A stretch of 55,205 bases of DNA, from the IMG/VR virus record IMGVR_UViG_3300031974_005644, positions 1 through 55,205 of that record; one strand, written 5' to 3'. Source of the stretch: a virus (Duplodnaviria > Caudoviricetes). A program made the position numbers and the translations under genes. Below, one piece after another: positions 1 to 55,205 of this stretch (within the stretch, counting starts at the first letter, position 1; each line of letters starts with the position of its first letter). Under the pieces are notes generated by a model. The model was not told the DNA's origin and did not search any database. It worked only from the letters and a program-made list of their open reading frames with translations.

Positions 1-303
1 TCAGGGGGTTTGAGGCGGCTCAGCCCATGCTCGCCACGCGGCCAGAAGGTCTTCCAAATCAGCGACCCAAGTCCGCAGCACTTGCTCCCCCTCGGCGGTC
101 AGCGCACTGGTCGCCGCCGGGTCATTGGGCGCCACGAACAGCAGTGCCGGTCGCGGCACTTCGGTCAGCAGCTCGGGTGGCGGCTCAGGTGCCACGCTCA
201 CTTGCACGTAGACCACCCGCTCAACTTCGACCGGCACCTCGCGCACGAGCCACTTGCACCCGGCCAGGGCGAGCGCCAACAGCAGGATTACTGATCGAGC
301 CAT
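1..303 (-). CDS. o-spanin (Rz1-like outer-membrane lipoprotein)
   Basis: Signal peptide with lipobox LAGC, Pro-rich mature region; overlaps the end of the i-spanin, downstream of the endolysin. Confidence 0.8.
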   Translation of the reverse strand: MARSVILLLALALAGCKWLVREVPVEVERVVYVQVSVAPEPPPELLTEVPRPALLFVAPNDPAATSALTAEGEQVLRTWVADLEDLLAAWRAWAEPPQTP

Positions 304-623
304 TGGTTCATCACCTCGGGACCGGAACCCTCAATCACGGGACGGGGCACGTTGAGTCGGCGCAGGGCTCTCGCGGCCGCCTCAGACGCAGCCAAGGTGG
401 CCACCTGTTGGGCGGTCTCCATGCTGCGCTGCTGGGTCTTGATGTCACCCTTGAGCGTGGCGATGGTGGCGTCGCGATCGGTCAGCAGGCGCCCGTAGGC
501 CAGGGCTTCGGTTGCCGCTTCTGTCCTGCACTGACTGGTTTCGATCTTGGCGTTCTGAGTGCTGATCAGGCCTGCGGCGGCCGTGGCCATCAAAACCAGC
601 GCGGCGACGAGCGGGGCCGTCAT
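288..623 (-). CDS. i-spanin (Rz-like)
   Basis: N-terminal TM helix followed by an Ala-rich coiled coil; ATGA overlap with the endolysin stop. Confidence 0.75.
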   Translation of the reverse strand: MTAPLVAALVLMATAAAGLISTQNAKIETSQCRTEAATEALAYGRLLTDRDATIATLKGDIKTQQRSMETAQQVATLAASEAAARALRRLNVPRPVIEGSGPEVMNQWLDQ

Positions 624-1144
624 TGACCAGCCTCAACACACTTGGCGTGCCGCTCAAGCTGCCGCGTCCAGACGCCCCAGCACCGCCGGTTCGGCTTGCC
701 GTCGACCAGTGTCGAACAGTCATATCCGCCGGCGCGTCGCCACAGCAGCAGGGCATCGCAGGCCGCAGGGTAGTTGCCCGCCAGCAAGTGACGGCGCATC
801 GATGACGAGCGCCAGTTGGCAATGCCGTATTGGTACGCGAAGTCGAGAAAAACGTCATATTCCGCCTGGTGCAGCTTCACGCCCGGCAGTGACTCGCGAA
901 AGGCCTTTTCGTCCTTGTCGATGTGCGCTGCGGCTTTGATCAGCGCCCGCACCGGATCGACGGTCTCGCCCATCTGCACCCGGCTGCCGTCTTCGTGGAC
1001 GGTGCTGCCGAAGCCCAGCGTGGCCCGGTCACCCTGGGTGGGGATGATCGCCCGATCTGTGAAGCCTTCATGGGTGACGATGCCCACCAGCCCTGCGGCG
1101 CTCAGCGACAGCACGCCCACGGCAATTCGCGCCCGGCCCATCAT
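620..1144 (-). CDS. SAR endolysin (GH24 phage lysozyme)
   Basis: Gly/Ala-rich N-terminal SAR segment followed by the E-x8-D-x5-T triad (HEGFTDRAIIPTQGDRATLGFGST); start placed at ATGATG 1144/1141 rather than 1279. Confidence 0.9.
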   Translation of the reverse strand: MMGRARIAVGVLSLSAAGLVGIVTHEGFTDRAIIPTQGDRATLGFGSTVHEDGSRVQMGETVDPVRALIKAAAHIDKDEKAFRESLPGVKLHQAEYDVFLDFAYQYGIANWRSSSMRRHLLAGNYPAACDALLLWRRAGGYDCSTLVDGKPNRRCWGVWTRQLERHAKCVEAGQ

Positions 1145-1194
1145 GGGGCAGGCTTCCAGCAGATGAAGCTCGGCATTTGCAGTCTCCTGAAACG

Positions 1195-1219
1195 AAAAAC
1201 CCCGCTCGGGGCGGGGTTG
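1195..1219 (-). terminator. intrinsic terminator
   Basis: AACCCCGC-CCCGA-GCGGGGTT hairpin followed by a T-tract on the minus strand. Confidence 0.75.
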
Positions 1220-1241
1220 AGGGTGAGATGGGTGGTGAATA

Positions 1242-1580
1242 TCAGTGCAGCTGCTTCCACTGCCCGGTCCAGCGGTCATCGATGAACTTGTCCATACCGG
1301 GGGTTACCGGCTCGTCGAACCACACTTGGTAGCCATCTTCGGGCGACCAGAAAAAGCTGCGGACTTCGAGAAAGTCACCGCCCGGCCCAATGGCCAAACT
1401 ATCCCCAACACGGGGCAGGTACGGCAGGCAAACCGCCTTGTAAAGCGCGCTATGACCGCCGTGCTCCTGAAACTCTTCGGTAGTCCAGATGGCCAAAACC
1501 ACCTTAAACACTGCGGGCTCGGGCGCCGCCGCTGCGGGCCGTGGTTGAATCTGCGGGGCTACCTCTGTAGATTTATGCAT
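1242..1580 (-). CDS. hypothetical protein
   Basis: ORF with a strong AGGAGG SD upstream. Confidence 0.65.
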   Translation of the reverse strand: MHKSTEVAPQIQPRPAAAAPEPAVFKVVLAIWTTEEFQEHGGHSALYKAVCLPYLPRVGDSLAIGPGGDFLEVRSFFWSPEDGYQVWFDEPVTPGMDKFIDDRWTGQWKQLH

Positions 1581-1739
1581 TGGACATACCTCCTAAGGAC
1601 TTGTCTGATTCGGCCCCGTTCTCTTTCGTCCGCCAAGATGTCGAGAGAACGGGGTTTTTCATTGCTGCTGAGCCATTATTGGCACGGCTTCCAGTGTCGG
1701 CCACACGGAAAGCCATCGTTTTCGAGGGGCTTTCGGTCA

Positions 1740-2480
1740 TCAAGCCGCCCTGCCCTGCTGAGACTGCAGAATCTGCGCAAGCTTGGTCAGCCCCTTCGGC
1801 GTGATGCGAACCTGCTCCACCACCTTTTCGCTGCCATCCGCGCGGGTCACCGTGTCGACCTTGTGCACCAGCACCCCCTGGGTGATTCGGTCCTGATACG
1901 CCAGCCAGCCGGAGTGCCCCGGACGACCGTAGATCCAACGCTGAGTGATCAGCAGGTTCCTGAGGTCAATCGGGCGAATCTGCAGCGCCTTGGCTGAGTC
2001 CCGCATGCACATCGATCCCTCGGCGTCCGCGATGCGCTCAAACCCCAGCACCTTGGGTGCTTGCTCAGCCACCTTGCTTTCAAGCGCGACCCGCTCGCCT
2101 TCTATTTGAGTGGCCAGCTGCATCAGCTCCAACCGCGACATGGCCAGGATGGGATTGGCGGCCCTGTTCTCCAACTCCGTCATCCGGTCGAACACCTTGG
2201 CCTGGAGTTCGTAGCTGTACGACATGGCCATCAGGCAGGCTTCGCGTTTGGGGAGTCGGTAGATGGGGGATTCCCGCGTTGCCCCATTGCCAACAGTGAC
2301 TTGGATCATGTCCCGAAACTTTGGGGCATGTTCTCCGAGCACTTTTGGCACCTTGGCCATGAAGTGGTCGTGGCGCAGTTCTGATTCACCGGCCCCGCGC
2401 TGGCTGTTGATGAAATCCACCAGCTCAGTGCTGGTCATGGTGACGGTGCTGCCGTCGCTGAGGGTCACTGGGTTGTTCAT
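1740..2480 (-). CDS. ant: phage antirepressor (Rha-like N-terminal domain + ANT/KilAC C-terminal domain)
   Basis: MTSTELVDFIN...LRHDHFMAKV...LPKREACLMAMSYS N-domain; APKV...RDSAKAL...QVRITPKGLTKL C-domain. Confidence 0.88.
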   Translation of the reverse strand: MNNPVTLSDGSTVTMTSTELVDFINSQRGAGESELRHDHFMAKVPKVLGEHAPKFRDMIQVTVGNGATRESPIYRLPKREACLMAMSYSYELQAKVFDRMTELENRAANPILAMSRLELMQLATQIEGERVALESKVAEQAPKVLGFERIADAEGSMCMRDSAKALQIRPIDLRNLLITQRWIYGRPGHSGWLAYQDRITQGVLVHKVDTVTRADGSEKVVEQVRITPKGLTKLAQILQSQQGRAA

Positions 2481-2662
2481 GCGGCCTCCTTCAAGTCGTC
2501 ACCGCGACCCGTTGCGTCTTCCAGCACCGCAACGATTTCCCCATTGAAACTCCGACGATTCTTCTCGGCCTGCTCATGCACTTTGGCGTGAATCTCTGGG
2601 GGGAGCCTGAGCGCTGTTCGCACCCAGTTTTCCTGCCTTCCACTGCGTTTCGGCTCTGTCAT
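2477..2662 (-). CDS. Arc-family ribbon-helix-helix repressor
   Basis: TALRLPPEIHAKVHEQAEKNRRSFNGEIVAVL; SD AAAGGAG before the ATG at 2662; coupled to ant. Confidence 0.85.
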   Translation of the reverse strand: MTEPKRSGRQENWVRTALRLPPEIHAKVHEQAEKNRRSFNGEIVAVLEDATGRGDDLKEAA

Positions 2663-2701
2663 AAAGTCTCCTTTACCAGTGCGGGATGCACTGTGGAGCC
2701 T

Positions 2702-2768
2702 TTTTAGCATCCACCATTTGTGGATGTCAAATAGAACCATTGCGTGCGCGCAAGTGGATGCCCACAAT
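2702..2768. promoter_or_regulatory. divergent promoters and operator of the arc/mnt-like cassette
   Basis: Minus strand TTGACA at 2730-2725; palindrome CATCCAC-N5-GTGGATG at 2708-2726; plus strand TTGCGT-17-CACAAT at 2740-2768. Confidence 0.6.
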
Positions 2769-2774
2769 CACGCC

Positions 2775-3062
2775 ATGAGCGACCGACACCAGATAAAGCC
2801 ATACCCGCTTCGCATGGCTGATGAGCTCCGCCAGAAGATCGAGAATGCATCGAAAGAGAGCGGCCGCAGCCTGAACGCCGAAATCGTGCAGCGCCTGGAG
2901 GAATCGTTTGATCAGCCCGCGCGCGTCATCCAACTGACCTTCTCAAAGGACATCCCAAGTGAGACGCAGGAAGCTATGGCGCGCGGGTTGGTCGAGCTGG
3001 CGAGTTCAAAGGGAGTGAAGGCAGATTACCTCCTGACGGACGATGAAGACGAGGGGAAGTAG
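2775..3062 (+). CDS. Arc/Mnt-family repressor, divergent
   Basis: YPLRMADELRQKIENASKESGRSLNAEIVQRLEESF is a classic Arc-domain sequence. Confidence 0.85.
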   Translation: MSDRHQIKPYPLRMADELRQKIENASKESGRSLNAEIVQRLEESFDQPARVIQLTFSKDIPSETQEAMARGLVELASSKGVKADYLLTDDEDEGK

Positions 3063-3093
3063 CCTCGCCTCATTTGTCCCTAATGCTTACGGC

Positions 3094-3330
3094 CTACGTG
3101 CACGTGGATGTTCGGGGGCCAGTGAGCCACCCACACACGAATGCTATGGGGCAGATAATCACCGTGAAGCCAACAAACAGGACTAGGGCCAATGCCAGGC
3201 CCTTACCGGGATCAGGCGCACCAAACGCAAAAACGGCCTTGACCCCGGCGACGATGCTGACGAGCTTGAACACGGCTGTTGCCCATCTAAGGCCCTTCGA
3301 TACGCGTGGATTCATGGCTTTTCCTTTCAC
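3094..3330 (-). CDS. small two-TM membrane protein (moron-like)
   Basis: Two hydrophobic segments; AT-richer than the flanks. Confidence 0.55.
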   Translation of the reverse strand: MKGKAMNPRVSKGLRWATAVFKLVSIVAGVKAVFAFGAPDPGKGLALALVLFVGFTVIICPIAFVCGWLTGPRTSTCT

Positions 3331-3396
3331 TGTGCAGCAGGTTTCATGTCAAGCGGATCGCTGAACGACTTCGAGCCGCTCCAGTGGGTGGCTCCA

Positions 3397-4005
3397 CTAC
3401 TCATCGCTACCGACGCATAGTTCACCAATCTTTGTCGGTGTGAGGATGCTCACCGAGGGGTCGTCAGGATCTAGGTCCAAGTCCATAAGTTCCCAGGGCG
3501 AGAAAAGGTTGCAAGACACATCACCGGCCTCAAGCTCAGATTGATGCCGTGCCAAGAGGGCTTCCGTGTCAAGTTCTCCAGCTTTCCGGGACTCGCATAG
3601 CAACGCCTCCATGCTGAATTTGCTCGGCTGTTGCGCCCATGACTTCCAGCCCAAATCAGTATCCAACGGGGTTGGAGGGGCATCATTGACGTAGCTCCGC
3701 ATCGCGACAGCGACAGCTTTGTTTTGCCGGGTAAGGCAATTCGTCAAATTCCGAAAAACAACCTCGAAGCCACATTCGTCAGTGGTGCAATAACGCATCA
3801 GGGAATCATGGCCGACGAACTCATCCGCATACTCAACAGTGCTAGGGTCAAAGATCACTACAGAGTTCGCGCCGCCAGACACCAAGTATTTTCCGCCCTC
3901 AAGCGGCCACACTGATTCGCTGGAAGACACTGCCATTGGGAAAATTAAGAGTGCCGCTTGGAGGCCGCACGACAGCCACCTTCTAAACGGTGAAAGCTCT
4001 TTCAT
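3397..4005 (-). CDS. hypothetical exported protein (moron-like)
   Basis: Signal-peptide-like N-terminus, several Cys, AT-richer DNA. Confidence 0.6.
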   Translation of the reverse strand: MKELSPFRRWLSCGLQAALLIFPMAVSSSESVWPLEGGKYLVSGGANSVVIFDPSTVEYADEFVGHDSLMRYCTTDECGFEVVFRNLTNCLTRQNKAVAVAMRSYVNDAPPTPLDTDLGWKSWAQQPSKFSMEALLCESRKAGELDTEALLARHQSELEAGDVSCNLFSPWELMDLDLDPDDPSVSILTPTKIGELCVGSDE

Positions 4006-4063
4006 GCTGTGGCCCCAACGAATTGAGGCCCGAGTTTAATGGCCTCGCCGGCGTCAACGCACC

Positions 4064-7000
4064 TCACCTGCCAAAAGCATCGTTCCAAATCCTGATCCCC
4101 GCTCGCACCTCGGCATCTCGCTCAGCCTCCCACTTCGCCTTCGTGGCGTCGTCAGGGGCATCCTCAATATCCCTGCGCGCTTTGCGATCTTCCTTGGCAA
4201 TCCATAGCACCTCATCAATGGCGTCTTCCTGCTTTTTGGTGAACTGGTCTGCATAGGGCTCGTCGCTGTCCTCCATGCTTTTGATAGTCTTCAACGCGGC
4301 ATCGGCCTGGCGGGCAATGTCGCTGAAGCGGCTGTCGTAGAAATACTCCGAACGTTCGTTGACGAAACGGCGAACCACCGGCACGTCGTTCCGATGGGTA
4401 GGCCCGTCACCAGCCAGCACGGTCACCATCCCTTCTACCAGGCGCCATTGCGGCCCTACATAGCCCTTGACCAGCGCCTCGGCGCCAGAAGCGCTCAGTG
4501 GGTCAACATTCCACGCTTCTTTGACCCAGTTCGGCCCGAACCGCGTGCCGCCCATCATCCCGTGCAGTGTTTGCATCAGGCCTGTCAGCGCTTTTTCTTC
4601 ATAGTCGCGGTACGCCACCGGGTCATAGGTGTCGTCACCGAAGCTGCGCCGGTAAATCGTGCTTCCGAAAGAGGTTTCGTTGTTCGCCACATTCAAGAAT
4701 GGCTCAGCCACGCTCGGAATCAGCGTGTCGGTCGGCATGAAACTGGTCATGAACGCGCTCAGCGACACGCCAACGGCCTCTGCCGGGCTCGCATTACCCC
4801 GAACGGCCCGACCCACCATCCGGCCCATGGCGTACGGCACGTTGTAGCCATAGGCAATCGGCCATTTGATAAAGGTGTCCTCATCAATAAACGCAGTCAG
4901 CTCGCGTCCCAGCGACCACTTCCCGGCCGCGTCTCCCAGTGGCTCGCCTTCCTCATCGTCGCCCTCAAGCAAGGACTCCACCAAGCCAGCCACCATCAAA
5001 CCCAGCATCGCGCGGCGAGTCCACTTGCTGCGAGCGGCAGCTTTCAGCATGGCAAAGTTGCCCTGCATGGCGGCGTTGAAGAACACATAGAAAGCACTCG
5101 GCCACTGCAGTTCGCCCTTCTGGTTGAAGTTCACAGTGGTGTCCTTCGCCAGCCGTGCCGATTCCTGCTTGCTCAAGCCGCGGTCACGGGCAGCTTTGTA
5201 GATCGCAAGACGGGTGGTGTTCTCGAAGATCTCGTTGTAACGCTCAAGCATGTTGAAGAAGCCGGAAACGCCCCCCTTCACACCCTGCACTGCAATGTTC
5301 GGAACCCCCTTCCGCTGCTGATCCACCAGCCTCTGGAACTCTGCCTTTATGTCGTCGACACCTGTGAGGCCATAGGCGCCAGTCGTACCGCCTGACTCCA
5401 GAAACTCGCGATACAACGGGCTGCCCTCGATTACCCAGCCCTTATCCTTGCCGCGAACCGCACCAACCAGACCAGCACGCAGATTCTTCATCACATCGAA
5501 GGCAAACCCCTTCGGGTCTTTCATGTCTGCGCCAAAGGCGTTCAGAAAAGCCGTTTGCACGTCACGAACAAAGTTGGGCAAAGCGAACTCGGGGTTGTAC
5601 ATCGTCAACGTCCGACCAAACAGCCGCGTGGCGGCGCCGATGCCCTTCAGCACCCAGCTCAGCTGCTCGCCCGCCATGTTCTTCAACTGCTTGGCCAGCC
5701 GTTTGTTCTGGAACTCCATCACCACCAACGCGCCGTCTACCCGCGCCATGAAGATTTCATCGCGGCGGTAAAGATCATTGATGCTCGGCACGTACTGAAC
5801 ATCGTCTTTGGTCACCATTCGGCCCTTGCCGTCCATCTGCGGCTTGCCAGTTTTAGGGTCAACCACCGGCACCTTCACGGTGCGCGCCATCTTCGGGTAC
5901 TCCGCCGGAGTCATCACTCGCCAGTAGTCACCTGCGGGGCCGCTGATGAGGCCTTCATTGCCGCTGGTTTCCAGAATCAGGTTGTAGACCGCTCGGCCGA
6001 CGCGATTCTTCTCAGCACGAACGAAGGTCTTCTGGGCATCAAGCAATGCGACAGCCAGCGGGTCTTCAGCGCGGGATGCCCGACCAAAGGCCTCACGGAT
6101 CACCGTCGACCGCTGATCGAACCCGTTGCCGGTGCCCTGCCCCTGTTCTTCGGGGTCAACGACGGACTTCAGCGGCACATAGTGCTGATACCCGGTGGTC
6201 AGGTCCTGGTACTGCTGCGCCGAGATCAGCCCAGCCTCGCGCATCAGGTTCAGCTTCTGCCGATTGATCGCCTGCACCACGCGGGACACCTCAGCCAGCG
6301 CGTCACGCTGTTCCTGCGGCAGTGCAGCCACTTCGGCAAGAATCTTCTTCGCCTGCCGGTTGGTCATGCCCGACCCACCATCGGGGAACATGCTGTTCCG
6401 CTCGGCAATGGCCGCGTTGCGCTCCTGAGCGTGCAGCGCATACAGGTAGTCACTGGCCTGCTTGAAGCTCACGCCAGCCTTGTTCATCACCTTGAACAGC
6501 GCCTTGGTCGTGTCCTTCAGATCGTCCAGGCGCGTCTGCGTGCGGCCGTAGAAGGTCTTCTCCAGGCTGCCGGGGTCACGCTCGTCAGGAATCGCAACGC
6601 CCTTGCCCTTCAGGAACTTCACGGCACGCTCGACTTCCGAGAAGCGGTTGATGAACCACGGATACAAGTTGTGGTTAAGCGCCCGCCTGTTGTCGGCGCG
6701 CACTTTGCGGTGCCAAATCCCCCAGCCGCCCCAGTTGGGTGGCAGCAGGGTTGAGATGTCATCCGGGTCGGTGCTGGTTTGATCCTGGCGGCTAAATTTA
6801 ACGTCGGCCCCAGAATCAGAGAACCCGCCATCGGGCGGGTTCTGGGTTACATCCGATTCGCCTTGTCTCGGGCGATCATCTGTCGGATTTCGGCGCTCGC
6901 CTGCTTCATTTCTTGCCGCAACGATTCGATCTCGGACGCCGTCAGCGTCCTGACCTGCTCTTTCGTTGGAGACTTTGGCTCGAGCTTGTTCACTTGTTCC

Positions 7001-10000
7001 GATCCTACCGGCATTGACGGATTCAAGCCATTGCGCGATGCTCTGACTGTCCTCGGGACTTCGTGGCGCGGCCATTGGGGCCGTCAGCTGTGAAGCCTCG
7101 GGGATTTTTTGTGCCTCAATGATGGCGTCACCGTCATACAGCATGTCGCCGTTGACGTTCTCGCGGACCACGTAGCGCACAAACACGGGCTCACCCGAAA
7201 TTCTCGCGCGAACTCCAAAATGGTGGAACGCCGCAGTCGAATCATCGGGCTTAGAGCGAACCGGCTGGCTCCACAAGAGCCTCGCCGCGGGCAGCAACTC
7301 GCCAACGCTTCCGATCACGGCCCGCATGCGCGGGTCGGCGGAATGGCTGCGCATCTTCCGCAGCGCACGATTCACGATCTGCACTTGATTGCCGTCCGCC
7401 GTCTTGACCGACCGTCCCACTACCTGCCGGTAGTCGGCAGCGGCCTCACCTAGTGACGCGGGCGTCTCAACCGATATCGGCGTCATCGAGGTCAGCATCT
7501 TCGCGCGCGTCAGCGAGTCGGGTTCGGCTTGGCGCGCAAACAGCGGCTGCCCTGACATCGCCGCGTCGCGCATCGCCGGGCGCAACTGCCCCTCGGCCGT
7601 GGCCTGCAGCACGTCCGCCACCAGCGTCTTGACGCTTTGAAGGTCGCGCATCGTGCGCTGGGCAAATTGGGACTGCCGCATGTCTTCGCGGCGAAGGCGA
7701 GACATCATCTTCTCGATCCAGAAGCGCAGCCGGTTCATCAACCGCTTGAACGCGTTGGGCTCCATGCGCTGCTTCAGGTCAAACAACACCTTCGGATCCG
7801 ACATGATCGAGCCCATCACGTCGGCGACGAACTCGTTCTCGACCTTCGCGCGGCTCAGGGCGGGTAGCCCGTCGCGCTGGTACACCTTCTCCAACCGCGC
7901 CTCATAGGCCGGGAATGCCCCTTCCTTGGCCATCTCCAGGATGCGGGCCTTCAGAATCGCATGCAGCTCGGCTGCCGGGCCTTCCAGCGAGTGTGTGAAC
8001 TCATGGCCCAGCACATGCCGCAGCGGCTGCTTGGCATCGGCGTTCACAAACAGCACGCCGCCGCTCACATACACACCAGCAGGCGCCCGCGTGTCACTGC
8101 TCTCGAAGAACACCGCCTTGCGGCCCAGCAGGGTCTCCATCGTTTCCGACAGGCCACGCATGGCCCTGGGCGGCTCAACCGCACGCAACGGCACGTCCTG
8201 CCCTGCCTGCCGGGCCAGAATGGCGTTCAGCTTCTCCACCTGGCCGCGATCCCACTCGGGCGCGTCGGGGCGGTTGGATGCGGGGACGGTGCCAGACTGC
8301 AATCGCGAAATGTCGGGATCAGCTGGATCAAAGGTGCCGCGGTTGCCGGTCGCTGACTTCACTTGCTCGGGGCGGAAGGCAACGTAGGTCTCATTGCCCC
8401 AGTGATAACCCTGACCAAAACGCCCCTCGTCAGTAACATTTCGGATTATTACACCGTCGTACCCGGCCGCTTTAGCCTGATCGACGATCTCCGGCACAGA
8501 CTCGTGCCCGTCGTATTCACCTTCTAGGGCTCCGTCCCAGTTACGCCCACCGAAATCCACTTCTAAAGGGTCATGGATGGACAGGTAGACCGGATACACC
8601 CCTGCCTCACCGTCATAGTCTGGGTCGAAGTCGTCGCGCAACTTCGCTTCGGTAGACCGACCTGAATAGGTTTCGGCGTTTTTCTTGGACTCTGTGAAGA
8701 AAAATCCAGCCCTTGCGTTCTGTGTGTTCGAGCCCGCCCGATCCTCATCAAAAACAGTGAAACCTGCATTTGGACTGCCGTGGTACACCACCAACGGCTT
8801 GCCGTCAGCATCAACAACCTTGCTGTCGCCAAACCACCGCTTAAATTCTGCCGTCTGAGTCTGATCTGCGGCCGACTGCCCATCCCGGCTGAACAGCACC
8901 ACGTTGTCGCCGTCCTGCTGCGTTTCGATTGTTTCGAATAGCGCATCAAAGGCCTGAGCCACCGGCGCCACTTCCTCGGGCATCAGGTAGGGGTAGCGGC
9001 CCTTGTCGCGCGTGAAGGCCTCCAGCGCCACCACGTTGGCGAGAAAGTCATTCTGGTAGCCCTTCTCCATCATCTTCGAGATCACGTAGTTCTCGAAGCT
9101 GCGAGCGCCACGCTCAATGATCTGCGACCAGTAGGCCTTCTTGTCGCTGTCCAGCAGCCGAGCGCGCGCAGCCATGGGCGATTCGTTCAGCGCTTCGACC
9201 AGGTCCGCGAAACGCTCTTCCACCTCCGGCCGCACGCCTTGTGGTGCCGACGGGTCGCGCTCCCACTTGTCGTCGTTGAAGTTGTCGGTCTGGTCGCCCA
9301 GTGCCCGGCGCTTGGCCAGAAGTTGCCCGCGCGTCATCGGCGGGAAGAGCCGGCTCCGGTCCTTCCGCACCATCAGCGGTTCGGGCTTGTAGGTGATGAA
9401 ATTCGCCCCCTGGGCACCATCGCCCCCGACTCGCTTGCGAGCAAAGTAGTTGTCCAGCGCGTGGAACCACTCATGCGCCAGCGAGCCAGCGCCCTTGGTC
9501 TTGGTCAGGTTGATGACCAGCGTATCCGGCTCGAAGTGAGCCGCAGCTTTGCCGCCCTTGCCTCGCGAACCCAGCCCAAGGCCCAGCGTGCCGCCCAGCG
9601 ACATCGCACGCGGCGGCACGCCCACGACGTCGGACAAGTCCATCAGCGCGTCGTAGACCTCGTTCAACATGCCCTGCCGGTCTTTCTGGCCTGTGCCCTG
9701 CTGCAGCCAATTGCCAAACTCGACGCCACGGAACCCAAAGGCTTCGGTGAACATCGCCTCGTCAGCATCGCGTCCATTGCGCCGGTCGGCCCCGGTGCGG
9801 GGGCGGTTCTCGCTGCGGCGCACGTCAGACTTGCGCACGTTGTCGCGATCCTTGACGCCCTCCCACTCGGACACCAGCTCGTCGTAGTTCTCGCTGATGA
9901 AGGTGAACGCCTGCTTGGGCGTCTGGAACTCGCGCAGCACGCGCTTTTCCTTGTCGCCCTTCTTGGTGATGAAAACCACCCCGTCACTGCGTCGGGTGTA

Positions 10001-13000
10001 GACGTTGAACTGCATCTTCGGCTTGGCCGGGCCGTCACCAGCCAGCTTCTCGACAACGCGGGGCACTACGCCCTCGACGTCACCAAAGCCCTGAAACCAC
10101 GAACGCTTGCCGTCAATCTCAACCAGTACCGCCGGTTGGCTTTCGCGCTCGCCGTCGACGTAGCTATATGCCTCCGGGGCTTCAACCACGCCACCGATGC
10201 GCGGCCACTGGGAGCGTTCAATCTTCTCCAGCAGGCGAACCTTGGCAAACCAGTTTCCTAGCGTCGGCGTTTCCGCAATCAGCGCGTCAACCTTCTCGCG
10301 GCCAACGCCCTGTACGGCCTTGGCCATGCCGCGCATCTGCTGCACGGTGGCGACCCAGCGCTTCAGCTTGTAGCCCTTGCGGGGCTTGGCGGGGATTTCT
10401 TCGCGGGCGGCCGTCAGCAGCGCGGCAATGAACTTGTCCTCAACCGCGTCAATCTCGGTCTTCGGCCAAATCTTGCTCAGCGGCTGGCTGGCAATGTCTT
10501 CATCCGTCAGCTCACGGCTCAGTGACGGCGCGTCATCCTTGCGGGCGCCGCCCAGCTTCTCGCCGAAATCGTCCAAGCGGTTGGCGGATGGCGAGCTTTC
10601 GAGGCGAGGTGCACTCTCAGGGCCAGGCGGGGCATCCGATTGCGTAGACGGCGGCGAGATACCCGCGCGCTGTTCACCGGAGCCGCTTGCTCCCTCAACA
10701 ACCCGCCCCTCCAGCTCAGCCGTGAACACCCGCCGCGCATCGTCATCAAACGGCACGCCAAAGCGCTCGGCTGTGGCCTGCGGGAACTGGGCAACCGCAT
10801 CGGCAACCGCTTCGCGCGCCTTCGCCTTGCCGAACGGCAACTTCACCCCGGTTTCGCGCTCAAGCGCACGCGCGGCGGCCTGCACGTCGGCACCCTTCAT
10901 CGCGTCAATGCGGGCCTGCACCTGGCTAGTCAGCAATGCGCGAGCCTGTGATACGTCGGACTGGGTGACTTGCGGCGCGGAAGTGGCGCTTTCAGACGCC
11001 GCAGACGTTGCAGCCACGGGCGTTTCGGCTTTGCTCCCCTCGTCCATGCGGGGAGCAAAAATGTCCCCCTGTCCGCGCGCAGTCCCGACGTCTGCCTGCC
11101 GGTCGCTACCAGTCAGCGTGAAGTCGCCGGCCTCACGCTCCGACTGCGCCCGCATCTCGGCTTGTTGGCGCTGCTTCTGCTTCTGGGCCTCGGCCTGGGC
11201 CACGCGCGCTTCATCCTTCTGGCGCGACGCCTCGGTCTGCTGTGCCAAAGAAAAGGCCCCGGTGTCGGGGCCTTGAGTTACTTCGGTTTGGCTGGCGGCG
11301 GGCTCGCCGGTTGCGACTGCTTGGCCGCTGCCTCGCGCATCCGCTTCGCGTCCCGCACCGCTTGCAGCAACCTGATCGGCCTGCCGCGCAGCTTCTGCTC
11401 TTCCATCAATGATCTCCTGAACGGCGCGCATGAAGGCCGCATCATCATTCTCAAACTGTCGGGCCGCCATTTCAACTGCGGCTTCATCTACCTCGTTTGC
11501 CTGCTCGACCAGAGCGTAGTCAATCACGTCCGGCTTGTTGTCGCCGGACAGGTCCCGGCCGGTAAGCGCCAGCGCATCGACTGCGTCAACGCCCAGCTCA
11601 TCCGCTGCATCCTGCGCGGTCATGGCCTCGTCGTTGCGCAGCGCAATCCAGCGGTCACGCGCCTCGATGCTCAGCACCGGCTCGCTCTTCGTGATGGCGT
11701 TGTAAATCAGGTCGCGCGCGGCCTGCACGCCGCCGTCGACATCGTTGAAGTCGGTCTCGCTGATGAAGCCGGCGTTGTAAAGGTCGGTGGCGACATCATC
11801 AATCGTGCGGCCACCCTTGCGGAACAGGCCAGGCGCCATTCGGGCGGCCGTACGTGGTTGCTCGCGAGTGATGTCCGTGCGCTCGCCGATGTCGATGCCG
11901 GTGCCGCGTAGCATCTTCATCAAGTAGCGGCGCTCGTTGGCCTCGATGTCCTCGGCCGTTTCGGGTTTTGGTGCCTTGGAACGAGAAACCCCGCCGGTGG
12001 GCGGGGTCGTCAGTGCAGGCGCTGGCTCGGGCCGGGGCTGTGCCAAAGGTGCAGGCGTTCGCATGCCGGGTGCAGGCATTCCGGCATCAGCACCTCCGTC
12101 TCCGTCGGCACGTCCTTCGTCAGCCGGTACAGCGCGTGCGCCTCCCAGCGTTTGATCACCCGGCTGCCCATTGCTTGCCGCAGCCACTTCGGCAGGACTG
12201 ATTTCGCCACTCGGCGTCTCCTTTTCCAGCAGGGTTTTGATTTCGGCAGTGACCGCGGCGTCCGCATTCTGATCGGCGCGCCACTCGGCAAACTCTTCGG
12301 GCGCCGTGAAGGCACGCTCAACGCCGGGGGCGGTCCAGTACGGCGTACCGTCCTCATCCGTCTGCTGAGTGAGGGTGACGCCTTCCACCACCACTGGCTT
12401 TGCGGGCTCTGCCTTTGGCGCCACCGGCGGTGCGGCCTTCTTCTTGCCGCTGCGAATGTCCATGTACTCGCGCAAGCTCATGCGCGGCTTTGTGGGTTCG
12501 GGCTTCAGGGGCTCGCCTGTGCCGATATTGCCTGCTGCGCCGATGGGACCACCCAGTGCAGCACCCGCAACGGCGCCAGCACCGGCCTGAGCCATCACAC
12601 CACGCATGGAATCACGCTCAGGGTCTGCGCCAGAGTCGATTGCCGCGCGGTTCTGCGCAAAGGCGTCGCCGCCCTCCTGGATGAACTCTTCTCCGGTCTG
12701 TGCGCCGACACCACGGGCGACGGCGCTTGGAACGCTGCGCGCGACCGTTTCAGGGACGATCCCGCGCGTCGCGATCTTTCCGATCTGCGAAGACGCCCCC
12801 GTCAATCGGCCAGCGACAGCGGTGATTCCGGCCGATAGCTGGGCAGCGGTATCCATGGCGCTGGACTTCATCATCCGCCGCGCCTCAACGGCACCGACTT
12901 GCGGCATCAGGCTTGCGAAGCGCGGCGATACTGCCGCCAATTCCTCGTCGGATACGTCGTCAATGGCCGCAGCGGCCTCGTCGGCGCTCATGTTGGCGGC

Positions 13001-14080
13001 GATAGTGGCTTCGGCCCCTGCAACCGCACCCGTTGCCTTAACAGCGGTTCGCTTGGCGGCGATCAGCGCGGCAGCTCGCGGATTAAATCCTGCTCTCACA
13101 TGAAGGTCATACGTCTTCTTGAACAGCGGTGCCGCCGCTGCGCGCGCAAAACCCCCAGCCACGAACATATCTGGGACCGTCTCTGCCACGGTGACTGCCA
13201 ACGCGCGCGGGTTGTTGGTCATGGCGGACGCACCCGCCCAAACCTGATTCACCATATCCAACAGGCTGCCGCTGCCATCGGCGGCCGCATCCATGGCGGC
13301 GCTCACGACCTGCTGCTGCTCTTGGGTTTCCAGCGACAGGTTGCGACTCACTGCGTCCTGAATGGCGCGGCGACCGCGCACATAGGTGTCCTGCAGCGCC
13401 TGCTGATCCTTGATCGGCTTGATCTGCTCAGCCACCCACCCAGCGCCCGGAATGCCCAAGGCGTCGTATGCGCGGAAGCCCCCTCGCACACCTCGGGCAG
13501 CAAGATCGGCGGTGCCCACGGCAAGGTCAGCGGGCAGCATGGCGGCACGCGCGCCCAGCGACATCGCCGCATCAGTCGCCAGATTGCCCGACGCAGGCCG
13601 CTCCCTGTCAGGGGATGCCTTACCGAACGCCCCTCGCAGGACGTCTTCAGATACATCGGGCGCGGCCGGTTCTGGCTGGGCACGGGCAATGGTCTGCGGA
13701 GCGGCAGTGCTCTGGTCGAATCCGGCCGACATCGGGAAGGCCTGGCCGTTCTTGATGACCGCCTGTCGACCCTGAGCGTCGTTCTGGATCTCGCCGGGTT
13801 GCACATCGTCGAGCAAGTCGGCGCGCAGTGGAACCGGCAAGCGCGAACGCGTCGGCGCCTCGGCGTACCCGGCATCGCCCATCAGCTCGACCGCCTTCGG
13901 GTTGCGTTTGTCCTCGGGCCGGTAGCTATCCCAGCGCTTGAGGGCTGTTCCCAGCTTCTCCGGCGGAATCCTCGGTGCCAGCACCTTCTCGAAGTAGTTG
14001 TTGCGCACACGCGCCCGCTCATCTGGCGGCAAGCGCTGAAAACCATCGGACTCAACCAGGCGATCCCATTGAGCAGACAT
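4064..14080 (-). CDS. giant polyvalent virion/ejection protein (LPD5-, LPD1/zincin-, ART-PolyVal-, second zincin-, LPD3- and LPD38-like regions)
   Basis: 3338 aa; motifs DFGEKLGGARKD, FGFRGVEFGNW...AHEWFHALDNY, FKRWFGDSKVVDADGKPLVVYHGS...GYDGVII...EQVKSATGNRGTFD, GHEFTH; last gene of the ejection cluster. Confidence 0.85.
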   Translation of the reverse strand: MSAQWDRLVESDGFQRLPPDERARVRNNYFEKVLAPRIPPEKLGTALKRWDSYRPEDKRNPKAVELMGDAGYAEAPTRSRLPVPLRADLLDDVQPGEIQNDAQGRQAVIKNGQAFPMSAGFDQSTAAPQTIARAQPEPAAPDVSEDVLRGAFGKASPDRERPASGNLATDAAMSLGARAAMLPADLAVGTADLAARGVRGGFRAYDALGIPGAGWVAEQIKPIKDQQALQDTYVRGRRAIQDAVSRNLSLETQEQQQVVSAAMDAAADGSGSLLDMVNQVWAGASAMTNNPRALAVTVAETVPDMFVAGGFARAAAAPLFKKTYDLHVRAGFNPRAAALIAAKRTAVKATGAVAGAEATIAANMSADEAAAAIDDVSDEELAAVSPRFASLMPQVGAVEARRMMKSSAMDTAAQLSAGITAVAGRLTGASSQIGKIATRGIVPETVARSVPSAVARGVGAQTGEEFIQEGGDAFAQNRAAIDSGADPERDSMRGVMAQAGAGAVAGAALGGPIGAAGNIGTGEPLKPEPTKPRMSLREYMDIRSGKKKAAPPVAPKAEPAKPVVVEGVTLTQQTDEDGTPYWTAPGVERAFTAPEEFAEWRADQNADAAVTAEIKTLLEKETPSGEISPAEVAAASNGQPGDQTLGGARAVPADEGRADGDGGADAGMPAPGMRTPAPLAQPRPEPAPALTTPPTGGVSRSKAPKPETAEDIEANERRYLMKMLRGTGIDIGERTDITREQPRTAARMAPGLFRKGGRTIDDVATDLYNAGFISETDFNDVDGGVQAARDLIYNAITKSEPVLSIEARDRWIALRNDEAMTAQDAADELGVDAVDALALTGRDLSGDNKPDVIDYALVEQANEVDEAAVEMAARQFENDDAAFMRAVQEIIDGRAEAARQADQVAASGAGREADARGSGQAVATGEPAASQTEVTQGPDTGAFSLAQQTEASRQKDEARVAQAEAQKQKQRQQAEMRAQSEREAGDFTLTGSDRQADVGTARGQGDIFAPRMDEGSKAETPVAATSAASESATSAPQVTQSDVSQARALLTSQVQARIDAMKGADVQAAARALERETGVKLPFGKAKAREAVADAVAQFPQATAERFGVPFDDDARRVFTAELEGRVVEGASGSGEQRAGISPPSTQSDAPPGPESAPRLESSPSANRLDDFGEKLGGARKDDAPSLSRELTDEDIASQPLSKIWPKTEIDAVEDKFIAALLTAAREEIPAKPRKGYKLKRWVATVQQMRGMAKAVQGVGREKVDALIAETPTLGNWFAKVRLLEKIERSQWPRIGGVVEAPEAYSYVDGERESQPAVLVEIDGKRSWFQGFGDVEGVVPRVVEKLAGDGPAKPKMQFNVYTRRSDGVVFITKKGDKEKRVLREFQTPKQAFTFISENYDELVSEWEGVKDRDNVRKSDVRRSENRPRTGADRRNGRDADEAMFTEAFGFRGVEFGNWLQQGTGQKDRQGMLNEVYDALMDLSDVVGVPPRAMSLGGTLGLGLGSRGKGGKAAAHFEPDTLVINLTKTKGAGSLAHEWFHALDNYFARKRVGGDGAQGANFITYKPEPLMVRKDRSRLFPPMTRGQLLAKRRALGDQTDNFNDDKWERDPSAPQGVRPEVEERFADLVEALNESPMAARARLLDSDKKAYWSQIIERGARSFENYVISKMMEKGYQNDFLANVVALEAFTRDKGRYPYLMPEEVAPVAQAFDALFETIETQQDGDNVVLFSRDGQSAADQTQTAEFKRWFGDSKVVDADGKPLVVYHGSPNAGFTVFDEDRAGSNTQNARAGFFFTESKKNAETYSGRSTEAKLRDDFDPDYDGEAGVYPVYLSIHDPLEVDFGGRNWDGALEGEYDGHESVPEIVDQAKAAGYDGVIIRNVTDEGRFGQGYHWGNETYVAFRPEQVKSATGNRGTFDPADPDISRLQSGTVPASNRPDAPEWDRGQVEKLNAILARQAGQDVPLRAVEPPRAMRGLSETMETLLGRKAVFFESSDTRAPAGVYVSGGVLFVNADAKQPLRHVLGHEFTHSLEGPAAELHAILKARILEMAKEGAFPAYEARLEKVYQRDGLPALSRAKVENEFVADVMGSIMSDPKVLFDLKQRMEPNAFKRLMNRLRFWIEKMMSRLRREDMRQSQFAQRTMRDLQSVKTLVADVLQATAEGQLRPAMRDAAMSGQPLFARQAEPDSLTRAKMLTSMTPISVETPASLGEAAADYRQVVGRSVKTADGNQVQIVNRALRKMRSHSADPRMRAVIGSVGELLPAARLLWSQPVRSKPDDSTAAFHHFGVRARISGEPVFVRYVVRENVNGDMLYDGDAIIEAQKIPEASQLTAPMAAPRSPEDSQSIAQWLESVNAGRIGTSEQARAKVSNERAGQDADGVRDRIVAARNEAGERRNPTDDRPRQGESDVTQNPPDGGFSDSGADVKFSRQDQTSTDPDDISTLLPPNWGGWGIWHRKVRADNRRALNHNLYPWFINRFSEVERAVKFLKGKGVAIPDERDPGSLEKTFYGRTQTRLDDLKDTTKALFKVMNKAGVSFKQASDYLYALHAQERNAAIAERNSMFPDGGSGMTNRQAKKILAEVAALPQEQRDALAEVSRVVQAINRQKLNLMREAGLISAQQYQDLTTGYQHYVPLKSVVDPEEQGQGTGNGFDQRSTVIREAFGRASRAEDPLAVALLDAQKTFVRAEKNRVGRAVYNLILETSGNEGLISGPAGDYWRVMTPAEYPKMARTVKVPVVDPKTGKPQMDGKGRMVTKDDVQYVPSINDLYRRDEIFMARVDGALVVMEFQNKRLAKQLKNMAGEQLSWVLKGIGAATRLFGRTLTMYNPEFALPNFVRDVQTAFLNAFGADMKDPKGFAFDVMKNLRAGLVGAVRGKDKGWVIEGSPLYREFLESGGTTGAYGLTGVDDIKAEFQRLVDQQRKGVPNIAVQGVKGGVSGFFNMLERYNEIFENTTRLAIYKAARDRGLSKQESARLAKDTTVNFNQKGELQWPSAFYVFFNAAMQGNFAMLKAAARSKWTRRAMLGLMVAGLVESLLEGDDEEGEPLGDAAGKWSLGRELTAFIDEDTFIKWPIAYGYNVPYAMGRMVGRAVRGNASPAEAVGVSLSAFMTSFMPTDTLIPSVAEPFLNVANNETSFGSTIYRRSFGDDTYDPVAYRDYEEKALTGLMQTLHGMMGGTRFGPNWVKEAWNVDPLSASGAEALVKGYVGPQWRLVEGMVTVLAGDGPTHRNDVPVVRRFVNERSEYFYDSRFSDIARQADAALKTIKSMEDSDEPYADQFTKKQEDAIDEVLWIAKEDRKARRDIEDAPDDATKAKWEAERDAEVRAGIRIWNDAFGR

Positions 14081-14083
14081 TGA

Positions 14084-15346
14084 TTACCTCATCAGGTATT
14101 GCAGGAGGACTTCTTCATCGGCGCCTCGGGTACCTTGCGGTGCATTTGAGTCGTCCGGATAAAGTTGATTGGCAATTTCCTGAGCCTCAAGCGGGGTGTA
14201 CATCGGAACGGTTGTGCCCCTCCTTTCTCCGGGCTTCGTCGGCTTCATCAGGGCCAGAATCACCGCATCCCGCCGCTCTTGCACCGTCTTACCCTTGCCC
14301 GCCCCCTTGAACTCTTGGTAAGTCGCCATCGCCAAGCGCTTGCGCTTCTCTGGGTTCGGTTCGTCCTTGTGCATGTCCATGGCGAAGGTGTAGAGCTGCT
14401 GATCAACGCCGCCACGCGATGCGGTAGCGCGGTCGCTCTCGCGCCTTGCATCGGCGGCTACTTGGGCGGATAGCAAGCCGATGTCTGGGCCGCGAGCGAT
14501 TTCACCAAGGTTGTTGCCTCGCGAGTCGAAGCGAGCCATGACGTTGTCGGTACCGTCTTGGAACTTCACGATCTCGACTTTTTCCGGCTCAGGCAGCTTC
14601 CCACCCAATCGAGCCATGTACGACTGAATCGCCGGTGGGCTCTGCTGAATGCCCCTTAGAATTAATCGGTCAGCCGTGACAAGATCCATGATCCTGTCCA
14701 GCGGGATGATCTTCACTGGGTCGTCATCGTTTGACGTGCGGTTCTCGGTGGCCGGCGCGAGATAGGTCACCTTCTTGCCGTCTGGCGTTTCTGCCGTGAT
14801 GTTCAAACCAACGGCCACCCCAGATTGATCAGGCGCCCAATCAATGCGGGCGACCTGTTTGTCGACGATCTTGCTGCCCTTCGGCAGCATCACATCGCGA
14901 GTGACCTGCCTGTCCGATTCAAATACTTCACCAACACCCTTGGTTACCTCGTCACGGATGCGCCAATCAAACAACTCGCGAGTTCTATCGTCCACAACAC
15001 CCGTTTTGGTGGCCTTCTCTGCAACATCGACCCACTCCTGCATCTTGGGATCGCCATACATGGGGAGCTTTACGCCAACTCTGGAAAGGTCTCGGTTAAT
15101 GGCCTCCACCTCTCCATAGTCAACTTCCAATCCGCCTTTCACGGCCACATCAAGCGCATTGAAGCGGTTCAGCGCATCAGCCTTCACCTGGTCGGTGTCG
15201 GCCCGCTTCCAGTCCTGCCGCTGGCGCTGGCGCAGTTCGCCGGTCCATTCCTTCTCGTCCTTGCGGGCCTTGATGCGCTCGCCGGTCTCGAAGCCTTGAA
15301 GGAAGGAATTCAAGCCGGTGTTGAGGGACAGCCCTTGGTTTCTCAC
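14084..15346 (-). CDS. internal virion / DNA-ejection protein
   Basis: Position before the giant gene; GTG start overlapping the upstream TGA; SFLQGF N-terminal motif and helical composition. Confidence 0.65.
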   Translation of the reverse strand: MRNQGLSLNTGLNSFLQGFETGERIKARKDEKEWTGELRQRQRQDWKRADTDQVKADALNRFNALDVAVKGGLEVDYGEVEAINRDLSRVGVKLPMYGDPKMQEWVDVAEKATKTGVVDDRTRELFDWRIRDEVTKGVGEVFESDRQVTRDVMLPKGSKIVDKQVARIDWAPDQSGVAVGLNITAETPDGKKVTYLAPATENRTSNDDDPVKIIPLDRIMDLVTADRLILRGIQQSPPAIQSYMARLGGKLPEPEKVEIVKFQDGTDNVMARFDSRGNNLGEIARGPDIGLLSAQVAADARRESDRATASRGGVDQQLYTFAMDMHKDEPNPEKRKRLAMATYQEFKGAGKGKTVQERRDAVILALMKPTKPGERRGTTVPMYTPLEAQEIANQLYPDDSNAPQGTRGADEEVLLQYLMR

Positions 15347-15594
15347 AGAATGCTCCCGAGCAAGCCGATACCGGCGCCGATGGCGGCGCCCCATGGGCCA
15401 CCGACCGATGTCCCGGCGGCGATGGAAGCGCCAAGGCCTGCCCCGGCGGCCACATTGCTGATCGTGGCCTGCTTCATTTGGGCGCCGATCTGCTCGTTCG
15501 TGATCTTCCGCTGCTGCTGGGTGCGCGCGACCTCCTGCAAGCTGCCTCGCGCCAGGTCTTTGTAGGCCTGCCCGGTTCCAATCAATCCCGCCAT
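15343..15594 (-). CDS. small Gly-zipper virion (ejection) protein
   Basis: C-terminal GAGLGA...GGPWGAAIGAGIGLLG membrane-active motif. Confidence 0.7.
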   Translation of the reverse strand: MAGLIGTGQAYKDLARGSLQEVARTQQQRKITNEQIGAQMKQATISNVAAGAGLGASIAAGTSVGGPWGAAIGAGIGLLGSIL

Positions 15595-15595
15595 G

Positions 15596-16063
15596 TCACC
15601 CTCCCAGGCGCTGGTTCAGCGCCGATTGCGGCTGCACGCCGCTGGTCATCAGTTCCGCGTCACGGTTGTAGATACGCCGACCGGTGCGGTTGATCGCCTC
15701 GATCTCCGAAAGGCCTCGGGCGAACTGGCTGCGTCGCTGCTGATTCGCTTGGTTCTGCTGCGGCAGGCCGTAGCTGCGCATGCGGTCAGCGAGGCCCGCC
15801 TGCGCCAGATCGAACGACTTGTTGACCTCCCCGATTGCCCCGATTTGGGCGTCACGGACCTGCGTCCCGTTCCGGTACGAGCCGATCAGTTCGTTCTCGA
15901 CCGGCGTTGCGCGACGGATCAGGTTTTCGTAGTCCGATCGGTACAGCCTTGCGAGGGTGTTTTCGGCGCTGTTCTGCCTGTTGAGCAGGGCCTGCTGCAG
16001 AAGGCGGCTTATTGCGCCGCGGCCTTGACCGGCGCCAGTGGTGGGTTCGTGTCGTCCGCCCAT
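15596..16063 (-). CDS. internal virion protein
   Basis: Coupled ORF with SD in the ejection cluster. Confidence 0.6.
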   Translation of the reverse strand: MGGRHEPTTGAGQGRGAISRLLQQALLNRQNSAENTLARLYRSDYENLIRRATPVENELIGSYRNGTQVRDAQIGAIGEVNKSFDLAQAGLADRMRSYGLPQQNQANQQRRSQFARGLSEIEAINRTGRRIYNRDAELMTSGVQPQSALNQRLGG

Positions 16064-16074
16064 GTGGTTTCTCC

Positions 16075-16677
16075 TTAAATGCCGGGGTCAAGTTCGGGGC
16101 CAAGTCGGCCACCAATGGCAAAGTCCGCCGAGCTGGGCTGCCGGTTTACGTAGGCATTGGCGCCAAGGCCGGCGGCGGTGAGTGCGGCGCCTTGCAGGCC
16201 CAGCCGGTTTTGTGCCGATGTGATGGCGTCGCTGCGGGCCTGCTGCGTGCTCAGGTTGGCAACGCCAGAAAGCCCCCGAACTGCCTGCGACTTATCGCCG
16301 CGCAGCACGCCAGAAATGGCGCCCAGGTTCGCCAGCCGGGTGTCATCCACGGCCTGCCGGGTGTCGACGGCATTCAGGCCGCCGGACATGCCCTCATCAA
16401 TCGCCAGACTGCCCAGGGCGTCTTCAACCCGGCCGCCTCGCCGCGCCGTGGCGGTGGCCACCTCTGGCGCCACCTCTGAGAATGCGCGGGCCGTCTCGGC
16501 TGAACTCAGGTTCATGGCGGTCTGCCCGGCGTCCGGGTCCAGCGTGTCGCCGATGTACCGATCCAGCAGCGGACCCCATCGGGTCTCGTAGTCCTTGCCC
16601 ATCTCTTCCGCGATACGCGCGAACTCGCGCTGATCTTCGGTTTCCTGAATCTTGTTGCTGCCGCCGCCTTTGCCCAT
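16075..16677 (-). CDS. internal virion (ejection) protein
   Basis: MGKGGGS start typical of podovirus ejection proteins; Ala/Gly/Gln-rich. Confidence 0.65.
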   Translation of the reverse strand: MGKGGGSNKIQETEDQREFARIAEEMGKDYETRWGPLLDRYIGDTLDPDAGQTAMNLSSAETARAFSEVAPEVATATARRGGRVEDALGSLAIDEGMSGGLNAVDTRQAVDDTRLANLGAISGVLRGDKSQAVRGLSGVANLSTQQARSDAITSAQNRLGLQGAALTAAGLGANAYVNRQPSSADFAIGGRLGPELDPGI

Positions 16678-16679
16678 GG

Positions 16680-17063
16680 TTAAATCTCCAGCTCGTAAGT
16701 GGTTGCCTTGGTCTTCCACGTCCCGGCAAGGCGCCGTTCCCAGCCGCGACGCTGGGATTCCATCGTCAGGCTCACGGCGTTGCCAGACTTGGCAATCTCG
16801 ATCAGTTGCGATTGGTAGCGCTCCACGGCATCACCGCCATCGCAATACATGGCCCACACCAGGCATTTCTTCACGCCTTTGTAGGGGTCCACGTAGGGGC
16901 GCAGCACCACCCAGCAGTCATCGCTCACGTAGAGCGAGGCCCGACCGTATCGGCAGGCGGCGTACAGCTCTTCAACCGGCTCGTCGTCACCGGCAATGTC
17001 GATGGCCTGCTGCTTGATGCGGGGCCAGCACAGGCGAATGTCAGCGGGCTGAAGCTGCATCAT
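16680..17063 (-). CDS. conserved podovirus protein (GNAT-like, tail/ejection cluster)
   Basis: Position; C-terminal S-x-R-x-GW-x-R motif. Confidence 0.55.
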   Translation of the reverse strand: MMQLQPADIRLCWPRIKQQAIDIAGDDEPVEELYAACRYGRASLYVSDDCWVVLRPYVDPYKGVKKCLVWAMYCDGGDAVERYQSQLIEIAKSGNAVSLTMESQRRGWERRLAGTWKTKATTYELEI

Positions 17064-17398
17064 TGGAACCTCACGCCGTCGGCGAACACGCTGATGGCCG
17101 AAGCCACGTCAGACACGGCGCGGATGCGGTCTCCGCCTGCCAGCGTTCTCAGCATCCCGGACAGGCTCACCGGCACCCCATCTCCGGGGATGGGCACATT
17201 GATATAGACCCGGTGCTGATTCGCGTCGCTGGTTGCAGCCGCCGGACGCACTCGCAACGTAAGCGTCGCCGGGCTACCGGACTGATTGATCGCCTCAAAA
17301 CGATCGATGCGAACCCGCAGTCCAGGGGCGGTGTAGAGGTCGCCAAGCGAATTGCTGACCAACGCGCCCTGCAGTAGCGGAATGAACGTCGCGCTCAT
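17060..17398 (-). CDS. small beta-rich virion protein
   Basis: LYTAP...N...LAGGDRI pattern; coupled to its neighbours. Confidence 0.6.
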   Translation of the reverse strand: MSATFIPLLQGALVSNSLGDLYTAPGLRVRIDRFEAINQSGSPATLTLRVRPAAATSDANQHRVYINVPIPGDGVPVSLSGMLRTLAGGDRIRAVSDVASAISVFADGVRFQ

Positions 17399-18372
17399 GT
17401 CTTGATAATCCAGTAGACGGCAATGGAAAGAGGCCTGATGTCCGTGGGGTCGGCCAGCGCTTCGCCGGTCTCCCCGCTGACGCTGTGCGTGTGCGAGCCC
17501 GCATCGGCCGTATTGCCACTCACGGTGTGCGCGTGGGCGCCGGCAGACTCCGCGGCGCCCGTGGTGGGGTGCGTGTGATTCCCCGCTGAAGCGGCGTCAC
17601 CTGAGTGCTGGTGGAAGTCGGACGCCACATTGGTGCCAGTGCCAGATTGGACCTCAACTACGCCCGGCGGCGGACCCGGCGGAAACCCCGTGGGGAAGCC
17701 GACGCCCGTTGTATGGGTGTGCGCGCCGGCGGACTCAGCCGTGCCCGAAACAGAATGCGTGTGCGCTCCGGCAGACGCGCCGGTCAGGGTGCCGCTTGCA
17801 TGGTTGTGCACACCGGCCGCAGCCGCAGCAAGCGTCCCCGTCCCATGAGCGTGCGCAAGGTCAATCTCATTCGCGCCTACCTCTTCGCCAACATTCAGCC
17901 CGGGTCCGGCGCCGATGGGGTAAAAACCCTCGCCGGGCGGCAACTGGAACGTCGTAACCCCATCACCGCCCCAGGTCGTGCCGATGACTGCAAACAGGTC
18001 GGGATAGTCCTCGATGTCAAGCGTCGAGCCGTCCTCGATCAGAAAGCCGTCGGGCACGTTGCCGGCCGGGCATGGCCACTTCAATGACGCACCGGTTGGG
18101 ATGCCTTGCGGTGGCGCTGCGGGGGTCATAGGCGGGTACGGCGCCAACAGCAATTCAGTCAGCGACTGATCGACTGGCGAGGGGCCACCACCACCCTGGC
18201 TGGGCGCCGAAGGCTGCCGCACCACCACCACACTCTGCTCAACCGGGCGAACGGCAGCGGCCATCCCAGCCATTGCCTTATCCACCGCCTCAACCCGCTG
18301 CTTCAGCGCATCCAGAATGCGGCGCAGGTTTCGATCCGGAACATTGATGGACGGGATCGAAGGGCCGGTCAT
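17395..18372 (-). CDS. tail fibre with tail-collar domain and HxH-repeat needle
   Basis: VPDGFLIEDGS...YPDLFAVIGTTWGGDGVTTFQLP collar motif; eight HxH motifs; C-terminal DIRP...WIIKT. Confidence 0.85.
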   Translation of the reverse strand: MTGPSIPSINVPDRNLRRILDALKQRVEAVDKAMAGMAAAVRPVEQSVVVVRQPSAPSQGGGGPSPVDQSLTELLLAPYPPMTPAAPPQGIPTGASLKWPCPAGNVPDGFLIEDGSTLDIEDYPDLFAVIGTTWGGDGVTTFQLPPGEGFYPIGAGPGLNVGEEVGANEIDLAHAHGTGTLAAAAAGVHNHASGTLTGASAGAHTHSVSGTAESAGAHTHTTGVGFPTGFPPGPPPGVVEVQSGTGTNVASDFHQHSGDAASAGNHTHPTTGAAESAGAHAHTVSGNTADAGSHTHSVSGETGEALADPTDIRPLSIAVYWIIKT

Positions 18373-20744
18373 TGCAGGTCGTCCACGTCCTGTTCGATCT
18401 CCGCGCTGTTGACCTTGCCGGTGGTGCTCAACTGCACCTGAATCTCTTCGGCAATCGTGTCGTTACCAACGCGCACCCGGAACTCGCGCGCTGCGGTCAC
18501 CGCGTTGGTGAAGAAGGCGGTCGCCTCCCCGTCGCGGAACAATGCGAAGTTCACCGTTTCATCGAACTCGCTGGGTGAAGGCGCACGGACCTGGGCAATG
18601 GTGAACGACGTCGGGTGCGGCAACTGCCGGATGCCAGACCGCCACGTCGCCGTCAGCTTGTCGCCGGTGTTGAACTCCACGATGTCGCCGCCCACCAGTA
18701 TGAAAAGCCGATCCTTGATCGGGTCCACGTAGGCCGCCGAGGCGTAGAAGCTCAGGTCCACCACCCCGTTGCCGACATCAAAGGTGAAACCGCCCTGCAC
18801 CGCTCCGGTGTCGTAGAAGACAAACAGAATCTCGTCATAGACGGCGCAGACCATGCTTTCCGGTGCCAGTGCCGCCCATTCCTCGCGGGAAAAGAACCGG
18901 TCGGTCAGGTTCACCGCGCCATTGGCCGTCACCGCAATCATGCCGTCGAAGCTGCTGTAGCAGACCCCGTATTCCTTCCAGCGCACGATGCTGGCGCGAC
19001 TGGCGCAGCCATAGATGGCGCTGATCTTGTCCATGCTCATCGCCGCCGGGTCATCGCCGCGCACCAGGTACGGGCATTCCTCCGTCATCACGATGGCTTG
19101 GTTCTCGATGGCCAGCATGCCCACCACTGGGAAGTCGGCCGCGCGCGCCCAGTCCTGCACGTAGGCGTGTGGCCGAAAGGCCACGCTGGGGTACACATCG
19201 CTGCCGCTGGCCAGCAGCATGATGCCGTTGGCGAGCGAGCAAATGTCACTGGTGCTGGCCGGCGGCTCAATCCAGTCCGCGCTTTCCAGAACGATGCGGG
19301 ACAGATCCTCCGTGGCCTGATCATCCGCGAAGGTCGTCGTGACGTTCGGCAGATCATCCTGATCAGCCACCAAGCGCAGCACCGTGGAACCATCACCGGT
19401 CACCGCGCGGTACAGGCGCTTGCCGACAATGCCGTATTCGGTTGTCACGCCCGCGCTCGGCGCAACGATGGCCGACACATCACGAGACAGCTCGTCCGCC
19501 ACCGGAACGATGCGACTCAACGGTGACGGGGCTGACTCTTCGCCGTAGAGATTCACCCACGTGTAGGCATAGCGGGTGTTTTCTACGCCATCCCCTGCGT
19601 AATTACCCACAAGAGCCAACGTGATGTTGTCCACCCTCGCGGTGATGCCGGCCGTCCTTGAAGGGGTTGCATTGACGCTGAACCCGTACCACGACTCACC
19701 GGACTGAAGGATTGACGTGGCAGATTCTGAAAATGCCACGGCACCTGTTGGGGTGGTGCTCTGCGATATTTCCCCGGAATAGAGATTTGATGCTCCGGCG
19801 CTCGTTCCCAAACTGAAGCGCGTAGTCACAAGAAAGTTGCCCGCAGACTGAATCTCGTTCGTCACCTCCACCTGCAAGTGGTAGTTGACCCCGAATGACA
19901 TGAGCCCCGTTACAGACTCAGCCGTCAGCGCGAATTGCCGCGACCAGCTTTCTTGAAATCCGAATGTGAACGAAGCCGTACCACTCGCGTTAATTAGGAC
20001 TCTCGCCCAGACCCCCCGGCCATCTTCGGTTGCTGAGTAGGTGAATACCAAAGCCCCAAATCCGCCGTCGCTTGGCGTGTCAATGCTGAACGTGCAGCGC
20101 ATCCGGCTGTAGTAAGCCCCGCCGAACCCATCGTTTCGGGTCATGTACGCGACGGTCTGGGGCCGATCAGAGCCGCCAACTGCGGTCAGCTTGTAAGCCC
20201 CCGCTGCGCTTTCAGCGACAGCGTCATCCTCTGTCGAGGTCACCCACCCAGCGAGGCTGCCCTGGTCATAGGTCGCATCAATATCAGGGTTTGCATCCAC
20301 CACCACGGCAACCGTCGGGGCCGCATCCGGCGCTCGCACACCGAGCCGATAGGTAGTCAATGGGAAATTAGTGCCCGCGCCATTCTGAGCGGTCGGGATG
20401 TCCGTCACCTGCGGCGTCGCCAGCCCAGCGATATAGATGCGCTCCTTCGTGGCGGCGTCTGACGGCGGCTTGGCAAACCCGCGTGCCACCCGGGCAAAGC
20501 CTTCGGCCTCAGTCCAATGCAGCCACACCGGGCCGGGGTCGGCGGTGAAGCGGCCGTACAGGTCCAAGGGATAGATCGCATTGATCGTCCCCGGCTTGGT
20601 CGGCTCGTTCACCAGGGTGTTGGCGCGCCAGGCTTCAAGGTCACCCGACTTCAGCCGGGCATTGGAGCAGACCTCTGCAAACTCATCAGGCAGCAGTCGG
20701 CTGGCCAGCTTGGGTATCCGGCCACGGAACAACCCGAATTTCAT
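18369..20744 (-). CDS. tail tubular / nozzle (DNA stabilisation) protein
   Basis: FRGRIPKLASRLLP N-terminus, YAYTWVNLYGEESAPSP, GCASRASIV; position in the tail cluster. Confidence 0.7.
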   Translation of the reverse strand: MKFGLFRGRIPKLASRLLPDEFAEVCSNARLKSGDLEAWRANTLVNEPTKPGTINAIYPLDLYGRFTADPGPVWLHWTEAEGFARVARGFAKPPSDAATKERIYIAGLATPQVTDIPTAQNGAGTNFPLTTYRLGVRAPDAAPTVAVVVDANPDIDATYDQGSLAGWVTSTEDDAVAESAAGAYKLTAVGGSDRPQTVAYMTRNDGFGGAYYSRMRCTFSIDTPSDGGFGALVFTYSATEDGRGVWARVLINASGTASFTFGFQESWSRQFALTAESVTGLMSFGVNYHLQVEVTNEIQSAGNFLVTTRFSLGTSAGASNLYSGEISQSTTPTGAVAFSESATSILQSGESWYGFSVNATPSRTAGITARVDNITLALVGNYAGDGVENTRYAYTWVNLYGEESAPSPLSRIVPVADELSRDVSAIVAPSAGVTTEYGIVGKRLYRAVTGDGSTVLRLVADQDDLPNVTTTFADDQATEDLSRIVLESADWIEPPASTSDICSLANGIMLLASGSDVYPSVAFRPHAYVQDWARAADFPVVGMLAIENQAIVMTEECPYLVRGDDPAAMSMDKISAIYGCASRASIVRWKEYGVCYSSFDGMIAVTANGAVNLTDRFFSREEWAALAPESMVCAVYDEILFVFYDTGAVQGGFTFDVGNGVVDLSFYASAAYVDPIKDRLFILVGGDIVEFNTGDKLTATWRSGIRQLPHPTSFTIAQVRAPSPSEFDETVNFALFRDGEATAFFTNAVTAAREFRVRVGNDTIAEEIQVQLSTTGKVNSAEIEQDVDDLQ

Positions 20745-21406
20745 AGCGCGCCAGCGGTCGTGATTGACGTGGGCGTTTCTTCAGGCGGCATCGGCGTGAT
20801 CATTTGCTGCACCTGAGCATGCACCCCAAGGCTGTTCGCCCATTGCGACAGCCACACCTGCGCCCGCGTCATGTCGCCGCGCTTGCTGGTCTTTGCCAGG
20901 GCGTAACCGACCACCCACGCATGCAACGCCGACTCGTAGATGTCCGGCAGCGGGAAAATATCGGTTGGAGCCGTGAGGCGAGTCGGTGCCACTGCATAGC
21001 AGCAAAGCAACTCGGCGCCTGCGGTCGCCGGCGGATGAACCAAGAACCGTCGAGGATCACGGTTATCGACCATCACGTGGCGAAAGTTCGCAGTCGGTGT
21101 CGCCGAGTACCACTCCGGGTCAGAGTGATCGATGTCATTGCGAGGCTTCACGAAGACAACCTTGCCCTCACCGTTGGCCAGCGCGTCCAGAAACTGCGTG
21201 CCAGCGGCCGGCAGGTACTGCACCGGCCCGGCGATCAGCGTCACGGTTTCGGTCACCGTCGAGGTGTCCGGCTTGTGCGAAACCGTGGCGCTGATGCCAG
21301 CGTTCAGGTGTCCCAGCATCTCCGAAGGCGACCAGGTGCCACCGGTTTCATCGATAAGGGTTTGTGATGCGCGGTTGAGGATGACGCTTGCGGCGATAGT
21401 ACCCAT
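20741..21406 (-). CDS. head-tail adaptor protein (DUF6682-like), paralog 2
   Basis: TLIDE...WS..E..G.LN...KPD...DNRDPRRFLVHPP...LPDIYESAL. Confidence 0.7.
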   Translation of the reverse strand: MGTIAASVILNRASQTLIDETGGTWSPSEMLGHLNAGISATVSHKPDTSTVTETVTLIAGPVQYLPAAGTQFLDALANGEGKVVFVKPRNDIDHSDPEWYSATPTANFRHVMVDNRDPRRFLVHPPATAGAELLCCYAVAPTRLTAPTDIFPLPDIYESALHAWVVGYALAKTSKRGDMTRAQVWLSQWANSLGVHAQVQQMITPMPPEETPTSITTAGAL

Positions 21407-21433
21407 TGTCTCAGGCTCCGGTGAGTCGAATGA

Positions 21434-24400
21434 TCATTCGCTGACAGTTAGATGGCTGTCGATAATTGCTGATCGGATGACGCGCCCGCCGTCAGCGTTG
21501 GGGTGGACGCCGTCGCCGTAGAGGCCGCGCGCGTCGGCGTCCACGAACTCACCGAAAAACCGTTTCAGATCGATGAATGCCCAGCCGTTCTCGCGTGCGA
21601 GCGCAAACAGCTGATCGTTGTAGTCGTCGATCTCAAATGTGCGAACGAGATCGTTCGGACCAGGTCCGACGAGCAGAATGTCGCAACGCGGAGACCCGGC
21701 AATAATCCGGTCAGCGACGTTTTTAATCCGCGTTTTGAAAGCCTCTAGCGTGACGTTTTGGCTGTTGTCGTTGGTTCCCAGCAGAATAATCGCCAGGTGC
21801 GGCGCCAACGCCGAATACGCTGCGGTTAGGTTCCCCGCCGGCACTGACTCAAATCTCAGCGCGGTGGCGCCACCATTACCCAGCTTGTGCACAACGGCCT
21901 GCCCAGGTGTGTCGTTGCGTATATCTACGCCGGTGATCGTTACGCCGGAGCCCCCGGCGGATAAAATCGCCAGGTTGAGCTGCTCGTCCGCCGCGCCGGT
22001 AACCTCGATCGTTTGGTGCCCCGCAGCGGCGTCGGTATCGACATCGACAGGCGTGCCTGCGCCAAGCGCATAGCTGAACGTACCGCCGTCGGGAGTGGTG
22101 ACGTAGTGAATCACGTACCTACTCACCGCCGCAGCGGAATACGAAAGCGTAGCGGCGGGATCAGTGGTGGTCGCGTGGGTCGTGTCCGGGCCGAACACGC
22201 CCGGCTCCACGCGCACGTCAGTCCACGCTCCAGACCGAATGCGGGTGGCCCCCGCCGCAGTGTCAATGTCGATATTTGCGCTCACGTAACCGGGCGCCGA
22301 AACTCCCATCTGGGAGTCCAAGTAGTCGCGCAACGGACCATAGATACGGAACGCCGTGTTGACCCAGCTATCTCCTATTACGGCGACAATTAACTCGCCC
22401 GCACCGCCCGAGATTTTGGCTCGCTGGGCGCGATAGCTGCGCAAGTTCCAGTTTCCCCAGGCTGCGGAGTTTTCGCGCGGCAGCTCAGGGCCGCCCAGCG
22501 CGTCGAGTTGCTGCTGCTGATCCGCATCGACAAGCGCCAGATATGCGCTGTCATCAAACGCGGGCACGGTCGGGCCGTCATTCGAGTTTCCTCGGTAAGC
22601 CCACACCGCCGCGATGTCGAACGTTCCGTCACCGCCACTTGCTGTGATCGGATACATACGAAAGCTTACGGCGCCCGCTGGCGCAACCCCGCTCATCGTG
22701 GCCAAGCTTGGCGTGGCGCTTGCGGTAAAGGCGCTGCCGATCTGAGTGCCAATCAACGCTCCCGAGACATCTAGCCATCGGCCGATCCAATCGACCAACT
22801 CCCCGTTCCCGACGATAAGTCCACGGACAGTCAGCGTGTCTCCCTCAGCAACGCCAATGTCATCGAGCCAGATGCGCGGGCCGGACAGATCCGTGTTTCC
22901 CGTTTTCCTCAACGCCTGCCCGTCGTACACCGTGTTCGGGACGAGGGTCAGCGTTGGTGCCCCAATGGTCCCGAAGAAGTAGCGCTCGCGACCAAGCTGC
23001 TCGGTATTGGCAAGTGAAAAGTGACGGAAGAAAGGGTCGGGCCAACCGTTAATGACGCCCGTTTCGCGCTGCAGCTCCACGGCGATGGCGCTCAGCGCAT
23101 TGATCTGGTCTTGCTGATCCGCATCGATAAGCGACAGGTAGGCGCCGTCGTCAAACGCGGGAGATTCCGGCCCAACGTCCGGTTCTCCGCGGTAGGCCCA
23201 GACAGCGACAATGTCGAACACCCCGTCACCGCCACTAGCGGTGACGGGGTACATGCGGACGCCCACCGCTCCCGCGGGCACCACGCCGGTCATCGTCGCT
23301 GTCGTCGGGGTCGCCGATGCCGTCACCCTGCCGCCCGGATTCGCAACCCCGCCGATCTGGACGCCAACTACAGTGCCTGATGCGTCAAGCCAGCGTCCCA
23401 GCCAGTCAACCACCTCGCCGTTACCGATGACCAGCCCTCGGATAGTAAGGGAATCCCCCTCGACTACGCCCACATCGTCAAACCATATTCTCGGGCCTGA
23501 TAGATCGCTGTTGCCAGTTTTGCGAAGCGCCTGCCCGTCGTACACCGCATTCGGAACCAAGGCCAAGGTTGGCGCGCCGGGAGATCCAAAAAAGTACCGA
23601 GCGCGCCCAAACTGGGCGGCAGTGTCCAGTGCAAAATAGCGGAAGAATGGATCCGCCCAGCCATTCACTTTGCCAGTGATTTTTTCGGTTGCAAACGACC
23701 TCTCTGCTGCGAACCGATCGCGCAGCGAAAGATATTCCGCATCATCAAAATTGGGCCAGGCAGGCGCCTGGTCTACGTCGCCTTTGGTGACGTACAGCGC
23801 AAGGATGTCAAACGTAATTCCTGCATCACTTGTGTATGGGTAGAGCGCCAGCCCAAATGCGCCCGCTGGAACAACCGTTGTCCGCTTCACAACCGACAGT
23901 CCGCTTATTTCCGACGCCCCGCTCATGACTTGGGGGCCAACAAGGGTCTGCGGGTTGCCGTTGGTGAATGCGCCTGGGAAAAAAATGTCGGCCGTCGCGC
24001 TGGGTTGCACAACGTAGGTGACCGTGATCGTCTCACCTTCATCCGCGCCGAGGTCCCCAAGATCAATATGGGGACCCGATGTTTGCACCCCTACATTCGC
24101 GGTTCGCCGCAACGCGTTGCCGTCGAATTGAGTGTTACCTACCAAGGTAAATCCAGTCCCACCACTGGCGAATCGATAGCGCACAAAGCCGAACTGGGAT
24201 ACGTTGGAATAGTCAAAATGCCGGAAAAACGGGTCAGGCCATCCGTTGATGAGCCCCGTTTCGCGACGGCGTTCAACAGCAAGTGCAGAAGGGTACCGAG
24301 ACACCTCCGCCGCAACCGGCCCGGCGTCTCTGCGATACCTGATGATTTCTAGGCCACTGGCGCCTACAACTTGGAACTGGTCGCCATCGGCGACAGCCGC

Positions 24401-25120
24401 CAACCCCGTCGCGGTATCGTCATAAACATCGGCGTTGACGAATGCGTTGTCGGCTGCCGCCTCGGAAAGCGCCACATTGGCGGCCGTCTCGAGCACGTCG
24501 GCGGCGGTCTGTGCACGATCCAGCCCGGTCTGCACCCGATCTGCCGCCGTTTGTACCCGGTCGTCTGCCGTCTGCACGGCATCAGCTTCGGTCGCGGCCA
24601 CAGCTGCGTCCAGCGCCCCCAAGTCAACTCGGTCAGCAGCTTCTTCTGCGGCTTCCTTAGCGGCAACGGCCAGCGCAGCGTTGGTGGCTGCCGCCTCCGT
24701 CGCAGCTGTCAGTTGGGCTGCTGATGCCTCAAGAATGACGAACGTCGCCACGCCAGCCACGTTGCGGTACAGCGACTTGCCGGTCTCGTCGGCCACATAA
24801 AACCAATCGCCTGCGGTGGTCCCGGCGACTGCAAGGCTGGTGTTCGTGAATATCTCTGCATTCGGGAACGACGGCGGCCGGAAAGGCATCCAGGTCACCA
24901 GATCGGTGGCCAGCTCCCACGGCGTGCTGCCAGGCGCATCGGCCACTGCCGCCACCATGCCGGGCTTGCGGCGCTCAGGGGGAATGGCGTTGCGTTCGGC
25001 AAGCGAGGCAACAGTGACCCAGCCCCCTTTCCCGTACGTGTCGACGTGGGTCGGCGTCGGCAGCCCACTGTCCAGCGGAACAATCGGCGATGCGACGGCA
25101 GTTCCTGGAATCTTCGCCAT
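21434..25120 (-). CDS. tailspike/fibre with three tandem ~200-aa modules and a C-terminal SGNH esterase
   Basis: Three NGW(P/A)DPFFR(H/Y)F modules; SGNH blocks GDSW, GNGG, LGTND, DGVHP; start at 25120 after GGAGAG. Confidence 0.8.
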   Translation of the reverse strand: MAKIPGTAVASPIVPLDSGLPTPTHVDTYGKGGWVTVASLAERNAIPPERRKPGMVAAVADAPGSTPWELATDLVTWMPFRPPSFPNAEIFTNTSLAVAGTTAGDWFYVADETGKSLYRNVAGVATFVILEASAAQLTAATEAAATNAALAVAAKEAAEEAADRVDLGALDAAVAATEADAVQTADDRVQTAADRVQTGLDRAQTAADVLETAANVALSEAAADNAFVNADVYDDTATGLAAVADGDQFQVVGASGLEIIRYRRDAGPVAAEVSRYPSALAVERRRETGLINGWPDPFFRHFDYSNVSQFGFVRYRFASGGTGFTLVGNTQFDGNALRRTANVGVQTSGPHIDLGDLGADEGETITVTYVVQPSATADIFFPGAFTNGNPQTLVGPQVMSGASEISGLSVVKRTTVVPAGAFGLALYPYTSDAGITFDILALYVTKGDVDQAPAWPNFDDAEYLSLRDRFAAERSFATEKITGKVNGWADPFFRYFALDTAAQFGRARYFFGSPGAPTLALVPNAVYDGQALRKTGNSDLSGPRIWFDDVGVVEGDSLTIRGLVIGNGEVVDWLGRWLDASGTVVGVQIGGVANPGGRVTASATPTTATMTGVVPAGAVGVRMYPVTASGGDGVFDIVAVWAYRGEPDVGPESPAFDDGAYLSLIDADQQDQINALSAIAVELQRETGVINGWPDPFFRHFSLANTEQLGRERYFFGTIGAPTLTLVPNTVYDGQALRKTGNTDLSGPRIWLDDIGVAEGDTLTVRGLIVGNGELVDWIGRWLDVSGALIGTQIGSAFTASATPSLATMSGVAPAGAVSFRMYPITASGGDGTFDIAAVWAYRGNSNDGPTVPAFDDSAYLALVDADQQQQLDALGGPELPRENSAAWGNWNLRSYRAQRAKISGGAGELIVAVIGDSWVNTAFRIYGPLRDYLDSQMGVSAPGYVSANIDIDTAAGATRIRSGAWTDVRVEPGVFGPDTTHATTTDPAATLSYSAAAVSRYVIHYVTTPDGGTFSYALGAGTPVDVDTDAAAGHQTIEVTGAADEQLNLAILSAGGSGVTITGVDIRNDTPGQAVVHKLGNGGATALRFESVPAGNLTAAYSALAPHLAIILLGTNDNSQNVTLEAFKTRIKNVADRIIAGSPRCDILLVGPGPNDLVRTFEIDDYNDQLFALARENGWAFIDLKRFFGEFVDADARGLYGDGVHPNADGGRVIRSAIIDSHLTVSE

Positions 25121-25121
25121 T

Positions 25122-25445
25122 TCAGTTGCTCTCCAGCGTGGTGTCACCGGCCACTGGGTCCGGGGATCGATAAAGGGTGTAGGGGGTCGCGGCACCGTTC
25201 ACGGTGAGCACGACAGGGGTCTCAATGCACACCAGATTCAGCGGGTGCAGGGTGAAAGGCGGCACAGGCCCAAAGGTCGTCGGCATGGCGATGAAGAGGT
25301 AGTCGCCCAACGTCACGTCCACGAAGGCATAAGTGCCGATGCGGCCGGTCTGCTCACGGGTGTTGGCCAGGTCCTGGACTTCGGTGGCAGACAGGGTTTC
25401 CCCTGCCACGCTACCCCAGTAGACCGGCATCAAGGTGCATGACAT
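25122..25445 (-). CDS. small virion protein, probable fibre partner
   Basis: Coupled ORF directly upstream of the tailspike; YTLYRS C-terminal motif. Confidence 0.55.
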   Translation of the reverse strand: MSCTLMPVYWGSVAGETLSATEVQDLANTREQTGRIGTYAFVDVTLGDYLFIAMPTTFGPVPPFTLHPLNLVCIETPVVLTVNGAATPYTLYRSPDPVAGDTTLESN

Positions 25446-25447
25446 GG

Positions 25448-26101
25448 CTATCGCCTCCGTAGCTGTTCGGTGGCCGCTTCGCCGGTGGCGATGGCGTTGA
25501 GCAAGGTCGTGAACACCTGCATGTGCACAGCGGCGCGGTTGTTGTCGGGCTCTTCGCCCTCTCGGCCGGTGCCGCGCATCAGGGCACGACCGACGACGTA
25601 GCCGCGCAGCGCGTCTTCGTAGATGTCATCGATCGGCAACGGCTGGGCCTCGTCCACGTACCGCGTCGGCGTGGCGTTGTAGACGCCCTCAATCCACGAC
25701 GGGGGAAACTCCATGGGCGGGTAGACGTAGAAATACTTCTGGTCGCGCATGTCGTAGGCGTACTGCTCGACCGTGTTGCTCTGCGGCGCGTTGTGCCAGT
25801 TCGGGTCAGCCCGGTTCAGCTCTTCCAGTTCGGTCCACTGAATGGCCCGGCCTGGCTTGGCGCCGTCGGCACCTGCATTGCGCAGAATGCGGATCAGGTA
25901 AGTACCGTCGCTGGGCAGGGTCTGCACGCTGCCCTCTGCCAGTTGCCAGCGCTTCTGCACCGAATAGGCATCGGGCTTCGCGGCCACAATGGCGTTGATG
26001 GCCGAGGCCAGATAGTCCAGTAGCTCGCCACGCGAGAACGTGAAGTTGGTCTCGTCGTAGAGCACCTTCGCGGCGGCATCAATCAGCTTGGTGCCGATCA
26101 C
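25448..26101 (-). CDS. head-tail adaptor protein (DUF6682-like), paralog 1
   Basis: VLYDE...FS..EL..YL...KPD...DMRDQKYFYVYPP...IDDIYEDAL; GTG overlaps the upstream stop. Confidence 0.7.
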   Translation of the reverse strand: MIGTKLIDAAAKVLYDETNFTFSRGELLDYLASAINAIVAAKPDAYSVQKRWQLAEGSVQTLPSDGTYLIRILRNAGADGAKPGRAIQWTELEELNRADPNWHNAPQSNTVEQYAYDMRDQKYFYVYPPMEFPPSWIEGVYNATPTRYVDEAQPLPIDDIYEDALRGYVVGRALMRGTGREGEEPDNNRAAVHMQVFTTLLNAIATGEAATEQLRRR

Positions 26102-26706
26102 AGCGCACGCCCTCCGCGCCGAGCCCATGGGTCAACCGACCGGCGTCGCGCCGTGGTGCCGCCAGCACGACCGTAGCTGCGTGCAACCGCCAGCTTCGTG
26201 GCCCATTGATCGGCATGGAATCTCACCAGTTGCGGGGCTGACCACGCCTTGTTCGGGCTGGCCATCAGCCGTGCTTTCACGCCGTGCTGAATGGCCTCGA
26301 TCCACTCGTCGTAGAGGATGTCGGGCAGTTCGGTGGCGTCGGGATCGGGAATCAACACCGCCTGCACGATCAGCGTGCCGGTGCCGGGATCGCAGCGCAG
26401 TTCAATGGCATCGCCCGAGCGGGTCCAGTGCGTGCCTTCCGGCAGATCGCTGGCGCCGCGCGACACGTTCAGCACCTCGTGGCCCTGCACCGTCACGACG
26501 TCGATGTCATGCAGGCGGCCGCACTCCGGTAACGGCGTCAGCGGGTAAACGCCAGCACCGTCCGTTTCAATCTGGAAAGTCACCCGCCAAAGCCGACCGA
26601 CACGACACAACTCGCGGGCGCACTCGTTCACGGCTCGAATCAGCAGTGGTGACGGCACACCCGGCAGGTCCTCCCGGCATCGATCGGCAAAGGCGAGCGC
26701 CTTCAT
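26098..26706 (-). CDS. virion adaptor/connector protein
   Basis: PGVPSPL...ARELC...LW and EAI.HG...RLM..P.KAWS.P motifs; position after the capsid genes. Confidence 0.65.
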   Translation of the reverse strand: MKALAFADRCREDLPGVPSPLLIRAVNECARELCRVGRLWRVTFQIETDGAGVYPLTPLPECGRLHDIDVVTVQGHEVLNVSRGASDLPEGTHWTRSGDAIELRCDPGTGTLIVQAVLIPDPDATELPDILYDEWIEAIQHGVKARLMASPNKAWSAPQLVRFHADQWATKLAVARSYGRAGGTTARRRSVDPWARRGGRAL

Positions 26707-26707
26707 T

Positions 26708-27295
26708 TCAGCCTCGTGCCTGTTCGATCAGCGCCAGGGCCTCGGCAATCTCGACGGCGCTCACCTTCTCGCCGACACGATCACTGACCACGCCGACACG
26801 CGGGGCATGCGTTGGCTTCTGGGCGTACTGCTCAGGGTCATTCGGGTCCATGTCCTTGACGACCGCCATGATCTTGTTCATGCGCGCCACGGCCAGTTCA
26901 CGGCTTGCCGGGTCCTTGTCGGTGGTTGAGCCAGGCGCGTCGGTCGTCGGGGCCTTGGGCGGCTTGGGCACAGGCGCCGACTCGCGTGCCTTGATCTCGG
27001 CTGAAATCTCGTCACGCAGGGCATGCAGGTCGGGGATCGACAGATCCTTCCACACACCCTTCACGGCCTCGACGTTGCCGGCGGCGGTGTTGCGGGCAGC
27101 TTCACGCTTGCCGTAGGCCTCGGGCGTGATCTCCTGCCATTCCTTCGGGTGCATCAGGTAGAACCCTGCTTCAGCAGCAGGAATCTCCAGCGCGGAGCCG
27201 CGAGCCGCCCAGACGCGACGCGTTTTCAGCACGTCGTCCACGCGATTCTTCTGCCGGCCGACGTATTCGACCAGCACGGTGTCTTTGGTTGACAT
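26708..27295 (-). CDS. hypothetical head-region protein
   Basis: ORF with GGAGG SD before the ATG at 27295. Confidence 0.6.
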   Translation of the reverse strand: MSTKDTVLVEYVGRQKNRVDDVLKTRRVWAARGSALEIPAAEAGFYLMHPKEWQEITPEAYGKREAARNTAAGNVEAVKGVWKDLSIPDLHALRDEISAEIKARESAPVPKPPKAPTTDAPGSTTDKDPASRELAVARMNKIMAVVKDMDPNDPEQYAQKPTHAPRVGVVSDRVGEKVSAVEIAEALALIEQARG

Positions 27296-27305
27296 AGGTA
27301 CCTCC

Positions 27306-27341
27306 AAAAAGGTGGGGCCGGGCAACTACCCAGCCCCAACC
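27306..27341 (-). terminator. intrinsic terminator after the capsid genes
   Basis: GGGGCTGGG-loop-CCCGGCCCC hairpin followed by a T-tract on the minus strand. Confidence 0.65.
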
Positions 27342-27343
27342 GG

Positions 27344-27757
27344 TTACTGCCCGATGGTCTGCACCACGGGCACAAGGTGGAACGTCTTGGCGGTCAGCGC
27401 GGCACCGGCGATGGTCATCGTCAGATACGCGGGCTTGGCGAAGACGATCGGGAGCGTCCCGACGTTGGCCCGAACCCGACCCACTGCGGCGAGCGAGGTG
27501 CCCGCAGCAATGAAGGCGTCGGGGTCAGCGGCGCTGCCATCAACGTAGGCCCAGCCGACTTGCGCCGTCAGGTCTGCAGTGGTGGCAGGCACGAGGACCG
27601 ACAGGTCCAGCACCTTCACCCCGGCGGCCACGGTGCCGAACCGGATCACATCCGCAATGGATGCGTCACCGGTGAAGCTGAGGACCTGGGTGATGTCGGA
27701 CCCGTCAGGGCCGTCCTTCACGAAGGTCTGGTACCCACTTGCGTTTACATTTGCCAT
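27344..27757 (-). CDS. capsid decoration / minor capsid protein
   Basis: Small beta-rich ORF immediately after the major capsid gene; AGGAGG SD. Confidence 0.65.
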   Translation of the reverse strand: MANVNASGYQTFVKDGPDGSDITQVLSFTGDASIADVIRFGTVAAGVKVLDLSVLVPATTADLTAQVGWAYVDGSAADPDAFIAAGTSLAAVGRVRANVGTLPIVFAKPAYLTMTIAGAALTAKTFHLVPVVQTIGQ

Positions 27758-27769
27758 GTCATGCCTCCT

Positions 27770-29071
27770 TTAGCCGCGCAGGGCGGGAACGTAGCTGTCG
27801 AAGGCGAAAACGCCGTTGTCGTAAAGCTGGCCGTCAAACTCGTAGCGCAGCTTTTTGATGCCGTTCATCGAACCGATGAACAACTGCAACAGGTTGTCGC
27901 CGTCTTCCAGCTTTTCGACCCAGCTGTAAGGCACGTTCATCGACTCGGTGCGGCCGCTGCCACGGGTGCCAGCATCAGCACCGCTCCAGCGCTCGGCGTT
28001 ACCAAACGCCAAGGCCGCAGCCTGGGCGCCCAGCAAGATGCCGCGATGCAGGCGCTCTGCCGCTGCCACCTGCTGCAACGCGCCGGCAGCGTCGTAGTAC
28101 GACACCAAGTCGCCATCGTTGAACTGGATCGGCCGCGGTGCCTGGCAGATCAGGATGTCGCGCCACAGGCCGCACTGGCCGGAGCGGAACAACGGGTGCT
28201 TGGTCCAGGCCAAACGCTCGGTGGCGTTGGACAGGAACGTGCGCCAGTTCTGATCGCTGGTCTGCTTCTGCAGCTGGTTCCACTGCTCGGAGCTGATGTA
28301 GCTGACCAGCAGGGGGCTTTCCTCGCCCTCGATGATCGCGCCATCGACACCTTCGAGCTTCACGCCCTGCAGCGGCACCGGGCTGGTGTCGTTGATGGTG
28401 CGAAGGTCATCGAAGAAGTTCAGCGTCAGCACGTTGGTGGTGCTGACATCGCCCGGGTCGACAATCGAAGACGTCAGACCGACATAGCGCGACCGCGTGG
28501 GCGGCAGCACCGGGTTGATCATGATGTCGTCGAAGTCGGGATCGGACGCCAGCGGCGCCTTCCACTCGATGCCGGTGGCCGAACCACGCGCACCCGCCAG
28601 GTGAATCTGCAGGCGGTTGTCTTCGAGGTTGCGAAGGTAGTCAATCGCCAGGCCCTGCCCCTTCTCGCGGAGCTGGTGCGGGGTGCGCTGCTGCGACATG
28701 CGGCCACCGACGTCGATCACCTTGCGGGTCTGGTCGATGGTCACTTCGTCACGCAGGATGGAGATCGGCGAACCGCTGTTCTTCGCAATACGGTCGCCCA
28801 TCACCGGCTTGCCGCCGATACGGTCGAGGATGTCGCAGGTCACGCGGTCGCCGGACATCTGCTTGAGGTCCATGATCTGCACGACGGGATAGCCGTGGCT
28901 GGTCTCGGACTTCTTGGTGCCCTGAACCCACTGATCCATCGGCACGGGGCCGGTCAGTTTGTTCAGGAAGGTGCGCTGCTGAATCATTCGCGCCATAAGG
29001 GTGCGCGAATAAACAACGGACGCGGCGTAGCTGCCCAGCGGCGCGGAGGCCGGGGTATTGGTCGCTGCCAT
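27770..29071 (-). CDS. major capsid protein (N4-gp56/DUF4043-like)
   Basis: DL...GDRVTCD...KPVMGD, IDQTRKVID.GGRMSQQRT.H.LR, HLAGARG, LLGAQA motifs. Confidence 0.88.
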   Translation of the reverse strand: MAATNTPASAPLGSYAASVVYSRTLMARMIQQRTFLNKLTGPVPMDQWVQGTKKSETSHGYPVVQIMDLKQMSGDRVTCDILDRIGGKPVMGDRIAKNSGSPISILRDEVTIDQTRKVIDVGGRMSQQRTPHQLREKGQGLAIDYLRNLEDNRLQIHLAGARGSATGIEWKAPLASDPDFDDIMINPVLPPTRSRYVGLTSSIVDPGDVSTTNVLTLNFFDDLRTINDTSPVPLQGVKLEGVDGAIIEGEESPLLVSYISSEQWNQLQKQTSDQNWRTFLSNATERLAWTKHPLFRSGQCGLWRDILICQAPRPIQFNDGDLVSYYDAAGALQQVAAAERLHRGILLGAQAAALAFGNAERWSGADAGTRGSGRTESMNVPYSWVEKLEDGDNLLQLFIGSMNGIKKLRYEFDGQLYDNGVFAFDSYVPALRG

Positions 29072-29086
29072 GGTGGTGATTCCTAA

Positions 29087-30019
29087 TTAGCCACCGAAGG
29101 CGCGGCTGATGAACTCGCTTTGCTTGCGAGGATCCATCTTCGCCAACAAGGCAACCGCCTTCATCGGGTCCATTGCAAGGAACGCCTCTGATTCGGTTGT
29201 CTCGGGGGCCGCGCCACCGGTGATGGTTGAAAGGCTGGCCGGTTCGGGAACATCGGCGGCCGGTAGTGGTTTGGGTTTGTCGGTGAGCGATACGCCAAGA
29301 AACTCGGCGAGTTCACGTTCCACGTCCTTGTAGTGCTGGGCGCGGGAGGTGTACTTGTAGTTCGGGTCCGCCATCAGCTGGTCGCTGATCGAAGTGGCCT
29401 GGGCGGCAAAGACCCCGCCCTTCTTCCAGCGTTTTTCCAGCAAGGGAGAGCTCTTCAGCGCCTCTTCGTGCTCCGCGAGAAGCTCGTCCTGGCTCTGCTG
29501 CTGCTCGTCCTGCTGTGCGGCCTTGCGGGCGTCCTCTTCACGCTTCTCGTACGCCTGCAAACGCTTCTGCGTCTCCAGAGATTCCTTGCGTGATTCGGCG
29601 ACCGCCTTGATGAGGTCTTCGTAATCGAGATCAGCGCTGTCCGCGGCCGTCAGCTTCTTCAGCAGTTCGTCCACGTCATCGTCCTTGGCTTCAGCCTGCT
29701 TTGCAGCGTGGCTGTTGCGCAGCTTCTCCAGTTCGGCTTCCAGCTCGCTGGCCTTCTGCTTTGCCTGGTGGGCATCTCGACGCGCGTCTTCCAGCACCGA
29801 GTACGGGAGCACACGCCCCTTGCTCTTGGTCTGGACGCCGCGCGGGCGTTCCTCATCTTCTGGCTTCTGACCTGCGTCTTCTGGCGTGGCAGGCCCTTCC
29901 GGGTTCTCACCAACTGCCGTCTGTTTCGCTTCCGGCTCAGTGGGGGCTTCGTCCTGGGCAACGCCCATTGCTGCAGCCACTTGTGCCGGGTCAGTCCAAT
30001 CTACGTTTGCTTTGCTCAC
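29087..30019 (-). CDS. scaffolding protein
   Basis: Acidic coiled-coil protein between portal and capsid; LPYSVL..AR motif; P.SLSTITGG near the C-terminus. Confidence 0.75.
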   Translation of the reverse strand: MSKANVDWTDPAQVAAAMGVAQDEAPTEPEAKQTAVGENPEGPATPEDAGQKPEDEERPRGVQTKSKGRVLPYSVLEDARRDAHQAKQKASELEAELEKLRNSHAAKQAEAKDDDVDELLKKLTAADSADLDYEDLIKAVAESRKESLETQKRLQAYEKREEDARKAAQQDEQQQSQDELLAEHEEALKSSPLLEKRWKKGGVFAAQATSISDQLMADPNYKYTSRAQHYKDVERELAEFLGVSLTDKPKPLPAADVPEPASLSTITGGAAPETTESEAFLAMDPMKAVALLAKMDPRKQSEFISRAFGG

Positions 30020-30121
30020 AGTTACCCTTGCCCTTGACGACAGGCGGTCGAGTCCATTTCTGGATGGTTGCTGCTGTGACGCCGCAGCCGCGAAGCCGGG
30101 AGAATCCCCGGCGGGATGGGG

Positions 30122-32149
30122 TTACCAGAGGTATTCGGGTTGACGCTCTGGTGCAGCGGCGGGCGGGATCACCGCGTTCGTCGCCACGGTTTGTTCAATC
30201 TCGACCGTCTCGGCCTTGGTCTTGATGGTTTCGGCCGCCGTCTGAGCGGCCTTGACCTCTTCGTGCTGGGCCTCGGCCTGCGCCTTGGCGGCTTGGCCCG
30301 ATTCCTTCGCGGCCTTGGCCTCGGCGAGCGCGATCTGCAGCTGCTCCATCATCTCGGCGATCTCGGCCTGCTTCTGGGCGGACTGCTGCTCTTCCGGCGT
30401 CATGTCGTCCGGTTCCTGCATGCCCATCTGCTTGCGAATCATCTTCGCCATGTCGTGCTTGTGCGGCATTTCCGACATTTCGATCAGGATCGGCAGCGCC
30501 GCGCTACGCAGGCGTTCGTCGCCAATCGTCTGGATCGAGCGCGCCACTTCCTGGAACTGCTGCATGCGGTGCGTCGGCGTGCTCGGCACGTCATCGAGCG
30601 TCACCTGCAACTGCACCTGCTTGATGTTGTTCTTGATGAACTCATAGCCGTCCGGGTGCTGTTCCCGCACGTTCACCGGCACCACGATGCGCTTGCCGCC
30701 TTCCTTCTTCGCCTTGACCTCACCGGGCTTGCTGCCGATGTCTTCGATGATCAGCGCCAGCAATTGGCGACCCATTGCGGTACGGGCATCGCGGGCCATG
30801 CCAGACGGGCGGCTCTGGCTGTTCATGCCCTGCTCGACCATCGTGTTCATGGCCACGCCGCTGGTGATGCCCGACTCACGCTGGCCACTGAGACTGCGCG
30901 GCACGCCGGCAAGCTGCGGCATCAGGCTCATCATGTCGCTGTAGATGCCCATCTGCTCACGCGAGAGCTGGAAGTCGGCCTTGATCTCCAACTTGCTGCC
31001 GGGCTTGCGCGCCGGGTTCAGCTCGATCATCCCGTCGGGCCGGCTCATTTCTTCGCGCAGCATGTCGGGGTCGGTCACGGCGTCGGCGTCGTAGATCGCC
31101 TGCTTCTGGTTCAGGCCCCACATGGCGCGTGCCAGTCGGGTGTTCACCTGGTCCTGCAGGCTCATGATCACGCGGATCAGGCCATACGGAGACCCGGTGC
31201 GGCCCTCGCGATCATAGACCACGGGGATATACGGAAACTCGTCATGCGGGTATGGGCTGGGGCCATCCACCAGACAGATGTCACCCACGTACACCGCGCG
31301 GTTCATCTGCTTCACCAACGTCGGCTTCGGCTCAATCAGGCCCGACTCATAGGCCCGAACGTGCATCGGGTCCTTCTGGTCGAACTTCACCCAGCGACCA
31401 TTCGGCAGCAGCACCGCATAGCCTGCGGTCTCGGTGCGGTAATAGATCTCTTCCAGCGCCAACAGGTCACGGCCGGCGCCCCAAAGGTCGCGGCTGACCA
31501 TGGTCATGTCGTTCCAGGCGCCGTCACGCTGGTACTGCTGCGGCTCGTACCAACCGGTCGACTGATCGCCAGGGCCTGCCATGCGCAGCGCTGCCACCTT
31601 CTTCGGGTAGCGCTTCTCGATCTGCGAGCGCTGGAAGAACTTCACGCGGCGCAGATACTCGGCATCGCCGACGATGTTGGGCGACTTCGCACGCGGGTCC
31701 CACCACATCTCGCGCCAGTCCACCAGGCCAGTGCGGTAGGGGTAATCCAGCAGACTTTCGCTGCGACCGACCTCAATCCAGCCGATGCCGGCGCGGGACT
31801 GCGACAGCGTGGCATCCAGCCATGTGCGATCTGCCTCGGTGCGCGACTCAGCTTCTTTCAGCCGCAGGCTCAGCACCTGCGCCAGCTCTTCGTGGTCGTC
31901 TGAGGCCTCGGGCCGCACGATCCAGTCCGACTGGTTGCGCTCATGCAGGCCAACGATGGTCTGCACCAGGTCGCGGCACAGGTTCGCCACGGTGAGCGGC
32001 ATTCCGCGCTCTTCCATCTTGCGGGCCGTCTCGGCGTCAAACTGGTTGCCGTCGTAGTAATCCTCGGCCACGGCAGAGTCGTAGCGCCACGAGCTGCCGA
32101 AGGTGGCGTCGTTGCGCCACATCTGCAGTTGTTCGGGGCTCAGGGCCAC
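30122..32149 (-). CDS. portal protein
   Basis: 675 aa; DYYDGNQ, AGIGWIEV, SPYPHDEFPYIP, PYGLIR motifs; C-terminal coiled-coil barrel. Confidence 0.9.
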   Translation of the reverse strand: MALSPEQLQMWRNDATFGSSWRYDSAVAEDYYDGNQFDAETARKMEERGMPLTVANLCRDLVQTIVGLHERNQSDWIVRPEASDDHEELAQVLSLRLKEAESRTEADRTWLDATLSQSRAGIGWIEVGRSESLLDYPYRTGLVDWREMWWDPRAKSPNIVGDAEYLRRVKFFQRSQIEKRYPKKVAALRMAGPGDQSTGWYEPQQYQRDGAWNDMTMVSRDLWGAGRDLLALEEIYYRTETAGYAVLLPNGRWVKFDQKDPMHVRAYESGLIEPKPTLVKQMNRAVYVGDICLVDGPSPYPHDEFPYIPVVYDREGRTGSPYGLIRVIMSLQDQVNTRLARAMWGLNQKQAIYDADAVTDPDMLREEMSRPDGMIELNPARKPGSKLEIKADFQLSREQMGIYSDMMSLMPQLAGVPRSLSGQRESGITSGVAMNTMVEQGMNSQSRPSGMARDARTAMGRQLLALIIEDIGSKPGEVKAKKEGGKRIVVPVNVREQHPDGYEFIKNNIKQVQLQVTLDDVPSTPTHRMQQFQEVARSIQTIGDERLRSAALPILIEMSEMPHKHDMAKMIRKQMGMQEPDDMTPEEQQSAQKQAEIAEMMEQLQIALAEAKAAKESGQAAKAQAEAQHEEVKAAQTAAETIKTKAETVEIEQTVATNAVIPPAAAPERQPEYLW

Positions 32150-32151
32150 GC

Positions 32152-32439
32152 TTACACCCGGTTCCCGAAGGCGAGGTTGACGATGGTCTCGGTGTCCGCG
32201 AACACCGCCACATGGGTTGCATTGCCCGGCACAGCGACCACGTCCGATGTTCCGGACAGCACCGCAAAGTCACCGGCAGCAGCGGTCACGGTTGAATCGC
32301 CGAACTTCAGGTACACCACAGACGCACCCACCACAGGCTCATCCACCACAGACGCACGCAGCGTGTTGGCGCTGGCGCCAATGGCCACAGCTTGGCTGGC
32401 GGCAGCAGCAACGTCCGCCGTTCTCAAAACAGTCAGCAT
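32152..32439 (-). CDS. small beta-rich hypothetical (probable virion) protein
   Basis: Coupled ORF between terL and portal; start re-placed at ATG 32439 after GGAGAG. Confidence 0.55.
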   Translation of the reverse strand: MLTVLRTADVAAAASQAVAIGASANTLRASVVDEPVVGASVVYLKFGDSTVTAAAGDFAVLSGTSDVVAVPGNATHVAVFADTETIVNLAFGNRV

Positions 32440-32440
32440 T

Positions 32441-33217
32441 TCAGGCTCTCCAATTGGGCGCCGGCCGGTGGCGGTCGCGGGTTTGCGGCTTGCAGATGGC
32501 ATAGCGCCGCATCACAAAGGCGTATCGGCTGGCGGCCATCAGGTCGTCAGCCTCCTTCACGATCTTTCCGTCTTTGCGGTGGTACAGCCGAAACTCGTCC
32601 CACCAGTCCGACAGGTGAGCGGCGACCTTGAACGTGCCGATCTGCATGGCATCAAGCATTTCCGAGATGCCGGCCTCAACCGACACCCGCGACACGTTCG
32701 TTTCGCCTTCGCTGCCCGCCTCGGGAAGCTGGGCAATCTCGTGCAGCATGTTCAGACCCTGGCCCCGGTACTGCTCAGCCAGTTGAATGCCGGTGCCCTT
32801 CTCGGTCTGCAGGCCGTCAGCCGGCCATGCAACGGGGATCCACACGCCACGCGCCTTGATCGCCGCGGCGTGAGTGACCGGCGTCTTCTGCGCGACCCGA
32901 TAGGTGTCGTACAGATACATCGTGTCGGTGTCTCGATCCCAGGCGAACCAAGCTGCAGCGGTCGGGTGATCCCACCCGAAGTCCATGCCGCAGATACGTG
33001 GCCAATGGGCCGGAAACGGAAACAGGTTGAACTTGATCGACTCTTCGTCGACCGGGAATATCGCGCCGCTGCCCAGTGCCGGAATGCCTTGAGACCGGGC
33101 CTTGCGTAAGTGCGCTGGTGTCGAGGCCAGCAGTTCCGCCTTGGTCTTGGCGTCAAGATGAGGCACATTGTCCCAGCCCGCCATCACCAGGTACTTCGAA
33201 GGTGAAACTTCAGGCAT
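32441..33217 (-). CDS. terL: terminase large subunit, C-terminal piece (end of ATPase/lid + RNase H-like nuclease)
   Basis: GWDNVPHL...[39 protein letters not shown] at 33217 overlaps the HNH stop. Confidence 0.88.
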
Positions 33218-33764
33218 AACTAATGCCCTTGGCCAAATTCTCGCGGGCACTTATCACTTGCAAGTTGTGTGCGACGTGCAGGCCGCACACGTTGATTCCC
33301 TTGAGGGGAACGATGTGGTCAACGTGCATCACCAACTCCTGCGGGTCATCGCACGCCACACAGGCCGCTAGTTTGGCCTGCAGGTCCATCGCTTCGCGGT
33401 AAATGGCGCGGATCGCGGCGTCGTTCTCCCTGGCGCCTGATCTCATCAGCGCTTTGCGCATGCGTTGCGCCTTGGCCTTGTTAGAGCGGTGCGCAGGGTC
33501 TAGTTGCCGCCTTGAGTTGTAGGAGGCAAGGTGTGACTTGTTCGCGCGCTTCCATGCCAGGGATGTGGCGCGGTCGATGTCTCCCTTGATCGCGTAGCGA
33601 GCCATCCGGCGGGCGCGCGCGCATTCCGTGCAACGGGACTCGTAGCGTGTGCTGGCTTTGCCTTGACGCGTGGTGTACGGGTAACTGTAGAAATGATCCA
33701 GAGACAGGAGACGCCCGCAGGTGATGCAAGGTCGCTCGCCGGCGGTGATGACGGTGTAGGCCAT
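33210..33764 (-). CDS. HNH homing endonuclease inserted in terL
   Basis: CxxC...CxxC zinc finger; HVDHIVPL...[22 protein letters not shown]. Confidence 0.9.
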
Positions 33765-33769
33765 GTCGT

Positions 33770-34516
33770 TCAGTTGCCTTTCGGCATCCCGTTGGGCAGG
33801 AAGCTCTTCACCGTCTCTGTCACGCCTTCAAGCGGCGTGAACGTGATGGCGACCATGCCGCCGGTTGTTGCGGTACGGATCAGGCACTCGCCGTAAATGT
33901 CGATGGGCGGCTCTTCGTCGAGCCAGATCACGTCCTGCTCGGTGCCCTCAAAAGCCCCGCGGCCCTGCTGGTAGCTCTTGAGGCCCAGTCGCGACCATCC
34001 GCCGCTGACGTGCTCCACCATCACCGTGTCGAGAAGGTCCTGAACGCCTTGCTTCCAGTTCAAATCGCCGATGGCGTCGCCATAAATCAGCCCGGTACCG
34101 CTGACAGACTTCGGCGCGCCGCCCATCACCGAACCGACCAGCTTGGCTTGCACGATGTCGCGCGTCGTTTCGTTGGTCTTGCCAGCAGCCCATGCGCTGA
34201 TCGGGCGAGTGAACCGGCGGCCAGGCCACCAGTCGGGATACTGTCCCGTCAAATGCAGCGCTATTTCGTAGCCGCCTGCGCCTTCCGATTTACCGATGCG
34301 ATTGGCCGCCAAGAAACACCGCTCGCGATACGTCGCGCCGGCCGCGAAGAACTCCAGGTGTTTGGGGTACAACTCACGCCGCAACGGCCCTTCGTCCGGG
34401 AAGAACGAATCAATCTTCCGACGACTCTTCCGACGCTCCGCTTCCTCCAGCAACTCCAATAGCTGTAGCCGCTCCGAGCGCGGCAACTGCTCCCAGTTTG
34501 GCGGCAAGTCGGGCAT
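33770..34516 (-). CDS. terL: terminase large subunit, N-terminal piece (ATPase core, P22 gp2-like)
   Basis: Walker A AANRIGKS, Walker B VIWLDEEP, coupling motif TFTP. Confidence 0.9.
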
Positions 34517-35030
34517 TCAGATCCTCGTCCGAGATGTTGCGTACATCGACGTTGGCGTCGACCGAGACTTTGTCGCCGTACTCTTTCGAGGCGATCTTCG
34601 CGGCTCGCCAGCGGTAGTGATGAGCGAGCTCCTTGGCCTTCTTCAACTCGAACTCATCCTTGGCGAGATCGATCCTCGATTCCGCCTTCTCGTCCCAAAG
34701 TTTCGCCGTCGCAGTACGGGCCTCGCGCACGCGCGCGGAACGAACCGGATCTGCGTCAATCCACACCAGCAATCGAGTCAGCGAAGCGCCTGCCTCTGCG
34801 GCAATGTCCGTGAGGCTCTTACGGTCGATGATGGCCTCGCAAAGACGCGAGATGCCGTAGTTGTCCATCGCCTCTACAGTCGCGCCGCGCTTGGTCTTGC
34901 ACGTCTTCGGCTTAGCCGCCGCCTTTGCCTTCGGCTGGCTGGACTTCGGCACCGGCGTCTTCTTGGGCGCCGCCTTCTTCCCCGCTGGCTTGGTGGGCGC
35001 CTTCGTCGCGCCGCGCGCCTTCGTGCTCAC
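34410..35030 (-). CDS. terS: terminase small subunit (Sf6/P22-like) with a basic N-terminal tail
   Basis: HTH region and RWRAAKIASKEYGDK motif; position upstream of terL. Confidence 0.8.
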   Translation of the reverse strand: MSTKARGATKAPTKPAGKKAAPKKTPVPKSSQPKAKAAAKPKTCKTKRGATVEAMDNYGISRLCEAIIDRKSLTDIAAEAGASLTRLLVWIDADPVRSARVREARTATAKLWDEKAESRIDLAKDEFELKKAKELAHHYRWRAAKIASKEYGDKVSVDANVDVRNISDEDLNARLAAKLGAVAALGAATAIGVAGGSGASEESSED

Positions 35031-35290
35031 TTCTCGTAATCCACCGGCGGTTCGCTGCTGTCGAGCGCTTGCCGCTTGTTCTTCCGGCGTTCCTCTCCTG
35101 ATCGGCGGTCTCTCCGGTCACCGTGCTCGTTGCGCCATGACCAGAACTTGTGAGCCAGCAGCACCAACAGGTAAATCACCGTCAGCACCGCAATCAGCTC
35201 CTGAGACGTCGCCCCGCTCACCATTGCCGCCACGGGCGGCGTCAGCTTGGCGGTCTCCATTGGCAGGTCTGCGAGGATCTGTGTCGACAT
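35027..35290 (-). CDS. putative holin
   Basis: Small protein with a hydrophobic helix (LIAVLTVIYLLVLLA) and a highly charged C-tail; first late CDS after the RNA region. Confidence 0.55.
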   Translation of the reverse strand: MSTQILADLPMETAKLTPPVAAMVSGATSQELIAVLTVIYLLVLLAHKFWSWRNEHGDRRDRRSGEERRKNKRQALDSSEPPVDYEK

Positions 35291-35299
35291 GCGCTCTCC

Positions 35300-35718
35300 A
35301 TCCGCCCGCGCCTGGCGCTGGCTCTCTGCGTGAATTGACGCCCGATAACGGGGGCGAACCGGCCCATCACCCTCAACGATTCAGCCCCGGAGTTGTTCAC
35401 TAAGGGCTATGCGGGTCGGGGGCTGCCGGGTTACTCGCCACGTCCGGCTTGGCGGGGGTGAATAGATGCCCCGCATACACGGGGCCTCCCTCGCTATCGG
35501 CTATGCGATGCTGGACGGGGAGAAGGGTGAAGTGGTTGCCGGTTACAGCGTCCGGCGCGCTTGCTGCGTTGCAGCGGCTGGAAGCGCTGGTGGTCATCTG
35601 CGGGTTACTGGTCCCGCGACCTGATGCCACTCAGGTCAGTTCATGCCCTTCGGTCGGCTGGCGAGCCGCTTTCGTTTGAGGGACCGGCCCCGTTAGCCTG
35701 GAACGGGGCAACCGCATA
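35300..35718 (-). ncRNA. candidate structured RNA with three GG-AC-loop-GT-AA-CC hairpins
   Basis: No convincing ORF; dense inverted repeats; motif copies at 35425-35448, 35538-35556 and 35600-35617. Confidence 0.5.
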
Positions 35719-35719
35719 T

Positions 35720-35760
35720 TGGTAGCGGCGGGTCGAGTCGAACGACCTATATTTGCCGCG
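35720..35760 (-). tRNA. 3' half of an interrupted tRNA(CAT) (Met or Ile2)
   Basis: GGTCG-TTCGACT-CGACC T-arm, then CGCCGCT-A-CCA. Confidence 0.85.
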
Positions 35761-36190
35761 CCTCAAGGTACTGAATGATGTTTTCGACTTTACGCTTCAC
35801 GGCAGGCAGGCTATCTCCAAGACGCCCAATCAAAGTATTGCAATGCCTGCACAAAATCCCGCGCGGTTTTTGGCTTTCGTGGCAGTGATCAAAAACCAGA
35901 TCTTTCTTGCTTAAGCAAACCTGGCATTCATCAATGCCTAAACCGAGAAGTGCGCCTACGCTCAGCACATCTAGTTTGTAGCGGGCTGCAATGACCTTAT
36001 CTTGGTTCCGCGCTTCCCATGATCTAACAGCATCTTTGTGCCGCTCTCGGTTCGCCGGATACCAGACCTCTCTAACGTATTTGTTGTGGCATGCCTTACA
36101 TTTTGATGATCTACCAGTTTTACTGGCGGACTTCTTTGAAAATGATGCCTCTGGCAGATGCTCTCCGCACGAAATACATTCGTAGATCAT
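35747..36190 (-). CDS. endonuclease VII-family (His-Me finger) endonuclease inserted in the tRNA
   Basis: CxxC...CxxC N-terminal finger; CQVC...DHCH...RGILCRHCNTLIG; AGGA SD then ATG at 36190; AT-rich relative to the genome. Confidence 0.88.
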   Translation of the reverse strand: MIYECISCGEHLPEASFSKKSASKTGRSSKCKACHNKYVREVWYPANRERHKDAVRSWEARNQDKVIAARYKLDVLSVGALLGLGIDECQVCLSKKDLVFDHCHESQKPRGILCRHCNTLIGRLGDSLPAVKRKVENIIQYLEARQI

Positions 36191-36200
36191 GGGCGATCCT

Positions 36201-36239
36201 GTTATGAGCCACGCGGAATGCCGGTTTCCTACAGCCGCT
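36201..36239 (-). tRNA. 5' half of an interrupted tRNA(CAT) (Met or Ile2)
   Basis: AGCGGCTG-TA-GGAA-ACCGGCA-TTCC-G-CGTGG-CTCATAA-C: acceptor strand complementary to the 3' half, D-arm, and anticodon loop with CAT. Confidence 0.8.
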
Positions 36240-36244
36240 TCAAA

Positions 36245-36271
36245 CAAAAAACCCGGCGCGGAGGCCGGGCT
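36245..36271 (-). terminator. intrinsic terminator in the late leader
   Basis: GCCCGGC-CTCCGC-GCCGGGT followed by TTTTT. Confidence 0.75.
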
Positions 36272-36274
36272 CAT

Positions 36275-36525
36275 GAATAGCTGAAAACGGGCCGGAGATG
36301 ATCCCGGCTTGCATGCCTGCCACGGTGTAGAACACGACGCCTACACTTTTCGCCGCCGCCCGGTCCTGCATCATCGCTTGCTGGCGATGGCCGTTGCTTG
36401 CCGGATTATCGCTGCACATCATCACTGCGCACTTCCGCTTTCAAGCGATGCCGTCCGGGGCCTCGCGCTACGCACTTGGCTGGTGCCGCATCCTTCAAAG
36501 CTCTCGGCTGTCCGAGATTTCTAAC
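36275..36525 (-). ncRNA. candidate structured RNA between two terminators
   Basis: Multiple hairpins and no convincing ORF. Confidence 0.4.
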
Positions 36526-36528
36526 GAC

Positions 36529-36553
36529 AAAAGCCCGCTGATCGGCGGGCTTC
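36529..36553 (-). terminator. tR'-like terminator
   Basis: AAGCCCGCC-GAT-CAGCGGGCTTTT just after the pR'-like promoter. Confidence 0.75.
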
Positions 36554-36568
36554 TTAGGCAACTACTGC

Positions 36569-36608
36569 AATGTACCTGAATGGTGCATCCTTAATTCCAG
36601 AATGTCAA
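36569..36608 (-). promoter_or_regulatory. pR'-like late promoter
   Basis: TTGACA (36608-36603)-17 nt-CACCAT, followed by a -10-like TACATT (possible sigma pause element), directly downstream of Q. Confidence 0.6.
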
Positions 36609-37075
36609 ATCGCCCTGATCCGTGGGCCGTAGGTCTCCATCATCGCGCGGTCGTGCGTGTTGTTCACGTAGTAGCGAACCGCCTCACGTAGCAGCCCCAT
36701 GGCGCGGTCATGCAGGATCGTGACCAACTCACGGTCAGCCTGGGCGGCGTTCGCGATCTCCTGCAGCGACATGATGCGAATGAAGCGCGCACGGATGATG
36801 TCGCGGGCCTGGCTGTGCAGCTCGATCACTCGGGCGTCGATCATCCGATACAGCCCCTGCCCGTCTTCGTCGGCTCGCATGTACTCGGCAAAGGCTGGAT
36901 CGGCATGTGTGCCCAGCGGCCGGCTGAACCGGGCCTGCTGCTCCACGCTGCCACCGCTCCCCAGGCCGGGCCGCTGCACCCTCGCCCATCCGCCCCAGTC
37001 GCGCATCACCTCGGTCAGCACGTCGTTGCGGCGATAGCGGGCCTTCACGCTCTCCATCTTGATCGCTGCCATCAC
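36605..37075 (-). CDS. late antiterminator Q-like protein
   Basis: WGGWAR N-terminal motif, C-terminal sigma4-like HTH, position at the end of the nin region. Confidence 0.7.
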   Translation of the reverse strand: MMAAIKMESVKARYRRNDVLTEVMRDWGGWARVQRPGLGSGGSVEQQARFSRPLGTHADPAFAEYMRADEDGQGLYRMIDARVIELHSQARDIIRARFIRIMSLQEIANAAQADRELVTILHDRAMGLLREAVRYYVNNTHDRAMMETYGPRIRAI

Positions 37076-37281
37076 AGCCGCTCCCCCATCCGTGTAGCAA
37101 TCTCGGCCAGCAGCGCCTTGCTCGCAATCGCCGACAGCGGCTCATCAACCGCCCAGGCCTCGACGCTGCTCGCCCGGTGGCCGCACTCCCGGCACTCGTA
37201 CCGCCGGCGCCGGCGGGCGGCTTCCTGCCGACTCTCTCGCACGATCAGACTCGGGCTCAGGCACTTCGGGCAGGCGTTCAT
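37072..37281 (-). CDS. zinc-ribbon protein (Ogr/NrdR N-terminal-like)
   Basis: CPKC...ESR...RRRRYECRECGHR. Confidence 0.75.
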   Translation of the reverse strand: MNACPKCLSPSLIVRESRQEAARRRRRYECRECGHRASSVEAWAVDEPLSAIASKALLAEIATRMGERL

Positions 37282-37649
37282 GCGGGCTCCATGCTCAGAT
37301 ACCGCGTGATCGATTCCGCCGCCTCATCCCACCCTTTGGCCACGACCGTGGCGTAACCCTGCCCAGCGAGCCGTGCCAGCCATTCGCGCTGTTCGGGTGA
37401 CGTGGTGCTGCCCTTGCGCCGCTTAAGCTCCACGAACAGCCCGTGGGAGCCACCACGGGGCACCGGCAGGCAAAGATCAGGAACGCCGGGTTTCACACCT
37501 TCGGCTTTCAGGCGCCCGGCAGTGGCTTTGCTGCGATGGCCACCGTTGGGCACGGCGAACAAAAGCGCCAGTTCGGGATACGCGGCCTTTGACGCAGCGG
37601 CCCAACGCATCAGGGCCACTTGCTCGACGTGTTCGGTTGGGCAGGTCAT
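37278..37649 (-). CDS. VRR-NUC nuclease
   Basis: AVPNGG...GVKPGVPDL...FVELK...SPEQREW. Confidence 0.88.
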   Translation of the reverse strand: MTCPTEHVEQVALMRWAAASKAAYPELALLFAVPNGGHRSKATAGRLKAEGVKPGVPDLCLPVPRGGSHGLFVELKRRKGSTTSPEQREWLARLAGQGYATVVAKGWDEAAESITRYLSMEPA

Positions 37650-38401
37650 GCCGCTCCTCCCATGAATAACTCACCCTGTCGCTCGTTCGCTGGTGCGGCG
37701 TAACCGGCGATTCGATCCGACCACCGTTGCGCCTCGCGCCAGTCGTTCGCATTGCGCCCTTGGCGGCGAGCTGCAAATGACCAGGCCATGGAGTCGGCGG
37801 TATGAAGCAAGGCCCGAACCAGCCCAGATGAAAGCGCAGTCGTCTTGAGCCCGAAGCCGTGCAGCCGAAGGTCGGGCCGCTCGAACTTGATGGCGCTCAG
37901 CACGCGCTCGATTGATCGCGGGTCTCCGTTGCGCTTGCACACAGATCCCACTCCAACCCAGTGCCCATGCGTCAGGCGGTCGCCATAGGCGCGAACATGG
38001 TCGACGTACTCTGAGGGTTGAAAGCCCTGCAGCACCGGCATGATGTAAACCCCGCCAACGTCGCAGGCCAGAAGATCGTCATAGCGCTGAATCGTCATGC
38101 GCTGATGCTCAGCAACGGATAGCCCGGTCTTGGCCACTACGAAGGGCTCGCACATATAGTCCTGAGCGACGGCTGCCAGAAGGTTGCCATTGGTCGCCCA
38201 GCGCTTGATCTCGCTGGCGTACTCGGCCACTGAGTGCCGATACCGGCCATGCGTCGTGACTTCGGTGAAGGCGCCAGAGTCCATGATCCAATCGCCGACC
38301 TGAAACGGTCCTTTGCGCGTCCGCAAACGGTTGACGCTGATGAACGCTGCGTCGAAGTGCTTCGCGTCGCTTGGTTGGTGAAGGCCGACGAAGAACTTCA
38401 T
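37646..38401 (-). CDS. DpdA/TGT-fold (queuine tRNA-ribosyltransferase-like) protein, putative 7-deazaguanine DNA transglycosylase
   Basis: DSGAF, QDYMCEP, PVLQG, GVGS, LHGFG, DSMAWS motifs. Confidence 0.7.
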   Translation of the reverse strand: MKFFVGLHQPSDAKHFDAAFISVNRLRTRKGPFQVGDWIMDSGAFTEVTTHGRYRHSVAEYASEIKRWATNGNLLAAVAQDYMCEPFVVAKTGLSVAEHQRMTIQRYDDLLACDVGGVYIMPVLQGFQPSEYVDHVRAYGDRLTHGHWVGVGSVCKRNGDPRSIERVLSAIKFERPDLRLHGFGLKTTALSSGLVRALLHTADSMAWSFAARRQGRNANDWREAQRWSDRIAGYAAPANERQGELFMGGAA

Positions 38402-38604
38402 CCCACCACCTCGATCTTGCCCCGGCACACGCCATCGTCATCGCGCATGTGCGTCGCAAACGAAACTCCCCGGTAGTCCGGCACCTGATCGATTTCAATC
38501 GTCCGATACCGGGCGCAGCTTTCGCGCTCATTGCAGATCGGGTCGGACGGCCCCAGTCCGATGCGACCGGCGCAGCGGCTCATGTCGAGGGACAGTGGGC
38601 TCAT
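38398..38604 (-). CDS. small Cys-rich hypothetical protein
   Basis: DMSRCAG...C..RESCARY; coupled to both neighbours. Confidence 0.6.
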   Translation of the reverse strand: MSPLSLDMSRCAGRIGLGPSDPICNERESCARYRTIEIDQVPDYRGVSFATHMRDDDGVCRGKIEVVG

Positions 38605-38867
38605 GCCGCCAACCTCCCCAGCGTCACGTTCAGCGCCTTGAGCTCGTCCATTTTGCGAATGCGCCACAAAGTCTTGTCGCCATGCCAACCGATGGGGCCG
38701 CGATGACAATCCGCGCAGACGGAAATCACGGCAAAGTGAAGGCCTTGGACGATGTGGTGTGCTTCGCTTGGCCCTCCGCGCAGGCAAATCACGCACGGCA
38801 GCTCCTTCACCCGGGCGAGGTGCACGCGCTCGGCAGCGGTCAGGGGGCGGGAGTTTTTGCTTCTCAT
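38601..38867 (-). CDS. Ref/DUF968-like His-Cys nuclease-family protein
   Basis: LPCVIC...EAHH...VCADCHRG..GWHG. Confidence 0.7.
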   Translation of the reverse strand: MRSKNSRPLTAAERVHLARVKELPCVICLRGGPSEAHHIVQGLHFAVISVCADCHRGPIGWHGDKTLWRIRKMDELKALNVTLGRLAA

Positions 38868-39346
38868 GCCGCCCGCCCCTGCTCGGCACGCATCAACGAC
38901 TGAAACTCAGGGTCTGACCATTCGACGCTGTGCTGCCCGCCGAACGCATAAAGCAGGTCGATCAGATCGCCCATCTGCCGCACCGTGAACCGGCTAGTGC
39001 GCTGCCCCAAAATGACGAAACCACCATTGATGCCAGCGGCGACGCGCTGATGCTGTTTCAGCCCGGCGCTGATGATGTGCTTCCAGTCATCCGGCGTGAG
39101 CTTCTGCATCAAGCCGTCGACCGGCCATTGAACCTGACGACTTATGTCGGTCAAGGCGGCCCACATGAGGCGATTCTGCACGTCGCTTCGCTTGTCACCC
39201 GACGCTTTCCATGACACGTCCTGCGGGCCATCGCTGGCAATCGCTTCGGTGATGGCGCGCCAGACGCGGGTGAGGCTTTCGCGGTTTGCGGTGAGGGTCG
39301 CGCTCATGCCGTCACCCGAATATGCCGCTGGCTTCTTGCTTGACAA
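38864..39346 (-). CDS. ninB: NinB recombination protein
   Basis: KRSDVQNRLMWAALTDISRQV.W...WK...GQRTSRF...LYAFG...V.WS. Confidence 0.88.
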   Translation of the reverse strand: MSSKKPAAYSGDGMSATLTANRESLTRVWRAITEAIASDGPQDVSWKASGDKRSDVQNRLMWAALTDISRQVQWPVDGLMQKLTPDDWKHIISAGLKQHQRVAAGINGGFVILGQRTSRFTVRQMGDLIDLLYAFGGQHSVEWSDPEFQSLMRAEQGRAA

Positions 39347-39779
39347 TCTTTCATCTGATTGAGCCTCCTTAAAATCTGGTGTAACTCAGGTAAAAACGCT
39401 TCAGAACTGGTGGTGAGCCTTGAGGTAATCGGGTATGTCTCGAACATCCCAAATGAATGGGCGTTCTCGACATACCCGTTCAGAACCGTATGGAGCCGCC
39501 CATCGGATAACGGGGCACCCATGCCCGACGCGGCTGGGTACTGAAGCGTTCACGGCACGTCGCCGCTGGGCTGGTCGCTTCCGGCTTACAAAGGGGGCAA
39601 ATGCCGCTTGCTCTGTTTGCCTGTCTCTCATCGCGCCCTTGCCCATCCCGCTGTTGGCGCACCCGTCACGACTCCGTGCCCAGCCGGTTCAATCGTCGCG
39701 GAGCCATTCCGGCTCACTTACACCTATGCGTTCACGATCAAGACGGTACAAACACGGAACCTTTTTCTTGCGTTAGGCG

Positions 39780-40682
39780 CTAAGCGGCCCTCCGCATTTG
39801 CGTGAGTTCACGCGCCAGGGCGCGAGCCCCATGCGCGAGGTGAAAGTCGTTTGCATCGGTGCCGGTTTCCGGTGGCATCCACCACGGCAGGCCGGTGGCC
39901 TCTGCGGCTTTTTGGCCGGTTCCGCTGGCATCGTTGTCAGCCACCACGAACCCGCCGATGCGCTTTGCGACGTGCGTGAGGTTCCCAGCGCTGAAACACA
40001 CCACCACCCGCGCGGGCCAGTACACGGCGCGCAGGGCTTCTCGGATGGACAAGCCGGTGGCGAATCCTTCGCACAGCACAGCGGCCCGCTCTGAGCCCAT
40101 TGCGAACACCGAACCGCGCGCACGGCCACCCGGCAGGAACTTCTTTTGAAAGCCGTCAGCGCCGCGCCATATCTGCTGGATGGACTGGACCTTGCGGTTA
40201 TCCATGGAGCGCATCGGGATCAGCAGCGCTTGCCCATGAATCAGTCCGCGCTCGTTCGGAAAGCCCTTCTCGGCCAGGTACTGATGCGTCCCTATGGCTG
40301 AATCGCTGACGAGCCTCTGAGCCCGCTCTGCGGCCTTGTTCCACTCGCGTTCCTGTTGCGCTGCGAACCGCCGATCCTCTGCCGCGCGTTCGGCTCTGCG
40401 CTTGGCGTAATCAACGGGGCTCTGTTCTGGCTCTGTGCCCGTCCAGCCGCCTTGTCGGGCGAGGTGATACAGGCTGCCGATGCCAATGCCTCCATGGGCT
40501 CGGATGGAGCGCCAGACGACCTTCGCATCACGCTCTTTCCAGCGGTCGTCGTTCTCACTCCACTGAGCCCAAACGTCCCATCCGGAATCACCCAGCTCCG
40601 ACTTGATGGCCATGGCCATGCGGACCCACACGTCGCGGTCGTCGGCAGGGATGAAGCGCAGGGCGTCGGAAATGTCGCTCAT
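39780..40682 (-). CDS. primase (PriCT-2 + Toprim)
   Basis: ALRFIPADDRDVWVRMAMAIKSE; CEGFATGLS, ADND, DANDF; start re-placed at 40682. Confidence 0.85.
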   Translation of the reverse strand: MSDISDALRFIPADDRDVWVRMAMAIKSELGDSGWDVWAQWSENDDRWKERDAKVVWRSIRAHGGIGIGSLYHLARQGGWTGTEPEQSPVDYAKRRAERAAEDRRFAAQQEREWNKAAERAQRLVSDSAIGTHQYLAEKGFPNERGLIHGQALLIPMRSMDNRKVQSIQQIWRGADGFQKKFLPGGRARGSVFAMGSERAAVLCEGFATGLSIREALRAVYWPARVVVCFSAGNLTHVAKRIGGFVVADNDASGTGQKAAEATGLPWWMPPETGTDANDFHLAHGARALARELTQMRRAA

Positions 40683-42220
40683 GCGGCCTTCCGTTTGATG
40701 CGGTTGGCGTACGCGATGTTCTTGGCCTTGATCATGTTCAAGACCGCTGCGCTGATCGGTGCCGGTGGCGTGTTGTCGAAGTTCCACATGCGGGACGGCT
40801 CACGCCCGGCGATGTCGCGGTAGAGGTGGTAAGCCCTGCCCCGCTGCTTGTCCTCGTTGGAATGGCCGCGCGCGTAGGCGCACGCCTGCTGCCAAAGCTC
40901 GTAATCGTTGATCGTTGTGCCGGTCTTGCCGATCTTGATTTCATGCAGCCCGGAGCCCGGCAACACTTCCACGTTGCTGGCGCGTTTGACCTCATGACCG
41001 CATGACATACAGCGACCGACGAACGGGTGATAGCCGCACGCGGGGCAGTTCTTGGCCTTGTCCTCGTCGTCCTCTTTGCGGACGATCTTGTCGAGCTTTT
41101 CCCCGGCGTCCAGAGCGGTCAGACCGTTGAAAAAGACGTCGGTGTAATCCTCTGCGAAGCGCAGAATGTTCCCGGTAAAGTCCAGCAGCAGGCATTCATT
41201 TTTCCCGGTGCCGGGCGACGAACGCAGGCCACGGCCCCACATCTGAATCGCGGTGCTGAGACTCTTTTGCAGCGGGCGGCAGTCGCACACACACTCCACG
41301 TCAGGCACGTCGAAACCCTTGGCAAGTGCTTCGACGCTGATCAGCACCCGCAGGCGAGAATCAGGCTTGCGGTACTCATCCAGCAGCGCCTTACGTTCTG
41401 GCGGCGTGGTGTGGGCGCTGAACACGGCGGCCTCGATTCCGGCAGCGTTGAACGCCCGCGCCATTTCCTCGCAGTGGGCAATGGTGGCGCCGAAAACAAT
41501 GGTCTTTTTGCCGTACGCGGCCTTGCACCACTCGCTGACCACGTCGCCGATGATGGCCATGCCGCGCTCAGCAGCTGCGGTGTCCGTCCACTCTCCGCCG
41601 CTGGTGGGCGCGCCGGTCATGTCAACTCGGGTGCTGGTGAGTACGCGCATCGGCACCAGCACGCCCGACTCGGTCAACTCATGCGCGGTGGTGGCGTTGA
41701 TGAGGTTCGTGAACAGCTTCCCCAGCCCCTTCGAAAATGGCGTGGCCGACAGGCCGACGACCTTTGCCCGGCAATCGGGTATGTGCTTGGTCCAAGCCGT
41801 CATCTGCGTGTGCGCTTCGTCAATCACGATCACGTCTGCATCCGGCCAGTCGCGCCGCGCCAAGGTCTGAGCGCTAGCGATCTGGAACGGCATGGACTTA
41901 TCGGCGCGTGGGTTGTCCGCCTGCATGATTCCGTGAGCCGACAAACCAAACTGATCGGCTTGCGCGCTGGCCTGGTTGATCAACGTCGTCCGGTCACAGA
42001 CGAAGATGGCTTTGCGCCCGCGCTTCAACGCCTCCGAAACCACCTGCAAGCCCAGGTACAACTTGCCCGCGCCAGTCGGCGCCATGACCATCTGATTCTT
42101 GTGTCCCGCTCTGGCGCCCTCGCGCAACTGCTCATGCGCCGTCACCTGAAAAGGGCGCGGCGGCGGGAACGAAGTTGACTCGTAGTTAGGCGAGTCCACG
42201 AAGAGCGGGATCGTATTCAC
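40679..42220 (-). CDS. superfamily 2 (DExH) helicase with C-terminal zinc ribbon
   Basis: APTGAGKL, IDEAH, LSATP, KGFDVPD, QMWGRGLR, CPAC...CMSC. Confidence 0.9.
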   Translation of the reverse strand: MNTIPLFVDSPNYESTSFPPPRPFQVTAHEQLREGARAGHKNQMVMAPTGAGKLYLGLQVVSEALKRGRKAIFVCDRTTLINQASAQADQFGLSAHGIMQADNPRADKSMPFQIASAQTLARRDWPDADVIVIDEAHTQMTAWTKHIPDCRAKVVGLSATPFSKGLGKLFTNLINATTAHELTESGVLVPMRVLTSTRVDMTGAPTSGGEWTDTAAAERGMAIIGDVVSEWCKAAYGKKTIVFGATIAHCEEMARAFNAAGIEAAVFSAHTTPPERKALLDEYRKPDSRLRVLISVEALAKGFDVPDVECVCDCRPLQKSLSTAIQMWGRGLRSSPGTGKNECLLLDFTGNILRFAEDYTDVFFNGLTALDAGEKLDKIVRKEDDEDKAKNCPACGYHPFVGRCMSCGHEVKRASNVEVLPGSGLHEIKIGKTGTTINDYELWQQACAYARGHSNEDKQRGRAYHLYRDIAGREPSRMWNFDNTPPAPISAAVLNMIKAKNIAYANRIKRKAA

Positions 42221-43023
42221 GCGGCTTGCCGATCCATTTCACGCTTGAGCTTCAAGTACCGACGCTTCCATTCGGCGGACTCGTTCATGTACTGATTGCG
42301 CTGGCCTTCAACCACGCGGACGAGGTTGTTCAGTCGCTCAATCTCTGCAACCGATGCGGCGACCTTATCGTCCGACGCCAGCAACCGATCAAAGGCTTCC
42401 TGATTGCGCTGGATTTCCTGCTCAGCGGCGGCCAGTTCGTCTTCGCTGGGGCCGAACTCTTCGTGCTCTTCGTTGGCGGCGATTGGGAGCGATGGGAACT
42501 GCGAGGTGGAATCCGATTCCACCCGACCCGTCTGGATTGGCGCTTCAACCTTCCCCGCAATGCTCTTTTCGCGGTTGTCTTGCTGCCTAGATTTGATTTC
42601 TGGGGATCTGATTGCGGCCACGAATGGATGGCTAACACCGCACACCTTCGCGGCCTCGCGGTCACTCATCTGCGCCCATTCCGCATCAGCCAACAACGTC
42701 TCGACGGCCTTGCGCTTGTCGGCATTACTGCGGCGCAGGCCGTGGTCAGCATTCGCGCCAAGGCTGTGCAGCACCGCGTCACGCTTCGCGCCCTCGATGA
42801 CCTTGGCTTCAATCTCGGCACGCCCCGCTTTCTTTGCGGCGAAGTAGCGGTGAAAGCCATCGGCCAGCCAGTAGGCCGTGCCGTCATAAAACACTGTGAC
42901 CGGCGGGAAAGCCGCGCCCGCCTCGATGGCTTCGGCATAGTCCGCCACCACCGCTTCGTTCAGCTCAGCGCGTGACTGCGTGCCGCCATCAATGCGGATC
43001 ATCTGGATTTCGATGTGACTCAT
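42217..43023 (-). CDS. ParB/Srx-like domain protein
   Basis: FPPVTVF...LADGFHRYFA...ANADHGLRRS...HTH. Confidence 0.8.
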   Translation of the reverse strand: MSHIEIQMIRIDGGTQSRAELNEAVVADYAEAIEAGAAFPPVTVFYDGTAYWLADGFHRYFAAKKAGRAEIEAKVIEGAKRDAVLHSLGANADHGLRRSNADKRKAVETLLADAEWAQMSDREAAKVCGVSHPFVAAIRSPEIKSRQQDNREKSIAGKVEAPIQTGRVESDSTSQFPSLPIAANEEHEEFGPSEDELAAAEQEIQRNQEAFDRLLASDDKVAASVAEIERLNNLVRVVEGQRNQYMNESAEWKRRYLKLKREMDRQAA

Positions 43024-43292
43024 GCGGCTTCCTTGAGTTGGGGGTGAGCGGCTTCAAACGCCGCGTTCGCGTGTTCTTGGCAAAGGGCGCGCGCGGGGGC
43101 GCCTTCCGCAAAGCCGGGAATCTGTAAGGGGGTGCTGCCAAACCACGGCTCGAAGTGCCAAACCGATGCGCCCATGTCGGCGCCGGGATGCTTGACAGCG
43201 GCGACGGTGTAGCCAGGCGGATGGCTGACCTGGACGTACTTGCCCTTGCGGGTCCAGGTGAGGATCGGCGCGTCGAGCCAATGCGTACTCAT
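43020..43292 (-). CDS. hypothetical protein
   Basis: Coupled ORF ending EAA with an ATGA overlap. Confidence 0.55.
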   Translation of the reverse strand: MSTHWLDAPILTWTRKGKYVQVSHPPGYTVAAVKHPGADMGASVWHFEPWFGSTPLQIPGFAEGAPARALCQEHANAAFEAAHPQLKEAA

Positions 43293-43392
43293 GCGGTCTG
43301 CAACCTCATCAATCGGATGAGGCGTGTCGCCGTGTGCGGGCCAATAGCGCCGCGCTCGTACAGCCAGACAATCAGCGACTTGGGGCGCGCCT

Positions 43393-43602
43393 TCATGCCA
43401 GCGACTCCAAGTCCAACAGCAGCTTCCGCCGCTCGCGTGGCGTTAAACGGGCGCCGCGCAGCTCATGCTCCATCCGCTTGCGTTCGCTCTGCACGTTGGT
43501 CGACGAACTCACCAAGCGCGGCGCAGGCAGCAAAGTGGCGCCTTTGCGCGGCGGTTTGATCGACGTAAATTCGAGGCGCGGGAAACGGGCGGGCTTGCTC
43601 AT
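43393..43602 (-). CDS. hypothetical protein
   Basis: Coupled to cII by an ATGA overlap. Confidence 0.5.
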   Translation of the reverse strand: MSKPARFPRLEFTSIKPPRKGATLLPAPRLVSSSTNVQSERKRMEHELRGARLTPRERRKLLLDLESLA

Positions 43603-43907
43603 TCATCCACCGCCATATCGCTGGCGTTCTGAATCTGCCGCAGGCGTTCGCGAGCAAGCGTCAGGATCGCTTCCATCTGATCTTCCGGGTAGCACTTCAT
43701 CTCCACCGGGACGACCTTCAAACCGGCGTGCGCAAGCACTGCGCAGAACGTCTCGATGTGGTCCGACTTGAGTCGGCTGATGGTGCTGCCCGACACGCCC
43801 ATCGTCGCTGCGATGGCGTCTTGCGAACCTGCAAGCCTCTGCATGACAAGGCTGACGTATTTGCGTGCGCGCTCCGCAGGTGTCGGGGACGATGTGGCCA
43901 TGAACAT
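43599..43907 (-). CDS. cII: CII-like transcriptional activator
   Basis: QDAIAATMGVSGSTISRLK HTH and LAHAGLKVVP motif; position after cro. Confidence 0.8.
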   Translation of the reverse strand: MFMATSSPTPAERARKYVSLVMQRLAGSQDAIAATMGVSGSTISRLKSDHIETFCAVLAHAGLKVVPVEMKCYPEDQMEAILTLARERLRQIQNASDMAVDE

Positions 43908-44010
43908 CAGCCCTCGCCAACTGAATAGAAAGCCCGACCGCCGCCAGGGGAAAACGACGGCCGGGAGGCCCCCTGCTCGGGGAGGGAAAAAGCAGGACAA
44001 GGGAAGAGAT

Positions 44011-44241
44011 TCACGCGGCGGCCTTGCCGCGAAGCACGTGCCACGGCACGTCGGATCGGAGTTCTTCGCAGGTCACGGCGCCGTTGGTGGCGGCTTCGAT
44101 CCGCATGCAGAGGCTTTCGCCAGGGTTCTTGAACCCCCCAGCGACAAGTTGCATGTATCCGGTCGAGGTTCCGCAGGACGCTGCGAAGCACTCCCGATCA
44201 GGGCCAGGGCGCAATGATTTCCAGTAGTCGGCGATTTTCAC
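44011..44241 (-). CDS. cro: Cro-like (YdaS family) repressor
   Basis: FAASCGTSTGYM...IEAATNGAVTCEELRSDVPW; divergent from cI. Confidence 0.85.
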   Translation of the reverse strand: MKIADYWKSLRPGPDRECFAASCGTSTGYMQLVAGGFKNPGESLCMRIEAATNGAVTCEELRSDVPWHVLRGKAAA

Positions 44242-44247
44242 AGGGCC

Positions 44248-44318
44248 AGAATATACCCACAGATAAAGTCCTGCAATACCCGCAGGGCATTTACCTAACG
44301 GTATCCCGGCAACATTCT
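44248..44318. promoter_or_regulatory. OR region: three operators with PR and PRM
   Basis: Sites ATACCCACAGATAA, ATACCCGCAGGGCA, TTACCTAACGGTAT (consensus WTACC-N4-GGTAW); PR TTGCAG-17-TATTCT (minus); PRM TTTACC-17-CATTCT (plus). Confidence 0.7.
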
Positions 44319-44324
44319 CGCGTC

Positions 44325-45023
44325 GTGATTGATCATGACCGCCGCCGCCGCCGCTTGATGAGCCTCATTGGTGACAAGCCAATGAAGGACTTTGCCGATA
44401 AGGTCAGCCGGGCCCCTGCTCAGGTATCGCACTGGGTGAGCGGCGAAAAGAACATCGGCGAAAAGACCGTCCATCACCTATCTTCAATCTTCGCCTTGCC
44501 GCCCGGATGGTTCGACCAAGAAGTACCCACTCGCGAAGAGCTACACGGCGTCCTAGACATCCGAGACGAGTGGGCGACGTCGATCAAGAAGAACAACCGC
44601 GACATCCAAATCCCCCTGCTCGACAGCCGCGCCAGCATGGGCAACGGCACGCCGCTGACCGACTACGTCAACGTGGTCGAGATGGTCACCGCCAACCTGC
44701 CCGAGCTGCGCACCCGCGTCAGCTTCAGCGCCCCCCACAACCTGCGGCTGCTCACCGGCTACGGCGACAGCATGAGCCCCACCTTCAACGACGGCGACGT
44801 GCTGCTGATCGACATGGGCGTGACCGACCTCACGCTCGACGCCGTGTACGTCATGGAGCGCCACGACCAGCTGTACGTCAAACGCATCCAGCGGCGCACC
44901 ACCGGCGCCCTGCGCATGATCAGCGACAACCCGGTATACCCGCCCGAAGACATCGACCCCAACCGCGACGGCTTCGACGTGCGCGCCAGGGTGCTGTGCG
45001 TTTGGAACTTTCGGAAACTATAG
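44325..45023 (+). CDS. cI: CI repressor (HTH + S24 autopeptidase)
   Basis: N-terminal HTH; SMGNG cleavage region, GDSMSP serine motif, YVKR lysine motif; start re-placed at GTG 44325. Confidence 0.9.
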   Translation: MIDHDRRRRRLMSLIGDKPMKDFADKVSRAPAQVSHWVSGEKNIGEKTVHHLSSIFALPPGWFDQEVPTREELHGVLDIRDEWATSIKKNNRDIQIPLLDSRASMGNGTPLTDYVNVVEMVTANLPELRTRVSFSAPHNLRLLTGYGDSMSPTFNDGDVLLIDMGVTDLTLDAVYVMERHDQLYVKRIQRRTTGALRMISDNPVYPPEDIDPNRDGFDVRARVLCVWNFRKL

Positions 45024-45031
45024 AGAACGGC

Positions 45032-45562
45032 ATGGCGCGCAAGAAAACACTATTTGAACTGCGACCTTTCGACAACGAATCCTTTGCGGCCACCGTTGAA
45101 CGCTGGCAAGGGAAAACGAACATGGGGTTCCCCGCTGACATAGAAATGTCTCTGTCGTGGGCGGACGCTCACCGAGACTACGCGTCTCCATCTGGAGACT
45201 TTTCGTATGGAATTTTTGGCTCCAACTCGGAGGGCGCGGCGGCAATCACAACCCTTGTTTACCGGAAAGACGGCCGTCGCTGGCTAAAAATGCTTGATCT
45301 CCGGCTGTCGCCAGAGCTTGATGCCAGCCTGAACGACGGAGGTGAGTACCTGTCTGAGATCGCATCCATTTTTACTGAGGCGATAGCCGGTACATTGCGC
45401 CTGACCGCAGTGCACAAAAGCGACACCGTGAAGCTATACGCGAGGTCGAGCGGTCTGCTATCGTTCTTCAAGGGTCTGACGGCCCACCTACAGAGCGCGA
45501 ACAGCGCCGACAAGTTGACCACGACCATCGAAGGCAGATGGATGGTCTTTCGCAGCAAATAA
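45032..45562 (+). CDS. hypothetical protein, cI-linked accessory gene
   Basis: 176-aa globular ORF starting 8 nt after the cI stop; AT-richer DNA. Confidence 0.7.
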   Translation: MARKKTLFELRPFDNESFAATVERWQGKTNMGFPADIEMSLSWADAHRDYASPSGDFSYGIFGSNSEGAAAITTLVYRKDGRRWLKMLDLRLSPELDASLNDGGEYLSEIASIFTEAIAGTLRLTAVHKSDTVKLYARSSGLLSFFKGLTAHLQSANSADKLTTTIEGRWMVFRSK

Positions 45563-45574
45563 TTGGAGATGTTC

Positions 45575-45769
45575 ATGGCGATTTCCCACATCAATGGGGC
45601 TTGCCTTTGGGAGAGGGTAAAGCACCAGGAAGCCCAGATCGTGGCCTCAATCAGCAATGCTGTTCACACTCAGGTCGCTGCACTCGGTGACCAGATTGTC
45701 ACCTTGGAATGGGCCAGTTGGGCCGCGCGTCGCGCACTTGACGACATGCCCGTTCAGCGGGCAGCCTGA
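45575..45769 (+). CDS. small hypothetical protein, partner of the upstream gene
   Basis: GGAG SD; followed by a terminator. Confidence 0.55.
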   Translation: MAISHINGACLWERVKHQEAQIVASISNAVHTQVAALGDQIVTLEWASWAARRALDDMPVQRAA

Positions 45770-45784
45770 TCTGAGCTAGCACAA

Positions 45785-45808
45785 GAGCCCCGCCAGCCGG
45801 GGCTTTTT
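45785..45808 (+). terminator. intrinsic terminator closing the cI operon
   Basis: AGCCCCG-CCAGC-CGGGGCT followed by TTTT. Confidence 0.75.
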
Positions 45809-45815
45809 CATGCCC

Positions 45816-45965
45816 ATGACCTACCCCGCCGCTCTCGCCCTCGCCGCCCGCTACGGCCTGCAGCGCGAATTTGCCATGTCGTATCGGCAGGTCCGGCCCT
45901 GGTGGGCGTTCTGGGTCAGCGAGGATTGGGCAGTGCAGATGTCACTTGAGGACTGCGACCTATGA
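45816..45965 (+). CDS. 49-aa hypothetical protein (below the ORF-track cutoff)
   Basis: MTYPAALALAARYGLQREFAMSYRQVRPWWAFWVSEDWAVQMSLEDCDL; ATGA overlap with the next gene. Confidence 0.5.
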   Translation: MTYPAALALAARYGLQREFAMSYRQVRPWWAFWVSEDWAVQMSLEDCDL

Positions 45966-46267
45966 GCAATGATGAGCGACTAGGGTATCTGGCGATTTTT
46001 GCGTTAGTGTTCTTCGGCGTGCAGTACGCGACCTACGCGATCCTGTTGCCGAACGCCAAAACCCACACAGTCGCAGGTTTCTTCAAAGGGTGGGGGCTCG
46101 GATGGGCCGTAGCGCTCGGGCTGGTGATCCTGTTAGAAGGATTGTGGCCGACAGCGGACCCAACTAGCTGGCGTCTAAGAGGCGCTGTATTGCTGTCTGC
46201 GTACATGGCATCTTGGGCTTGCTGGGCCAAATCAGGGGGCATCAAGGGCCAGCAACGAGGCGCTTAA
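45962..46267 (+). CDS. three-TM membrane protein
   Basis: Three hydrophobic segments. Confidence 0.6.
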   Translation: MSNDERLGYLAIFALVFFGVQYATYAILLPNAKTHTVAGFFKGWGLGWAVALGLVILLEGLWPTADPTSWRLRGAVLLSAYMASWACWAKSGGIKGQQRGA

Positions 46268-46283
46268 CGCGTAGCGAGCGCAT

Positions 46284-46553
46284 TCAGTCCTGCATCTCCA
46301 ATATCCGCACGTCGCCCGTGTCGTGATCATAGATCTCGACCTCAACCGTCGATCCGTACCGTCGAATCGACTCGACATCGCCGTAGCGATATTCCCCAGC
46401 GCCATGATCGAAGTATTCGACTTCTCGACCGGGCCGGACGAGATTTCCACTCTCAATCTCGACATCTGAGCCACTTTCCAAATCGTAGCCGTCCCACGCA
46501 TGACCAACCTGCACGGCGAAAGCCAACAAACCCCAGACTAACAAGCGCTGCAT
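46284..46553 (-). CDS. secreted protein, DUF5334-like
   Basis: Signal peptide, then WDGYD...VEIESGNLVRPG; GGGAG SD. Confidence 0.7.
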   Translation of the reverse strand: MQRLLVWGLLAFAVQVGHAWDGYDLESGSDVEIESGNLVRPGREVEYFDHGAGEYRYGDVESIRRYGSTVEVEIYDHDTGDVRILEMQD

Positions 46554-46615
46554 GTCGTTCTCCCTAGTGAGCACCGACAGTACACCGGCACGCAAGACAC
46601 GCACAACCGCGAACG

Positions 46616-46641
46616 CAACCCCGCCCCGAGCGGGGTTTTTT
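46616..46641 (+). terminator. intrinsic terminator
   Basis: AACCCCGC-CCCGA-GCGGGGTT followed by TTTT. Confidence 0.7.
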
Positions 46642-46679
46642 GTGCCCGTCGATCACGATAATGACGGCATGACAAATAA

Positions 46680-46721
46680 TTACCTTGAGGTATTGCATCA
46701 CAGTTTATCTGCGGGTATAGT
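46680..46721 (+). promoter_or_regulatory. PL promoter with two OL operators
   Basis: TTGCAT-17-TATAGT (46693-46721); operators TTACCTTGAGGTAT and TTATCTGCGGGTAT match the OR consensus. Confidence 0.8.
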
Positions 46722-46760
46722 CTCTCCATCGCCCCACCAAAGGCAGCAATGGAGATGGAG

Positions 46761-47063
46761 ATGGCCCACAACGACACAAAGCACCCCAGCAGCGGGGCGC
46801 GAATTCTCATCGAACGGGCAGGATTCGGCACGCGGCTCACCGTTGGCGAGCCGGGCAACCGGACACTGCTGGTGGCCTACGCGCACCACGACGCCCCCGC
46901 CGACGAAGCGGTCGTGATCGCCACCACCGCGTGGCTCAACGACGAGCCACTCAGCACCCGCAACTGGGGGCCATCGGCGGTCATGCAGTGCGACGAGACG
47001 CTGCGCAAGCTACTGCCCTGGGCCTTCCGGGCACGGGCCGCCGCCCAGGGGGCAACGCCATGA
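46761..47063 (+). CDS. hypothetical early protein
   Basis: First ORF after PL; GGAG SDs. Confidence 0.6.
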   Translation: MAHNDTKHPSSGARILIERAGFGTRLTVGEPGNRTLLVAYAHHDAPADEAVVIATTAWLNDEPLSTRNWGPSAVMQCDETLRKLLPWAFRARAAAQGATP

Positions 47064-47218
47064 TCCGCCCCTTCATTTCCCGCATGCGCGCCGACTGGCG
47101 CGAGCTGCCGCAGACCTGGCGGCCCAACCCGGCAACCGTCGGGCACATCGCTCGCGAAGCCGATGCACTGCGGGCCAATGGCGAGCGCAATGCGGCGCTG
47201 CTGGAGGGTGGCAAGTGA
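47060..47218 (+). CDS. hypothetical early protein
   Basis: ATGA/GTGA coupled chain. Confidence 0.5.
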   Translation: MIRPFISRMRADWRELPQTWRPNPATVGHIAREADALRANGERNAALLEGGK

Positions 47219-47433
47219 GCGCGGACTACCAAAAGCTGGGCGAAGCCCTCGGCAAGATCGCCGTGCAGGTGCGCAATTTGGACGAGCGCGCCGATCGCCT
47301 AGAGCGTCAACGCGACAGCCTGCTTACGGCCCTGATCGGCTGCATTGAGCACATGGAGTACAGCAATCCGCAGGGCGAACAGGCATGCAATGCGGCTCAG
47401 GCTCTCATCATGGTGCTGGGCGGTGACGCATGA
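47215..47433 (+). CDS. hypothetical early protein
   Basis: Coupled; coiled coil. Confidence 0.55.
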   Translation: MSADYQKLGEALGKIAVQVRNLDERADRLERQRDSLLTALIGCIEHMEYSNPQGEQACNAAQALIMVLGGDA

Positions 47434-47645
47434 GCACCCACACCATCCGCGTACGCCTACCCGCCGACGCCAGCGCCATGAGCGTGACGATGGCCCTCGC
47501 CTCAGTTGCGCAGCGCATGGACTTTCGCCTCACGGCCACGCACGCCGAGCCGGGCATCACCGACATCGAAATGAAGCCCGGCTACGTGCCGAGCAACGTC
47601 ATCCCCATGCGCCGGACTGGCGCGATTAAAGGAGTTAAATCGTGA
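47430..47645 (+). CDS. hypothetical early protein
   Basis: Coupled; NVIPM motif. Confidence 0.55.
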   Translation: MSTHTIRVRLPADASAMSVTMALASVAQRMDFRLTATHAEPGITDIEMKPGYVPSNVIPMRRTGAIKGVKS

Positions 47646-48379
47646 ATGCACTCACCGTTATAGAGCCGCGCGCGCAAGCGCCGGTCCCCTTGCATGACAT
47701 GCAGCACATGGCCAACGCCATGGCCGCATCCGGTTTCTTCGGCTTCAAGACGCCTGACCAGGCGCTGGCGATCATGTTGATCGCACACGCCAACGGCCAG
47801 CACCCGGCAAGCGCTGCGCAGGATTACGACGTGATCCAAAACAAGCCCACGAAGAAGCCGCAGGCGATGTTGCGTGACTTTCTGGCGGCAGGCGGAAAGG
47901 TCGAATGGCACGAAGCCACAGCAGCCGCTGCAGACGCCACGTTCAGTCATCCTCGCGGTGGCTCTCTGCGCGTTCGGTGGGATATGGCGCGCGCTCAACA
48001 GATGGGCCTTTCCGGAAAGGACAACTACAAGAAGCAGCCCGGCGTGATGTTCCGCTGGCGCTGCGTTGCCGAGGGCGTCCGCATCGTCTACCCAGGCGCT
48101 ACCGCTGGGCTGTACACGCCCGAAGAGGTATTGGAGCTTGACCCCACCGCAGCCGAACCGGTGCGAACCGCCATCGGCAGCGCGCGCAACAGCGCCCTCA
48201 TGCCCTACCCGGCTGATGAATTCGCCAAGAACAGCCCGGCATGGGAAGCCGCCATCCGGTCCGGCAAGGCATCAGCTCATGAGGTCATCACAAAGGTCCA
48301 GACCAAGGGCCTGCTGAGCGAAGACCAGATGCAGGCGCTGCGCGACTGCGAAACCACCGACGCGGAGAACGCAGAATGA
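47642..48379 (+). CDS. putative single-strand annealing recombinase (RecT-like)
   Basis: A.SGFFG.KT..QA.A.ML, DN YKK.P..M.RWR...G.R...PG...GLYTPEE; paired with the YqaJ exonuclease. Confidence 0.65.
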   Translation: MNALTVIEPRAQAPVPLHDMQHMANAMAASGFFGFKTPDQALAIMLIAHANGQHPASAAQDYDVIQNKPTKKPQAMLRDFLAAGGKVEWHEATAAAADATFSHPRGGSLRVRWDMARAQQMGLSGKDNYKKQPGVMFRWRCVAEGVRIVYPGATAGLYTPEEVLELDPTAAEPVRTAIGSARNSALMPYPADEFAKNSPAWEAAIRSGKASAHEVITKVQTKGLLSEDQMQALRDCETTDAENAE

Positions 48380-50139
48380 AAACCATCGCAGGAATGACCC
48401 AAGGCGATGCCGCGTGGCATGCCCACCGAGCCACAACCCGTAACGCCAGTGACGCGCCGGCCGTTATGGGCGTGTCGCCCTACACCACCCGCAGCGAACT
48501 GGTGAAGCGCTACGCCACCGGCATCGCGCCGACGGTCGACGAAGCGACACAGCGCCGCTTTGATAGCGGCCATGAAGTGGAGCCCGCCCTTCGCGCCATT
48601 GCCGAAGGCATCGCCGGAGAAGAGTTCTATCCCGCCGTGGCCGCCAGCGATGACGGCTACTTGGGCGCCAGCTTCGACGGCGTGACGATGTTGGATGACG
48701 CCATCTGCGAAGTGAAGCTCGCCAACCGCGCGAAGATGGAAACGATCCGCGACGGCTTCATCCCCGAGGGTGATCGTTGGCAGATCGTTCAGCAGTTCGC
48801 CGTGTGCGAGTCCGCCACCCGCTGCATCTACGTCTGCGGCGACGGCACCGAGGACGGCAGCGAGTCGCTGATCATCGAACGCGCCGACATCGAGGCCGAC
48901 ATCCCGACGCTGATCGCCGCGTGGGAACAGTTCGACGCCGACGTTGCCGCGTACGTGCCCCAGGAAGCCGCCCCGGTCGTCGTGGCCACCCCTACCGAAT
49001 CCCTGCCCGCCGTCTCAGTGCGCATGGACGGCGCAATCGCCGTCATCAGCAACCTCGACCTGTTCGGCGACCGGCTCAAGGCGTTCGTCGCCGGCCTGGA
49101 CATGAAGCCCGACACCGACCAGGCGTTCGCCGATGCCGAGGCCGCAGTCAAGACGCTGAAAAAGGCCGAAGAGGCGCTGACCACCGCCGAAGAATCCGCG
49201 CTGGCGCAGATCGACCCAGTCGAGGCCATGCGCCGCCAAGTCGCCGATCTGCACGAAACCGCGCGCAGTACGCGCCTGCTTCTGGAAAAGGTCACCAAGG
49301 CGCGCAAGGAGCAGATTCGCACCGAGGAAGTGGCCAAGGCCCGCGCGCAGTTCAGCGCCCACGTCGAGGCCATCAACAAGACCTTGGGCGGCAAGGTTCG
49401 CCTGCCCGACGTGCCGGCCGATTTCGGAGGCGCGATCAAAGGGCTCAAGACCCTGACCAGCCTGCGCGACGCCATCAGCACCGAATTGGCACGCGCCAAG
49501 ATCGAGGCCGACCGTATCGCCAACGGCATCCGCACCAATCTGGAATTGCTGCGCACCGAAGCCGCCGGGCATGGGTCGCTTTTCGTCGATGCCCAGCAGC
49601 TCGTCACTAGCAAGTCAGAAGACGACCTGCGCAACCTCATCAAGACCCGCATCGCCGAACACCAGCAACGCGAACAGGCCCGGCTTGATGCCGAACGTGC
49701 CCGCATCCGTGCCGAGGAAGAAGCCCGTGCCCAGCGTGAGGCCGATGCAAAAGCCGAGCAGGAACGCCAGCGCATCCGGCAGGAAGAGCAGGCCAAGGCG
49801 CGGCAGGAAGCCGAAGACCGGCGCCGGCTGGATGCCCACGCATCGGCAGAGCGCAGCGCCGCTGCAGCCGAATCGATGGCGCGCAGCGAAGAGCCGCCCA
49901 AGTACGACGCCAAGCCCTCGAATGACAGCGGCGCACGCATCCGCCTGGGCGAGCTGAACGCCCTCATCGCCCCGCTGTCCATCAGCGCCGATGGCCTGGC
50001 GCAGCTCGGCTTTGAACACGTCGCCACCGAGAAGGCCGCGAAGCTCTACCGCGCGTCCGACCTGCCGCGAATCCTCGGCCGCATGGCCCAACACATCGTC
50101 GATGCCGCGAAGGCCGACGCACTCAAGAAGGCGGCATAG
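48376..50139 (+). CDS. YqaJ-family exonuclease with a long coiled-coil C-terminus
   Basis: QG..AWHAHR...ASDAP..MG.SPY.TR, GHE.E, ASFDG, EVK, QIVQQ. Confidence 0.88.
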
Positions 50140-50141
50140 AC

Positions 50142-50582
50142 ATGGCACGCGGAGTCAATAAGGTGATCTTGATCGGCAACCTCGGCAAAGACCCCGAGGT
50201 TCGCTACTTCCCCAGCGGCGATGCCATCGCCAACGCCACGTTGGCCACCACCGAGAGCTGGAAGGACAAGCAGACCGGCGAGGCCAAAGAGGCGACCGAG
50301 TGGCATGCACTGACCTTCCCCGGAAAGCTCGGCGAGATCGCCGGGAAGTACCTCACCAAAGGTTCGAAGGTCTACGTCGAGGGCAGCCTGCGCACCCGCA
50401 AATGGCAGGACAAGGAAGGCCGCGACCGGTACACGACCGAGATTCGCGTCAGTGACCTGCAGATGCTCGACGGGAAGCCGGAGGGGCAGCATCAGGCCCC
50501 GGCGCGTCAGCATCAACCGCAGCGGCAAGCCGCGCAGAGCGAGCCTGCTGGGTTTGATGATGACCCAATGATCCCGTTCTGA
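50142..50582 (+). CDS. ssb: single-stranded DNA-binding protein
   Basis: [22 protein letters not shown]...[16 protein letters not shown]; acidic tail ending IPF. Confidence 0.97.
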
Positions 50583-50585
50583 CCC

Positions 50586-51062
50586 ATGCGAGCCTGCAAA
50601 CAATGCGGCGCCGAGAAGGCTGTTGCGGATTTCTACTCAAGTCCTCAGCAGCCGTGTAAGGAATGCCACAAGGGGAATGCTAGGGAACATCGGCTGTCTC
50701 GGCTTGATGAGGCGCGGGCCTATGACCGTCGAAGAGCGAACGCCCCGCACCGGGTCTCCGCTCGCAAGGCATACGCAAAAAGCCCTCGCGGGCAGGAGCG
50801 GATGCGGATCGGAAAGGCCGGGTATGCCGAGAAGCATGCCGCAAGGCGGGCCGCTAACGTCGCGCTGGGAAACGCAGTGCGCGATGGCCGAGTCCTAAAG
50901 GGGACATGCCTTGTCTGCGGCGAAGAGAAATCGCAGGGCCATCACTTTGACTATTCCAGGCCGTTGGAAGTCGTCTGGCTATGCGTTCACCACCACGCTG
51001 CGGTTCACAAAGTGGACCGGGAGATAAAGCGCATCACGGCTCCCAAGGGGCATTCGGCATGA
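50586..51062 (+). CDS. HNH-like zinc-finger endonuclease
   Basis: CKQC...CKEC; CLVCG...HHFDYSRPLEVVWLC..HH..VH. Confidence 0.7.
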   Translation: MRACKQCGAEKAVADFYSSPQQPCKECHKGNAREHRLSRLDEARAYDRRRANAPHRVSARKAYAKSPRGQERMRIGKAGYAEKHAARRAANVALGNAVRDGRVLKGTCLVCGEEKSQGHHFDYSRPLEVVWLCVHHHAAVHKVDREIKRITAPKGHSA

Positions 51063-51613
51063 CCCTCATCTTCCGCCACCACGAAGCCGACGGCATCCGG
51101 TCTGAGGCCGTGTTCAGCGAATGCGAGCGCTACCGGTACCTGCTGACCCGCCGCTGGTCACGTGAGCCTAAGGCCGTTCTGTTGGCTATGAACCCCAGCA
51201 CAGCCACCGAGGTGCAGAGCGACGCAACTATCACCCGCTTCATGCGGCGCGTGACCGCATGGAACATGACCGGCTGGTTTGCACCCGGCCAGCGATACGG
51301 CGCAGTCAGCATCGTCAACGTTTTCGCGTGGCGCGAGACCGACAGCAAGCAACTGCCAAAGCGCATCGCCGAGGGTCGAGACATCGTCGGCTGGCACAAC
51401 GACACGGCAATCACCGAGGCCTGCGCCGACGCAGGCATCGTCATCTGCGGATGGGGCCAGCCCGGAAACCTGATGGGTCGTGGCCCGGCAGTCATGCAGA
51501 TGCTGCGGCGTCAGGGCATCCGACTTCATGCGCTGGCCATCAACGCCGACGGCACGCCCAAGCATCCGCTTTACATCGGCTATTCAGCCGCTCCGGTGGA
51601 GATCGAGGCATGA
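51059..51613 (+). CDS. DUF1643-family protein
   Basis: RYRY.LTRRW, MNPSTA...D.TI, NVFA.R.TD, CGWG, G.PKHPLY. Confidence 0.85.
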   Translation: MTLIFRHHEADGIRSEAVFSECERYRYLLTRRWSREPKAVLLAMNPSTATEVQSDATITRFMRRVTAWNMTGWFAPGQRYGAVSIVNVFAWRETDSKQLPKRIAEGRDIVGWHNDTAITEACADAGIVICGWGQPGNLMGRGPAVMQMLRRQGIRLHALAINADGTPKHPLYIGYSAAPVEIEA

Positions 51614-52380
51614 GCCTATCCACCACCCTGCGCCTGCCGCCCACCATCGCCGAAATGGTCGGCCATCGCGACCGCGCCGTATCCCACCTGCGCGAAGCGG
51701 GGCGCTGCATTGATCAGGCCGAAGAAGCGGCGACAATGATCCGGCGCCACGCCATGCCATTCGGTGCGCGCTTTCAGCAGCCGCTCGACAGGCTGATCGC
51801 CGAGCTGGATCGCGTCGCCTGGCGAGAAGCTTTCCGCATCGGCGGCTTCGAAGCGGTCTGGGATGCCCAGGCCCGCAAAGAGTTCGACGACTCGCTCGAA
51901 AAGTGCCCGCCAGAGTTCACAGAAGCGAACCTGCGCGACAACCTGCTGGAGTACCTGCCGCAGAAAGATCACCTGTTCGCACGCGGGCTGGTGACCATCT
52001 TCCGCAGGCTCAGCGGCGACTACAAACGCCACGCCGATGCCGGGTTCAGCGTGCCGCAGAATATGATCGTGCGGAGCTGGTCAAGCGCCAGTTATTTCCG
52101 TGGGCGAATGATCGCCTACTACTACAGCGACGAAGTCCGCGACTTCATGCGCGTGCTCTACAAGCTGACCGATCGCGAGTTCGACTACGGCCCGGTGCAG
52201 TCGCTGATCAACGCCGCATGGGGCGACAACTTGGCATTCGAGGACGAATACGTCGTCCTGATCCCGCACAAGAACGGGAACGTCCACATCCATATCAAGG
52301 ACCGTGCCCTGCTGGCGCGGATCAACACCGTCGTTGCCGATTACTACGAAGGCAACGCATTGGGAGAGGCCGCCGCATGA
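51610..52380 (+). CDS. DUF4942-like protein
   Basis: LDR.AW...PPEFTEAN...FARGLV..FR.LSGDYK...KNGNVHI. Confidence 0.75.
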   Translation: MSLSTTLRLPPTIAEMVGHRDRAVSHLREAGRCIDQAEEAATMIRRHAMPFGARFQQPLDRLIAELDRVAWREAFRIGGFEAVWDAQARKEFDDSLEKCPPEFTEANLRDNLLEYLPQKDHLFARGLVTIFRRLSGDYKRHADAGFSVPQNMIVRSWSSASYFRGRMIAYYYSDEVRDFMRVLYKLTDREFDYGPVQSLINAAWGDNLAFEDEYVVLIPHKNGNVHIHIKDRALLARINTVVADYYEGNALGEAAA

Positions 52381-52580
52381 CCGCCGATCGTACAACCGAC
52401 AACCGCATCAAATACAGCGACGCCATCGTGCGCCGCGCCCGGCAGCTACACGCACGGCGCGTTTGGACTGCGCCGGAAATCCGCGAACACTTAGCCGATG
52501 AAGGCGTCACCGTGAACCTGTCGTGCCTGAAAGCATGGCTACGGGGCGACACCCGGCGCGATGTTGGAGGGATGGCCTGA
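52377..52580 (+). CDS. small HTH-like protein
   Basis: KYSDAIVRRAR.L...WLRG.TR; coupled. Confidence 0.55.
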   Translation: MTADRTTDNRIKYSDAIVRRARQLHARRVWTAPEIREHLADEGVTVNLSCLKAWLRGDTRRDVGGMA

Positions 52581-52963
52581 TGCCGACGCTATCTGAAATG
52601 AACGAACACGCCAACGATGCCGAGCATCAGGCATTCCAACGGGCTTATGACGCGTTGCTGGACATTGCCAAGGACCCAATCACCTGTCGGCATTTTTGGG
52701 ACGTGGGCCGCCTCGACTATGCCAGAGAGACCGAACAAGAATTGGCCATTGCCTACATAGACGGCCACGCACGGGGACGGGAGTCGCTGCGGATTGAATT
52801 GGAGAGGCAGGAGGCCAAAGCCCAGCCACCTGACGTGAGGGAGTTGGTGGAGGCGTTGCGCGGGCTGATTGCTCATCACGAAGGGCGCGACGATTACGGG
52901 ACAGACTTTCAATATTGGAAGCGCGCCCGCGCCGCACTGGCGAAGTTTGGGGGTGGGGAATGA
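52580..52963 (+). CDS. hypothetical protein
   Basis: Coupled; ELVEALRGL...ARAALAK phage motif. Confidence 0.55.
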   Translation: MPTLSEMNEHANDAEHQAFQRAYDALLDIAKDPITCRHFWDVGRLDYARETEQELAIAYIDGHARGRESLRIELERQEAKAQPPDVRELVEALRGLIAHHEGRDDYGTDFQYWKRARAALAKFGGGE

Positions 52964-53145
52964 GCGTTGAATGCGAACACTGTGGTCGCGGGCCTCACAC
53001 CGGGGATGCAGTTTACCGAGCTAACGAGAAGGGCGTCACCGGGCGCTGGCGCTGCAAGCTGCATCTAAACGAGACGGCCCGAAAAACCCACGACAGCGCG
53101 ACCGGCGACATCGTGCGCCTGATTGAAAAGGACAGGAAACCATGA
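52960..53145 (+). CDS. small zinc-binding hypothetical protein
   Basis: CEHC...R.N.KG..G.W.C..H. Confidence 0.55.
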   Translation: MSVECEHCGRGPHTGDAVYRANEKGVTGRWRCKLHLNETARKTHDSATGDIVRLIEKDRKP

Positions 53146-53990
53146 ACCACCGCGAAGTAATGCAGCAGGCGTTGGATGCCCTCGAATGGGTGAACGACAA
53201 CACGGCTGACGAAATGTCAATCGTTGACGCGGCGTTGTTTGATCTGCGATGCGAACTCGACAAGCCTGAAGAAAAAGCTGTCCGCGATCTTGAAGAGGCG
53301 GAGCAGTACATACAGAACAGCATCGACTGCGCGCCAGAACCACTGAAGCGCCTTGGCGAGTGGCTGACCAATGTTCTGGACGAGAACCAGTGGCCGCATG
53401 CCGAGAGGTTGTTGCTCGGGGCAATTGCCGCCAAGCCTGCGGCGGGGGCGGAGGGCTGGGCGATGGTGCCGAAAGAGCCGACGTGGGAAATGAACGCGGC
53501 TGGTAGTAATGCGGGAGGTCTAGGGTACAGAGACGTCGAAAACATCAGCGATGATGATGCAGAAGACGTTTACAAAGCAATGCTCGCCGCCGCTCCTCAA
53601 CCCCCAGCGCCTGCCGTCGATGTTGAGGCGGTGCCTGCCGGTTGGGTGATGGTGCAACCCGGTGGCCCACGCACGCCAGATAACAGCATGGTCATCTGCC
53701 CTTGCTGCACGCACCAGTTCCACGCGATCAGTGTGGACGATCAAGAACGAATGCGCGCCTTGCCCGAGCCTGCGGCGGTGCCGACAGATGAAGCGATTGT
53801 CGCGGCGTTCAAGGCTGCTGGGATGAACACCGACATCGACCAGATGCCGAACATGCTCTATTCGGTGCGCGGCCAACTCGCACAGTTGATTAACGGAGCG
53901 CGCGCGCTGCTTGCAGACCAACAGCCTGCTGCGGTGCCGGATGGGCAAAACAACAAAGGAGAATGCCAATGCCCTCTATGCAAAGAGTAA
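53142..53990 (+). CDS. modular hypothetical protein
   Basis: GWAMVPKEPTWEM...YKAMLAAAP module plus a CPCC module. Confidence 0.65.
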   Translation: MNHREVMQQALDALEWVNDNTADEMSIVDAALFDLRCELDKPEEKAVRDLEEAEQYIQNSIDCAPEPLKRLGEWLTNVLDENQWPHAERLLLGAIAAKPAAGAEGWAMVPKEPTWEMNAAGSNAGGLGYRDVENISDDDAEDVYKAMLAAAPQPPAPAVDVEAVPAGWVMVQPGGPRTPDNSMVICPCCTHQFHAISVDDQERMRALPEPAAVPTDEAIVAAFKAAGMNTDIDQMPNMLYSVRGQLAQLINGARALLADQQPAAVPDGQNNKGECQCPLCKE

Positions 53991-54331
53991 GCCCCGAAGA
54001 AATTCTGCACGTTGCCTTGTGTCAGGCGGTTGGCCTGATGAACGGATCACTGATTTTTGCGCAAAGCGAAGAAGGCCAGCAAGTGCGAAATACTTTGAGG
54101 ACGGCGCTGACGGAATACGCCGATGCCTACATGGATCAGCCCGTAACTGAAGCGGAACGGGCCGCGATGATTCGCGGTCACGCCAATTCTGCGGTTGATG
54201 TTGAGGCGGTGCGGGGCACTATCTTCAGGATGAAGGACAACCATAAGCTCAGAGAATCCCGATGCAAGCCAGACCCACTGATCTCGATTTGGGCCAACGA
54301 ACTCGCCCGCGCTATTGGAGATGAGAAATGA
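53963..54331 (+). CDS. hypothetical protein
   Basis: AAGGAG SD; coupled to the next gene. Confidence 0.55.
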   Translation: MPMPSMQRVSPEEILHVALCQAVGLMNGSLIFAQSEEGQQVRNTLRTALTEYADAYMDQPVTEAERAAMIRGHANSAVDVEAVRGTIFRMKDNHKLRESRCKPDPLISIWANELARAIGDEK

Positions 54332-54528
54332 GCAAATGGCAGCCGATTGAGACAGCGCCCCGAGACGGAACGGTTGTTGATTTGTGGTACCACAAGGAAC
54401 GTATTACCGACTACCGATGGATACAAATTTCAAAAACCAACGGCTTTTTCCAGTGTGTTGATAGCGGGTATACGTGCGTGCGTGACGCAACCCATTGGAT
54501 GTCGATCCCGGAGCCGCCCAATGAGTGA
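54328..54528 (+). CDS. DUF551-like protein
   Basis: WQPIETAPRDGT...THWM..PEPP. Confidence 0.8.
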   Translation: MSKWQPIETAPRDGTVVDLWYHKERITDYRWIQISKTNGFFQCVDSGYTCVRDATHWMSIPEPPNE

Positions 54529-54805
54529 TCTACTACAAGCGCGCATTGACGAACTCGAAGCCGAGAACAACCGGCTTTTGGAAACAGTAGATCGAATGCA
54601 ACAACTGTGGGCCGAGAACTCGGCAGCGGTTTACTGGAAAAAGGAATTCGACCGGGTGAGTTTGGATGCCACTCGGTACAGGTTTATCAGGAGCCTCAGC
54701 GCAGAGCAGTTTGATTCTGTGTTTGGCAATTGTCCACGGGACGCACAAACCGAGGCGCTTGATCGGTATATCGACGCCGCCATGAACCGGGAGCGCGGGG
54801 AATGA
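54521..54805 (+). CDS. hypothetical protein
   Basis: DATRYRFIR...LD..IDAAM phage motif. Confidence 0.65.
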   Translation: MSDLLQARIDELEAENNRLLETVDRMQQLWAENSAAVYWKKEFDRVSLDATRYRFIRSLSAEQFDSVFGNCPRDAQTEALDRYIDAAMNRERGE

Positions 54806-55011
54806 ACCCCATCTGCCTCCTATTCGCCATCTGGCGCACCATCCGCCTGAGCATCCGTTGTCGGAGCATCGTGGTCACAACCGGCCACGACTACCGGCTG
54901 ATCGAAGACACGCCGCCGAACGTCTGCGCGCTTAAGTGTGTGCGATGCGGGCACAGGACTGTCGAATGGTCGTGGTCGCCGCTGCCGTGTCATAGGGAGC
55001 GGGGCCAATGA
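54802..55011 (+). CDS. hypothetical protein
   Basis: Coupled; GH.Y...C.RCG. Confidence 0.5.
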   Translation: MNPICLLFAIWRTIRLSIRCRSIVVTTGHDYRLIEDTPPNVCALKCVRCGHRTVEWSWSPLPCHRERGQ

Positions 55012-55205
55012 CCGTCCAGTTCAACCCGCCAACACTGTGGGACGCCCATCAAATCGGCGCCTATCTGCGCGTGACCCGCAAGACGGTGCTCACCGACTAC
55101 GTTCACAAGCCTGGGTTTCCTCAACCGGTCGGTGGCGCCAGGCGTAACCGGTTGTGGGTCGCCGAAGACGTGGTCAAGTTTCTGACGCGCAGGGCAGCGG
55201 CCTAG
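55008..55205 (+). CDS. AlpA/excisionase-like DNA-binding protein
   Basis: IGAYLRVTRKTV...FPQP...W...DV; last gene of the early-left operon. Confidence 0.75.
   Translation: MTVQFNPPTLWDAHQIGAYLRVTRKTVLTDYVHKPGFPQPVGGARRNRLWVAEDVVKFLTRRAAA

Follow-up and report, generated by a model that had tools for sequence, protein, structure and literature searches.

The nrdA gene of Aeromonas phage Aeh1 is split by mobE and reportedly yields a functional genes-in-pieces ribonucleotide reductase, as Friedrich et al. are said to have described in 2007, and T4 genes 39/60 and MobA were reportedly the subject of work by Bonocora et al. in 2011. The T4 topoisomerase genes 39/60 are described, in the sections of a preprint drawn on here, as divided by MobA, an HNH homing endonuclease, with a bypass in gene 60 (bioRxiv 10.1101/2022.08.31.505936). 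In the large terminase gene (terL), group I introns with HNH genes in Pectobacterium phage CB7, coliphage rV5 and Vibrio phage ICP1 were found by RT-PCR to splice, according to the passages cited (PMC7344957, PMC10448857), and a further layout is that of fractured genes with split inteins, as outlined by Dassa et al. 2009 (PMC2677866). Our study concerns the terL of IMG/VR virus record IMGVR_UViG_3300031974_005644, analysed over its 55,205 nucleotides (hereafter the window). This gene is probably a genes-in-pieces enzyme, made as two separately translated chains and with the gene of a free-standing HNH homing endonuclease between them.

The ORFs of the window at this locus lie on the minus strand in the order terL-N (33770-34516, 248 aa), HNH gene (33210-33764, 184 aa) and terL-C (32441-33217, 258 aa), and the two-piece terL with an HNH gene between its parts, as proposed by a first, sequence-only reading, was recovered at every coordinate that it had given. 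Upstream on the same strand, the small terminase subunit gene terS, of Sf6/P22 type (34410-35030; PF20901 Sf6_terminase, 2.5e-9; phrog_1482, 2.3e-9), overlaps the start of terL-N with its 3' end, and downstream there is a P22-type portal gene (30122-32149, minus strand; PF16510 P22_portal, 1.8e-88), so the rest of the packaging module is ordinary. The TGA stop of terL-N (33772-33770) is followed by the five bases ACGAC and then by the HNH ATG at 33764, and the HNH TGA (33212-33210) overlaps the terL-C ATG at 33217 within TATGCCTGA (33210-33218, minus strand), a translational-coupling junction. terL-N and terL-C share one frame (34516-33217 = 1299 = 3 x 433); the HNH gene is in another, and stop codons within the insert close the N frame. 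A large terminase of the P22/Sf6/T4 type is a single polypeptide, whereas here there are two ORFs and a 552-nt insert with in-frame stops, and a six-frame PF03237 scan found only one terL in the whole record.

A misassembly, which would have undone the sequence-only reading, does not account for this arrangement, as independent assemblies bridge both junctions. Contigs from the runs of other studies span the N/HNH junction (X4 record 5 and X5 record 10) and the HNH/C junction (X5 record 8 and X7 record 15), and the stretch was found in 20 runs from 10 studies. No RNA run containing the stretch was among the runs listed, and no joint skipping the HNH gene was seen in the contigs of four runs, although contigs show presence only.

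The break falls inside the ATPase domain, between motif III (TFTP) and the GWDxxPHL segment, where it had been placed at the outset. In Pfam, residues 67-242 of terL-N matched positions 1-152 of 215 of Terminase_6N (PF03237; 1.1e-12) and residues 77-236 of terL-C matched Terminase_6C (PF17289; 1e-18), and in the six-frame scan PF03237 profile positions 1-153 were found in terL-N and positions 160-214 in terL-C (33038-33202), so the ATPase model is divided between two ORFs. terL-N carries the Walker A GKS at residues 75-77, the Walker B LDEE at 199-202 and the motif III TFTP at 225-228, and G75, K76, D200, E201, E202 and T227 were invariant in the N pieces of 35 split relatives. The first 47 residues of terL-C are the last ATPase-sheet strand and the lid segment, and residues 48-245 matched the P22 gp2 nuclease domain (4dkw, 9.4e-44), with D79 invariant across 34 split relatives. 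Both domains of a P22/Sf6/T4-type large terminase are present, then, over two ORFs: the ATPase with its two Walker motifs and motif III, and the RNase H-like nuclease. A PDB sequence search with terL-N gave no match at E<=0.01. The N piece matched phrog_31467 (2.9e-87), which is filed as 'unknown function'.

Alignment to uninterrupted homologues, which had been suggested as a check, was carried out with EBPR podovirus 1 gp39 and Chlorobiaceae phage CV-1-33; the two pieces together cover both proteins, which align over the break with no residues lost. Among 134 related loci, 45 were split, 68 continuous, 15 incomplete and six ran off the contig, and the cut was always in the same loop. Relatives thus include uninterrupted versions of the gene, and the split ones are broken at a single point, the one occupied by the endonuclease gene. 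Of the 99 non-redundant N regions placed on a tree, 40 were split, including IMG/VR viral contigs, and 28 of the 31 rows of the window's own clade were split (SH-aLRT 94). Most split relatives lack the HNH gene, and most of the 40 have no insert of any kind. The best 120 near-length homologues of terL-N were all 228-286 aa long, with 65-99% identity. The split is therefore not peculiar to the window copy, as the sequence-only reading had supposed in one of the outcomes that would refute it, and the recurrence of the same cut in many related phages argues that the two-chain enzyme most likely works. Further frame breaks were also observed in the terL-C of some relatives.

These additional frame breaks, and the origin of the record as a metagenome provirus, would suit a different explanation, namely that the split terL is the dead gene of a decaying prophage from which a functional terminase is absent. 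We consider this improbable: both pieces are intact with their catalytic motifs kept, the stretch recurs across studies, and the same split is found in those 40 of 99 non-redundant relatives. Compared with near-identical relatives in X5 and X7, and counting the 40 of 62 differences that were listed, terL-N showed 20 synonymous and seven non-synonymous changes and terL-C six and one, so that the listed substitutions are mostly synonymous (26 vs 8 for both pieces together). The virion module is also otherwise intact, with a major head protein, portal, internal virion protein and tail fibre encoded on a record that CheckV estimates to be complete (completeness 100).

Junction sequences differed between lineages. 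In the window, ATGCC is present at both junctions, and the N tail ATGCCGAAAGGCAACTGA (MPKGN*; 33770-33787, minus strand), which is in phase with terL-N, is probably the degenerate remnant of an upstream copy of the start of terL-C, ATGCCTGAAG, as a comparison of the two would suggest. The N piece of L140 ends NGIPEVT*, parallel to the window N tail, that of L040 ends GGRLPE*, and continuous relatives have loops such as GGKMPES (L047). The sequence-only reading had also proposed an ancestral joined sequence at this point (14 letters, not given here), and this is plausible rather than established, because the N and C pieces are in phase, MPKGN resembles the C start, and the L140 tail and L047 loop are of the same kind. 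In seven HNH-less relatives (L014, L015, L016, L018, L021, L036 and L092) an xTGCCTGA overlap joins N directly to C; other lineages have ATGA, GTGA, TAGTG or TGAGATG junctions, some have 0.1-2 kb of other genes at the junction, and N and C pieces lie ~5.5 kb apart in one contig (L039 and L145). Fusion of N and C by a frameshift in the relatives without an insert is unlikely, given this variety of junction types, N stops at varying distances from the C start, and the fact that the common xTGCCTGA type would require a +1 shift for which re-pairing is not possible; for the window such a fusion is out of the question.

The HNH protein has an N-terminal, zinc-ribbon-like CxxC...CxxC part and a C-terminal HVDH...N...N motif, of which H147, V148, D149, H150, N167 and N176 were invariant in 52 sequences of its family. 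Its relatives carry PF01844 and PF14279; the window protein itself gave no Pfam match at E<=0.01 and matched phrog_1035, 'endonuclease VII' (3.6e-18). Full-length HNH relatives (>=37% identity) lay directly upstream of terL-C in all 18 IMG/VR loci examined, and this HNH belongs to a family living at exactly this junction, its stop codon running into the start of terL-C. The degree of HNH identity does not follow that of TerL, as L136 has an HNH of 56% but TerL pieces of 43/41%, and L140 an HNH of 51% with TerL pieces of 74/62%. The covered HNH interior showed no differences over ~465 bases, compared with 2.5-4% in the terL flanks (X5 and X7), in metagenome contigs that can merge strains. In L015 and L018, the nearest relatives of the N piece, terL is split and has no HNH gene, so the HNH may have come in late rather than caused the split; a cut by this HNH is a possibility and not an established event. 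In several relatives the HNH cassette clearly entered a terL that was already split. A different, EndoVII-type nuclease is found at the same junction in L040, whose sister L070 is continuous (97*), and it has only the motif region in common with the window HNH (E 0.001). Separately, the window's two nuclease ORFs were considered as paralogues and this was rejected, the best BLASTP E-value being 0.036.

HK97 gp74 stimulates terminase cleavage, and packaging of the P22/Sf6 type proceeds by headful and not from cos sites. HNH genes adjoining terminase genes can reportedly be packaging factors, a view said to come from Kala et al. in 2014. A packaging role for terminase-adjacent HNH genes is also alluded to in the part of the CB7 paper drawn on here (PMC7344957). 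With its family always adjoining terL-C, the window HNH could on these grounds be a working terminase accessory like HK97 gp74 and not a selfish gene, yet this seems quite unlikely. A gp74-type gene would be expected in all members of its phage group, and to be required with a cos-type terminase, whereas the HNH is absent from most split relatives, the closest two included; TerL-C retains a nuclease domain of its own, and the packaging module is of P22/Sf6 type. HNH and TerL identities are moreover incongruent, and the target-like site change described below fits a homing enzyme.

The HNH gene is a complete ORF, with start and stop codons of its own, and is part of no intron and no intein. Splicing, HNH-bearing terL introns are documented, as far as the passages cited go, in CB7 (PMC7344957) and ICP1 (PMC10448857), and the in-phase N and C pieces with ATGCC at either junction would suit a single TerL made from spliced mRNA, with the HNH ORF inside a self-splicing, group I-like intron. 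We regard this as very doubtful and agree with the sequence-only reading, which had discounted a group I intron: with permissive filters, neither strand of 31500-36500 gave an Rfam match at E<=10, and the non-coding flanks of the HNH ORF amount to 5 nt upstream and 0 nt downstream. A single 5' U site checked by hand, at the repeated ATGCC, gives no in-frame join. Furthermore, relatives without the insert still have two ORFs, in different frames, and others have 1-5 kb of protein genes at the junction. Post-translational ligation of the pieces by a split intein shares the layout of gene half, HNH and gene half with fractured genes, but has a likelihood close to nil (an intein had been dismissed at the outset), since the N piece ends 5-10 residues past FLPNG and the C piece begins in the same loop, there is no extra stretch of ~100 aa or ~35 aa, uninterrupted TerL is matched by the two pieces with no residues to spare, and no Hint/intein domain was found in Pfam.

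With neither an intron nor an intein, the halves would have to assemble. The structure prediction for TerL-N with TerL-C that had been suggested gave an ipSAE of 0.80, compared with 0.00 for the best of three controls; the mark for this score is reached by 58 of 80 solved complexes and two of 110 mismatched pairs, and the pass may reflect solved full-length terminase structures, in which case it shows likeness and not binding. Three runs agreed in >=84% of contacts, with a partner pLDDT of >=79, and the model places C residues 3-21 against N residues 62-76 and 227-241, with the first terL-C strand beside the Walker A strand. TerL-N carries the ATPase core, and TerL-C adds the nuclease domain, the lid segment and the strand that completes the sheet; on this model, the chains would come together through strand complementation beside the strand of Walker A. 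That they assemble and are active is a prediction.

The likely target of the HNH is the conserved DNA encoding AGWDDVPHL, ~40 bases into terL-C of HNH-less alleles. The corresponding codons 13-21 of the window terL-C (AGWDNVPHL; 33155-33181, minus strand) are the proposed recognition and cleavage region, from allele comparison. The consensus WDDVPH was found in none of 18 HNH-bearing alleles vs 54 of 107 HNH-less alleles (Fisher p = 1.4e-5, a value that ignores relatedness), and the window has WDN instead of WDD, a non-consensus and presumably immune form. HNH-bearing alleles, the window's included, would thus be altered at the target site. Upstream duplicate copies in relatives end just before the W codon. 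Six related contigs have a stop and a 4-8-nt insertion at the WDDVPH motif, with apparent take-off/landing codon pairs TCC..TCC, GAC..GAC, GAC..GAT and AAC..AAC, and a scan of IMG/VR for the pattern GAY-TAG-N-GAY-GAY gave three contigs, of which one was new. That the endonuclease cuts alleles lacking it and is copied into them would be suggested, indirectly, by this site association, by the incongruent HNH and TerL identities and by the identical HNH tract between diverged flanks. A cleavage specificity and mobility of this kind would allow a broader, tentative proposal, which we think possible though not the likelier outcome. The HNH gene, the duplicated terL-C start and the altered WDD may together be a mobile terL cassette with the logic of T4 MobA/gene 60, which homes into AGWDDVPHL-coding DNA and leaves a working two-chain motor, its ATPase sheet completed in trans, and which in some relatives is self-protected by a 4-8-base stop insertion that ribosomes hop or shift across. 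If so, the stop-insertion relatives would add natural cases of programmed bypassing.

Large terminases have been studied as single-chain motors, and here the cut would run through the ATPase fold in a natural and widespread variant. The full-text literature searched, for which supplementary files might hold such annotations, contained no account of a large terminase divided into two chains within its ATPase domain, and the phrase 'split terminase' was not found in full-text literature. A two-chain form would allow the chains to be mixed, labelled and mutated separately, giving access to communication between the lid/nuclease half and the ATPase core. It would also be a second large example, beside T4 topoisomerase, of an essential gene remodelled by a homing endonuclease that is itself often lost later. 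For annotation, phages of this kind would be marked by automatic pipelines as having no complete terL. Should hopping carry ribosomes across the short frame breaks of relatives, these would be new test cases for translational bypassing.

In comparison with known systems, the window terL belongs to the same family as P22 gp2 and Sf6 gp2 (Terminase_6N and Terminase_6C) and has a summed length of 506 aa, but those are single polypeptides and this one is two. The fractured genes of Dassa et al. 2009 (PMC2677866), as outlined there, likewise have gene halves flanking a free-standing endonuclease gene, although no intein halves are present here. CB7, rV5 and ICP1 share the interruption of terL by an HNH gene; in the passages cited (PMC7344957, PMC10448857) the interrupting elements are ribozymes that splice, whereas the window has no ribozyme match and no non-coding flank.

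Closer still is the resemblance to Aeh1 nrdA/mobE, which the sequence-only reading had drawn and which the layout and the lack of intron and intein support, a free-standing HNH-type endonuclease lying between the halves of an enzyme gene in both cases; in the present case a large clade shares the split, mostly endonuclease-less, and activity of the enzyme is predicted.

T4 39/mobA/60, in the sections of the preprint drawn on (bioRxiv 10.1101/2022.08.31.505936), differs in that the host gene is a topoisomerase and not a large terminase, and the window HNH, of 184 aa, comes from a different family. The window is without a bypass, having only the WDN substitution, and the interruptions in relatives are of 4-8 bases, not 50. 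In both systems, as far as those sections describe T4, a free-standing HNH gene splits an essential enzyme within its catalytic domain, and the element carries a copy of host sequence beside the cut, here the duplicated MPE..SKY start of terL-C. Both also have other nuclease families at the same site (here L040) and a short reading-frame interruption at the presumed target in some relatives, and in many lineages of either system the split has outlasted the endonuclease.

Our study confirmed that the large terminase gene of this provirus lies in two pieces with an HNH gene between them and that the break falls inside the ATPase domain, as the sequence-only reading had proposed; the coordinates agree with the division of the profile by Pfam and a six-frame scan. 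The finding is real and that reading was essentially right. On the minus strand the order is terS (34410-35030, 206 aa), the N-terminal piece terL-N (33770-34516, 248 aa), the HNH ORF (33210-33764, 184 aa), the C-terminal piece terL-C (32441-33217, 258 aa) and a P22-type portal gene (30122-32149, 675 aa). Five bases separate the terL-N stop from the HNH ATG, and the terL-C ATG and HNH stop overlap within TATGCCTGA. Terminase_6N matched terL-N over profile positions 1-152 of 215, and Terminase_6C matched terL-C residues 77-236 (Pfam). The six-frame scan of the record matched the remaining ATPase profile positions, 160-214, to the beginning of terL-C and found no second terL. As terL-C residues 48-245 match the solved nuclease domain of P22 gp2 (4dkw, 9.4e-44), its first 47 residues are still part of the ATPase. 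The two pieces share a frame, the HNH ORF lies in another, and the N frame is closed by stop codons within the insert.

Several other ORFs, all on the minus strand, were also observed. A 116-aa ORF (32152-32502) separates terL-C from the portal gene, overlapping the last 62 bases of terL-C, and EBPR podovirus 1 has a similar-sized hypothetical gene (gp38) in the equivalent place. Upstream of terS is a second free-standing nuclease ORF (35747-36274, 175 aa), which matches Endonuclease_7 (PF02945, 3.9e-12) and phrog_2633 (1.6e-24); it was rejected as a paralogue of the terL HNH (best BLASTP E-value 0.036), and the packaging module is thus bracketed by two nuclease genes. The virion module contains a single 3338-aa ORF (4064-14080), which may encode a giant internal or ejection protein.

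Misassembly can be dismissed, as both junctions are bridged by contigs from other studies, the stretch being present in 20 public runs from 10 studies (all marine or aquatic metagenomes, and one coded as an organism), with zero differences in runs X3 and X4. Nor is the split a decay private to this copy, being found in 40 of 99 non-redundant relatives. The provirus was rated complete by CheckV, and its head protein, portal, internal virion protein, tail fibre and replication genes are intact. Walker A, Walker B and motif III residues were invariant in 35 N pieces, and the first nuclease Asp in 34 C pieces. Against near-identical relatives in runs X5 and X7, the differences listed (40 of 62) comprised 20 synonymous and 7 non-synonymous changes in terL-N, and 6 and 1, respectively, in terL-C.

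The cut site is a variable loop between FLPxG and LVMAGWDDVPHL, and alignment to uninterrupted TerL bore this out, with EBPR podovirus 1 gp39 and Chlorobiaceae phage CV-1-33 both complete across the break. None of the 410-411 matches in the phage collection reached 60 % identity, and the top matches listed are annotated as single genes. terL-N had 3574 near-length homologues, the best 120 of which were all 228-286 aa and 65-99 % identical, and it matched a PHROG of 'unknown function' (2.9e-87). Classing 134 related loci (L-numbers) by terL state gave 68 continuous, 45 split in the same loop, 15 incomplete and 6 in which the N frame runs off the contig. On a tree of the 99 N regions, from which identical rows and rows of <190 aligned residues were left out, the split/continuous label changed at least 11 times, 3 of these forced by well-supported branches. 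The window's clade is split in 28 of 31 rows, including its sisters L015 and L018, which are split without an HNH gene. In L040 the same loop was split recently and independently: its junction holds a 120-aa EndoVII-type nuclease (L040:5717-6079) of a different family from the window HNH, and its sister L070 has a continuous terL.

The terL-N/terL-C junction acts as a site for cargo. The N and C ORFs of the closest relatives overlap at xTGCCTGA, the junction that joins HNH to C in the window; other lineages have ATGA, GTGA, TAGTG or TGAGATG, and many junctions carry an insert, be it one small ORF, a 1-2 kb group of genes or an EndoVII-type nuclease. One contig (L039 and L145) has ~5.5 kb between N and HNH-C. 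Taken together, these observations favour two chains that are translated separately and speak against a general explanation by splicing or frameshifting. The 1-2 kb stretches of unrelated ORFs are at L038:3244-5288 (including a 445-aa ORF), L026:5721-7081, L073:3595-4660 and L098:4778-5834. In a Cyclobacteriaceae MAG contig (L102:1785-1800), N and C share a frame and are parted only by TAG and then directly ATG, which could reflect readthrough, recoding or reinitiation.

A predicted TerL-N/TerL-C complex, for which each chain was given its own alignment, scored 0.80 against 0.00 for the best of three controls; 58 of 80 solved complexes attained the mark applied, compared with 2 of 110 mismatched pairs. 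Three runs agreed in at least 84 % of contacts, with a partner pLDDT of at least 79. The modelled pairing is between residues 8-13 of C (KYLVMA) and residues 65-69 of N, which form the strand leading into the Walker A loop, so the cut would divide the ATPase sheet itself. Because structures of full-length terminases in this family are available, likeness may account for the pass; the model supports the geometry but falls short of showing binding. The two chains would probably assemble into an active enzyme.

The HNH ORF had no Pfam match at E≤0.01 and matched phrog_1035 at 3.6e-18. A large protein collection yielded 66 related clusters at E≤0.001, of which 53 (P0121-P0173) were 39-99 % identical to it; many of the related clusters carry PF01844 or PF14279, and HVDH...N...N was invariant in 52 aligned sequences. 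IMG/VR was scanned with the family alignment and the best 80 loci were kept. A full-length relative (at least 37 % identity) was present in 18, in every case directly upstream of terL-C, with an N piece upstream in 12 and none within the covered DNA in 6; the other 62, more distant or partial, had no terL match to the queries. HNH identity does not track TerL identity, which points to movement between terminase lineages. Many members begin MPE(I/V)SxSKY, the first residues of terL-C, and their ends overlap the next terL-C start. In L143, L144 and L147 this upstream copy runs to ...MAG or ...VQA, immediately short of the AGWDD Trp codon. Its ATG overlaps the preceding stop in L146, L147 and L149, as does the short first-copy ORF of L144, so in these the cassette arrived in an already split terL. 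For the window lineage, the continuous ancestor proposed from sequence is possible, as N tails are in phase with a terL-C-start remnant (MPKGN* in the window, IPEVT* in L140, LPE* in L040) and continuous relatives have loops such as GGKMPES.

The consensus WDDVPH was absent from all 18 distinct HNH-bearing alleles (12 substituted, including WDN in the window, 5 with a frame break at this site and 1 unresolved), whereas alleles without HNH had WDDVPH in 54 of 107 and WDDAPH in 18 more (Fisher p = 1.4e-5 for WDDVPH, counting alleles as independent despite relatedness). The covered HNH interior in X5 and X7 had 0 differences over ~465 bases between terL flanks differing by 2.5-4 %, which fits recent spread with co-conversion, although metagenome contigs may merge strains. 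The AGWDDVPHL-coding DNA early in terL-C is thus a putative HNH target, and homing a probable process.

Six relatives, all with an adjoining HNH-type gene, have a frame break that the window lacks (L136:1500-1560; L138:2535-2590, on a contig also numbered L005; L143:2155-2215; L144:980-1050; L146:1895-1965; L218:3780-3870, minus strand). Their terL-C has a normal start and can be read as far as ...MAGW(D/S/N), where it meets a 4-8-base insertion (a stop codon and 1-5 further bases), after which (D)DVPHL... resumes in another frame. These may be dead genes. They also look like candidates for a short hop or +1 shift over the stop codon: matching codons flank five of the six breaks (TCC..TCC, GAC..GAC, GAC..GAT twice, AAC..AAC), and in L136, L144 and L218 the new frame offers no ATG, GTG or TTG start from its last stop to DVPHL. 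An overlapping GTG is present in L138 and L146 and could initiate a product with an altered N terminus. For such recoding, short forward hops were reportedly described by Weiss et al. in 1987. Gaps of 7-10 non-coding bases in Streptomyces phage terminase genes are proposed as bypass sites in PMC10732093, and bioRxiv 10.1101/2022.08.31.505936 describes the T4 gene 60 bypass as conferring protection from MobA.

The published terL HNH genes found are of two types: intron-borne and spliced, as in CB7 (PMC7344957) and ICP1 (PMC10448857), or flanked by split inteins (Dassa 2009, PMC2677866). Neither layout fits the window, as judged by Pfam, Rfam and alignment to uninterrupted TerL. A search of the main full text of papers found no report of a two-chain terminase cut in the ATPase domain. 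The closest parallels to the split terL of the window are T4 mobA with genes 39/60 and Aeh1 mobE with nrdA.

Follow-up and report, generated by a model that had tools for sequence, protein, structure and literature searches.

Two mobile nuclease genes at a two-piece terminase and a tRNA gene of a marine prophage

Gene content of the locus

The window, that is the whole stretch of viral DNA analyzed here (IMGVR_UViG_3300031974_005644:1-55205; 55,205 nucleotides), belongs to a marine prophage in which two mobile nuclease genes, HNH-1 and HNH-2, are recent arrivals, and it gives an unusually precise view of ordinary selfish-gene behavior. The genes of both insert regions all lie on the minus strand. 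The large terminase is encoded there in two pieces. TerL-N (33770..34516) contains the ATPase core to just past the FTPLEG strand and matches positions 1-152 of the 215 in the Pfam profile Terminase_6N (E 1.1e-12), and TerL-C (32441..33217) contains the last strand and the lid of the ATPase fold as well as the nuclease domain (Pfam Terminase_6C, E 1.1e-18). The TerL-C ORF is open from 33250 to 32441 and its likely product begins with M-P-E in ATGCCTGA; residues 48-245 match the nuclease domain of the P22 terminase (4DKW, E 9.4e-44), while TerL-N alone gave no PDB match at E<=0.01.

The neighboring minus-strand genes encode the small terminase TerS (34410..35030; Pfam Sf6_terminase, E 2.5e-9), a holin-like membrane protein of 87 aa (35027..35290; phrog_920, holin, E 2.5e-7) and, upstream of the variable cassette, a Q-like antiterminator or sigma-70 region 4 protein (36605..37075), whose matches to Phage_antitermQ (E 2.9e-5) and Sigma70_r4 (E 8.8e-5) are both below the curated cut-offs. 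A terminator-like hairpin, found by a terminator scan, lies on the same strand directly upstream of the tRNA gene (36243..36272). Queries with Q and with terS each returned a single locus, one relative (L090) lacks the whole tRNA/nuclease cassette, and Xanthomonas phage SAC has only part of terS in common. A DNA search of GenBank phages found no close relative of the region, the seven records obtained being 60-80% identical with a coverage of at most 11%.

A third nuclease gene, HNH-3 (50586..51062), is the only one on the plus strand and stands free after ssb, a complete ORF (50142-50582). The CxxC/HNH-like gene that the original prediction placed beside ssb is real and nuclease-like (phrog_2340, E 4e-34). 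Its product belongs to the same superfamily, matches phrog_1035 more weakly (E 2.9e-4) and is 26% identical to HNH-1 over 163 aa. HNH-1, HNH-2, and HNH-3 all match phrog_1035 and phrog_2340; the nucleases, initially described as unrelated, are therefore distant paralogues.

The insertion in the terminase

The anatomy of HNH-1 and HNH-2, their empty sites, their polymorphism and the contexts of their families can be read directly from the sequences at hand. Both genes are present in some and absent from other near-identical phages, as seen in Logan contigs that are 95-99% alike. These empty sites come from assembled contigs of other studies, where rare variants and the linkage between the two sites are invisible; the run X13 gives a hint of HNH-1 being present and HNH-2 absent, on separate short contigs. 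At both sites, the ORF is nearly the whole of the absent segment and its stop codon is reached inside host sequence.

The HNH-1 ORF (33764..33210, minus strand) encodes 184 aa with a zinc finger and an HNH nuclease (phrog_1035, E 3.6e-18), and its relative in L002 (47% identical) has a Pfam HNH match (1.1e-9). The mobile segment (33215..33761, minus strand) measures 547 bases, which are skipped in contigs of the runs X5, X6, and X8, from three studies, where 33214 is joined to 33762. The empty site rebuilt from this joint reads TerL-N...KGN-stop, 5 bases, then M-P-E-V-S-P-S-K-Y in another frame. The HEG-less allele thus still encodes TerL as two ORFs (stop, 5 bases, ATG), and the proposal that HNH-1 split the terminase fails on this allele as well as on the phylogeny given below. 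HNH-1 follows immediately on the start codon that opens the second TerL half and is therefore translated from the initiation signals of TerL-C: the ATG and the ribosome-binding site that it uses are those serving TerL-C in the HEG-less allele. Its 3' end re-creates an ATG (33217-33215), the likely start of TerL-C; within ATGCCTGA, this codon and the stop of HNH-1 overlap. With this new ATG and a nuclease frame stopping in the same motif, TerL-C would thus still be made, probably through translational coupling. By itself, the junction may also be compatible with a precise loss rather than a gain.

The insertion in the tRNA gene

The HNH-2 ORF (36190..35747, minus strand) encodes 147 aa with a zinc finger and an Endonuclease VII-type His-Me nuclease (Pfam Endonuclease_7, E 3.9e-12; phrog_2633, E 3.1e-24). 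Its mobile segment (35749..36200, minus strand; 452 bases) has a G+C content of about 0.48-0.51 versus about 0.63 around it. The ORF leaves 10 of the 452 bases uncovered, and its final codon and stop are located past the true insert end at 35749, in the retained 3' part of a tRNA gene. With introns allowed, ARAGORN reports a tRNA-Met(CAT) at 36239..35720 with an interruption of about 440 bases, whereas default settings return no tRNA in the window. The 5' part (36201..36239, minus strand) provides the acceptor 5' strand, the D arm and the 5' strand of the anticodon stem, ending with the anticodon loop CTCATAA and one further base; the 3' part (35720..35748, minus strand) provides one variable-loop base, the T arm, the acceptor 3' strand and ACCA, and is kept in the HEG-less contigs. 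An exact search for this 3' part in viral_contigs gave no match.

Contigs of the runs X5, X6, X8, and X13, from four studies, skip the 452 bases and join 35748 to 36201 with 8 letters in between. These 8 other bases complete a canonical 76-base tRNA-Met(CAT) that passes an ARAGORN threshold of 115, the intact tRNA-Mets of relatives passing thresholds of 95-115. As the 8 bases are missing from the window, the HEG-less tRNA cannot have arisen from the window form by deletion and, as the HEG-less site completes the tRNA, the insertion of HNH-2 would have destroyed it. HNH-2 would have landed in the anticodon stem and replaced 8 bases, and the interrupted tRNA-Met is, judging from its sequence, most likely a dead accessory gene. 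The idea that the tRNA tolerates being in two parts does not agree with this replacement, nor with the lack of a ribozyme in the searches described below. A re-pairing of the anticodon stem by the 3' end of the insert was rejected as evidence because the join concerned (36201|35760) was the best-scoring of 1426 tried and the true empty site has other bases.

Much of the original description of the two inserts is borne out. Each is little more than a bare ORF (HNH-1 nearly fills its 547-base segment, and HNH-2 covers 442 of 452 bases), the N-terminal CxxC...CxxC fingers and HNH-type motifs are visible in the translations, the His-Me nuclease assignment agrees with Endonuclease_7 for HNH-2 and phrog_1035 for HNH-1, and both 3' ends borrow host-gene sequence, the HNH-1 stop overlapping the TerL-C start and HNH-2 ending in the tRNA 3' part. 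Of the junction repeats, AGG does open the second insert and directly succeed it, but the ATGCC described for the first shrinks to a 3-base ATG; its upstream copy in the TerL-N tail reads ATCCC in the relative L009 and looks coincidental from this comparison. Repeats of only about 3 bases are weak evidence either way.

The two-piece terminase and its relatives

In the alignment, the two halves run collinear with intact TerL, each carrying about 5-6 additional residues. The junction falls near residue 210 of the intact relative L048, whose Terminase_6N domain spans residues 40-270. TerL-N is 58-77% identical to 80 viral-contig relatives, and TerL-C starts with ATG, GTG, or TTG in all relatives listed. 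Among 83 TerL rows, 45 are intact, 22 are split into adjacent ORFs, 13 are split with inserts and three have no C-half in reach. All 30 rows of the window's clade (SH-aLRT 96) are split, 19 of them without insert. Forcing all 37 split rows into one clade was rejected (p-AU 0.001), this group having been named after the tree was seen. The TerL junction was occupied repeatedly, by the HNH-1 relative in L002 and, in L037/L038, by an Endonuclease_7-type gene (Pfam E 1.4e-22). TerL is intact in L067, the sister of L037/L038; this is the only comparison with a nuclease-less relative having a one-piece host gene, and it does not involve the window. The N-half tails of insert-less relatives were considered as remnants of a nuclease C-terminus, and the likeness was unconvincing beyond the shared ATGCC.

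The two TerL pieces would have to assemble without covalent joining. A predicted TerL-N/TerL-C complex scored 0.78 versus 0.00 for the best of three controls, a pass that may reflect the likeness of the complex to solved single-chain terminases rather than binding by these chains; the mark applied is reached by 58 of 80 solved complexes and two of 110 mismatched pairs. Runs agree in at least 78% of contacts with a partner pLDDT of at least 81, and the predicted interface places TerL-C residues 3-21 and 40-48 against TerL-N residues 44-76 and 227-241.

Genomic contexts of the nuclease families

The HNH-2 family has eight other distinct full-length loci, of which one lies inside a tRNA gene, four abut a tRNA-Met and three do neither (L102/L103, L105, and L106). 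The four abutting loci (L093/L101, L100, L104, and L130) lie just upstream of an intact tRNA-Met(CAT), whose first base is found from 8 bases before to 10 bases after the match end. The nuclease gene of L092 is inside a tRNA-Met, and the joined tRNA model passes a threshold of 120 versus 105 for the unjoined one. A single Rickettsiales MAG contains four weaker matches (L131-L134), none with a tRNA within 1.5 kb, and HNH-2 alone found no relative in viral_contigs. Altogether, the HNH-2 family usually lives beside the tRNA-Met(CAT) genes of phage tRNA arrays. Among the five other distinct loci of the HNH-1 family, one lies between TerL halves; in L003 and L005-L008, TerL does not flank the gene (tblastn).

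Origin of the two insertions

We consider it likely that HNH-1 and HNH-2 are, as a whole explanation including the mechanism, free-standing homing endonuclease genes of a known kind, paralogues that entered recently. Each enzyme, whose nuclease activity and target are predicted, would cut the HEG-less allele near the insertion point and be copied in by break repair, and the insertion itself would shield its carrier from cutting. HNH-1 would have inserted directly behind the TerL-C start codon, the large terminase being in two pieces before its arrival.

Two other explanations appear far less credible. In one, very improbable, the interruptions are undone at expression, the tRNA being made whole or TerL becoming one chain by means of a hidden ribozyme, a split intein or ribosomal hopping. 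The ARAGORN intron model indeed begins after U and ends in G and, by eye, the last sense codon of the HEG-less junction (AAC) occurs again 2 bases past the stop in the TerL-C frame. However, Rfam gave no match in the window at the gathering score and, at E<=10, only three weak chance-level matches over terminators (Trp_leader, rsmX, and a toxic sRNA), no group I intron (Intron_gpI) was found at E<=10 in 35000-36800, and Pfam matched no intein/Hint domain, which agrees with the initial view that the inserts have no splicing element. Moreover, the ORF takes up nearly the whole of the second insert, 8 tRNA bases are missing, and the few extra residues of the collinear TerL halves leave no room for intein halves. 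The junction overlaps vary among relatives (-1, -4, -8, -14, and -23 bases) whereas the C-half constantly opens with a start codon, which fits separate initiation rather than one recoding signal. We give equally little credence to HNH-1 being a packaging accessory instead of a selfish gene. HNH proteins of the HK97 gp74 type assist the terminase in HK97-like cos phages, HNH-1 lies within the terS-TerL-portal module, and in L004 the HNH domain of an HNH-1 relative has a terS-like ORF on one side and an intact TerL on the other. A protein of the gp74 type would be expected to be conserved beside the terminase and required for packaging, whereas HNH-1 is absent from near-identical phages (three runs) and the junction is empty in 19 of 30 rows of the clade; in addition, TerL-C has its own P22-type nuclease domain and the HNH-1 relatives of L003 and L005-L008 have no flanking TerL.

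The original prediction went further and proposed a dedicated class of minimal gene-splitting homing elements, which would choose sites tolerating two parts and, in the fuller form considered here, supply the stop, start, and ribosome-binding signals required for fission. This is improbable in our view, less so than the two preceding explanations. Two nuclease families do occupy one TerL position (the window and L002 on one side, L037/L038 with their intact sister L067 on the other), HNH-1 and the Endonuclease_7-type gene both start at or near an ATG and end over the TerL-C ATG, the split rows do not form one clade, and the L092 gene similarly lies within a tRNA-Met. The minimal mobile nucleases and the repeated use of the TerL junction thus stand, but the splitting strategy is supported only in part: the HEG-less TerL allele was split already, most rows of the clade are split without insert, and the tRNA lost 8 bases without means of repair. 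Scoring the flanks of homologues, as a check of such sites, placed most of them beside genes and few inside. Recent homing endonuclease genes thus remain the explanation that we prefer.

Comparison with known systems

Group I introns with homing endonucleases are found in the anticodon loops of bacterial tRNA genes, such as Synechocystis tRNA-fMet with I-Ssp6803I. HNH-2 similarly places a nuclease ORF within the anticodon arm of a tRNA gene for CAU; unlike in Synechocystis, there is no ribozyme at HNH-2, and its ORF fills the insert and 8 tRNA bases are lost, so that nothing can restore the tRNA.

T4-like phages harbor free-standing homing endonucleases in genes-in-pieces (PMC2988022; PMC3045599). 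Examples are mobE in nrdA of Aeromonas phage Aeh1, mobA, which lies between genes 60 and 39 of T4, and, in phage 25, seg43(25) in gene 43, where the nuclease possibly invaded an already split gene (PMC2988022). As in these cases, a nuclease gene lies here between two ORFs that jointly form one enzyme, without intron or intein, and the pieces must reassemble; the possibility raised for gene 43 of phage 25, invasion of an already split gene, is the one to which the TerL locus points. Unlike in these cases, the host gene is here a large terminase cut within the ATPase fold, a large clade is fixed for the split although most of its members lack a nuclease gene, and HNH-1 lies exactly behind the start codon of the downstream half. 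In T4, SegB is a homing endonuclease of the GIY-YIG type whose free-standing gene lies in the cluster of tRNA genes (PMC2988022; PMC13096335). HNH-2 resembles this SegB as a nuclease among phage tRNA genes and a presumed cutter of tRNA-region DNA in relatives without it. It differs in being of the Endonuclease VII-type His-Me kind, in belonging to a family tied to tRNA-Met(CAT), and in lying inside a tRNA rather than between tRNAs. Finally, in fractured genes, the two halves of a split intein are separated by a nuclease gene (Dassa et al., 2009; PMC2677866). They have in common with our locus that a terminase or another essential phage gene is broken up and that a homing nuclease gene fills the space between its parts; unlike these, the window has neither intein halves nor intron, and the pieces would stay separate polypeptides.

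In the freely accessible literature covered, the only intron-related or other split terL genes found were intron-split (Jug phages and Twort), and this absence of intron-less cases does not show novelty.

Significance and possible origin of the split

The locus offers a base-exact view of intron-less homing nuclease genes settling, with empty sites that are natural rather than inferred: HNH-1 captures the start codon of an essential gene and returns a new one, and HNH-2 appears simply to wreck a dispensable tRNA. The more interesting by-product is the two-piece TerL. An essential packaging motor would here work though its gene is divided in two at a point within the ATPase fold. We regard as possible, though rather doubtful, that this fission is a heritable and spreading scar of homing-endonuclease invasion. 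Nuclease cassettes would bring the stop for the first TerL half and the M-P-E start for the second, homing with co-conversion would make an intact TerL two-piece, as L037/L038 versus L067 suggests, and the nuclease would later be lost, leaving a working split gene whose start codon would continue to be a preferred landing site for other nucleases. If true, selfish nucleases would be the cause of a gene architecture now present in thousands of prophage terminases.

Such a split bears on phage annotation, on TerL-based phylogenies and on the study of terminase subdomain assembly; annotators label the TerL pieces only as "terminase large subunit domain-containing protein." Among GenBank phages, the TerL-N protein retrieved 410 records, all less than 60% identical, the best being EBPR podovirus 1, in which TerL is intact. 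The two-piece layout is common: 3554 protein clusters match TerL-N at E<=1e-30, some of them with records from isolates and MAGs under the names Cupriavidus and Comamonas, and the best 120 all have lengths of 228-286 aa.

Sites of the Nuclease Genes

The window is a complete provirus record of 55,205 bases in IMG/VR and carries three genes encoding His-Me nucleases. Two of them lie in a minus-strand series that opens, in transcription order, with a Q-like antiterminator gene (37075..36605) and continues with a variable cassette containing HNH-2 (36190..35747; Pfam Endonuclease_7), an 87-aa holin-like gene (PHROGs: holin), the small terminase gene terS (Pfam Sf6_terminase), the first ORF of a two-piece large terminase, TerL-N (34516..33770; Pfam Terminase_6N), HNH-1 (33764..33210), the second terminase ORF, TerL-C (ATG at 33217, end at 32441; Pfam Terminase_6C), and finally a small ORF followed by the portal gene. 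The third, HNH-3 (50586-51062, plus strand), pointed out beside ssb by the original prediction, indeed encodes a nuclease of the same superfamily and lies directly 3' of a complete ssb; it shares about 80 bases with the beginning of the following ORF.

The stop codon of TerL-N is followed by 5 bases and then by HNH-1, which ends across the motif ATGCCTGA, where ATG is the start codon of TerL-C and TGA the stop of HNH-1. In alignment, both halves are collinear with one-piece relatives and carry about 5–6 additional residues on each side of the cut, which leaves no space for intein halves; no intein or intron signal was obtained at this insert with Pfam or Rfam. A cut at the interdomain linker was ruled out, as the junction falls within the Terminase_6N domain: TerL-N covers only positions 1–152 of the 215 of this profile, and in the intact TerL of the related locus L048 the domain spans residues 40–270, with the junction position at about residue 210. 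The P22 nuclease domain (4DKW) is matched by TerL-C residues 48–245 (E 9.4e-44), and the first ~47 residues of TerL-C are therefore assigned to the ATPase fold.

The default scan of the whole record returned zero tRNAs, the interrupted tRNA-Met included. With introns allowed, ARAGORN reports a tRNA-Met(CAT) at 36239..35720 with an interruption of ~440 bases, the best-scoring join among 1426 possible being 36201|35760. This gap is filled by HNH-2, whose G+C content is ~0.48–0.51, compared to ~0.63 in the surroundings, and no group I intron was detected there by Rfam, even at E<=10.

Natural Empty Sites

The stretch is present at least in part in public sequencing runs (20 rows, 10 studies), and sites lacking the inserts were sought in contigs of four runs that contain only about half of its words; these contigs are 95–99% alike to the window. 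Position 33214 is joined directly to 33762 in one contig each of runs X5, X6 and X8, without the intervening 547 bases and with an ambiguity of 3 bases, and 35748 is joined to 36201 in contigs of X5, X6, X8 and X13, where 452 bases are absent and an identical set of 8 other letters stands at the joint. The presence of two minimal nuclease inserts free of any splicing element is confirmed, and is now exact to the base. From these joints, the alleles without a homing endonuclease gene (HEG-less) were rebuilt by script for both sites.

In the HEG-less allele of the first site, TerL-N ends ...KGN-stop, and an ATG 5 bases further on begins M-P-E-V-S-P-S-K-Y in a different frame. TerL still consists of two ORFs in this allele, so that its division does not depend on the nuclease gene. 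The insertion point of HNH-1 immediately follows the TerL-C start codon; judging from the two alleles, HNH-1 takes over this codon and its ribosome-binding site and remakes an ATG at its own 3' end. By eye, AAC, which is the final sense codon of TerL-N, is seen to repeat 2 bases past the stop in the TerL-C frame (33762-33775, minus strand); in the HEG-less allele, a short ribosomal hop would thus give TerL as a single chain. The repeat is probably due to chance, the pattern being missing in relatives.

At the second site, a canonical tRNA-Met of 76 bases is obtained once the 8 letters are in place; its anticodon stem is perfect, its variable loop is 5 bases long, and it passes the ARAGORN threshold of 115 (the intact tRNA-Mets of relatives pass 95–115). 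These 8 tRNA bases are not found in the window, and deletion from the window's form therefore cannot have produced the HEG-less form. By this comparison, HNH-2 evidently inserted into the tRNA-Met gene and damaged it. The idea that the targets tolerate being in two parts most likely does not apply here, since the tRNA is broken, with 8 bases lost, and not divided into working halves.

The two terminase halves were also modeled as a complex, which scored 0.78, compared to 0.00 for the best of 3 controls; this mark is reached by 58/80 solved complexes and 2/110 mismatched pairs. Runs of the model share at least 78% of contacts with partner pLDDT of at least 81, and the first strand of TerL-C is predicted to lie against TerL-N residues 62–69. 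This pass may reflect likeness to solved one-chain terminases rather than binding.

Two-Piece Terminases among Relatives

The TerL-N scan of viral contigs gave 507 relatives, of which the best 80 were kept together with two further related loci (L002, L004) and the window (83 rows). TerL is in one piece in 45 rows, forms two adjacent or overlapping ORFs without insert in 22, and is interrupted at the same site by inserts of 115–2053 bases in 13; no C-half was reached in the remaining 3, among which L045 is cut short by the contig end. In a quick maximum-likelihood tree of all 83 rows, the window belongs to a clade of 30 (SH-aLRT 96) that is split throughout (30/30): 19 adjacent, 9 with inserts, window counted, and 2 without C-half within 5 kb. 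A single clade of all 37 split rows was rejected (p-AU 0.001), a test weakened by the group having been picked after the tree was seen.

Among relatives, the C-half always starts with ATG, GTG, or TTG; this start codon usually lies within the motif NTGCCTGA, at the TGA of which the upstream ORF (TerL-N tail, nuclease gene or unknown) mostly stops. Overlaps at the junction vary from -1 to -23 bases, which fits separate initiation of the C-half and not a single recoding signal. Neither a split intein nor ribosomal bypass is thus a fitting account of this two-piece TerL. The junction insert of L002 is a relative of HNH-1 (47% identical; Pfam HNH, E 1.1e-9), that of L037/L038 is an Endonuclease_7-type gene (E 1.4e-22), and the others are ORFs with weak or zero family matches. 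L037/L038 are placed amid intact TerLs, beside L067 (SH-aLRT 96), and their nuclease gene likewise begins at an ATGCC and ends across the ATGCC of the C-half.

Within a large protein collection, 3554 clusters of 136–434 aa match TerL-N (E<=1e-30). The best 120 of these all measure 228–286 aa, with Cupriavidus sp. (4.49-Mb contig) and Comamonas sp. among the record names, and the two-piece terminase thus appears to be common. No description of an intron-less, intein-less two-piece TerL was found in the literature searched, most subscription journals and supplementary files lying outside that search. Two loci (L036, L064) carry unrelated tail-fibre-like ORFs after TerL-N and no TerL-C found within 5 kb on either side; a second half may be absent from these phages or lie in another part of the genome. 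In addition, a 6.4-kb viral-contig locus (L017) holds two split-TerL copies (733-2105 and 5046-6257), the second with an additional frame break in its C-half.

Nuclease Families and their Flanks

The two inserted nucleases had been taken as unrelated; yet HNH-1, HNH-2 and HNH-3 alike match phrog_1035 and phrog_2340, which shows their kinship. HNH-1 aligns with HNH-3 over 163 residues (E 1.7e-6), and the N-terminal finger of the L002 nuclease aligns with that of HNH-2 (E 4e-4).

Three collections yielded ten full-length loci with HNH-2 relatives, eight of them distinct (L093 resembles L101, and L102 resembles L103). In four of the eight (L093/L101, L100, L104, L130), a tRNA-Met(CAT) starts -8 to +10 bases from the match end, twice within tRNA arrays (5 and 20 genes). 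In L092, the relative lies within tRNA-Met, the joined model passing a threshold of 120 vs. 105 unjoined, and in L105 it precedes a tRNA-Leu by 60 bases in an 18-gene array. No adjacent tRNA was found for L102/L103 and L106, nor any tRNA within 1.5 kb of four weaker matches, all in one Rickettsiales MAG. Several ORFs of this family without their own stop run into the adjoining tRNA; those at L093:2992-3494 and L130:1504-1979 read through the 5' half of tRNA-Met and end at the TAA contained in its anticodon loop (CTCATAA).

Relatives of HNH-1 occur at seven loci (5 distinct), of which only L002 has the gene between TerL halves; in L004 it lies just upstream of an intact TerL, and no flanking TerL was found by tblastn for L003, L005/L006 and L007/L008. 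Homologs of the two nucleases are thus mostly located beside genes rather than within them. At L007:3054-4204, as at L008, the nuclease ORF shares its last ~18 residues with the gene just upstream; apparently, insertion took place close to the 3' end of that gene and brought in a spare copy of this end along with the nuclease gene, which would be a further way to spare the host gene.

Homing as the Likely Mechanism

HNH-1 and HNH-2 most likely act like free-standing homing endonucleases, because they join a His-Me nuclease domain to a DNA-binding zinc-finger head, lack any splicing element, are cleanly present or absent among near-identical phages, and belong to families found at or beside one conserved target (TerL junction; tRNA-Met). 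Each nuclease would cut the allele without its gene, repair of the break would copy the nuclease gene into the cut allele, and the insertion, by destroying the target site, would protect the carrier. The insertion of HNH-1 should cost TerL nothing, as TerL is already two cistrons and the insert probably keeps their coupling, and that of HNH-2 would cost an accessory tRNA gene. Of the proposed class of minimal gene-splitting homing elements, two points are retained: the nuclease genes are mobile and minimal, and the TerL junction has served repeatedly as a landing site. The splitting itself is not attributable to HNH-1, the HEG-less TerL being already two ORFs. The spread of the TerL split by nuclease cassettes is a possibility that, together with the wide occurrence of the two-piece terminase, is worth following.

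The two inserted nucleases are a further case of a known free-standing type. A review of T4 mobile elements describes inserts of the same kind, mobE in nrdA of Aeh1, mobA between genes 60 and 39, and seg43(25) in gene 43, where the nuclease may have invaded an already split gene, and locates SegB in the T4 tRNA cluster (PMC2988022). Other reports describe group I introns splitting terminase genes in Jug phages and Twort, and split-intein "fractured genes" (Dassa et al.; PMC2677866).

Variable Cassette and Non-Coding Block

The whole 896-base segment at 35535-36431 behaves as a variable cassette, in which a 61-aa ORF with a single hydrophobic stretch is accompanied by a terminator, tRNA-Met and HNH-2. 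The segment is missing in L090, a phage whose late genes differ, and in an X13 contig (joint 35535->36432), and 725 other letters replace part of it in an X8 contig. Contigs over 35461-35717 and 36432-36517 reach a depth of ~1400–1570 in X8, compared to 37 for the phage.

A 200-base non-coding block (35335-35534, minus strand) separates the tRNA cassette from the holin gene and is 75% identical to L090:439-630. Across these two sequences only, 7 of 50 predicted pairs stay paired through changes at both positions, and the 421-base stretch as a whole has an unremarkable fold (z -1.38). Lying downstream of the Q-like gene, this block may represent a leader RNA or regulatory module of wide occurrence.

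Follow-up and report, generated by a model that had tools for sequence, protein, structure and literature searches.

In the 55,205-nt stretch of phage DNA analysed here, referred to as the window, the gene of a free-standing homing endonuclease of the DHHRN/Endo VII type has very probably invaded and killed a phage tRNA(CAU) gene. Related phages keep the tRNA gene unbroken, so what is seen here is invasion by a selfish gene rather than a novel type of tRNA intron. The insertion, its exact borders and the intact ancestral allele are established by direct comparison of alleles, and a cleavage and homing mechanism is proposed for this nuclease by analogy. A preliminary description of this DNA had reported tRNA halves around an Endo VII gene; the ORF and both tRNA parts are indeed present, and the borders of the insert have been corrected. 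The features of the locus and its neighbourhood are as follows.

36605..37075, minus strand: Q-like antiterminator gene, upstream of the locus (phrog_79, E 1.9e-4)
36249..36272, minus strand: intrinsic-terminator-like hairpin with T run (9-pair stem, six pairs G-C, then TTTGTTTG)
36201..36239, minus strand: tRNA(CAU) 5' part, nt 1-39 (sequence reading and ARAGORN; matches the insert-free allele)
35749..36200, minus strand: inserted cassette, 452 bp (junction 35748->36201 in X6, X7 and X10; composition)
35747..36190, minus strand: nuclease ORF, 147 aa plus stop (Pfam Endonuclease_7, phrog_2633, motif alignment)
35720..35748, minus strand: tRNA(CAU) 3' part, nt 48-76 (sequence reading, insert-free allele, ARAGORN)
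35027..35290, minus strand: holin-like gene, first late gene downstream (phrog_920, E 2.5e-7)
34410-35030, after the holin-like gene: terminase small subunit gene (phrog_1482, E 2.3e-9)

The 5' part (36239-36201) reads as the acceptor 5' strand, a D arm GGAA/TTCC, the anticodon-stem 5' strand CGTGG, the loop CTCATAA and C39, and the 3' part (35748-35720) as the last variable-loop nucleotide, a T arm GGTCG/TTCGACT/CGACC, the acceptor 3' strand CGCCGCT, the discriminator A and an encoded CCA. In the acceptor stem, an extra or mismatched T, already remarked on from the sequence, is shared by the occupied and intact alleles; it is T7, which faces C66. The cassette has replaced tRNA nt 40-47 (8 bp), that is, four nucleotides of the anticodon-stem 3' strand and four of the five variable-loop nucleotides. 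It contains a Shine-Dalgarno sequence (36200-36197), the ATG (36190-36188) and the nuclease ORF, with no complete stop codon of its own. As had been described earlier, the AGGA of the Shine-Dalgarno sequence comes from the insert, and the ORF runs into the 3' part of the tRNA. The AGGA lies 6 nt upstream of the ATG, and the TAG stop consists of a T of the insert followed by A48 and G49 of the tRNA. With a GC content of 0.482, versus 0.621 for the window and 0.61-0.64 in the 300-nt flanks, the cassette is compositionally foreign.

The decisive evidence is provided by the insert-free allele. Empty alleles, which the preliminary description had proposed to seek through the flanks, were found in contigs of three DNA metagenome runs from three studies (X6, X7 and X10; three of the four runs compared), where 35748 is joined directly to 36201, with eight other letters in place of the 452 nt of the window and an unambiguous junction in each. 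The contigs carrying it measure 55,218 nt in X7 and 46,851 nt in X6. Record 3 of X10 shows 0 differences from the window over flanks of 72+261 nt (333 nt), its match to 36201-36461 including the whole 5' part. ARAGORN, run on the rebuilt empty allele with its default settings, reports a tRNA-Met(CAT) of 76 nt, in which the 5-bp anticodon stem is perfect and the variable loop has 5 nt. Thus, an intact insert-free allele is present in otherwise identical or near-identical phage DNA, the homologous locus without the nuclease gene holding the intact target in all three runs and studies. Judged by the identical flanks of the empty allele, the insertion in the window is recent. A contiguous cloverleaf gene is found in the insert-free allele only; in the window, plain ARAGORN finds 0 contiguous tRNAs and the RF00005 model 0 at E<=1. 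Elsewhere, no match was returned by exact scans of IMG/VR with a 28-nt stretch of each tRNA part or by a blastn search with the locus in 50,697 phage records.

With the occupied and intact alleles together, the borders of the insertion can be set to the base, and a pointer to the probable cut site is obtained. The 5' half at 36239-36201, proposed from its tRNA structure, stands unchanged in the insert-free allele. The 3' half, formerly drawn at 35760-35720, holds for 35748-35720, and its first 12 nt (35760-35749) are assigned to the cassette by the empty allele, so that an insert of 440 nt (35761-36200) becomes one of 452 nt (35749-36200). The letters CGCG-GCAAATATA, read as tRNA, are cassette sequence up to the last A (35760-35749), including the CGCG that had been paired as a stem strand. 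A 9-nt variable region and insert ends of the form AGG...AGG were likewise artefacts of the misplaced junction, and a split "in the anticodon stem" was roughly the right position. The good preservation noted for both halves holds, and is due solely to the recency of the invasion (0 differences in the 333 nt of X10 flanks).

The inserted gene encodes a small protein with an N-terminal zinc-finger-like region (CxxC...CxxC) followed by an Endo VII/DHHRN domain. Pfam Endonuclease_7 (PF02945) matches residues 87-143 with an E value of 2.6e-12 and 46.9 bits, against a gathering cut-off of 23.6; it is the sole Pfam match above cut-off, and no GIY-YIG domain was found among these matches. The phrog_2633 family, "endonuclease VII", matches at E 3.1e-24. 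In an alignment, C89, C92, D101, H102, H104, R110, C114, C117 and N118 are invariant in all five clade sequences, and the DH.H...C..CN block aligns to Hpy99I. For F-CphI, the available part of PMC6083498 defines the residues D, H, H, R and N together with CX2-4C and CX2C zinc ligands; the nuclease shows this same set, the correspondence to T4 numbering being drawn by pattern. As judged from its sequence, the protein thus carries the full and intact DHHRN/Endo VII catalytic motif. A homologous-protein search returned three relatives besides the nuclease itself (P0002, 52% identical, lies on a 1,868-nt ENA contig), a single-protein scan of IMG/VR returned none, and a scan of genome contigs gave only two distant Streptomyces matches (27-29% identity, no tRNA).

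The broader family of Endo VII-type relatives was followed in 102 loci, 80 viral and 22 metagenomic. ARAGORN in its default mode finds tRNA genes within 1.5 kb in six of them (L005, L007, L085, L086, L087 and L088), L087 being a duplicate of L007. They account for five of the six distinct relatives closest to the nuclease (39-47% identity); ARAGORN makes no call in the sixth, L006, which by manual reading lies between tRNA-like halves. A quick tree was built from 105 candidates (the 104 loci L003-L106 and the window), from which a length filter of 90-260 aa removed five and identity to another entry removed 15. In the resulting 85 distinct rows, the seven tRNA-linked proteins form one clade with an SH-aLRT of 97, a clade defined by only six distinct relatives. 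The link of this nuclease clade to phage tRNA(CAU) genes spans unrelated phage backgrounds of ~30% to ~63% GC.

Within the clade, the insertion sites converge, without being identical in position. Three of the six closest relatives lie between tRNA halves by manual reading, L006 included, and in two the gene abuts an intact tRNA-Met(CAU) or overlaps with it. By manual parsing, the L005 and L085 nucleases are inserted in a CAU tRNA, after the anticodon arm and before the variable loop; their joined halves fold into cloverleaves with z of -1.9 and -3.0, respectively (RNAfold, hand-chosen junctions). L006 holds a 5' part and, in exact register, a T loop, the 3' strand of the T stem, an acceptor complementary at 7/7 positions, the A and the CCA; the 5' strand of the T stem is missing. 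In L086 the stop of the ORF abuts nt 1 of an intact tRNA-Met(CAT), and in L007 the ORF extends 37 nt into one; in L007, L086 and L088 the gene lies outside any tRNA halves. Insertions range from replacement of nt 40-47, through 43/44 and replacement of ~40-53, to a site immediately 5' of the tRNA, variation that leaves a single fixed target site undemonstrated.

Automated searches returned little on the split relatives. Flank joins gave ARAGORN no CAT tRNA (0 joins for L005, 0 for L006, nine for L085 without CAT), and with lowered thresholds the calls for L005 and L006 were as noisy as those of controls (61 in L009, for example) and were discarded. Infernal found no half-tRNA and no group I or other Rfam family in L005, L006 and L085; a permuted-tmRNA match at E 0.4 in that scan was dismissed as chance. 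The halves of these three loci therefore rest on manual parsing and RNAfold. A half-tRNA scan, a weak test, gave 3'-half candidates in 6 of 83 loci, with 54 among 820 mismatched upstream/downstream control pairs.

The genomic context is that of a bacterial lambdoid-like prophage, with a portal protein at most 32% identical to any of the 50,697 phage records. The terminator-like hairpin lies downstream of the Q-like antiterminator gene, ends ~10 nt before tRNA nt 1, and resembles tR' of a lambdoid late leader. The terminase large subunit gene follows that of the small subunit, downstream of the holin-like gene. Two other replacements, of 719 and 725 nt, occupy the same locus in X5 and X10 and mark it as a mosaic hot spot.

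Taken together, these data fit the following course of events. The ancestral prophage carried one tRNA(CAU) gene, its only tRNA gene, in the leader of the late transcript, with the Q-like antiterminator and terminator on one side and the genes for lysis and packaging on the other. Into this gene came a 452-bp cassette for a probable free-standing homing endonuclease of the Endo VII-motif (DHHRN, His-Me finger) family; 8 bp (nt 40-47) were deleted, and nt 1-39 and nt 48-76 remained as flanks. The ORF supplies its own Shine-Dalgarno sequence and start, the stop being completed from the first two retained tRNA nucleotides. With nt 40-47 lost in this way, the tRNA is, on this reading, a dead, split gene, with no intron, no ribozyme and no rescue by excision. 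Where a carrier phage and an insert-free relative share one cell, the enzyme would be expected to cut the intact tRNA(CAU) gene, probably near the anticodon-stem/variable-loop/T-arm region, and double-strand-break repair would copy the cassette into the cut allele; the carrier would be immune because its own target is disrupted. Expression would presumably be late, on the Q-antiterminated transcript. That a homing nuclease had destroyed its own tRNA target was among the possibilities first raised for this locus, and it is now backed by the empty allele, the foreign composition, the motif and the association of the clade with tRNAs. Insertion of an IS or transposon was considered and rejected, as no transposase is present and what the empty allele reveals is replacement of 8 bp, without target duplication.

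Among competing explanations, a tRNA-scaffolded messenger would be formed if RNase P and 3' trimming acted on the paired tRNA parts and released the nuclease mRNA from the late transcript, which we regard as unlikely. It is equally unlikely that its base-paired, CCA-ended termini stabilise the message or tune its expression, a tmRNA-like topology in which the tRNA is dead and has been exapted. The nested arrangement occurs in four loci (the window, L005, L085 and L006), and acceptor stems are fully complementary despite sequence differences between loci. Moreover, between L005 and L085, whose ORFs are ~93% identical, the anticodon and T stems carry compensatory changes, which could mean that the shape of the split tRNA is still under selection; however, such differences fit the invasion of different tRNA(CAU) alleles equally well, L006 is without the T-stem 5' strand, and L007, L086 and L088 have their genes outside tRNA halves. 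The minimum free energy fold of the 525-nt RNA does keep a 6-bp acceptor helix and the T arm, being only marginally stabler than shuffles (z -1.8). In the window the insertion is recent, so that its preserved pairing needs no selection. The preliminary suggestion of a tRNA-ended, tmRNA-like mRNA gains no support, as ARAGORN finds no tmRNA in the window and Rfam none in 35000-37000. Precedent comes from SegB and the T5 F-Tfl genes, whose transcripts are reportedly affected by processing of neighbouring tRNAs (available part of PMC2330249). The specific form in which the clade's nuclease mRNA sits inside the tRNA fold (in L085 and L005 like a giant "variable arm", in the window in place of nt 40-47) and is released and protected by tRNA-processing enzymes is quite unlikely, and in clean insertions the tRNA body might still function as a tRNA "in pieces". 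If true, this would amount to a naturally occurring tRNA-scaffolded messenger, and a selfish gene would have found a new, intron-less mode of residence within an RNA gene.

It is very unlikely that the nuclease is passive cargo that serves the phage, either as a junction resolvase or as an HNH-like factor associated with packaging, and that illegitimate recombination brought it into the tRNA gene; that tRNA regions merely act as recombination hot spots has the same low probability. The 8-bp junction deletion resembles illegitimate repair, the 719- and 725-nt replacements attest to a hot spot, and the gene lies ~0.7 kb upstream of the terminase genes. In a scan of IMG/VR, the Q-like protein had one relative, L002, with neither the nuclease nor any tRNA, the latter also being compatible with passive cargo. 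Chance landing is nevertheless hard to reconcile with the link between clade and tRNA(CAU) in unrelated backgrounds or with presence/absence polymorphism within identical flanks. As for a service to the phage, the protein has the N-terminal zinc-finger-like module for DNA binding, does not have the C-terminal part through which resolvases dimerise (147 aa; Pfam matches residues 87-143 only), and would join a VRR-NUC/resolvase-like gene already present at 37278-37649.

A real intervening sequence, removed by non-canonical splicing or bridged in a two-piece tRNA with the CGCG... of the cassette replacing the lost stem strand, is highly improbable. With introns allowed, ARAGORN reports a tRNA-Met(CAT) with a 440-nt insert in the native sequence, and scoring of the joined halves, as had been proposed, yields an 80-nt tRNA-Met that uses the cassette-derived CGCG as stem. 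However, among 8,360 joins around the ends of the ORF, 154 give a junction-spanning tRNA, 61 of them tRNA-Met(CAT), and this tolerance of many junctions makes the join call weak evidence. Intron mode over 84 loci gave two calls, in the window's own region and in L041, the latter a likely false positive on the opposite strand to, and beside, the ORF of that locus. GCGCGGC also ends the L006 cassette, where it is unable to pair with the 5' stem strand, which marks it as cassette and not exon sequence. Since the occupied allele has lost eight nucleotides that the ancestral tRNA possessed, removal of the insert cannot restore the tRNA, and the earlier proposal of a two-piece or non-canonically spliced tRNA is contradicted. 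The absence of a ribozyme core, noted earlier, was borne out by a search of 35000-37000 that found no group I or any other Rfam family or ribozyme at E<=10, and we know of no bacterial machinery for protein-dependent tRNA splicing. Finally, chance resemblance, or an attP-type tRNA 3' fragment beside an unrelated hairpin, has a negligible probability: tRNA 3' ends are common at phage attachment sites and RF00005 finds nothing in the window, but this reading is refuted by the insert-free allele, where exactly these two parts and a further 8 nt make up a complete tRNA.

The invasion by a homing endonuclease reveals no new RNA-processing mechanism, and its interest lies elsewhere. Both alleles are in hand, the occupied one in the window and the intact tRNA(CAU) in near-identical phage DNA from three metagenome studies, and a small Endo VII-motif (DHHRN) clade is tied to phage tRNA(CAU) genes. 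The literature searched yielded no description of tRNA(CAU) targets for the DHHRN family (the word "tRNA" is absent from the main text of PMC6083498, and its 313-sequence supplementary tree might list members of the clade). Nor was any report found there of a free-standing endonuclease gene lying, without an intron, within a tRNA gene of a phage. In annotation, a phage nuclease gene flanked by tRNA "halves" is best read as marking an invaded gene and not an intron-containing tRNA, even where the intron mode of ARAGORN reports one. The enzyme is small and its candidate target is roughly 30 bp.

Several known systems bear a partial likeness to this locus. Some tRNA genes of bacteria (Azoarcus tRNA-Ile, cyanobacterial tRNA-fMet/Leu) hold group I introns, which sit in the anticodon region of CAU tRNA genes and sometimes include a homing endonuclease ORF. 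In contrast, the window has no ribozyme core, its insert lies outside the anticodon loop and exon sequence is lost, so that excision does not restore an uninterrupted gene; with incomplete exon sequences, it also differs from archaeal-type split or BHB-intron tRNAs. In Aeromonas phage Aeh1, the free-standing endonuclease gene MobE reportedly splits nrdA without an intron, the protein halves reassembling and keeping function. There the function of the host gene is kept, whereas the gene split here encodes an RNA, has lost 8 nt and is not expected to function. A split terminase gene in the window is, as a separate observation, a closer parallel than MobE to a tRNA broken by an endonuclease gene. 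F-TflI, F-TflII as well as F-TflIV of phage T5 are said to be HNH-type site-specific or nicking enzymes. Like that of the window nuclease, their ORFs lie at phage tRNA genes, embedded in a cluster of these, but the available part of PMC2330249 describes no insertion inside a tRNA.

F-CphI of cyanophage S-PM2 is, in the available part of PMC6083498, a free-standing phage homing endonuclease with the T4 Endo VII catalytic core, to which the window nuclease is likened by motif and not by alignment. F-CphI has psbA as its target, beside the site where an intron is inserted (same part of PMC6083498), whereas the window clade is tied to tRNA(CAU) and the window nuclease, unlike F-CphI, lies inside its target gene. 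Similar in its presumed behaviour is SegB of T4. This free-standing homing endonuclease has its gene in a tRNA cluster and cuts tRNA genes via a T-loop motif, including those of relatives without SegB, and its transcript is affected by tRNA processing (available part of PMC2330249). Both SegB and the window nuclease are located at phage tRNA genes and absent from otherwise homologous loci (available parts of PMC2330249; PMC2988022, Table 1). As far as these sources describe it, SegB lies between tRNA genes (tRNA-Arg/tRNA-Ile) and recognises a general T-loop motif of many tRNAs, whereas the window nuclease lies within one tRNA gene and its clade is found with CAU tRNAs. SegB being a GIY-YIG enzyme and the window nuclease one of the Endo VII/His-Me type, the latter would work like SegB without being a member of its family.

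The locus occupies the minus strand of a complete provirus in IMG/VR (55,205 bp, 62% GC) and comprises the following features:

36605-37075, minus strand, Q-like antiterminator gene (phrog_79)
36272-36249, minus strand, terminator-like hairpin
36239-36201, minus strand, tRNA 5' part of 39 nt (nt 1-39, with the CTCATAA anticodon loop)
36190-35747, minus strand, nuclease ORF of 147 aa
35748-35720, minus strand, tRNA 3' part of 29 nt (last variable-loop nucleotide, T arm, acceptor 3' strand, discriminator A, CCA)
about 430 nt past the tRNA 3' part, minus strand, holin, small terminase and large terminase genes

The account of the locus in the preliminary description, in which tRNA 5' and 3' parts flank an Endo VII-type ORF on the minus strand, is thus essentially right. 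Plain ARAGORN and an RF00005 search each found zero tRNAs across the window; with introns allowed, ARAGORN run on the native sequence called a tRNA-Met(CAT) interrupted by a 440-nt insert, and the halves as first joined in silico do score as an 80-nt tRNA-Met. An Rfam search around the locus at E ≤ 10 returned neither a group I intron nor any other family, in agreement with the lack of room for a ribozyme core stated at the outset. The longest ORF call at the locus (175 aa) starts at 36274, inside the terminator hairpin, and runs through the tRNA 5' part; alignments with nuclease homologues do not begin before the ATG at 36190, the one carrying an AGGA Shine-Dalgarno, so automatic annotation may over-extend the nuclease gene.

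Logan contigs from four DNA metagenome runs containing portions of the sequence were aligned to window positions 35200-36800. Three of these runs (X6, X7 and X10, from three studies) contain a contig that joins 35748 directly to 36201 with zero positional ambiguity, skipping 452 nt and carrying 8 other letters instead, GTCTCGTG (plus strand). The X10 contig shows no differences over covered flanks of 72 and 261 nt; those of X7 (55,218 nt) and X6 (46,851 nt) diverge from the window by a few percent. Read as their reverse complement, the 8 letters supply the rest of the anticodon-stem 3' strand, which forms a perfect 5-bp stem with CGTGG, and four of the five variable-loop nucleotides; the empty allele rebuilt by script is a 76-nt tRNA-Met(CAT) under ARAGORN defaults. 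The ancestral state is therefore an intact tRNA gene, and an intact tRNA(CAU) allele is in circulation.

The cassette can accordingly be delimited as 35749-36200, 452 bp standing in place of tRNA nt 40-47, with 8 bp lost from the anticodon-stem/variable-loop region on insertion. Its composition is foreign (48.2% GC vs 61-64% in the flanks). It supplies the AGGA Shine-Dalgarno and the ATG and has no complete stop of its own, the TAG being composed of its last T and tRNA A48 and G49. Positions 35760-35749, previously taken for the anticodon-stem 3' strand and most of a 9-nt variable loop, prove from the empty allele to be cassette; the cassette end of L006, a related provirus locus, has the same GCGCGGC motif, which is unable to pair with the 5' stem strand of L006. 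The good preservation noted for both halves is borne out and is attributed to a recent invasion, the X10 flanks being identical.

The nuclease ORF matches Pfam Endonuclease_7 (46.9 bits, cut-off 23.6) and phrog_2633 (E 3.1e-24), and among solved structures the closest in sequence is that of Hpy99I, a His-Me restriction enzyme (E 0.012). The catalytic and zinc motif is whole, with C89, C92, D101, H102, H104, R110, C114, C117 and N118 invariant in all five aligned sequences, features that place the protein in the DHHRN/Endo VII-motif family. The conserved region closes with YL[EDK] in all but one of the five, the relative protein P0002, which stops at Y; the tails beyond it vary, being read from the DNA that flanks each cassette.

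This nuclease is rare, with three relatives among 5.8 billion clustered proteins; profile-guided scans yielded 80 loci in IMG/VR, 22 in metagenome contigs and two in genomes. ARAGORN at default settings placed tRNA genes at most 1.5 kb from the nuclease gene in six of the 102 viral and metagenomic loci (L005, L007, L085, L086, L088 and L087, a duplicate of L007). The distinct tRNA-flanked loci make up five of the six distinct closest relatives (39-47% identity), and the sixth, L006, has tRNA-like halves with no ARAGORN call. A quick maximum-likelihood tree built from 85 distinct rows groups all seven tRNA-linked proteins as a single clade (SH-aLRT 97), which sequence context links to tRNA(CAU) genes.

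The insertion points across this clade are similar, not identical. In L085 and L005 the nuclease gene is situated in tRNA clusters: the 5' part before it closes with a complete anticodon arm with a CTCATAA loop, and the 3' part consists of variable loop, T arm, an acceptor strand complementary at 7/7 positions, one base and CCA. Joined at junctions chosen by hand, these parts fold to cloverleaves in RNAfold (z -3.0 for L085, -1.9 for L005). L006 is a GC-rich provirus in which the nuclease gene precedes a membrane-protein gene, as in the window. Its 5' part, by manual reading, holds an acceptor strand, a D arm reached by compensatory changes (AGCC/GGCT vs GGAA/TTCC in the window) and an odd loop; its 3' part opens at the T loop, after which the T-stem 3' strand, an acceptor strand with 7/7 complementarity, A and CCA follow in exact register. 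This copy appears more damaged than that of the window, since the T-stem 5' strand is lost. The putative halves at L005, L006 and L085 are a manual reading, because joins of their flanks gave zero CAT tRNAs with ARAGORN, whose calls at lowered thresholds were equally frequent in controls, and Infernal found no half-tRNA there; exact register, acceptor complementarity and RNAfold back the reading. In L086 a tRNA-Asn precedes the start codon and the stop codon adjoins the first nucleotide of an intact tRNA-Met(CAT), and in the AT-rich L007 the ORF extends 37 nt into an intact tRNA-Met(CAT), the single tRNA of a 63-kb record (57.3 bits), its stop being the TAA of the anticodon loop. In L088 the nuclease gene is followed by an array of at least 18 tRNA genes.

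Several further observations concern these relatives. At L007:1493-1994, an RNase P cut at tRNA nt 1 would give a stop-less nuclease mRNA, and a sigma-70-like promoter (TTGACA...TATACT) was read by eye about 60 nt upstream. The L088 member (433-981, 39% identity) stands directly before its array, with no Met(CAU) among the tRNAs seen; a tRNA-5'-part-like sequence (acceptor, D arm, anticodon-arm-like hairpin) was read by eye before its start, with no matching 3' part. The ORFs of L005 (1433-1978) and L085 (188-731) are about 93% identical in DNA, and the acceptor and D arm are nearly identical; compensatory double changes occur at five base pairs (two in the anticodon stem, three in the T stem), and L005 has in addition one broken pair and one T-loop change. 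The stem differences would fit either the invasion of a different tRNA(CAU) allele at each locus or gene conversion, and the compensatory changes could mean that the tRNA fold is still under selection.

In the window, the region from 35535 to 36432 that separates the Q-like gene from the lysis genes is a hot spot of mosaicism. A contig of the metagenome run X5 has 35536-36431 swapped for 719 other letters, a high-depth X10 contig has 35718-36431 swapped for 725, ending exactly at the tRNA 3' end, and the IMG/VR relative L002 carries about 185 unrelated nt with no tRNA. The large terminase gene of the window is split on the minus strand into two pieces (33770-34516, Terminase_6N; 32441-33250, Terminase_6C), separated by a 184-aa HNH/Endo VII-like ORF (33210-33764, phrog_1035, E 3.6e-18). 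Rfam gave no intron at 32441-34516. The GC content of this ORF is not clearly unlike its surroundings, and its similarity to the tRNA-locus nuclease is marginal (BLASTP E 0.047), the two not being close relatives. It looks like a second endonuclease invasion, with an essential gene now in pieces.

By analogy with known homing enzymes, the nuclease, presumably expressed with the Q-dependent late transcript, would cut an intact tRNA(CAU) gene near the region later replaced; repair of the break from the carrier genome would copy the cassette into the tRNA gene, and the carrier would be immune because its own target site is destroyed. The tRNA is dispensable to the phage, as L002 and two other locus variants have none altogether; this accounts for the ability of an intron-less invasion to persist in the body of the gene. 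The boldest alternative, also put forward in the preliminary description, is that the locus yields a messenger scaffolded by the tRNA, or a still functional tRNA in pieces; it is improbable. Removal of the insert cannot rebuild the tRNA as was claimed, since 35760-35749 belongs to the cassette and nt 40-47 are replaced; with excision unable to restore the tRNA and no ribozyme present, an intron of any known type is rejected.

Among known systems, the locus is a member of neither group I introns, BHB introns nor tmRNAs. The DHHRN family of homing endonucleases with an Endo VII motif, to which the features of the window nuclease assign it, has F-CphI as its founding member (PMC6083498); in the main text of that paper, supplements apart, the word tRNA is absent. 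T4 SegB is encoded among clustered tRNA genes, does not occur in T2L, RB1 or RB3, and cleaves within tRNA genes via a T-loop motif (PMC2330249). The action of the window nuclease would by analogy resemble that of SegB, although it is not a GIY-YIG enzyme. Literature searches returned no account of an Endo VII-motif endonuclease tied to tRNA genes and no report of a free-standing endonuclease gene inside a phage tRNA gene. The locus, while involving no new mechanism, offers occupied and empty alleles as a clean pair found in nature, with a target open to testing.
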